In this document: positions 1 through 64,000 of the stretch, in pieces | Layout of the letters: each line of letters opens with the position of its first letter | Numbering within the stretch: the first letter of the stretch is position 1 | Assembly: GCA_003693705.1 (NCBI GenBank) | Contig: RBZT01000591.1 | Location: 1-64,000, forward strand | Reading direction: 5' to 3' | Length of the DNA stretch: 64,000 nucleotides | From: Polymyxa betae A26-41 | Lineage: Eukaryota; Protista; Endomyxa: Phytomyxea | The notes under the pieces: model-generated | What the model saw: only the letters and a program-made list of their open reading frames with translations | The model's database searches: none | What the model was told of the DNA's origin: nothing | Position numbers and translations under genes: made by a program

Positions 1-159
1 TATGGTTTTGTTTGCTTAACTTTGCATAACCGTAGATATATGGATGCATATCGGGAGAAAAACGGAGAATTTTTATCAGTTAAAGATGTGGAGCGTGCTG
101 TTCGCAAGTTTAAAAGTTACCGAACGATCCCGTCGTGGTGGAACAGAGAGGAGCTCTAA
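1..159 (+). mobile_element. C-terminal fragment of a probable DDE DNA transposase (runs in from the window edge)
   Basis: Frame 1 is open from base 1 to TAA 157-159 and reads RRYMDAYREKNGEFLSVKDVERAVRKFKSYRTIP. This resembles the RYMDAY...AVKKYKSHRRI C-terminal signature I recall from fungal/protist DDE transposases. The catalytic core is outside the window. Confidence 0.55.
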
Positions 160-614
160 ATAAAAAACTGAGATTTTGCGTCCGCAATTTTTATTGCGAA
201 GTCACGCAATAACGTTTTCTGCGTACGCACTTTTGGATTCAGTTTGCAACAACCAGGTCAGTTTATGACAGTTAAGATGTCCGCGACGGTGCCTACGGTA
301 TAATATACCGTATCCATACAAGCTACTTGTGGAACAGGTCTCGTAGATCGATGAAATTATGTCATTCTCTTCTCAGACGATAAACACTTGGGCTATATTT
401 TCTCGCCATCGGGGTAGCAGCCCCCAAAAACGTGTAGCAGTAGGTGTTACAAGTTGCTAACGAAGGAGACAAATATAAAATGTGCCTAAAGATAACGACA
501 TACCAACTGGCTTGCGGCCTGAGCAGATTGCATTGAGCCTCAAGATGAACCAACCGTTGTTCAACTGCAAGCAAACAGATCATTACAGACTTGATTGTAC
601 ATTTTTAACATTAG

Positions 615-664
615 CAATACTGTCTCATTGGAAGACATTGAGACAGTATTGAAGACATTGAGAC
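615..664. repeat. 13-bp perfect inverted repeat overlapping a 14-bp direct repeat
   Basis: caatactgtctca (615-627) pairs with tgagacagtattg (639-651). gaagacattgagac occurs at 631-644 and 651-664. Confidence 0.85.
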
Positions 665-1021
665 TATGAAATTAAGCTTGAAGGTGTAGGGACACTGAGC
701 CCGCTTGATCCTCAGTTTTGCCACAAATAGACCGACGATCCGCAGCATGGCAATCTGCAAAGACCTGCAGAACAGTTTGCTTAGCGGCTGATTGAGATTG
801 GATGAGGTGCGGGCAGCATCGCAAATCAGGATCCCACGACCGGATAAATGTAAGCATGCTTAGAAAAATGATCGTCAGATGTGACAGTGAGCAGCCCGCT
901 GCTCTCCAGAATACCGATTTAGACAAAGCAACTCCGTGTCGGTTTCTATTTAAAACATCTTTCATAAATTTTGTGTTCAGGGGATATCAGACCGAGGTCA
1001 AAACGTTTGGCGATCTCGGCC

Positions 1022-1907
1022 ATGAAGCGAGGCATTCTCAAAAATAAGAGCACGTCAACGACGCCAAACTCGTCGGCTGCTGTCAATACAGGCGCTGCCC
1101 AGGTCCAGTTTAATGAGGACAATCTGGCTCAGATCGAGGTAAGCCATCAATCAGTTTTCCTTCTGGTGATGGCTTCCTGTTATACATGACCGTTTCAACT
1201 TATCTACCATGTCTGTTTTGAAGGTGTTTTATTCTCAATGTTTCGTAATGCAAATTCAAAACGAAAGCGCTTTGTATATCGAAATGAGTTGTCTCTGCAT
1301 TCCTTGAATTGAGTTGCAAACGATCATTGTGGTTTTTCATCATGCAATTCCGATGTTGATGTGACTTTTACATAGGCTGAGAAACCGGCTACACGCATGA
1401 CAATCGACGAACCTAAAACTCCATATCATTATGCAAACTCAGAAGATTACTCAGATATGGATGAGATGGATCTCATGGATTCTGATGAGGCCAAGTCGTA
1501 CTTGAACTCTTCATCTCGTTTTGATCTAATATTGATGCAGACAATCATCCCGCAGCCATCGTGTTGTAATTATTGAAAACGACCGAATGGCCTCGAACAT
1601 TTCAGATGCCGCTGTCTCTCGCCGTTACAGCGAATGGGAGACCTCCGAGTCAGAAGATTTTGGTACGATTCCTCATTAGAATTTGTAAAATGGTGTTGAT
1701 GATGGCTAAGATCACGATCGGAAAGATTCGGAAAAGTTTAAGATCAAGCGAAGGCAGCATTACAACGAATATCAGGCTGTACGAAGGCTGCGTCAAATCA
1801 AGCCAAATTTCGACGAAGATGAAGATGATGATGATACGCTGAGCGCTATTATGAATTCTGAAATTCTTCCAAACCCGAAATCTAATATAGATCGCCTCAA
1901 ATCATGA
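1022..1907 (+). CDS. PPP1R2: Protein phosphatase 1 inhibitor-2 (4 exons)
   Basis: MKRGILKNK (SILK-like), QVQF (RVxF-like), MTIDEPKTPYHY and KRRQHYNE join across GT-AG introns. Stop TGA at 1905-1907. Confidence 0.9.
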
Positions 1908-1976
1908 GATCGCAACATTGACTGAACGTTCTTGTAGCTTTGAAATTCGAAAATCTCTATCCATCATAGTTTATTC

Positions 1977-3485
<1,509 letters not shown>

Positions 3486-3854
3486 TACTTCTTGTCAGAA
3501 GCTGAAGTGACCCAAGGAGCACCCTATTGCGTACTGACACCTCAGAACTGGAAATTCCATTCGTTAGTCGCTCTAATCATTGTCAATCTCATCTCCACTA
3601 CTATATATGACTTACAATCTCCAGAACTCATGCACTTTAAATTCCATCTATAAAAATTTATACTTTATACTTCCAAACTTTAGGAAGCATTATGAGTCAC
3701 GTTCAAACTGAGTCAAGGACTCAATGTTGAAGAACGATGCCCCGATTGACTCCTTTCGGATCATGACCAGATTCTATGTTCATAATTGTATCTATTCTCG
3801 TTCATCTACGTTCAGGTCGTTGTTTATCACTACGAAGCCCTCTCGAACGGCTCC

Positions 3855-4319
3855 ATGCTACAACTCACTTTCCTGGTCACGATCCTGGCCATGCTGGTGG
3901 CGCCTCGCGCTGCAGCCGAAGACATGTACAAATGTGAAGATGGCACGTTCACCTGCACTAAACAAGTTGCCTATGTCTGTGCATCTAATGGCGTCTCTTA
4001 CCTGAATCATTGCGAGTTCTTCAATGCATACTGCAGCAATAATGATATCAACTTTAAGCACGACGGGAAATGTGAAGACGATAGCAAGTCAACATCAGCG
4101 CCATCGAAAAAGGATTCGAAAGATAGCACACCATCGCAATCAGCACCAGTTATTAAATCTGGATATGCTGCCACCTCGCAGCCGGCGTCATCTGCTGCTC
4201 CATATAACGGTCCTGCATCTGCTCCCGCCACGCCAGCGCCTGCTAAATCAGCTTCTTCATCAAGTTCATCGTTGCTGGGTCTAATAATTGCAGTAGCCAC
4301 GTTCCTTGCTTCCTTATAA
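3855..4319 (+). CDS. Secreted, probably GPI-anchored single-domain Kazal serine-protease inhibitor
   Basis: Signal peptide MLQLTFLVTILAMLVAPRAAA. Six-Cys Kazal domain C..CTKQVAYVCASNGVSYLNHCEFFNAYC...HDGKC. S/P/A-rich stalk and hydrophobic C-terminus LLGLIIAVATFLASL. Intronless. Confidence 0.88.
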   Translation: MLQLTFLVTILAMLVAPRAAAEDMYKCEDGTFTCTKQVAYVCASNGVSYLNHCEFFNAYCSNNDINFKHDGKCEDDSKSTSAPSKKDSKDSTPSQSAPVIKSGYAATSQPASSAAPYNGPASAPATPAPAKSASSSSSSLLGLIIAVATFLASL

Positions 4320-4461
4320 GATAAAGAAGATCTTACTGACTTAATCTGAAAATAAACTCGTTAATGATCGAATTCGCAATGAGAAACAATTGCAAAGAGT
4401 TTTTATATTAACCAATCGATAATAAGCTATTCTAAACAATAAATAATAATAGAGATGTTAG

Positions 4462-5275
<814 letters not shown>

Positions 5276-6477
5276 CTCGATTTATCTTTAGCTCTGCAAA
5301 TTGCTCGTGTGACGATTGCCATCAAAGTAACCATGAAGCAGTCGATTCTCTTGTGTTGCATTATTGCGAATCTGGCGATCAGCTTCATACACTGGGTAGG
5401 ATAACGCTTTCATAGCATCAGGAGTATTTAAGAGTTTGAGATGTCAGTTAAGGTTATCAGCTCGAGTGAACATTACTTCCTTCCATTAGACAACGCATCG
5501 TAAAGACATCGAGTAATACTGGATCACAAATGCAGGGACGTGTGACAATTGATCTGTATACATACGGAAGAATGAGAATAGGAAGTATTCCCCGCTTTAA
5601 GTAAGCTGCGGTATAATTGAGGCGTTCTAGATAAAGGCAGCCACAACTGGTATCAGATTAAAATCATTCTGTCGAAGCTCAGACAATACTGAACGATTGC
5701 ACTAATGCAGAAACACTGCCGGAACACATTAACGTGAAATACATTTTTCTGAAACGCCTTGCATGGGTATACTGGTCTGCAACTTTCTCCATCGTTGACA
5801 AGTTTCGTCCATTTCTCGATAAAGATCTTCGATTCAGAGTTGGCTACAGAGCATTCGGCAAGCGAATAGGAGCTGGTAACATTGAATGTGATATTCATAT
5901 TCAGGAAGTAGATAAAATGTCACAGGCTACATTCGCAAGCTGTATCATTTCTACCTGATGTCATATTCCGGCTGAAATGCAGATGTCTGGCCATGACATT
6001 CCGACAAGAAATTCTGTTCAATTCATCCCATGTTTCTGCATTAAGCATGGATGGTTTAGCCATAGAAAGCTACCAGTGGAGGGAGCTAATAGCTACCAGT
6101 CGGTCATGCTTGGCGGCTGACAGATACCTACCGAGGTTTGAAGGCAGATAAAGGAGCGATATGAAGGATGCCGAGTGGTAATAGCAATAAAAAGGGCGGT
6201 GTCCTCTAATAAGCTTGCTGAGTGCACTTACAGTCGACTCCTTATCACGATCGGGCACTTTGACAAAGCCAGGTTTCGAATGCCGGCAAACTCTTGCTGC
6301 AAGTGTAATACGATTCAGTTTGGTGGCAGCCAATACAAGTCTTATTTTATTGAGTTCCGAATCAAATTAGATACTTAGCTGGAATCCATTGAATCCATAA
6401 ATCTGCTGATCATTCAACATTGACCGATACGTAATCAGTGAGTCTTTAGAAAAATCGATGCTTCTAATTTATTTTCA

Positions 6478-7918
6478 TCAGGCATATAATGTGGCCAGTT
6501 CCGATGTTGGTCCAGCAGCTGAGATAAATGGATGACGTAACAGATCTATAACCGTAGCTCGCTAGTTATATTCAAATGAATCTCTGCAAACTTGTAACTA
6601 TAGCCTCATACCTTCTCAGGATCTTTCTGTAGGCACAACTCAACAAAATTCTTGAACTGATCAGAGAACTGGTCGCCTGTTAATCGAGGTGGCGGCGCCA
6701 TTGGAATCGTTGTAATCAATCGAATGGGAACCTGTAGAACTGTGAGCATCAAACGTTGTACCCAGATAAATACAACCATGTTATGATTAGGTGGCTTTCC
6801 TAGTGCCATTTCAATGCAGGTAATTCCTAGTGACCATATATCAGCCTTGCCATCATATCCAGCACCAGAGCTGTCCTGCATCATCACTTCAGGTGCCATC
6901 CACCAGGGGCTTCCTATATGATGAATCAACCTATAGGAATACGACTTCACTCTGCTTGGATTACCAACAAATGTATGGCATTTCGTGACTGTGTCAGTAA
7001 GTTGGCCAGACGCCCCAAAATCGGCAAGTTTTACAGCTCCTTTCTCTGACAGCAATATATTTGCTGCTTTAATATCCTGGTAGAAATCAATAAACGCCAA
7101 TATGTTGAGCAAATCAATTTACTCTATGAATGCGGCTTTCAGAAAACAGGTATTTGAGACCCCAGAGAACTTCTCTGCAGATGATGGCGATATGTGCTTC
7201 ACATAACGGTTTGATCTTCACCTATTGCCCAACTCTCAATGAAGAAATCGAAATAACCAAATACCTGGCAACGACCTTATCTGACACAGAGCCGCCTGTG
7301 ACATATTCCATAATGATCCATAATTTACTGCCTTGAACGACAGATCCTTTATAGCCCACTAATTGGGGACAGACCTATCGCTCGAAATGGGCTTCAACAT
7401 ACAATAAATATAGGCACTCGCTAACCTGGCCTTCGGTTAAAGCCATGATCTCCCTTCTTATCGTCTCGATATCATCTTGTGAAGTCTGTATGTGATCAGA
7501 TTATTTTGGTCGCCATTCGGGATGAGAGCACAAGCTGGCTTACCTCAAGATCTATTACTTTAATGGCTACGATTTCTTGTGTCTTCTTCTTGATTCTAAG
7601 CATAAGTCTCAGTTATATCCAGAGACGGAACAAGTTGAGTTGAGTACCCTTTGTAAACCTCTCCGAATGCACCACCGCCAATTTTGCCAAGTTTGATGAA
7701 TTCACAATCTTTATAATGATCTTCCAGCTGCTTAACTGCCTTTCGCTTCTTCTCAGCTGATCCCGATTCTAACGCTTCTTCAATATCCTGAACTGCTTCA
7801 ATATCCGTTCTGTTGATCCAAATAACCCTACCTTGCGAATATAAGGCATATATTCAGGTTTGAAGTTGAACACTTTCTGGAATCGTTCAGCGATTGTGTC
7901 TTCATTAAGGTCTGCCAT
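6478..7918 (-). CDS. STE20-family (GCK-III/MST3-like) Ser/Thr kinase, multi-exon
   Basis: [62 protein letters not shown]|RAT. Stop TGA at 6478-6480. Start inferred at MADLNED. Confidence 0.9.
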
Positions 7919-8637
7919 GACTTCGCGGTATATGTGCCCGCCTGTGTGTTGCTGCAGATGGCTATAAAGATTTGACTGATCTTTAAGAGCTCATCATAGC
8001 CTGAGAAATTTCTTAACGCTGTGGGCTCTCGCAGATCATTTTGTACACGCGACCTAAAATACATCGAAATATCTGGCTCAAATCCATCCTTTTGAGTATG
8101 AATATCAACAGTCGCCTTTAGTGAATACAATTTTCGCAGATATCATTGAAATGTACAATGTAACGTCCTTCTTATACCTCCGGGCAATATGTGCCTGCAT
8201 AATGTAAAGTTTTAGGCAGCGACTGTCGGGCACCACCTTTGATAACGACCCCGGCTGGATAGTCCAACACGACGGAGGATATTCGGAAGTATTTCTGGAG
8301 AAACTCAAGCTCAAGTTTCTCACCTCAATGAACAGTTTTAGCAAGCTAGAGAACTTCATTAAGTTGTTCTCTAAGTCCAACGCGATCGAGGCATATTGAG
8401 GCGTTTGCCCGAACTCTCCAACGCATGCACTAGGCCACTATAGTTTTGTATCAAGGTAATGAATTTTGAGAGATCTCAGTTTGATTTTCCACATTTATAG
8501 AAGCTTTGCCGTCTTTTTAGAGGAAAACAGAATAGAGTCGCCCGATTTGCGGAGCACATGCGCCATCATGGTCATTGCTGCAGTGAGTGGCCTCTCTTTT
8601 GGACTCTCTCAAGGGCACCTCCTGCCTTATCTTTCCA

Positions 8638-10814
8638 ATGATTACTTCATATTGTCGCTATGGTCTAAGACCATTACAGAAATATGTACATGCACACGCA
8701 GAGCATCATAAACTAATCGGTCCTTACCGCACCCATTATATCAATCAAATCGTGCAGATTCCTCCCGGAACACGAGTCAGTGGTTTGGATGCTTCGCATG
8801 TTGCTTAAAGAATCTTAGGTTCGTGTTTGTGGCCGAGTTAGTCATATTCGTCCATTAGGCCACATTAATTTTATATTGTTAACGGACCATGAAGAATCAG
8901 TTCAAGCCGTATGGAAGAAGGGTTCATCTAACGATCTGGCATCACAAATTAAAGCTTTGCGGCCAAATTCGTTCTGCTCCTTAGAGGGAATTGTCACTGA
9001 TCGACACGAAATTTTATTGGAAAATTGTTGTGAGCTGTCAGTCCCGGATTCTGCTATTACTCGTTGGCCCATTCAACCAGAAACCAGTGAGGAAGTTCGA
9101 TTGAAATTGCGGTTTCTGGACCTTCGCGAACCTCAGTTTCAAAAGCGTTTGAAATTACGATCACGAGCTGTTCACGCCATACGATCTGTCTTGCAAAGTC
9201 TTCAATTCAGTGAAATTGAGACGCCGATATTAACAGCATCTAGTCCTGAAGGGGCCCGTGAATTTCTTGTGCCAACCAGGAAATCTGAATGTTTCTTTGC
9301 ATTGGCTCAGTCTCCTCAACAATATAAGGTTGCGCTTTGTTATACCGTATTTTAAGCGTTTATGAAGGCATTGATATTGATTCTGGGTATTATAATTCCC
9401 TTTTGCATTCATTATTGTTGACGAATGACAATCAATGAACAATGTGGAACATCAAATTTCCACTGACAGTTTACTATAGCAGTTGCTGATGGCGGGCGGA
9501 TTCGAGCGATATTTCCAATTCGCACGTTGCTTTCGGGACGAGGACGGACGGAGAGATCGCCAGAGCGAATTTACTCAGATTGATATTGAAATGGCTTACG
9601 TTGGAACTGAAGAAATCATGCATCTTGCTGAAACCACACTGAGAGATTTATCAACATCTCTACCGGAAATGCAGCTGCAGTTCCCAGCTACAGCTTTACC
9701 TCGTTATTCGTACGATCATGTTATCCAGCATTACGGTTCTGACAAGCCAGACCTGAGAACAAAGCAGATGGCACTGCATGACATCTCAGGTAACCCGATT
9801 CAAACGCTGTAATATTGGTAACACTTCACTAAACTGCTCCTAGATGGATGGATTGCAATGCTATGTAAACAAGTAAAACGTTATCCACTCGAGGCTGATC
9901 TGAAAGGAGTAATCACGATTCCTGTCACTGAACATACCAATTCGACAATAGATTCGGCTACTGTTGCAGAACACATTATCGCTCTATCTATAAGAAAACT
10001 GAACGCACAACCGGGCGATTGTGTTATTCTTTCCCGTGATCGATTGGCTTTAGGATGTTCGAGAAACAAATTGATACCTTGGTTACATGATCGTGGTCTG
10101 TTAGAATTTGATCAAGACACAGCTTGGTTGTGGGTAACTGAATTCCCATTATTTGAGCGAGGACCTGAATCGACATTACAATCCTGTCACCATCCATTTA
10201 CAGCTCCTGTTGACGTAGAGCAACTGTATAATGCTCAATACGATCTTGATGCCCTATTGTAAGCATTCTTTGTTGTTTCCACAAATCGTTTTGTTCTAGG
10301 TTTCCTTCTAGTTGATATTCAATTGATGAACGTGTGATATAGATCGCTGAAAGCTCAATCCTACGATTTGGTTGTAAACGGCATGGAACTGGGAGGAGGT
10401 TCCATTCGAATCCACGACTATAATGTTCAGAAACTGTACTACCGTGCCAATCTGCACCATAAACTACTGACGATCTCGTAGAGTGCTGTCTTTGCTGAAT
10501 AGCAAACAGACTTCAAAAACATTTCAAGCATTACTCTCTGCGCTACGTCATGGATGTCCTCCACACGGTGGTATCGCACTCGGTAAAGTCTATACAGCCA
10601 AGTTTCTGTATTTTTAATATAGTTAGGTTTCGATCGGATAATTAGCGAGTTCCCAAGGAAAACCTCTTCTTTGCGTGATGTTATTGCTTTTCCAAAATCA
10701 GCATTTGGGCGAGATTTAATGATGGATACTCCAGGATGTTTGTACGATGAGAAATGCCAATTAAGTGACCTCGGTATTCAGTTACGGAAACCATGTCTTA
10801 TCATGAATAAATGA
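8638..10814 (+). CDS. DARS2: Mitochondrial (bacterial-type) aspartyl-tRNA synthetase, multi-exon
   Basis: [101 protein letters not shown]. Basic N-terminal presequence. Confidence 0.95.
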
Positions 10815-10926
10815 GACTATCTGAAAAATATCTCCATTGAGATTCATCCATTTGTTAGGCGCTATGGACCTCATATAATTGTGTGGTCGCCACTGAAAGA
10901 AGCGCCATTTCTTCCTTTTAGTAACG

Positions 10927-13900
10927 ATGACTACAAAGCTGAGCAATACATTGGCTTCATGTGTGACCAGCCCATATCTTTTACAGCATGCTCATAATCC
11001 AGTACATTGGATGCCATGGGGACCACAAGCCCATAATCTCGCCAAGCAACTTCGCAAACCGTATTGGACTTTCTAATAAGTTTTATGGCCCCTCAATTTG
11101 AATCTTTACCAGAATTTTCCTTTCAATCGGATACACATCATGTCATTGGTGTCATGTCATGAGACACGAAACATTTGAAAATGAAGAAATAGCTAAAAGT
11201 ATCAACATGCATCCATTTCGAGCTCGGACGAGACTGAGTTTGCCACAGTGCTTAATGAATACTTTGTTAATATCAAAGTTGACAAAGATGAGCGACCTGA
11301 TGTGGATCGAGTTTACATGAACTATGTTCAAGTTTGTGCTGTATTTGTAAAACAATGAGTTGGTATTTATTGCTATTTAGGCGACAACCGGCTCTGGAGG
11401 ATGGTATTATCTCTCTCATTGGCATTTAATTCTTAAACCAAACTTCAATCCCAGGCCAATGAGTGTTTTTTTAACTCCTGATCTGAATCCGTTCGTTGGC
11501 GGGACGTATTTTCCACCTGAAGAGAAGTTGGATATATCTCATTAATGCTATCAATTGCTGACTTTCATAATGCACAGATACGGGCAGACCGGTTTCAAGA
11601 CCTTAATCAATAGAGTTCATAAAGTATGGGTAGAGGTTTGTCAAACTCTGGAACCCTAAACATGCTTATGTCTAAACTTGTGTTTTCAAGGATTCCAAAA
11701 CCGTTGAAATAAAGGCTTCCAATATGTTTAACATGTTGAAAGAATCACTAATGGGACAGTTTGATTCACGAGCTGAGATCCGTTCTGCTCCAAGTGGATC
11801 TTTGGTAGATATCTCTCGTCGACTGTATCGTCAACTTTCCCATCGATTCAACCAACAATATGGAGGATTCGGGTCGGTTCTGATACATCAGCTAAAACTA
11901 TGATTTTGATGAATTCATTTAGTGATGCGCCTTTGTTTCCGCGACCATCTGAATTGCAATGCTTATTAGCTTTATCTGCTACTGAAATTCTTAACAAACA
12001 GGAGAGAACTCATTCTGTTAACATGGTTCTACATACTTTGAGGAAGATGTCACAAGGAGGCATTCATGATCATATTGGTGGTGGATTCTCGCGAGTGAGA
12101 TTTCATTCATTGAAGTTATCTGATCAATGCTAACAATTATATTAGTACTCAGTTGATGAATGCTGGCATGTTCCACAGTAATAACTAAATACTTCTCTTT
12201 GTCGACACATACCGTTCAACTACCTTTTTACAGTTTCGAGAAGATGCTCTATGATAATGCACAGCTTCTGCATACGTTTGCCTCAGCATATCGTATGTCT
12301 GGGGACCGTTACTTTGCTGCTATCGGAAATGATATTTTCGAATATGTAAAATGCTTCTTTGCTGTTTGATTTGTTTTTAAGAAATCCTAACACAGATACA
12401 ACGTGATATGGTGCACTCTTCTGGTGCTTTCTATTCTGCTCAGGATGCTGATAGCAAGCCAACTTTTGAAAGCACAGAAAAAGTAACTGGTATACTGTAA
12501 ATGAGACGTATCTAAAATCACTCTATACAGAAAGAAGGCGCTTATTATGTTTACTCTCGCCAAGAAGTTCTTGAACAGCTACCTGAGCCAATCTTCGAGA
12601 TTTTCTGCTTTCATTATAACATCATGGTGAATGTATCAAAAGAGTTTAATAGGTGTTTTCTGACCGACAAATATCTAGGAAGGAGGCAACTGCAATCTAT
12701 CCTATCGCAGTGATCCTCATGGTGAATTTCAAGGTTTGAGTGTTCCTATAGAACTTGGAGATGATCCTCTCGGGCAGACTGCTCTACATTTCAAACGAGA
12801 CAGGGTTGGCTCAATTACCAAATGGATTGTTCAGTCTTATTATTTATTTAGAATGAAATCATCGATGCCCTTAAAGAAGGGAGCCGAAAGTTGCTGCAAT
12901 ATCGAGAGAAAACTAGGCCGCCCCCTATCACTGATGATAAAATTATCACAGCCTGGTAAACACGAGAGAGCCTCGATGTCTTTCGTTGGCTGATTTTTCA
13001 GGAATGGCATGATGATCTCTGCATGTGCTCAAGCTCATTGTGCTTTTGTCCTCGGTAAAAGTGAAAACTTGCTCACCAGAACTGATTTTCTAGAGGAAAG
13101 TTTGTTCATACTTGATTTATATTAATTTTGAATTATTCGACGACAGGCTGCAATCAAAGCAATGGAGGTTCTTGAGAAGGATATGTTCGCACATGATGTC
13201 GCTTCTGGAGGCAAAAAATTGCTACGAAGCATTCGCTTTATAGATGGTAATGCATCTTTTAAAAAAGTGAGAGTTGAGGCTCAGTTCTTGTTTGCAGATA
13301 AACCTGTGCAAGGTCCAGGAGCGTTTGCTGACGATTATGCTTGGATGATCTGTGCCTATCTCGATCTCTATGAAGCTTCTGGTAATAATACTTATATTCA
13401 GCGAGCTTGCGCTTTACAGGATATCATGGATAAGAAATTCAGGATTGGAAACAGGTTCGATTTTGTTTATGGATGTACTTTCACTAATTAGGCTGGATAG
13501 TTATCTGAGCAGCGATCCTAAGGATGATCCTACGGTCTTGATGCAGCTTGCTGAAATAAATGATGGAGCAGAACCTTCTCCAAATTCAGTAGCTTTTGGA
13601 AATCTGTACCGCTTGCGTAATATCGCCGACACCGATTCTGGCAAGAGATATACAGATATGGCCAAGTACGCATTAGTCTTTTGGTTTACTTTGGTCAGGA
13701 ACTAATTTGGAATTTAGCGCGATCTGGAATTGGGCTCAGCCAACTGCAAATGAACTACCTAATGCATTACCATATTTAGTTACAAACGGTGTCATATTTG
13801 ATGTTGGTGCAGATCGTCTTAATTCGGATTGATGCACAGCGTGGTTTACAGCAACCAAGAAATCGGGATTGCGAAAAACCAGGCGTTGGGGTAAACACAA

Positions 13901-13939
13901 AGGAATTCGTGAATCTGTATTGATAAAGGAAGATAGATG
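10927..13939 (+). CDS. SPATA20: SPATA20/YyaL thioredoxin-domain, six-hairpin glycosidase-like protein, multi-exon
   Basis: [93 protein letters not shown]. The 3' end is uncertain. Confidence 0.92.
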
Positions 13940-14193
13940 ATATTTACTTGACAGACGTTCTGGCTACGTAGTTGTCTAGTTGACTGTAGACTATTATCGT
14001 GAATACAGCGAATGGGAATTTTAGACGTAATAAGCAGATACCCTATGTCAATTAAATCAATTTATATCCCATTGTGTAAACCAGCTAGAGATGAACATCA
14101 GCATTTGATGAGTCGCTGATGGGTTGCTGCCGATCAGTTGGAGCTAACGAGAAAATCAAACGCATTTTTAGTTGAAATTGCTGTATTAGTGTA

Positions 14194-16366
14194 TTACATT
14201 GTTCTCTGCATTAGATAAGGATTCTCACGATTTTTGATGAACGATTCGATAGCATCGTCTTTCCCTGTTTCAGCAATCTTCTTTAATGTTTTGAACATGT
14301 AACTTTCATATGGATCAGGCTGGATGCGACTAAGCCATCCGAATATATCGGAAGCACGTCGATAGACCTGATTGTTCTTTAGACTTTCCTCAATTGTGTC
14401 AAACAGTTTCACAGCAACAAGCAGATAATTGAAATTGACCTCGTTACGCTGGAAATTATGAAATACAAAGTCATATATAGCATGGAAAAGACCTATTTTT
14501 CTCAGCTGGACATGCTTCAAAACAGCATTGTCCCAAGAAGTTAAAGGAAATTTCTCCTGTTTGAAATTCATCAAACAATCAAAGGCCAGTTTTAGCTGAT
14601 TCCATGTTGCATTCAGTTTGGAAGTGATCTCGGAGCATATTCCGAACGTCTGCACATGAAAACTGCTGCGAAAAATTGCAGGATCTTCTCCTGCTGCCAG
14701 TAGGCCTCCTCCACATGAAAATATTCGACGTTCGCCGATGTTCGCCTCAATAAGTTGCACAGCTGTAAATCCAGGAGGGTGCGAATGCAAGAAGCTGCCG
14801 GGAAATGTCACATTTCTGAACACAAAGATTTCCATCAGTAATTCAGCACGAGACTTCCAGGAGTAAATGTTCACTGAAGTCGAAATATTCCACCAAGAGA
14901 TAATTAATAATACCTGAAATAATGAGCTTGTTGAGGAACGAACCAAGTTGTGGCTAGATTCGGGACTGGAATAATATCAAGATCGTGACGATGCTGCTCA
15001 CACGACTGCAAATACAGCATGGGATGAACGAGCAAATCACCACTAACAAATACAAGGGCATCATTTGGAATTGTCTGCAGCGCCTGCTTAGCATAGCGTT
15101 GAACAATGCTATTTGGGTTAGTTGGAACCGAACGCTCAATGTGGATTGCTAATATTATTACAGCACATGAAGCAGTCCATACAGAACCCTATTAATCAGA
15201 GTTAGTATCAAGTATAATTGGAAATCAAAGGTTTAACAGAGATCCACAAGCTTTGAAATTTGCACATACCAATATATCTTGAATGTGTTTATATCCAAAT
15301 GATAGCAATAATGACATGATAATTGACGGCTGCTGATAAAATCGTTGCTGTACCCCTCGTAATAAGGGATCTGATGCATCCATATTATTCAATGAGGCAA
15401 ATGCAATCACATAGAAGGTCCATGTCAGAGCAAGATCCTTCACAGTTCGTGAATGCCTATGACTCCAAATTCCCAGCACTGAAACAATCAGAACTAAAAT
15501 CGATATCTCATCAACTAGATCCACAGAATAGAGCCCGATTCTATTCCAAATTGTTGATGCATTATCCATGTTCTCATTGGCCAAACGAAATGTTCCATAC
15601 TACAGGTAAACAGTTACTAAGAAACAAGATGAAAGCGATTTGAGCATACCTCGTGACGAAGAATGTGTTTTATAATTCCAAAAATATTATCAGTCTCTCC
15701 CCATGATCTATATCGACTTGATCGAAAATAGAGCAGTGAATAAGGAGGTAATAATCCACAAAGAAACAGTCCAAATATCTTCAGGCATTCAGCAAGGTGA
15801 ATTTTTTGAAAGCGAAGAAGAGCCAGAGCGCCAAATGGTAGAATGAACAGGAGAGATGTGTGTTGATTAGACATTGCCAGGCCAGATATAAATGCAGCAA
15901 ACGAAAAACGATTTGTAATTATTGACCAAATGAATAATGTCATGAGAAGATTATTTAATGCAAATACTTCAACCTGAGTAGAATAGGTAAACACAGTCGA
16001 TGAGAATGAGAATATCAAAGACGAGAAGATGGAAGCTGGAAAGGAGCCAGTTAGAGTATAAGCAGTTAATGCAAGAACGACAGCAGCAGCTGATGCTACC
16101 AGAGATGTAATAAGTGAGTAATAGAATGCAGGAGTTTGTAATGGATCAATATATCGTAGAAGTGATGTGGCAATTTGATAGACAATAGCAAAGGTAGGAT
16201 ATCCAGGTGGATGTGGGATGGCTTTTCGACATAGACAGCTTGCCAGTTCTCCAGCATCACCTCCAGAGATATTGCTATCTACAAAGCTGATATATGTAGA
16301 TAATACAGCTGTGAAGATAACGATGGACAAATAGATACTTGATCCCTTACTCGCTTGTCCTTTCAT
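14194..16366 (-). CDS. TMEM260: TMEM260/DUF2723 family GT-C protein O-mannosyltransferase-like membrane protein
   Basis: GGDAGEL...IPHPPGYP, TYSTQVEVFALNN, SNQHTSLLF, WGETDN..GIIKHILRHE and GVQQRFYQQ, with many TM segments. Confidence 0.85.
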
Positions 16367-16815
16367 GATCTCAGCATATGTGTCATGAGTGTGTTGCTGT
16401 CAGATGATATGGTTGCAGTTAAGCTCGACAAACCCCTAATTCCGAACTACTAGCTTTCTCAAAGTGATGCAACCACTTAACCTCAGTCCTCAATACAGTA
16501 GTCAAATTGCTCGCGCATTTACGATGGAAACATACACCAATCTTTTTAGACGAGTGACGTAACAATCCTTGACAATAATAACAGGAAAGTGACGCGCCCC
16601 GAAATCGAGTTAACCAATGATATCGAAGTGCTCGATAAATAACAAGTGAAACAAATCAGAATTCTGAAATCAGGTTTTTAAGACTTGCAACAGCACCAAA
16701 AAGGGCACTTTCCCAACTTAAGAAATTCAGGCAATACACAAATCCCAATCGATGCTCTCAAAGCAAGAGCACTTGCCATCCAGCATTCTGGTTTGGTTTT
16801 ATACAGATATTTTGT

Positions 16816-19800
16816 CTATTCTGTTGAGGTAGGACCGTCGTCCTTAAAGGGAGATTTAGCGCCATTATCAGGTAATGAAGCACGTCTGTGTTCTTCTGGA
16901 TTAATGACTTGAATAATATGATGGCTTGCCGAACGGCGAACCTGTTCCGAGCTTAGATTCGTTTCACAACGACGCAAATAGTCCCTTAACCTCTCCTAAA
17001 AGTAAGGCAATCTCATCTAGCCTTGAGTTCAAATGAGGTACGTCCGAGAGTTTCTTGATAATGTCAGCTTTTTCCTCCTCAAGCGACATACGATGTGTAA
17101 CATCCAGAGGTGTAAACTACAATAATATAAGAACACGAACATATCTCAATCACTAAGGAATACCTCAACGCCACCATCACCGTCAAACTGGCAAACCCAC
17201 TTGTGATATTTCCATAACGACGGGCGGTGTGAAACCGTCATTAGAGTCACCCCTGCAGTCAAACTATGGACAAGAAAATACAAGCGAAGTCTGGATACAT
17301 ACCGATATCAGTAGCATGAGTGTACATCAACCCTTCGACGTCAATGCTGACCTGAGATGTGCATTCGTCGAGAATGGCGAACCGAGGCTTATGATAAAAC
17401 AAGCGTGCCATAGCAACACGTTGTTTTTCGCCACCTACATCGAGATTATTGGGCGATTGCCGTTCAGCTCAAATAATCAGACTAACCTGACAAGACGTCT
17501 TTCCAGTCTCGAACACGATTCCAACCACCTTCACGTTCAAGTACATACTGGAGGTGTGCAAAGCCCAATAAATCATATAAATCGCTGTTAGTGACGCCTA
17601 AAAAAAATTAAAGCATATACCAGTTGCATGCATGATTTACCTTTCTTCTCCATTGCCTCAACAGTGTCTGGATATATAATCTAGGGATGAGTCAGATATA
17701 CTAGTAGAAATTAAACTATAGATGGTGATTGTGAACCTGATCGCGGAACGTTCCGGAAGATAGATAAGGACGTTGTGGAATATAGAACAAGTCTGATGGC
17801 AATGGCCTTCGAAGAACACCATGCCGAACTGGCCATAATCCTCCAAGAATCCTAAGGATCACTTCAGCAGGTGAAACGATCACGCTTCTTAGCTATAACC
17901 TAAATAGAGACGACTTTCCACAGCCGTTAGGTCCAGTGATTAAAGTATGCATGCCCGGCTCGATGACCATACTCAACGCAGGGACCAATTCGTCGCCATT
18001 TGGTGTGATAATGGGAACATCATCGAACTCGATTGCTCCATTTGAGAACTCTGTCATGCCCCCTGAATAGCGAGCAAGGACGGCTTGATTTGCTTCAGGA
18101 ATGAACTATGCCATCATTGTTCATAAGGACAAACTGTGAGAGTTACATGAAATTTATGCTAACCTTGTGGTAAATGCTATTATTAACGTCCTCGAGCGTT
18201 TCGAACAAAATCATCACTCTGCTGGTGTATCCAGCCAATTCGCCTGAATGCTTTCAGACAAGATAGAAAGAAAGAAATACAACGAGAAGGACCGATCTCT
18301 TTGGCGCTACTTAGAATCCGAATGATGGCATCAGCCAAATTCATAAGATAACGCCTATTTCTGGTGTAGTCAGCAGTTCTCTCACCAACGGATTGGTTTG
18401 CCATTCTCGAAGGATCCATTGCCCAAAACACGGGAATGGCACAAATCATCAAACCAACAGCACTGAACAACCGGCTCAGAACACTTTTTCAATGGACCTC
18501 TTATTTGACAGAACCTGCTGACGTATTTCAAAAAGAAGCCCTCGATGACTGCAAACCCAATCCTGCGAGAAATGATCTCTTTGATGTGGTTCACGAGTTC
18601 GTGATATCTCGCCAATAGTGTATCTTTTTCGATAATCTCTCCCTATTTATAAACGTCAGAAACTGATCAGATATTAAATGCAGGGTATAACCTTGTAAAA
18701 TGCAATCTCTTCGGCATTGGTAATAAGCCGAGCATGTGCACTCCTATATTCGCCTTCAAGGCGGCCTTCCTCAGCTGCCAATCGACCGAAAGGCGGCGTT
18801 ATAACAGGCAGCATGAAACCATAAACGATATAGAACGATCTTCAACAAAATCAGTCTCTGCTTGTTCCTGAAATGCCAAAAATACCCCAAGGTAACCGGA
18901 CCAACCCATCCAACAGCCAGGGCTAATTGAGTTCCGAATAAAACCAGATCCAGAACAGGCTTAGCTAAATTCGAGTAGAGCTCAGACAGGGTTGTGCTAA
19001 ATCTTTCGATGTCAACTATGCCGATGTCAATGTGTTAGAATTCGGCAGTAAGCAGGAATAACCTGTAATCAGCTGATCTGCATTTGTAACTCTTGAGTCT
19101 AGTTGTGCCATCTTATAGTACGTGTCATTATGCAGATATCTGCATCAAATTGAAATCAAAAATCGATGATGGAAAAAATACATTTTACCTGTCCAGAACA
19201 CCTTTAGTTAAATTCGTTCTGCAATGCAGAGCAATTCGGGACTGAAGTGAGCGAATCATCGCATTAATGGCGGTAGCAGGTAATGCCAGAATCATCCACC
19301 ACTGAAGTAAATTCAAAAAACTTCTTTTTTTCCCCGATACTAAAGCCTTTGTGACATCCAATCACACACCGATCAACATAACAATGAATGCGAATTACCT
19401 GGACAAGAGCTCCATCAAGTCGAGCAACGAATATGGAGATTATAGTTCTACTGAACAATAGCCCTGCCTACAGAAATCGTGATCTTAGTAAAAGTAATTG
19501 GTTAAACCATATACAGGACAACAAAATCTTACTTGAGTGAATAGCAAAGCATATGCAACCTTATCGTTGAATGCAATTTTCACTAGATAGCGTAACGACT
19601 GGATAAAGGTATCGTTCGATTTGGAATCTTTCAAGTCTTCGGTTTTATGGCTAACTTGTTTGGATAAACTGCTGTTTCGGTTCTGGTATAATTGCTTATA
19701 CATAATCATTGTTAACAAAGATCCAGTCCCTCCTATCAAACATATCGATCAGAAAATAGGGAAACCAGTATCAAACAAAAATCCAAAGAATACGAATCTA

Positions 19801-19895
19801 ACATCAGTGATATAATATCAACATATTTGACAGCAGACAAGCCAGCAATACTTAGGACCTATTAGCAGTTTTCTAAGAGCATCATGGGAGATCAT
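16816..19895 (-). CDS. Peroxisomal ABC half-transporter, subfamily D (PMP70/Pxa-like), multi-exon
   Basis: NADQLIT, EAA motif [14 protein letters not shown], Walker [51 protein letters not shown]. Confidence 0.93.
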
Positions 19896-20361
19896 CTGGC
19901 ACTATCGGCCGGCGCCGAGACGCTAGCAGCCTGAGACTCTATCTGATAGATGAGATGCTGTTAGTCCCCTTTGACACTTTTGACGTGGACTCTAAAGTGA
20001 TGATAATGTTAAGTTCGGTATTTCACTTTATCATTATTTCAGACCCCGCCAGACACACCTTCCACTTTATACAGTTATTCATTGCATTTTATTATTGATT
20101 GAAAATCGACATTACTTAGGTAACACGTTCATTCATTAGGAGCTCCATTCCAGAGGAGCTTTCTTATGATCACTATTTGCAATGAGCCATGTACTGTAAT
20201 GCTCTCGCTATCAATTGACCAATTCTGTCAACCGATTGTATCAATTGACCGCATTGATAGTTTACTGTTGGCTCTCGGTCAGAATAATTAATTTGGCAGA
20301 TATCACCGGCACTGTTATGAATTATGATTTCAATGACATGTCCGCTGATTAATCGGTGTCA

Positions 20362-21000
20362 ATGTCCATTACGATGTTGCGACGTTGGTTAAGGTTGTCT
20401 TCGACCTTGGTTTGGAGAACAACCAAATTCAGACCGATGCGAGTTCGGTCATTCACTTCCCTACACGGCTTGGCAGATGGGAATCGCAGATGTTTTGCTA
20501 AACTAGCTGCCATTGAGATCACTCCTGAGCAATTAGTCGAGCTACGTGTCAAACCAGGCTCAGATCAAGAACGACCAGTTATTATCGATGTCCGAGAATC
20601 GTAAGCAGTCTTGAATTTTGCCATAAGCGATTTCGTAATTCTGTCAAGAAATGAGCTAAAGTTGGCTGAGCTCCCTGGAGCAGACGTCCATCATGTTGCA
20701 TTGTCTAGTTTATACGAGGCACTGGAAAATCATGGTGGTGACGACCAGCCTAATCTTGTTGTGGAGGAACTTCTACCTTCTGAGTGCAAGATGCGATCCC
20801 AAACGATTGTCACATTATGTCATCATGGGGTTCGATCTAAGGCAATCGCTGATTTATTGAAAGAATTAGGCTGGACCAATGTTCATAGTTTATATGGTAT
20901 CAATACTATGTACATTATTTGCCAAGTGCTAATTTAGTATTTCATAGGTGGTATAGATCTATATGCAGATTCTATAGATCCTACTATTGGAAGATACTGA
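20362..21000 (+). CDS. Single-domain rhodanese/sulfurtransferase, probably mitochondrial (3 exons)
   Basis: Arg-rich presequence, IIDVRE, active-site loop CHHGVRS, SLY|GGIDLYADSIDPTIGRY*. Confidence 0.88.
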
Positions 21001-21148
21001 AACACATTCTCCTCCATCTACTCATCATGCCAAACGTTTTCCACTTTTCACATGCTGTCATTATTTTGAATATATATATTGATGAGGCTCTCTATCTGTA
21101 TAGGCTCAACAGTATCCAACAACTCAGATCGTTCGAGCATCTCTTACG

Positions 21149-22968
21149 TTAATCATCTGTTAAGAATTGTGTAAATGCCGTTTTGATTTCAGTTGGGGAC
21201 ATTTTCGGTCGACTTAGATTCTTTCGTGTACCTTCAATGAAGATTGAGTTTGTTACATAACAAGCTGTACAGTATTGGCTACCTTTGCAAATTCGAATTT
21301 CAAGGAATGCCGGTCCATTGGTATCCCGCAATTGGCAGATTCCATCTCTGATCTCATCGGCAGTTGTGACAGATAATGCCAATTTATAACCCAAAGCTTT
21401 AGCAACGGTCGCGAAATCGATCTGGAAGCCGCCACTAGGTTGACCTCCAACTACCAATTATCAATCAGATTCTGTTGAATGCTTCTGTATTGGTGTCACT
21501 CCACTAACCCGAATCATGTGCAGCATTATTGAATAGAATATGCTTCAGATTTGAAGACGATTTAATGGCTATGGTTGCCATTGTTCCCAAATGCATCAGA
21601 CTAGCGCCATCACCATCCAGGCACCAGATCTGATTTCTTTCATTAGGATTACATTCATTTCAAATACGACTTGATGTAAGTCTACCCGACGAGATGGACG
21701 AGCTAGAGCGACTCCGAGGCTGATTGCTGTTGCATGACCCATGGACCCGACCACGAGGAAATCGCTGTTATGGCTGGATTGATGTCGGACTCGATATTCA
21801 TAAAGCTCTCGAGACGTGAATCCTATCAATATGAGCGCAAGAGACTACAAACTTGTTAATGTGAACCTGTTGTGGCAACAAATGCATCGTCCTTATCAAC
21901 ATTGCCCAATATAATTTCTAATGCTCGCTCCCTTGTCAATAGGCAATCCTCATGCTCTGAACTGATTTCAGGGTATATTGAGGGCAAGTACGGTATCTAG
22001 ACAACTACCCTCGTCGTGCTGGAGCTGATATTTTCCGAAACATTGTTTCTTTACCAGTAGAGCATATGGGCCTGAACGTGATCGCATTGTCTGCAAGGCA
22101 ACGTCGACGGCGGTTGTTGCTCCTATTGTCGAATCAGTTGATTGTACAGTAATAGAGCTTTGAGACCTTTGATATGGTTTGGAAGAACCTGGAAAGGAAT
22201 AGAGAGATCATTCAATAATGCTGGCGTAATGTTGCCTTGAACATTATGCTGAACTTCATCTTTTACACCGGGTTCACCTGAGGATTATTAGCATGCATCT
22301 GACGATTACCACGAGCAGGCCCACCTCTCCATCCAATCAATAATAATACTGGAAGTGAATATACATTGGGATCACATAACGACACCAACGGGTTGACAGC
22401 ATTTCCAAGCCCTATGAGAGGTTATCATGACGATCTTCAATGAGGTATGTTGGTTCACCTGAATTCTGCATATATACAATGGGGATTTGTCCAGTTCCTA
22501 GATGATATCCTGCAGCTAAACCAATAGCTGCTCCTTCATTAGCACATATAATATGTTGATCGTCATTCGAATGATCCTATCGGTTTAGTTAAACTCGAAA
22601 TTCACAGTGCGTCGTTAAATTTCATTTTTGAAGTATTTGTTAGATTATCAGAACTTCTTGGTTATTCTAAACTCTCAACGTGCATAGCAAACTGAAAACG
22701 TTTATCGCGGTCTAATTCTGGTTCTGAAATTATTCGCAAATTTGGATACTTGGACATAAGCACAGAAATCCTTGAGCAATGAATCAGGAACTCCTGCATA
22801 AAACTGTATATCGCGATCTTGTAGAAGATCGTAGAACTGTCTGGGACATAACAATTTCCCATCGTTATCATTCGATCCAGAGCTATGATGCATTCGAGTT
22901 GATAATATGGGAGACCATCTTGATGGTCGATGTGCCAGTTGTCTACATAGCCCATACAATGCCAGCAT
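21149..22968 (-). CDS. aepY: Phosphonopyruvate decarboxylase (ThDP-dependent), multi-exon, with N-terminal presequence
   Basis: [84 protein letters not shown], ThDP motif LDGDGA...[21 protein letters not shown]. Confidence 0.93.
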
Positions 22969-23425
22969 ACCAACGTTAAATCAGCAAGAAATTCGATCAC
23001 AAAGTCACAGATTGTTTAGCATTGAATGCCAGATCTGGTCGATTTGAGGGTACCACATCAAAGGAAGCAACAATAAACTCATAAGACGTATTCTAGATTT
23101 ACTTGAATAGTTCTTCGCCTTAGTGAATGACATTGGTCGCAAACCCTGCGATACTGGACTGAGAAGAATGGGCGTCGTTGAACATGTTTTTGCACAAAAA
23201 TCATGACGATCTGGACTGAGCAGTCATAATCAGCGCTAAAAAGAACATGAATTCCAAGAGATCGTTGAGATGTTCTGCTATAATACAAGAAACCACAATA
23301 CAGATTCTATATTGATCAAGTTTATAAAAAAATTGGATCTGATATTTGTTGTATGAAATGCCAAATTCCAGATAACAAAATGTGCAAGGCATGATATAAC
23401 TGCTGATGATAAATATGAATGAGAC

Positions 23426-25313
23426 TCAAAAGTCGGTATCATCTTCAGGGTCATCATCATCATCTTCCTCTTCTTCCTCCTCTTCTTCGTCTTCCTCTTC
23501 GGATCCCATTTCGTCTTCGTCGTCAAGTTCCTGTTCATGCAATCAACGAAACGAGCAGGGTGAGATCGGCTACGCTTTTCAGTGACCTGTACTTGATCAT
23601 TAAATTCAGCACTGTCTTCTTCATCGTAATCATCATCATCATCATCAAGCATAGATCCAATCACTTGTCCTGTTCCAGGATAGTCGACTGAACAGCAGCC
23701 ATCATTACTACCGATCAAATCAAGAGAAGAATTCCAAAGAAAGTTCAATGAAAAGCGGCTGACTCCACAGTACGATTGAAAGAATTCTGCTAAAACAAAA
23801 ATCAGAAATCTCTCAAACTTTTACGTCGCCCGCGCGGATCAGCAGCGCCAGGCCGGGCCAACCGTACTGGACCCGGGGCCTTCGAAGACGAAATGGGACT
23901 TTGCGAATCGGATTCTTCCTCGGAAGATCCTTGATCATCATCATCGTTGTCATCGCGGCGACAGTCGATATCGTTCTCGTCGACCTGCTGCTCTCCTCGC
24001 AGGATTCGCAGCTCTTCCTCGCGAAGATGTCGCCTCATCTTACGAAGGTGACGTTCCGATTCCTGCAACAATTGGCTAGGGTTTGAGAGTTTCGGGTCCT
24101 GATTCTTACCAAACGACGTTCTTCGTCTTGCAGCTCAAGACGACGCTGTTCATCCTCTAAGTATGTCAAGTTTGTGAACTTCTCCATATATTCACGATAT
24201 ACAACTTTTAATTCGTTCTCAAGTGATTCAAATTCAGCCATAAAGGCGGGCCTGAAGTGACAAAATCAAACCCTAAACCCTAATCACAGACATTAACCCC
24301 TCACTTCACTTTCTTGATCGTTTTTAGTCGTTTCACAGCACGTTCCAGATCGGCCTGTTTCCGTTCTATTCGTGCCTGAATTTGAACCCGATCAGATTCC
24401 AATCCGGCACAATTAGTCTTGAGCATTGATAAATGTTCAGAGAGAGCCTGAATTTGTGATCGCATAGATTTCTCGATCTCCTGCTGTGGATCATCACTCT
24501 CCAGATTATGGCTCATCTCATCAATGAAGCGTATTGCACGATCTCGGGCCTCCTACAAACATCACCAGACTTCCGTTAGTAAAGATTGGTTCAACTAAAC
24601 ATTCAGCAACACTTTTTGAATGAAAATGATTCAAGAAGTTGTAAAAATGTAAGCGTTTTGGCTGACTTTAAGTTGTGGTTCATTTCCAAGATTTGAATAG
24701 AGCTGTCCACCACTTTCAATAATGGTGCTCGCAACACCTTTTGTATCAATAGATGGTCTAACAGGATCTTGATTCGTCTCATGTCCAGGTGTATTTCCAT
24801 TCTATATAATGTTTAATCTCAAACAGATGGCGCTAACAGACGAATTGCTACAACCTGTTTGCTGATCATGGTGGCTTGGAATAGAAACGCAGCTACTTTA
24901 TGGAGCTCCTGGACAGCATATCCATCTGCCTGATACAACTTTCGAACATTCAGACGTAGGTTGGCCTTGGACATGACAATTCGAGCAGCCGCTTTGATAA
25001 ACTGTACTCGTGCTGCTTCATTGCTAATGTCGTCACTCAGGTCGCAGTTTGGGTCCAGTCTAAAGGGCAATGTGAGACCGCGGGACGACGCCGTACTGGC
25101 TCTCGGCCCAGGATGTACCGTTCGGCGAGCCAGTAGAGAACATCAGCGACCAGCTCGAAATTTGGACTGCGAAAGTTCTCCATCGAGATCAGGCGATGGT
25201 AGCCCAAACATTTCATTCGTTCGGTGAAATCTGGGACCATGGCATCATATTAGCACTGATCGATACCCATAACATGTTAATGGTATCGTACTTCGCAGCT
25301 CTCGGAACGACAT
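23426..25313 (-). CDS. CLUAP1: Clusterin-associated protein 1 / IFT38 (IFT-B subunit), multi-exon
   Basis: MSFRELR|[64 protein letters not shown], acidic tail ending DDTDF*. Confidence 0.95.
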
Positions 25314-25614
25314 CGGGCCTGCACAATGCAGTTGGAATGGAATTTCAGGCCTGTGACGGTTCAAATGATTGATTGATTTCTCGTGATTCACCAAGCAGGC
25401 CGCTGATGTATAATGTTTCCCAAAATGGCTCAAAGAAGACCAAACATTATAGAATACTAACGGCTTCCTACATAGCCGGGAATTCGATAAGTATAACCAT
25501 GCTTACAACAGGCTCAATTTATTTGGAAATAACTTGAAACCGTCTGTTAAGTGTAAGTTCAATGTATGATGAATGACAAAGAATGTATCGGATAGATAGT
25601 TCAAAACAATGTCG

Positions 25615-49659: not shown

Positions 49660-51668
49660 TCAAAGAAATTGCATAATGGTTGAACAAACAGCATCGATAT
49701 TTTGCTGATAGCCATGTTTTTTTAGAAGCGACAGAACGTCACGGGTGTTTGTAGGTTCGCCCTGCGATTTGAATGTGTCTAAACATTTGGAATCGATTTT
49801 GACATTGACCTCGTTTTGCCAAGAGCACGACCAGTGGTGAATAATAAAAGTATGGTCACTACAAAAATGTTCAATGTCTTCAGAAGACGAAAGAAATCTC
49901 ATCCGATTTGGTAGAGGATAGAGGACGCAGGGCTGCATTATACCAACACGGCCGTTAACCAAATCAAGTTCGTCTACAGCTCCGATGACTCGAGAAATCG
50001 CCCCAGGACCGGTCTAATAACAACATGAATACCATATTGCAAGCATTTTCGGAAGGACGTACAGATTCAAGAATATCGAGTCGATTGCCAAGACACAAAG
50101 CGTTCAAGCACGACAGAACGACAGGGTGCTTTGGAGAAGCAGCGGCAAACGAATTCATAATTTCGACATGACCAGTGCTGCCCAGACCGACAATAACGTT
50201 GAATGGAGCTAACAGATTGTCAAGAGGCGCTACACATTCGATATCCATATCTGCATATACACCACCAAACTGGTATAACAGTTCCCATCTCAAAATATCA
50301 CTACGCTGAACTGGAGTCGTTGCATTCTCGTATAAATCACGGCGAATTAAATGCAAATCCACGACATCTTGATCTCGCCACAGTTTATACTCAAATTTAT
50401 CATTGAGCCTGATAAGCGAATCTGCCCTGATGTATGAAGGAAGTTAGAAGAGTTTTCTTTAAGGAAAAAAATACCATTTGATGAACTTTGGCGGGATATC
50501 TCGGTCTCCAAGCCAGATTTGATGAATGATCGACGGAATCGATTGTCGCCGGTATCCAGGATTGGCTAATTTGTTGTACACGGAAGCGAACTTTTCCAAC
50601 CATTCTTTATCATGCGGACTATAACGATCAAATTTCGTATTCAAAGGTGCCGAAAATGCTTCAGGTAACCAGGACTGCTTCTGGGCCACTCGACAACCAC
50701 TACGACCAGGTTTTCGACGAATCTTGCTCAGAGGATAAGTATAAAGGTCAGTTTCAGAATGAAGTTTGGCAAATATGTCATCCGGATCGGAATGAGGATC
50801 GAAAGCGAACATTTTAAAGCGCTGTAGCGGTTTCTGCCAAGGTTTCGGGCTCGACGAATAATGCAAAATATTAATTGGAACGTTCTTCCAGTAGGCGGGT
50901 GCCGTTCTTGTAAACCATCGCATCGCACGTTGAGCATTGAAGCTAAATGGCAGGCGAGCAGCTGGATGTGAGTTTTGATACCAGTCTGTAAAGATCTGGT
51001 TCAGATAACCGGTATCTCCACCGTCATACCTGAAAATAATGAGCAACAAACTTAAAAGTTGGAGTGATAACCGCTTACGAATCAATATCAGCAGCACGAC
51101 GTAACAGATACGAAAATGTTGATGGACACGGCTAGAAAACAAATCAGCTTACAGCATGTATAACAAGAAAAAAGAATCCAACCTTAAGCAGCATGACGCC
51201 GGCGTTAAAGCAGTCAGGCGGGAAGAAATCAGGAGCAGCTGCAAAATCAACATGAGTCAACCGAGCGAATTCGGCATCGATGTCAAAATCTGGATTAACA
51301 ATAGCACAATCGGCGTCGATGTAAAACACGCGATCATAACCAAATTCATCCAGCTGCCAAATTCGTAATTTGGTAAAACCACATTGAACCCAGGATTGGA
51401 CATGAGATCTGTTTGGATTTCGTATAGGATTTACAACGATGATTTCGTCATAGCCCAGTCGTGCAAGGACCTCCTCATGTTCGACGAGATCCGGTACAAT
51501 CAGCAGCACTAATGCAGCCTGCAGTCGCTTCCGTAATCGCCTGATCGAATGCGATAGAACTGGACATGATAACGGTCAGCACGTCTGAAACGGAATCCTT
51601 ACCAGAGTACCTTTGACGCCTGGTAAGAAGTCCAACGATGTTATGAGACTGACAACAGCATTAGACAT
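49660..51668 (-). CDS. Bifunctional cytosolic glycosyltransferase: GT8 (Gat1-like) fused to GT32 (Glt1-like)
   Basis: GT8 part: VSLITS..FLPGVK, HVQSWVQCGFTKLRIW, YIDAD, FAAAPDFFPPDCFNAGV, SYDGGDTGYLN, FNAQR, HYSSSPKPW. GT32 part: IPSIIHQIWLG, RSDILRWELLYQFGGVYADMD, TGPG, HHWSCSW. The junction lies inside ORF 50459-51142. Confidence 0.88.
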
Positions 51669-52386
51669 GATATAAGTAACACTACACGACTTCCGTAGAG
51701 ATAAAAGACGCAATGATTGCATTTATCAGCCAACCTAGAAGCAATTTGTAGCTCACCAAATGCTACACTTTGCAATGAGCAACATCGCAGTGAACTGACG
51801 AAATCCCCAGAAATTATAGTAGTATCTTGAATTGTGGCTTGAAATGTCTTGTCCATAAAATATCGCTCGGCAAGTTTCGAAGGCCTCGACAACTAGGGAC
51901 TCTCCTGTATTTGATCGTTGTTCTATCGAGGATTTATTATTACTTAGAGATTAACAGCAAATGTAATCCAGTCTTACTCTTAGTTGGTCATAAAATGCAC
52001 ATTTTTTGATATTATGAAACATTTTCACTATTTGCACAGGTTTTGTTTCAGGATTGTCGACCTGAAAGCTACTCAATTAGATTTTTGACAATCGTTGGCA
52101 AAGAACCAAAAGCAAAAGACGTCAAAACATCCGGTGTTAGATTAAAACCCCGATCCGTTGACAGATTGCGAATCACTGACACAGACATGACTTCCAAAAA
52201 TGATCAATTATTGACTTCTTTGTGCTGTCGATGGAATCATTCAACCAGCAAGACGTATTTCAGTGATAAAGTTCAGTCTGCAATTTGGTAATGAAGAACA
52301 TGTTTGGCGCAGCCCCGTTATCACATACAGTAGATGATGCCTAAATCTGCTGTATCGTTCAGATCTTCCAGAACGTCTTTGCAGCG

Positions 52387-55300
52387 ATGAAGGAATATCT
52401 TTGTGGGACGTTCGAGGTCATGGTCGGCCTCGGAACGTTCCGAAATGTGGATCTGTTTCGCCAAGGTTTATATGCCTATCGTCTGGCACTCTATACCATC
52501 GATGCGTGCAAAGCCCAGCCATCACTTGCTGCTTTATTGGCATGTTTTGCCAATATACAGACGAGAAATACGGCTGTGTTGGAGATGAACATTCCAGTTG
52601 CCGAAAGGGGCATTCCTTATCGGATAGTCAAAGCAGAACGAATTTCGCAAAGCGACAACCTTTCTGAAGCTCAAGCTGAGTATGTGTACTCTGTCCTATA
52701 GTGGCGATGACGTTTGTTCTCACTGTTATGGCTCTGTTTTCGAGATTGTTTGGAACAAAACAACTTTGTTCGCGCTTCTTTTACGATAGCAGCTGATTTT
52801 ACTCAGGACTGTGCACGCTCGAGTAGATGCCGATGATGGATTCGGGTTCAGTCGCGCCTTCCGCATCAAATACAACGATCAAACAGTAGCTTGTCATGAT
52901 AAGCCCTCTTTCTGCATTCTTACAGCGACCAGGTTGAAATCAATGAGTCCATCATATTCCGGATCATGCTAGATGTCGCCTCGGTAGGATTTCGCTAATT
53001 TTTCACTTGTAGTTACTTGAGTTCGTTTTTGATTGAGGACCGTTCTTTGAAGGGTTTGTGGTTTCTGATTCCGTTTCTTTGTTATAGAGACCCGATGTAT
53101 TTCTGGAAATTGGGCTGCTATTCTACGAAATGAATTCAGACGAGTATGATGTCAGGCGGCCGATTCCCTCCCACGAAAAATACAGCCTTATCAGTAGACG
53201 TTTGTTAAGGTTGACTCGAATGTAAGCTCTGCATCAGTTTCCGTTTAGTTTGTCTTCATGTTGATAACCATTGCTTTCAGATATGAGGGCTTGAGTGATA
53301 TGTATCCAATAATAAGCTCCGATAACGCGTTTGCTTCTGTTGATGCTACCATCCATTCACAATTGATAGATTTTGGTGTCGATTCATCAAGGTACTAACT
53401 ACCCTATTACCATTCTTTGTCCCTCTAAATCGGCCAGATCTGGTACTATAGCACAGGCCTTATTTCCCCAGCTTAACTTGTTGCTGGCGCAGCAGTGTCC
53501 TAATGATGGTATGCTTTACTCTTGAACATTTTCTGCCATTTCCGTTCAAGCTTTACAGCCCCTCCAGAACGGTTGAAAGATCTCAGGCAAGCGCTCGAAA
53601 ATGTATGTACAGCCTGTGTGCTTTGGCAAATGATTAATGCTCCAGTGTAGGAACCAAGATCCGCCAGAATAATTACTGACTGGGTCGCTTCTGCATATCA
53701 CCATTATACACAATCGCTGTCAGTATTGCGGCTTTTCATTCTTTACGGATTGCTGCTTCACTGTTCGCATTGTCTTTTTCATTCACTCTTTAACGTTGGC
53801 TGATAGGAATATCGCCTTCAATGAAATTCAATCATTGATCAAGGAATATTCTACCCACCTCTCAGAAAAACCAGTATACCAAACTCCTTTCAACTAAGTG
53901 ATTGAATATTGACATAACGCTTTCAAAGGAAATCCTCGGCCTTTTAAAGGCCCCGTCTCCTGCTCTTTCTTGCCCTTCTCTTCATGAATTGCTATCTGTA
54001 TGTTTGCGCTGTGAACTTTGCCGATTTTCATTAACTCTCGGTAATTCAGACACTGAAGACTCCTGATTTAGATTCTTGTGGCAAGGTCGCCTGGCTTATC
54101 AGGGGTCAACTCTCCATAATGGCTTCTGCGGTACTTTAGTAAATTGCTTTACATCTGAATTCTGCTTGTTCACAAAATCTTTAACTCTTCTGGAACTTCT
54201 CTTCATACTAATTTTGCTTCGTTAGATTTTCCAGCTTTGGAATGAGCTAACTGAATTGTGGCCTTTTGTTGCGACCAAGTTGATTCCCGAACTGTAAGAA
54301 GCCTTTCGATAGCTGTTTTAAAAAATTTTAAAAAGTGCAGGCGCCGAAAGTATTTTTCACTACATCACGATCGATGGGGGAGCTGTATTTTTCGCGAGAC
54401 GCTACCTTATGACCAACGATGGTGCGCTGCCGACCCCTCAGTGTGCTCCATCAAGTTTTCCCTTTGAATTTAGCTAAATCTCGTTTTAGTGTGAAGACTC
54501 GTCAACGCATATGCTCTGTCGTGCGGTAACTGCTTTCCCTCGCTTGTTTTGTCAAGATTCTGAACAACTTGTTTGAACAGAAATTCCAATTCCATTTCGG
54601 TAATCAGCCGGGCGCCCATTGAAGATATGACCTTGATCAGTAATATGAACGACCACGCTGTAGTGTTTGAGCAGTTGTTCTTACCCAAAACTAGCCCTTG
54701 CTCATCATTTGCTGTACGAAATTTGTCTTGGTTTCTTGATATTCGATTTTTTTTATTGCCGATGAGGTGTTCTCGTCTCATTTTAAGCTGATCAGATTAC
54801 CAGTTACAATCCTGCTCTGGAATGCCATGTCAGTTATTCTTCTCATAGGAACACCAAGAGTCCTCTAATCAAGACTCTAAGCTAAGAGATATTATTGTGT
54901 TTGTTCATGGGTAATTTGTCTTAACCTGGTGGGAAATTTTTTACCCATTGCTTAGATATCAAGGATGTAGCTCCGATCTCCGTCTGTTCAAAAACACGCT
55001 TTCGGTCATGGAGCCTCAATTACTGCTTCTGTTATCCACTGCGAATGAATTCGACACTGAGGGTCAGTATGGCACTCTGACGTCTTTTTTATCAGTATCT
55101 GGTTTCCCTTGCTTTATAGATTCTCACTATTTTAACAGACTCGATTGCAGTGATGGGTGCCCGGTTGGCAATCGAGATCAGCGACTTCGTTCATGTAATC
55201 TCAACGTTTAACATCACTTGCCAGTTTTTCTGACTTTTGGTTTCAGACCGAAGTGACCTCGCGTCCTACCAGAGTCCTTGGTCGCATTAGCTTCATTTGC

Positions 55301-56148
55301 CATTCTTTGGGCGGTCTTATTGTAGTAAGTCATCAATATAGTGGATTGTCTCAATCGTAACGGATTTCTAGCGAGCCGCTTTAGATCACCCTACATTGAC
55401 AAAGTTATTGCCTCATATGTACACATATCTTGCTCTCGGCACTCCACATCTTGGCTATATCAATGCTAATGCTTTCACTGGAACCGGTAAATCTTTCTCT
55501 CTCTCTCTCTCTCTCTCAAAGCGATTTGGATTTTAAATTGATCTTCATCAGGTTTGTGGGTATTAAGGCGCATGTCTGGATCTTTGTCATTATCTGAGCT
55601 GTCATTGTTGGATTCTCCTGACGATTTATCGCAATCCTATCTATATCGTCTGTCCCAAGGACGAGGCTTATCCAACTTCCGTAATGTGCTGCTTGTCGCT
55701 TCCCACCAAGACACGTATGTCCCAAATTCATCGGCCACCTGCCAGATTACCTCTGACACTTCAAAAAAAGGTTTGTTAGTGTCGCTCTCAAAGCTTTCTC
55801 TTCTTTACTTAGTTTAAATCTCTGTAACAAATACTGACTCCGGCATGACGATAGGAGAATTAGCCAACCGTATGGCTCAAAACATACTACAACATTTGGA
55901 TGGAGTTAACCTGACCAGATTTCATGTAAACTTTGTTACTGGAAGCGGGACCTTTTCTCTTGATAACTTAATCGGTAAATTGGATCATTCTCTGAAAGTC
56001 TAATAGAGCCAGAAATTGACATCTTGCTCGTTTTTTAGGACGGGCTGCTCATATATCATTTTTAGATCAACCCTTGTATATACAGATGCTCACTCATGTG
56101 TATAGTGATTATTTCACCAGAAACAGGAGAAAATCGAATGACATTTAA
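52387..56148 (+). CDS. FAM135: FAM135-family protein (DUF3657 plus DUF676 alpha/beta-hydrolase), many exons
   Basis: FRNVDLFRQGLY, IVFVHG|YQGCSSDLRLFKN, ISFICHSLGGLIV, LGTPHLGY, LVASHQDTYVP, IGRAAHISFLD. Confidence 0.9.
55496..55517. repeat. (TC)11 microsatellite in a FAM135 intron
   Basis: Read directly from the sequence. Confidence 0.95.
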
Positions 56149-57555
56149 TAAACATGTTTATGTCTGTATCCGAATTTTTTTATTTGTCATCCAAAGCAAA
56201 GAGATAAAAGCACATCTCTCCATGGATTATAAGTAATTGTAAACAGCATACAATCGAAGCTGATACAGAGAAACAAGACTGAAACAATTCATATGAACAG
56301 CTTTCTGTTGTATGGTCGTCAAGAAAGTCAACAGCGGGCTCTGAGTGTAATGCCGTTTAGTCAGTCAATTTCAAGTCTTTCAATCAGTAACCATCATTGG
56401 GCTCACACATGCCTCTCCCATCATTTATGTTTATGGCTGACTTGGCCGATTTAAGCAACATCGTCTCGTGTTTTCCGTCCAACTCGACAGACTCACATTT
56501 GCATCTGCTGACAGTTTACCTTGTAGAGAGAATATTTGGCAATGTAGAAAGCAGAAAGATTTAGATGAGATATTGGACGATATGGATCACAATGCCATCT
56601 GATATGGTCGTTTCGATCGACTATAGCTGTAAGTTTGTGTTCATAGCAGGTAATGTCGTGATAAGCAGATCGAGTGCCGTCAAACCATAGCTTGAGAACA
56701 GCGAGCTGTTTGGCGGTCGTAGATTCCGCTGAGTCAATCTGAGAGGTATCGCGAGGAAGATCGGCTGTCTAAAGCGACGGAAGATAGAAAACTTGTTTAA
56801 ATTATTTACATCATGAAGACACCAGATCTCTTCGTTCATGGCGATGACAAGAGATGATTGGTGTCGGTGAGGCCGTAAAGCTTTGCTCAGTACATAACAG
56901 CGTTCTTGAACAGATGATGCGTTTAGCGATTGTCTGAGCTAATCCAGCCGTCATCGTACATCCCAATTACATGCACATAGCTGAATCGCGCCCATACACG
57001 CATTCATTAGTGTTAAATAAATGGAAAGAGATGGAAATATATGCAGTATGTTTTTTAGAGCAAATGCTGAATGAAATCCTGATTCACATTTCTGGCAAGA
57101 CGTTGAAGAATGAACTGAATTTCCAAATTGCAGACAGCCAAGATGTCCTGGAACCCGAAGCCATAACTAGACCTGCAATCCATACAGATATAAATCATCT
57201 TTTACCTATCTCTAATATGGAACAATTTCGTAATTCATCTTGAACAGAATATTCACTAATATCAAATGCAGGTTATGAAACAGTATCAAATGCCAGATTT
57301 TAGTCTGCATCATTCGATTTCAGCCTCTTCGAGGTGCATTTCCAGAATGCAGCACCACAACTGGAGGCAGTAACGTGATCACACACTGATCTGGTAACAT
57401 AAGCTGGAGATGACACTCATTATCTGTTACAGGATCAATCAACTCTGAACATAAATCGACGATATAGATCAGATAAGCAACAATCTTCATATTCATAATT
57501 ATACTTCAAATCTGTGGGTATTACGAGAGATAAGATAACAATAGGATAGAGGGAA

Positions 57556-57586
57556 GTCAAGAGATGTCCAGGTCAAGAGATGTCCA
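57556..57586. repeat. Tandem duplication of a 15-mer
   Basis: gtcaagagatgtcca at 57556-57570 and 57572-57586. Confidence 0.9.
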
Positions 57587-58097
57587 AAGCACGGATAATA
57601 CCCAAGCTACGCTCTGACAACGGGTCATCGCGAGACATCATGTGCAGATGGTGCTCAATATCCGAGTCCCTGTAGGATTGGGCGGGTGCCTACCTTACCT
57701 ATCGAGGCTCTCTTAGGTCCTGCATATAGGGCCGCTTACGATCAACAAGTATTGATACGGGTGAAATACTGTAAAGCCCCGAAATCGTTAGTAGGGTTCT
57801 GGAATCTATTTGGGCAATTTGCCTAAACTTTCCAACCATGCGGTTTGGAAATAGCACCGCCGGTTGACCGAAAATCAACGAACTAGTCGAATCCAATCTA
57901 ATCCAATCCAATCCATGGTGCTCGAATATCATTTAAGGAAGTGATAAAGATGATCAGCACCGTTTATGCAAATATACGTGAGATTGCACCATGACTGCCA
58001 ACTGATCGATTTGCTCATTCATGAAAGCGATTTGAGAGGGAGAAACCCTCAATCACCGATGACGACAGACAATGATTAGGATGTTGTAAATATATAT

Positions 58098-58421
58098 TAG
58101 AGCTGTCCGCAAATAAACAGAAAGATACCTTAGTTTTCATGAAGATACCTTCGGACTTATTTTCTGCGGATCTATTTATAGAACTTACCAAATCCATAAC
58201 GTATGATTTGCGAAAATTAAAATGCACCAAAAAGATACCTTGGCATCTTGTTAAAAAGATACCTTATTGTCTTCCTCTGTGCCATCTAAAAAGCTCCGTG
58301 CGCGGTTAGCGTATCTTTTGAGGGATCTTTGATTTTTCCCTATTTTACGGACAAGCAAATGATAGAAGGTATGATTTATTTTTAGATGCGAAAAAGATAC
58401 GTTTATTTACGGACAGCTCTA
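58098..58421. mobile_element. 324-bp non-autonomous MITE, probably hAT-type
   Basis: 21-bp TIRs tagagctgtccgcaaataaac and gtttatttacggacagctcta match at 20/21. Flanks atatatat and ttatatgt match at 6/8 (possible decayed 8-bp TSD). Multiple internal AAGATAC(CT) repeats. Confidence 0.8.
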
Positions 58422-58508
58422 TTATATGTAATCAGTAGCACAAAAGGATATTGAAATTAAAACGATCGGATTCGTGCAGCGCCATGAATTATACAATTTC
58501 AGGAAACT

Positions 58509-58580
58509 TCCGATATAGTACAGGGGTCAGTATACCAGTCTTTCACATTGGAGACCGGGGTTCGAGTCCCCGTATCGGAA
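58509..58580 (+). tRNA. tRNA-Glu(TTC), intronless
   Basis: Acceptor stem tccgata/tatcgga, anticodon arm ccagt-ctTTCac-attgg, T arm cgggg-ttcgagt-ccccg. Confidence 0.96.
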
Positions 58581-58583
58581 TTC

Positions 58584-58590
58584 TTTTTTT
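58584..58590 (+). terminator. Pol III oligo-T terminator of tRNA-Glu
   Basis: T7 run three bases after the tRNA 3' end. Confidence 0.85.
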
Positions 58591-59087
58591 GCTGGAGATC
58601 CTCTGAGAGATCGATCTGAAATTGGATTGGATTGGATTTGATTTTCGTTGATTTGAATCAAGTATCAACAGGTGGGTGCTGTTTCCTTTCCACATGGCCT
58701 ATAGGACACACATGGTCATAAACGATCAACTATCCATTTTCGGTGCGGACATTATTTTTGTTCACCCGTTTAATTCGCTTTAATTTAAATTTTTGTTTAG
58801 GGAAGCCAGAATACCCGAGAATCGAGCCTCGAGACCAGCCTGCTAGCTCAGTCGTGACGGGAAATTTTCATGCGAATTTCTTACAATGTTTTCGGCTTAA
58901 TACAAATAAGTTGAATGAGAGATCAAATGAACCCTGCTGAATATAGATCAACAATTACAGAAGGCAGCTTGAGTTCCGTCGGAGATCGGTCGCGGTTTGG
59001 GCTCGGAGCGGTTGTGAATCGAGATTGTGGCCATGGCCGAATCGGATCGGTTCCGGCAGTCGCGAATCAGTTTGGGCCTGGGCCAGT

Positions 59088-59558
59088 ATGGATGGCGCCG
59101 CTGCTGCGATCATTGATGAGGATCGAGATCGTGACGCGTGGATCATCGAGATTGTCCATGAGCCGGACCAGGCCCATATTCCGGTCCAGAATGTTGAACG
59201 TATCATGCGTCGGGTGTTGCCTAAGAATCATGGAGCTCAGCAATGCAAGATTGAACGTGATGCCAAGTCTCTGGTCCAGGAATGTGTAAGCGAATTCATC
59301 GGGTTTGTCACCGACGACGCCAAGCTCTTCATGGAGGCGAACGGACGCAAGACCATTACAGGTCCCGATATCGTACTGGCTCTCGAGGACCTGTGGTTCA
59401 AGGAATACGCCGATCTGGTTCGTAAGCTGCATTGGCCTGAGACCGGTACCACAACATCGGTCAAGAAGCGCAACCGACCGCCACCGCCGCTGGAATCGGC
59501 CCAGCAGCAGTTCCCGGGCAGTATGACGTCGCTACTGACTGATATCGGGAGTCGTTGA
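59088..59558 (+). CDS. NFYB: Divergent NF-YB/Hap3-like histone-fold protein, intronless
   Basis: IPVQNVERIMRRVLP, KIERDAKSLVQECVSEFIGFVT, RKTITGPDIVLALEDL.FKEY. Confidence 0.85.
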   Translation: MDGAAAAIIDEDRDRDAWIIEIVHEPDQAHIPVQNVERIMRRVLPKNHGAQQCKIERDAKSLVQECVSEFIGFVTDDAKLFMEANGRKTITGPDIVLALEDLWFKEYADLVRKLHWPETGTTTSVKKRNRPPPPLESAQQQFPGSMTSLLTDIGSR

Positions 59559-59960
59559 CATATTGATGTGTCTTCAGATGCACTGAAGCGCTGGCGAGGT
59601 ACGACCATGGCAAAAATGGATTTGATGGAGCTCAGGATCGTTATGTAGGAAGTAGATGTACTGACTCTGCTTGCTCTACCAATGATCAAGGCCATGATCT
59701 CGGTATGTTCTAGTTTCTTATTGGAATTTTGTGAATTGAAGATCTGAAGCTATAACTGTTAGAGGATAGTCAACCCAGAGAGACCATCGCGGAGAGATTC
59801 ACTCAAGGTAATCGGTTGCCATTTCCAGTCGTCATTTCTTTCACTTCGTTTGCTGAAAACATGTCGAAGAACTTCGTTCAGTGAAGACCATCCCTTTGTG
59901 TTTTTGTTGTTTCAACAAGGGAAAATGTTCTTTCAATCGGACCTGATTTGATTATATGCA

Positions 59961-60464
59961 GTGCTGACTTTACAAGATGTATATGCTGCTTGCAGTAGGC
60001 AGCAGCCACACAAGGAGCTCTTGCAATCCCGAGCCAGAACGCCTCCTTTTATGCGAGCCGATCGTGATGTATTTATGTTGCAGACGGAGATTAATGGGAA
60101 TGTTGTCCACGATAACGAAGTTAGTCGGGATCCATTGCCCTCAAAAGAAGACGCTACAACTGTTTCGCTTGTCGATCCCGGATTCTGTAATGTTACCGAG
60201 CTAGATCCAAGAACCTGTAATACTACACAGACAGAGGCCAGATTGTATAGTTTTACCTCAACAGATCAACGAATCTCTTCATCATCATCAACCGGGTTGC
60301 TTCAGTGCGACTTAAACGGCGCCATCGACGATTTTGTGGAAGCATGCGATGGCTTTGTGGTTACCAAAACGCTATTTGACGACCCAATGCCGGTTTCGAC
60401 GTTAACGTCAGGTAGTCTCGGTTTCCCCATTTACAGCAGCAGCAAATCGCTGCTATTGTTTTGA
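59961..60464 (+). CDS. Probable exon of a hypothetical protein
   Basis: 167-codon ORF with an acceptor-like CAG upstream and a GT donor near 60412. No recognised domain. Confidence 0.35.
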   Translation: MLTLQDVYAACSRQQPHKELLQSRARTPPFMRADRDVFMLQTEINGNVVHDNEVSRDPLPSKEDATTVSLVDPGFCNVTELDPRTCNTTQTEARLYSFTSTDQRISSSSSTGLLQCDLNGAIDDFVEACDGFVVTKTLFDDPMPVSTLTSGSLGFPIYSSSKSLLLF

Positions 60465-61074
60465 CTGGCCACTATATGTTTTCTGATTCTATTTTGTTCA
60501 GTGCTCAGCAGCCCGCAATTGCCAAATTTCCCAAAAAGCGAGATGCTGAAAACCCAACATCACATCGCAGGTATACATTAGTGCTATATTACCAATTCAT
60601 CGTGATGGATAACAATACTGAGTAATTTTACAGTAAAGAGCACCGATCCGTTCGGTGTCGGCTTCGACCCGGATGCATTCAGCTGCTAGGGCAGTCAGAA
60701 TGTGACCTGAAACCATCTGAAATAAAATAACACACACATCTCCTTGTCCTTTCTCCCTCTGCATCTAATCCTCTCTCGTACCTTCAATTCAGCACACCGC
60801 ATCAGGTCCAATCTAGACCTTTCTGACTACGGCAGCATTGCAATTGGACCTGTTCCTGTTATGAATTGCCCGACAAGGCAAAGCATGAATGCATCGCATT
60901 TATCGGCAGCAAACCGGCAAAGAACAAAGGCAAGAGCCGCGCTTGCGTCGTAATCGTCAACAAGTTTTTCTAAAATTAGTGAAAATGAACGTCCGTTTGC
61001 ACTGTTTTTATGCCTGATTTATAAGAGAAATATTTATATAAATATTGGCTTACCGGATAGATATACCAGAACAG

Positions 61075-63793
61075 TTATTGCTTAGGGCTTGTTGAATTAA
61101 AACCGGTCTTTTCATGCTCGGATACCAAAGCAGATATCGGGGATTCGCCAACGATACCCCATATTTCTAGCAATGAAACTCGGAAATCTCGGGAAGAACT
61201 CAACATCGGAGAATCAAATGTATCGCTTGCACCGGAAGAGCCTTCTCGAAGCGAATGCTGCAGGAAAATGGCAAAATGCGTCCCGCCCCCAATCGAAATC
61301 GAATCGTGACGGCACAAAATAAAAAACTTGTTCTTTCCACTGTGAAAGGCCATTAATCAGCCACACTTTTTCCAAAAAATAAGCTAAATAAAATAGTGCC
61401 AAACAGCAAATGACGCGCTGGCAGAATGAATAACAAACATCATACATACCTCCATGGATAAACAGAAAAATGTCCACTTGTTTTTCTGCTCGTCCTAAAT
61501 AATACGGTAAGCAAATGCGCCATGGTGGTCATTTCATCCCATACCCAGAAAAGCCGTCTGTATTGTCATCAATAAACTGGAAGACAAAGCATTCTCCATT
61601 TCCAAAATAGCCCGGATGCATTTTCAAATTTTCAGAGACAAAAGCCCCAAAGACACACCCTTGTTCGTCCTAACTCACGAAACCTTAGATTGTTTCAAAG
61701 ACCCGAGGAAGAATACCATGATTATGAGAAATGCTGCTCTAGAATAGGCCACTGCACGATATCTTATTTGCAATTGAGCTTAGCAAGGGTCGGTGCAAGC
61801 AGGGATGCTTACAGCGTATTAAGGCTCATACCATCTTCAGTGAGGGTATACAATCTCCTCCAGTGATCAAAATGGTATCTAGCAGGCATGGCAAGGAACA
61901 GGTTCTCCAAAAGTTTGGGATCTAATATCGAGCTTTCCCCATGAATGACAATTTGCGGTGACGAAGGGATGTGAATAGGCCCCACATCTACTTCACTTTG
62001 TTCTTGCAACCTCGGTCTTAAAATTCGCTCAACGGATTCGATATTACATGGATCCCCACGAAAACGAATTGAGTTTTGCACACCATTTCGCTTAAAAGAA
62101 ACAATCAGAAGCGAACCATTGAGAACGCTTAGCTCTTCAATACTGGAGATGCGAACCGCAATCTGCATACAGCCTGCAGGAAATCAGTAAGGAGAATAGA
62201 AAGAAGGGGTACCCAACCGCGAATATCATCCTGAGCTTCGAACATCAGAAGCCTGGTTGTTACAGACAAAAGGCCCCAGCGATTGAGAGATTCCTGGATT
62301 CCAATCAACGTCACCGGAATGCTAGCCCTTTTGGATGACTACCAGACAATGACAGCATCAGTAAATCACTGAAGGATCTAGGATGTGACTACGTTTTCAA
62401 GGTCGGGGGAAGAATGCCTTCGAAACACGACTGGGGAGAGATTGAGAGATTGTTCTTCACTCGAAGACAGCTGACGTTCCTCATTACGAAGCTGTCGCAT
62501 CATATTCTCTGCAACGGTGAGAGACTCGCCACCTTTATCAAGTGCCATCAAAGTGTTAAGTTGTGCTACCATCAGCTCGTCCAGCTTTTTTTGAGTTTGG
62601 GATACAACCTCCTGGCGCTGTTTTGCTTTGCCAATTGCTAGACTTAAAGCCCCCTATAAATCCAGAGCATTCGAGAATGAGCGAAATGTCATATATTGAA
62701 AAAATATACGAAAGCTGAAACAAAATTTGTTAAAACATCCGTTACCAAGTTGATCCGTCTTTCAGATTCTGCACGATACTTTTCGGCTTCCAGATTTTCT
62801 CGTTCTAAGCGAATTGAATCTGCTTGCCTTTGCAGCGCCTCGAGGACATTTTTATGCTGCTGCATTTCGATTTCAGTAACAGCAATTTGCCTCTGCAGAT
62901 CAGAAAGCTCTGATTTTGTCTGTGATTCATCGTTGGTGTCAGCAAGTTCTGTGTCCTACAACAAAAATTATTGCACGCTGAGGATATTAGGATCCAAAGA
63001 AAAAAACGCGTCTACCGAAGATAAAGATTTAAACGAATCTTGACGTATTAATGTAGCTGTACGCTGGCCGACATGAGCAGTTAGAGCGTTATGACGGAAA
63101 TGCGAATCCTCAAGATGTTTCCTCCTTTTTTCAATCACACGATTTAGATTCGCCAGTTGCAAAGACAATCTGGAACATGAAATGAAACAGGCACAGCCAA
63201 AAAGTAATAAAAATACCGGCCAAGCGAATCGGTTAAATGCTTGATTTTTGCAACGTCGCAACTCTTGGTAAGTTCAGCAACAGTCTCACTGGAGATCTTT
63301 AAATCGGCTTGAGCGGCTGTTAAAGCACGATCTGCTTCCTGTAGCTCTGCCTCGATACGTTCTAATGTTTGAACAGGATAAGCAAACATAAACACAAAAA
63401 AATCCACAAGTGCCAAATTCAATGTTCAACATTGCGAATGAACAGAATTCATTTTTGCAAAAAAAGATGGGCTATATCAATTTCTTACCTAAAGAAGATG
63501 CTTGAATCTGCACGTAGTCGAGAAGAGTGTCGTGCTCTTTCCGATACCTTTTCCACTAAACAGCGGTGGGTTAACGGTAGCAAAGACAGTTCAGCAACAG
63601 GTAAACAAAATAATGGCAGAGAAAGTATATTAAAAGCTAAAAAGCTTACTTGGCGAGCGATACGTCGCTGCTTCTCAGATGGAGTTTCATCATAAGCATC
63701 AACATCGCTATTCGGCGGAGGCAACGGTGGCGGTGCTGAATCACCTGTGATAGAGCGCCAGAGCCTTGCTGGAAGAGATAAAACGTCGTCCAT
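61075..63793 (-). CDS. TLDc-domain (OXR1/NCOA7-like) protein with N-terminal coiled coil, multi-exon
   Basis: WRRLYTLTEDGMSLNTL, GCVFGAFVSE, YFGNGECFVF, ISIGGGTHFAIFL..LREGSSGASDTFDSPML...LEIWG. Confidence 0.88.
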
Positions 63794-64000
63794 CTAAATG
63801 ATGACGAGGGTCGATGAGGACTTCGAAAACATCATCGACACAATGTGAAGGTTAATGTTACAGCTAGATGAAGATTTTGAAGTTGAACCCGTTAATTACG
63901 GCGCAACCCAAGTGTTGGAGCGTGCCGATTCAGTATTGGTAACAGCAACAGATACACAGCGAGTACAGTGAATTTTCACATAGCATTTAGCATGATGGTC

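What the first reader, a model, noticed from the sequence alone, without database searches (positions are those of the whole stretch)
49660..51668. Gat1-Glt1 fusion: the last two Skp1 hydroxyproline-glycosylation enzymes in one polypeptide
Seen: a GT8 domain and a GT32 domain with no signal peptide or TM segment. The GT8 end (HYSSSPKPW) and GT32 start (IPSIIHQIWLG) share one stop-free frame. Known: in Toxoplasma and Pythium, the O2-sensing PhyA/Gnt1/PgtA pathway builds a pentasaccharide on Skp1. It is completed by Glt1 (GT32 glucosyltransferase) and Gat1 (glycogenin-like GT8 galactosyltransferase), encoded separately there. The motifs HV.SWV..GFTKL, APD.FPPD.FNAGV, SYDGGDTG.LN and FNAQR.M.W match Gat1 as I recall it, rather than glycogenin. 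Inference: this organism has the O2-sensing SCF-regulating pathway with a fused terminal enzyme that could channel substrate. A similar fusion may already be noted in another protist, so the novelty may be lineage-specific.
Basis: partly seen in the sequence, partly recalled or inferred. Interest (0 to 1): 0.85.

Follow-up and report, generated by a model that had tools for sequence, protein, structure and literature searches.

The report
Fused Gat1–Glt1 Skp1 glycosyltransferase gene
This is a real, expressed six-exon gene of the sugar-beet root parasite Polymyxa betae that joins the last two enzymes of the oxygen-sensing Skp1 sugar-chain pathway in one protein. The same fusion is widespread in other protists and is already noted in the literature, so it is a solid annotation and not a discovery.

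Summary
Confirmed. On the minus strand, 51668-49660, six exons and five 48-51 nt GT..AG introns encode 586 aa. The order is a GT8 module, a linker of about 60 aa, then a GT32 module.

- **Junction:** it lies inside one stop-free exon.
- **Expression:** Logan contigs from two independent studies cover the whole gene at 100% identity with the introns removed (all five in one, four in the other). A single mRNA therefore spans both halves.
- **GT8 half:** its best solved match is Pythium Gat1 (6mw5), the Skp1 alpha-galactosyltransferase, ahead of glycogenin.
- **GT32 half:** it is collinear with stand-alone, anchor-less GT32 proteins of oomycetes (Pythium insidiosum, Albugo). A motif upstream of the GT32 core is shared with them.
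- **Not done:** T. gondii Glt1 could not be retrieved, so Glt1 orthology is inferred.
- **Pathway in the genome (P. betae, 1,001 contigs):** two Skp1 genes with the target Pro (DFTPEEE), a PHD-type prolyl hydroxylase, and an anchor-less GT60 (Gnt1-like). No AgtA-type GT77 was found. PgtA was not resolved.

The fusion is not new. At least 22 protein clusters carry GT8 followed by GT32, including the annotated Plasmodiophora brassicae ortholog and a foraminifer. A 2021 review states that odd-even enzyme pairs of this pathway are often fused. Verdict: new member of a known kind, moderate-to-low interest.

The parts
49660..51668 (-). Whole coding region: 6 exons, 1761 nt, 586 codons plus TGA at 49662-49660
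   Evidence: Reading. Exon lengths, phases and stop-free frames. Spliced contigs.
51611..51668 (-). Exon 1 (58 nt), ATG at 51668-51666
   Evidence: The N-terminus aligns with the start of the P. brassicae ortholog P0002.
51560..51610 (-). Intron 1 (51 nt, GT..AG)
   Evidence: Skipped in contigs of runs X2 and X5.
51183..51559 (-). Exon 2 (377 nt): GT8 N-terminal half, with the DAD metal/nucleotide motif at 51317-51309
   Evidence: PDB 6mw5 at 1e-14 against glycogenin-2 at 8e-9. 59% identity to P0002.
51132..51182 (-). Intron 2 (51 nt, weak donor GTTGGA)
   Evidence: Skipped in X2 and X5.
51079..51131 (-). Exon 3 (53 nt)
51030..51078 (-). Intron 3 (49 nt)
   Evidence: Skipped in X2 and X5; the cut is ambiguous by 3 nt.
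50475..51029 (-). Exon 4 (555 nt): GT8 C-terminal part, linker and start of the GT32 module in one open frame
   Evidence: 184 aa without a stop. Residues 1-70 match 6mw5 at 6e-20. Residues 132-183 align to residues 7-69 of the Pythium insidiosum GT32 P0313.
50819..51668 (-). Gat1-like (GT8) module, introns included
   Evidence: The match to PuGat1 ends near HYSSSPKPW plus about 10 aa.
50639..50818 (-). True linker, about 60 aa, poorly conserved
   Evidence: The linker of the P0002 model has low pLDDT. No match to PuGat1 or to P0313 here.
50597..50623 (-). Motif YSPHDKEWL, shared with stand-alone eukaryotic Glt1-like GT32 proteins and with other fusions
   Evidence: Regex survey, alignments. 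Predicted as a confident helix in the P0002 model.
49663..50638 (-). Glt1-like (GT32) module, introns included; DMD motif at 50251-50243
   Evidence: Pfam PF04488 at 5.6e-11. Exon 5 is 41% identical to P0313 at 1e-28. Exon 6 aligns to the P0313 C-terminus. Och1 9n3s is hit by the model's C-domain.
50427..50474 (-). Intron 4 (48 nt), removed in X5 but retained in the X2 contig. If retained, the frame stops 5 codons into the intron.
   Evidence: The same intron was called in GenBank KMS64853.1.
50063..50426 (-). Exon 5 (364 nt): GT32 core
50014..50062 (-). Intron 5 (49 nt)
   Evidence: Skipped in X1, X2 and X5.
49660..50013 (-). Exon 6 (354 nt, stop included): TGPG, YPLPN and HHW..SWQ motifs and the conserved C-terminal tail
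51723..51725 (-). Upstream in-frame ATG, 19 codons before the modelled start, with stops further upstream
   Evidence: It lies inside the transcribed region, because the X5 contig reaches beyond 51750.

Best explanation
A single-copy, expressed gene of Polymyxa betae encodes one cytoplasmic polypeptide of about 586 aa. A Gat1-type GT8 alpha-galactosyltransferase module is at the N-terminus. A Glt1-type GT32 alpha-glucosyltransferase module is at the C-terminus. A linker of about 60 aa, probably disordered, joins them. Shown here: the gene structure, the single spliced mRNA, the family of each half, intact DxD motifs in both halves, and the closer relation of the GT8 half to Pythium Gat1 than to glycogenin. 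Inferred: the GT32 module adds alpha1,3-Glc to the Fuc of the Skp1 Hyp-linked trisaccharide, and the GT8 module then adds the terminal alpha1,3-Gal. This would complete the Toxoplasma/Pythium-type pentasaccharide on the proline of the DFTPEEE motif of Skp1. Tethering would favour consecutive action on the same Skp1 molecule.
For: - Gene model and open frame.
- mRNA: one 1979-nt contig (run X5) with all five introns removed, and one 2779-nt contig (run X2, a different study) with four removed. Both have 0 mismatches.
- GT8 half: the best PDB match is 6mw5, annotated 'UDP-galactose:glucoside-Skp1 alpha-D-galactosyltransferase' (1e-14 and 6e-20). Glycogenin scores lower on exon 2 and is absent on exon 4.
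- Model of the ortholog P0002: the top Foldseek hit is 6mw5 at 39% identity. Glycogenins reach 28-32%, and Och1 (GT32) matches the C-domain.
- GT32 half: Pfam PF04488. It is collinear over the full length of the 309-aa Pythium insidiosum stand-alone GT32. The WS.DD..WL-type motif is shared with Albugo, brown-alga and other anchor-less GT32 proteins and was not matched in 140 other GT32 hits.
- Copy number: the gene is single copy, and the other two GT32 genes of the genome are very distant.
- Pathway context: two Skp1 genes with DFTPEEE. A PHD-type P4H of about 280 aa. A GT60 gene whose product starts 5 aa before the first conserved strand, so it has no anchor. The three long GT77 ORFs are membrane-anchored and have no WD40, so no AgtA was seen; a fourth, fragmentary GT77 hit was not read.
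- Same architecture elsewhere: all long relatives tested carry GT8 then GT32. One is a single intronless ORF on a 77-kb eukaryotic contig.
- Literature: Glt1 and Gat1 functions and their co-distribution. Fusions of odd-even enzyme pairs.
Against: - No direct comparison with T. gondii Glt1 (TGGT1_205060) was possible. Three word-seeded searches did not return it.
- The GT32 tree does not resolve the position of the fused clade relative to stand-alone eukaryotic and bacterial GT32 proteins.
- PgtA, which makes the acceptor trisaccharide, was not identified. Only two stand-alone GT2 candidates were found and no GT74 profile was available.
- Donor and acceptor specificity cannot be read from sequence.
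- The runs that gave the spliced contigs are not labelled RNA in the index, and contigs cannot give transcript ends.
Confidence: 0.8

Rival explanations
1. The protein is a genuine GT8-GT32 fusion but acts on another cytoplasmic acceptor, for example as a glycogenin-like primer of storage glucan or on other nucleocytoplasmic proteins, and not on Skp1.
For: Glycogenins are the next-best structural relatives. JGI pipelines label two fused relatives 'glycogenin glucosyltransferase'. PgtA, needed to build the acceptor, was not found. TgGlt1 was not compared.
Against: PuGat1 outranks glycogenin on both exons, and on exon 4 glycogenin does not score at all. Mandalasi et al. found Skp1 to be the only detectable Gat1 substrate and no role in amylopectin priming. 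Skp1 keeps the target Pro, and PhyA-like and Gnt1-like genes are present.
Confidence: 0.1
2. It is a fusion in which only one module is catalytic. The other would serve as a Skp1-binding or dimerisation module, as proposed for non-enzymatic GAT1-SKP1 binding in Toxoplasma.
For: A 2026 preprint reports tight, non-enzymatic GAT1:SKP1 complexes. The X2 contig retains intron 4, which would give a product with the GT8 module and linker only.
Against: Both DxD motifs (DAD, DMD) are intact, and so are the family-invariant positions of alignments A1 and A2.
Confidence: 0.07
3. It is an artefact: two adjacent genes or overlapping transcripts were merged by assembly, and translation gives two proteins.
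For: The tool warns that a contig across two genes does not prove one transcript. The run kind is unknown.
Against: The junction lies inside one exon with an open frame. No stop, start context or intergenic spacer separates the halves. Depth is uniform. The same architecture exists in at least 22 clusters, including an intronless ORF, the annotated P. brassicae protein and a foraminiferal transcriptome protein.
Confidence: 0.03

Closest known systems
Pythium ultimum Gat1 (PDB 6mw5/6mw8) and Toxoplasma gondii Gat1 (TGGT1_310400)
   Same: Both are cytoplasmic GT8 enzymes. [quoted passage not shown] This is the best solved match for both GT8 exons.
   Different: Here the module is the N-terminal part of a 586-aa two-enzyme protein. 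PuGat1 (266 aa) and TgGat1 (345 aa) are stand-alone. Activity has not been tested here.
Toxoplasma gondii Glt1 (TGGT1_205060, GT32) and the stand-alone Glt1-like GT32 proteins of oomycetes (P. insidiosum PINS_up014282, Albugo laibachii F0W3M3)
   Same: All are anchor-less GT32 proteins with the same start motif (IP..IH.IWLG), the DxD, TGPG and HHW..SW motifs, and the upstream WS.DD..W motif. The alignment is collinear over the whole oomycete protein.
   Different: Here the module is fused behind Gat1. Similarity to TgGlt1 itself was not tested because its sequence could not be retrieved.
Plasmodiophora brassicae 'Glycosyl transferase' (XXQ30064.1 / SPQ93306.1 / UniProt A0A3P3XZC3, 577-580 aa)
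   Same: It is the ortholog, with the same GT8, linker and GT32 order. Identity is 44-59% over exons 2 to 5 and 33% over exon 6, and it is the only strong match in the P. betae genome.
   Different: It is annotated only generically and is not linked to Skp1. The linker sequences differ.
Other fused enzyme pairs of the Skp1 pathway (PgtA GalT/FucT; the Pythium PhyA-Gnt1 fusion)
   Same: Consecutive enzymes of the same pathway sit in one polypeptide. The West laboratory review says odd-even pairs are frequently fused and suggests processive processing.
   Different: This is the fifth/sixth pair. The enzyme that acts later (Gat1) is N-terminal. In P. betae, PhyA and Gnt1 do not appear to be fused, since they lie on different contigs.
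Glycogenin (GYG1/GYG2)
   Same: GT8 fold and DxD motif; these are the next-best structural matches.
   Different: Scores are lower (38.9 against 58 bits on exon 2, none on exon 4). Identity is 28-32% against 39%. There is no glycogen-synthase-binding tail.

Membership tests
Gat1 (GT8 Skp1 alpha3-galactosyltransferase) | GT8 catalytic domain with a DxD motif and a C-terminal His motif | tested here: met
   DAD at 51317-51309 and HYSSSPKPW in exon 4. PDB matches. Pfam PF01501 on the ortholog P0002. The exon pieces alone stay below the Pfam threshold.
Gat1 (GT8 Skp1 alpha3-galactosyltransferase) | Closer to characterised Gat1 than to glycogenin | tested here: met
   Exon 2: 6mw5 at 58 bits against glycogenin-2 at 38.9. 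Exon 4: 6mw5 at 75 bits, with no glycogenin at E<=0.01. Foldseek: 39% against 28-32% identity. No tree with IPUT1 or plant GT8 references was made.
Gat1 (GT8 Skp1 alpha3-galactosyltransferase) | Cytoplasmic: no signal peptide or membrane anchor | tested here: met
   The N-terminus begins with the first GT8 strand. This was judged by eye and not with a predictor. The optional 19-aa extension from the upstream ATG is basic and not hydrophobic.
Gat1 (GT8 Skp1 alpha3-galactosyltransferase) | Transfers alpha1,3-Gal from UDP-Gal to Glc-Fuc-Gal-GlcNAc-Skp1 | not testable with these tools
   Needs an enzyme assay.
Glt1 (GT32 Skp1 alpha3-glucosyltransferase) | GT32 domain with DxD | tested here: met
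   PF04488 at 5.6e-11 on exon 5. DMD at 50251-50243. Och1 (9n3s) is hit by the C-domain of the model.
Glt1 (GT32 Skp1 alpha3-glucosyltransferase) | No N-terminal signal anchor, unlike the Golgi GT32 enzymes Och1 and Sur1 | tested here: met
   The module is internal to a soluble protein. The stand-alone relatives (Albugo, P. insidiosum, eukprot g6507) also lack anchors.
Glt1 (GT32 Skp1 alpha3-glucosyltransferase) | Orthology to T. gondii Glt1 (reciprocal best hit or clade membership) | not tested
   TgGlt1 was not returned by three searches. There is only indirect support, through oomycete stand-alone GT32 proteins and the shared upstream motif. The tree is unresolved.
Glt1 (GT32 Skp1 alpha3-glucosyltransferase) | Transfers alpha1,3-Glc from UDP-Glc to Fuc-Gal-GlcNAc-Skp1 | not testable with these tools
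   Needs an enzyme assay.
Toxoplasma-type Skp1 hydroxyproline glycosylation pathway | Skp1 keeps the target proline | tested here: met
   Both Skp1 genes (contigs C882 and C675) encode DFTPEEE.
Toxoplasma-type Skp1 hydroxyproline glycosylation pathway | PhyA: cytoplasmic PHD-type prolyl 4-hydroxylase | tested here: inconclusive
   The C604 gene (about 280 aa) hits PF13640 at 9e-19. Its PDB matches are PPHD, EGLN1 and 6t8m (a 227-aa 'Prolyl 4-hydroxylase subunit alpha'; from memory, Dictyostelium PhyA), at 2.8e-8. The family is met, but orthology to PhyA is not discriminated from other PHDs.
Toxoplasma-type Skp1 hydroxyproline glycosylation pathway | Gnt1: GT60 without a signal anchor | tested here: met
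   The C846 gene hits PF11397 at 8.8e-54. An upstream exon begins MSSDKIFISIASYRD, with no anchor. The paralog on C469 has a TM anchor.
Toxoplasma-type Skp1 hydroxyproline glycosylation pathway | PgtA: GT2 beta3GalT plus GT74 alpha2FucT | tested here: inconclusive
   Five GT2 loci were found. C351 reads as ALG5-like and C667 as DPM1-like (by eye), and C889 is membrane-bound. C98 (a bacterial-type GT2 of about 300 aa) and C178 are candidates. No two-domain gene was seen and no GT74 profile was available.
Toxoplasma-type Skp1 hydroxyproline glycosylation pathway | Absence of the Dictyostelium-type AgtA (GT77 + WD40) | tested here: met
   Four GT77 loci were found. The three long ORFs have N-terminal TM anchors and no WD40. 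The fourth hit (C455, with stops inside) was not read.
Fused enzyme pair | Both modules on one mRNA and in one frame | tested here: met
   Spliced contigs from two studies. Open frame and phases.

The most novel reading that the evidence does not exclude
The fusion may be more than a passive tether. Retention of intron 4 (seen in the dominant contig of one study) would yield a Gat1-plus-linker isoform without Glt1. That would give the cell a splicing switch between a complete two-step finisher and a Gat1-only Skp1 binder. A JMJD6-like oxygenase fused to Gat1-Glt1 in another protist (P0004) suggests that a second O2-dependent enzyme is physically coupled to Skp1 glycan completion.
Probability: 0.12. 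Interest if true: 0.6.

Novelty: new member of a known kind. Interest (0 to 1): 0.3.

Why it matters
The draft genome of Polymyxa betae, the vector of rhizomania virus, was released as a genome announcement, and I saw no P. betae annotation of this gene. The finding gives it a firm annotation and shows that plasmodiophorids carry the Toxoplasma-type, oxygen-dependent Skp1 modification system. Because the fusion turns up in many clusters, it is a useful marker. It independently links GT32 'Sur1/Och1-like' proteins to Gat1, and so supports the Glt1 assignment in genomes where both are generically annotated. It also points to plasmodiophorid or foraminiferal proteins as natural single-chain reagents for testing whether the last two sugars are added processively. 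It does not open a new question: the pathway, both enzymes and the tendency of pathway pairs to fuse are published.

Tried and rejected
- **Pfam on single exons:** the GT8 pieces gave nothing at E<=0.1, and PF01501 found nothing genome-wide. This is an effect of exon fragmentation, not absence.
- **Attempts to reach T. gondii Glt1:** I tried the P0002 GT32 region, a profile of fused GT32 halves, and a profile of stand-alone eukaryotic GT32 proteins. None returned it.
- **ESM Atlas:** it only confirmed the GT32 family.
- **GT32 tree of 107 rows:** the window's exon 5 pairs with P. brassicae (SH-aLRT 93), but deep nodes are unresolved, so it cannot show Glt1 clade membership.
- **Papers:** Rahman 2017, van der Wel 2019, Mandalasi 2020 (JBC version), West & Blader 2015 and West & Kim 2019 are not held. 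The supplement of the preprint has no mention of fusions.
- **Raw polyA run X11:** 0 reads, so it is no test.
- **PgtA:** the C889 GT2 is a membrane synthase. The C178 ORF has no PDB match. C98 is a stand-alone GT2 followed by a zinc-finger gene.
- **Rejected readings:** the two-gene artefact, and glycogenin identity.
- **Not done by rule:** All searches were exon by exon, and the P. brassicae ortholog P0002 served as the full-length proxy.
Full report
**Organism.** The window is contig C86 of a 27,085,814-base assembly in 1,001 contigs. The Polymyxa betae draft genome is described as 1,001 contigs and 27,085,946 bp (PMC6328671). A 530-bp contig in the sugar-beet RefBeet assembly (GCA_000510975.1) is 100% identical to part of this gene. 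It is annotated as 'hypothetical protein BVRB_042000, partial [Beta vulgaris]' (KMS64853.1). The nearest full-length relative is from Plasmodiophora brassicae. The genome is therefore P. betae (Plasmodiophorida, Rhizaria), and the beet entry is a parasite contaminant.

**Observation and gene model.**
- Reading the minus strand gives six exons: 51668-51611, 51559-51183, 51131-51079, 51029-50475, 50426-50063 and 50013-49660.
- The five introns are 51, 51, 49, 48 and 49 nt long, and all are GT..AG. Intron 2 has a weak GTTGGA donor.
- Exon lengths give matching phases. The split codons read Val, Ser and Trp, and each exon is stop-free in its frame.
- The CDS is 1761 nt (586 codons plus TGA).
- The end of the GT8 module (HYSSSPKPW) and the start of the GT32 module (IPSIIHQIWLG) lie in the same 555-nt exon 4.
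- In-frame stops lie upstream of the start. There is also an in-frame ATG 19 codons upstream (51725). Its extension is not conserved in the P. brassicae ortholog.

**Expression as one mRNA.** Logan contigs of public runs were laid on 49600-51750.
- Run X5 (study P3) has one 1979-nt contig covering the whole stretch. It has 0 mismatches and all five introns are removed at the predicted borders.
- Run X2 (study P2) has one 2779-nt contig with four introns removed and intron 4 retained.
- Run X1 has a 191-nt contig that splices intron 5.
- A raw polyA run had no reads and is no test.
- The index does not label these runs as RNA. However, intron-less contigs that are otherwise identical, with CT..AC borders on the plus strand, can hardly be anything but cDNA.
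- The X5 contig is only slightly longer than the CDS, which fits a monocistronic mRNA of about 2 kb.
- The domain junction lies inside an exon, so one mRNA and one frame carry both modules.
- With intron 4 retained, the frame stops 5 codons into the intron. That would give the GT8 module plus linker only. Whether this is regulated or is assembly or splicing noise is unknown.

**The GT8 half.**
- Exon 2 matches PDB 6mw5, 'UDP-galactose:glucoside-Skp1 alpha-D-galactosyltransferase' of Pythium, at 1e-14 (58 bits). Glycogenin-2 scores 8e-9 (38.9 bits).
- The first 70 residues of exon 4 match 6mw5 at 6e-20, and nothing else at E<=0.01.
- An AlphaFold2 model of the P. brassicae ortholog P0002 was built with an alignment of 14 fused proteins. 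It has pLDDT 73.6 and pTM 0.70.
- Foldseek on that model returns 6mw5 first (39% identity), then glycogenins (28-32%), then Och1 (9n3s, GT32) for the C-domain.
- The DAD motif is intact.
- Mandalasi et al. (bioRxiv 10.1101/764241) show that Gat1 adds the terminal alpha3-Gal to Skp1 and is stand-alone in Toxoplasma (345 aa) and Pythium (266 aa).

**The GT32 half.**
- Exon 5 hits PF04488 at 5.6e-11.
- The three GT32 exon pieces align in order along the whole 309-aa stand-alone GT32 of Pythium insidiosum (P0313). Exon 4 residues 132-183 align to residues 7-69. Exon 5 aligns to 73-174 (41% identity, 1e-28). Exon 6 aligns to 225-300.
- About 30 aa upstream of the GT32 start lies the motif YSPHDKEWL. 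It recurs as WS.DD..WL in other fusions. It also recurs at the very N-terminus of anchor-less stand-alone GT32 proteins of Albugo, brown algae and unnamed eukaryotes.
- A strict pattern for this motif did not match 140 other GT32 hits. The second half of the apparent linker therefore belongs to the Glt1-type module, and the true linker is about 60 aa.
- The model predicts a confident helix at the motif and low confidence for the linker.
- T. gondii Glt1 (TGGT1_205060) was never returned by the word-seeded searches. The GT32 tree is unresolved at depth. Glt1 orthology is therefore an inference. It rests on the oomycete relatives, the shared motif, the lack of an anchor, and the fusion itself to a Gat1 ortholog.
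- The gene is single copy. The other two GT32 loci of the genome (C573, C710) are very distant.

**Pathway context in the genome.**
- Two Skp1 genes both keep the target proline in DFTPEEE.
- A PHD-type prolyl hydroxylase of about 280 aa lies on C604. Its PDB matches include EGLN1 and 6t8m, a 227-aa prolyl 4-hydroxylase that I take from memory to be Dictyostelium PhyA. A second hit on C660 looks OGFOD1-like by eye.
- At least seven GT60 loci exist. The one on C846 has a first exon that begins 5 residues before the conserved IFISIASYRD strand, so it has no anchor, as expected of Gnt1. The C469 paralog has a membrane anchor.
- PhyA-like and Gnt1-like genes are on different contigs, so they are not fused here.
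- The three long GT77 ORFs are membrane-anchored and have no WD40. This argues against a Dictyostelium-type AgtA. A fourth, fragmentary GT77 hit was not read.
- PgtA was not resolved. There are stand-alone GT2 candidates on C98 and C178, but no GT74 probe was available.

**How common the fusion is.**
- A full HMMER scan with exon 4 gave 164 hits.
- Every long hit tested by Pfam has GT8 at the N-terminus and GT32 at the C-terminus.
- A pattern count finds at least 22 cluster representatives with the Gat1 motif upstream of a GT32 start.
- Examples include P. brassicae 'Glycosyl transferase' (577-580 aa, UniProt A0A3P3XZC3) and a protein of the foraminifer Nonionella stella listed in EukProt.
- Another example is an intronless 2052-nt ORF on a 77-kb eukaryotic contig.
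- There is also a 1040-aa protein in which a JMJD6-like JmjC domain precedes Gat1-Glt1 in a single ORF.
- I found no paper naming plasmodiophorids.

**Verdict.** The mechanism is that Glt1 adds Glc, Gat1 then adds Gal, and tethering favours consecutive action on one Skp1. That mechanism is inferred from the characterised stand-alone enzymes. The kind of fusion is already known and is widespread. The new points are the P. betae gene model with transcript support, the redefinition of the linker, and the evidence for the pathway in plasmodiophorids.

Noticed in passing
window 50427-50474 (-): Intron 4 is retained in the only contig of run X2 (depth 31) but spliced in run X5. Retention stops the frame 5 codons into the intron and would give a product with the GT8 module and linker only.
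   Followed up: partly
window 51723-51725 (-): An in-frame ATG lies 19 codons upstream of the modelled start, inside the transcribed region. It would add a basic, Ser/Leu-rich extension that is absent from the P. brassicae ortholog.
   Followed up: partly
L032:753-3875 (+) (protein P0004, Logan contig of ERR14822400): A single 3123-nt ORF encodes a JMJD6-like JmjC domain (PDB 3ld8 at 6e-22) followed by the Gat1 and Glt1 modules. This is notable because a JmjD6-like F-box protein (JcdI) is a known Skp1 interactor (PMC9485057). The organism is unknown.
   Followed up: partly
L018 (G000:C573:1718-4218), minus strand, 462-aa open frame: One open frame carries what looks by eye like the C-terminal part of a UDP-GlcNAc 2-epimerase, followed by a GT32 domain (IPKIIHQVWVG...). 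This is a different GT32 fusion in the same genome.
   Followed up: no
L016 (GenBank AYZY01098499.1, 530 bp): KMS64853.1, annotated as a Beta vulgaris protein, is 100% identical to window 50795-50266 or thereabouts. It is a Polymyxa betae contaminant in the RefBeet assembly.
   Followed up: yes
L012:1948-2394 (-) (G000:C604): The N-terminal exon of the PHD-type prolyl hydroxylase contains LPPELKLLIANQL, which resembles an F-box start. Pfam reported no F-box at E<=0.01.
   Followed up: partly
G000 contigs C469, C846, C32, C729, C667, C698, C708: There are at least seven GT60 (PF11397) loci in a 27-Mb genome. The one on C469 has a clear membrane anchor, which suggests an expanded family of Golgi polypeptide GlcNAc-transferases beside the cytoplasmic Gnt1-like gene.
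   Followed up: partly
L009:1400-1560 (-) (G000:C882): The Skp1 open frame ends ...IRQEFAEFL* instead of the usual ...ENEW... tail. A GT right after IRQE suggests a further intron and a short last exon, as another first-stage note proposed.
   Followed up: no
protein P0099 (628 aa): A Gat1-like GT8 C-terminal part is followed by a major-facilitator transporter domain in one predicted protein. It may be a merged gene model.
   Followed up: no
window 49055-49393 (+): A Cys-rich open frame (CPCC...C..C repeats, zinc-ribbon-like) lies tail-to-tail with the gene. The X2 contig runs 761 nt beyond 49600, so 3' ends of neighbouring transcripts may overlap.
   Followed up: no
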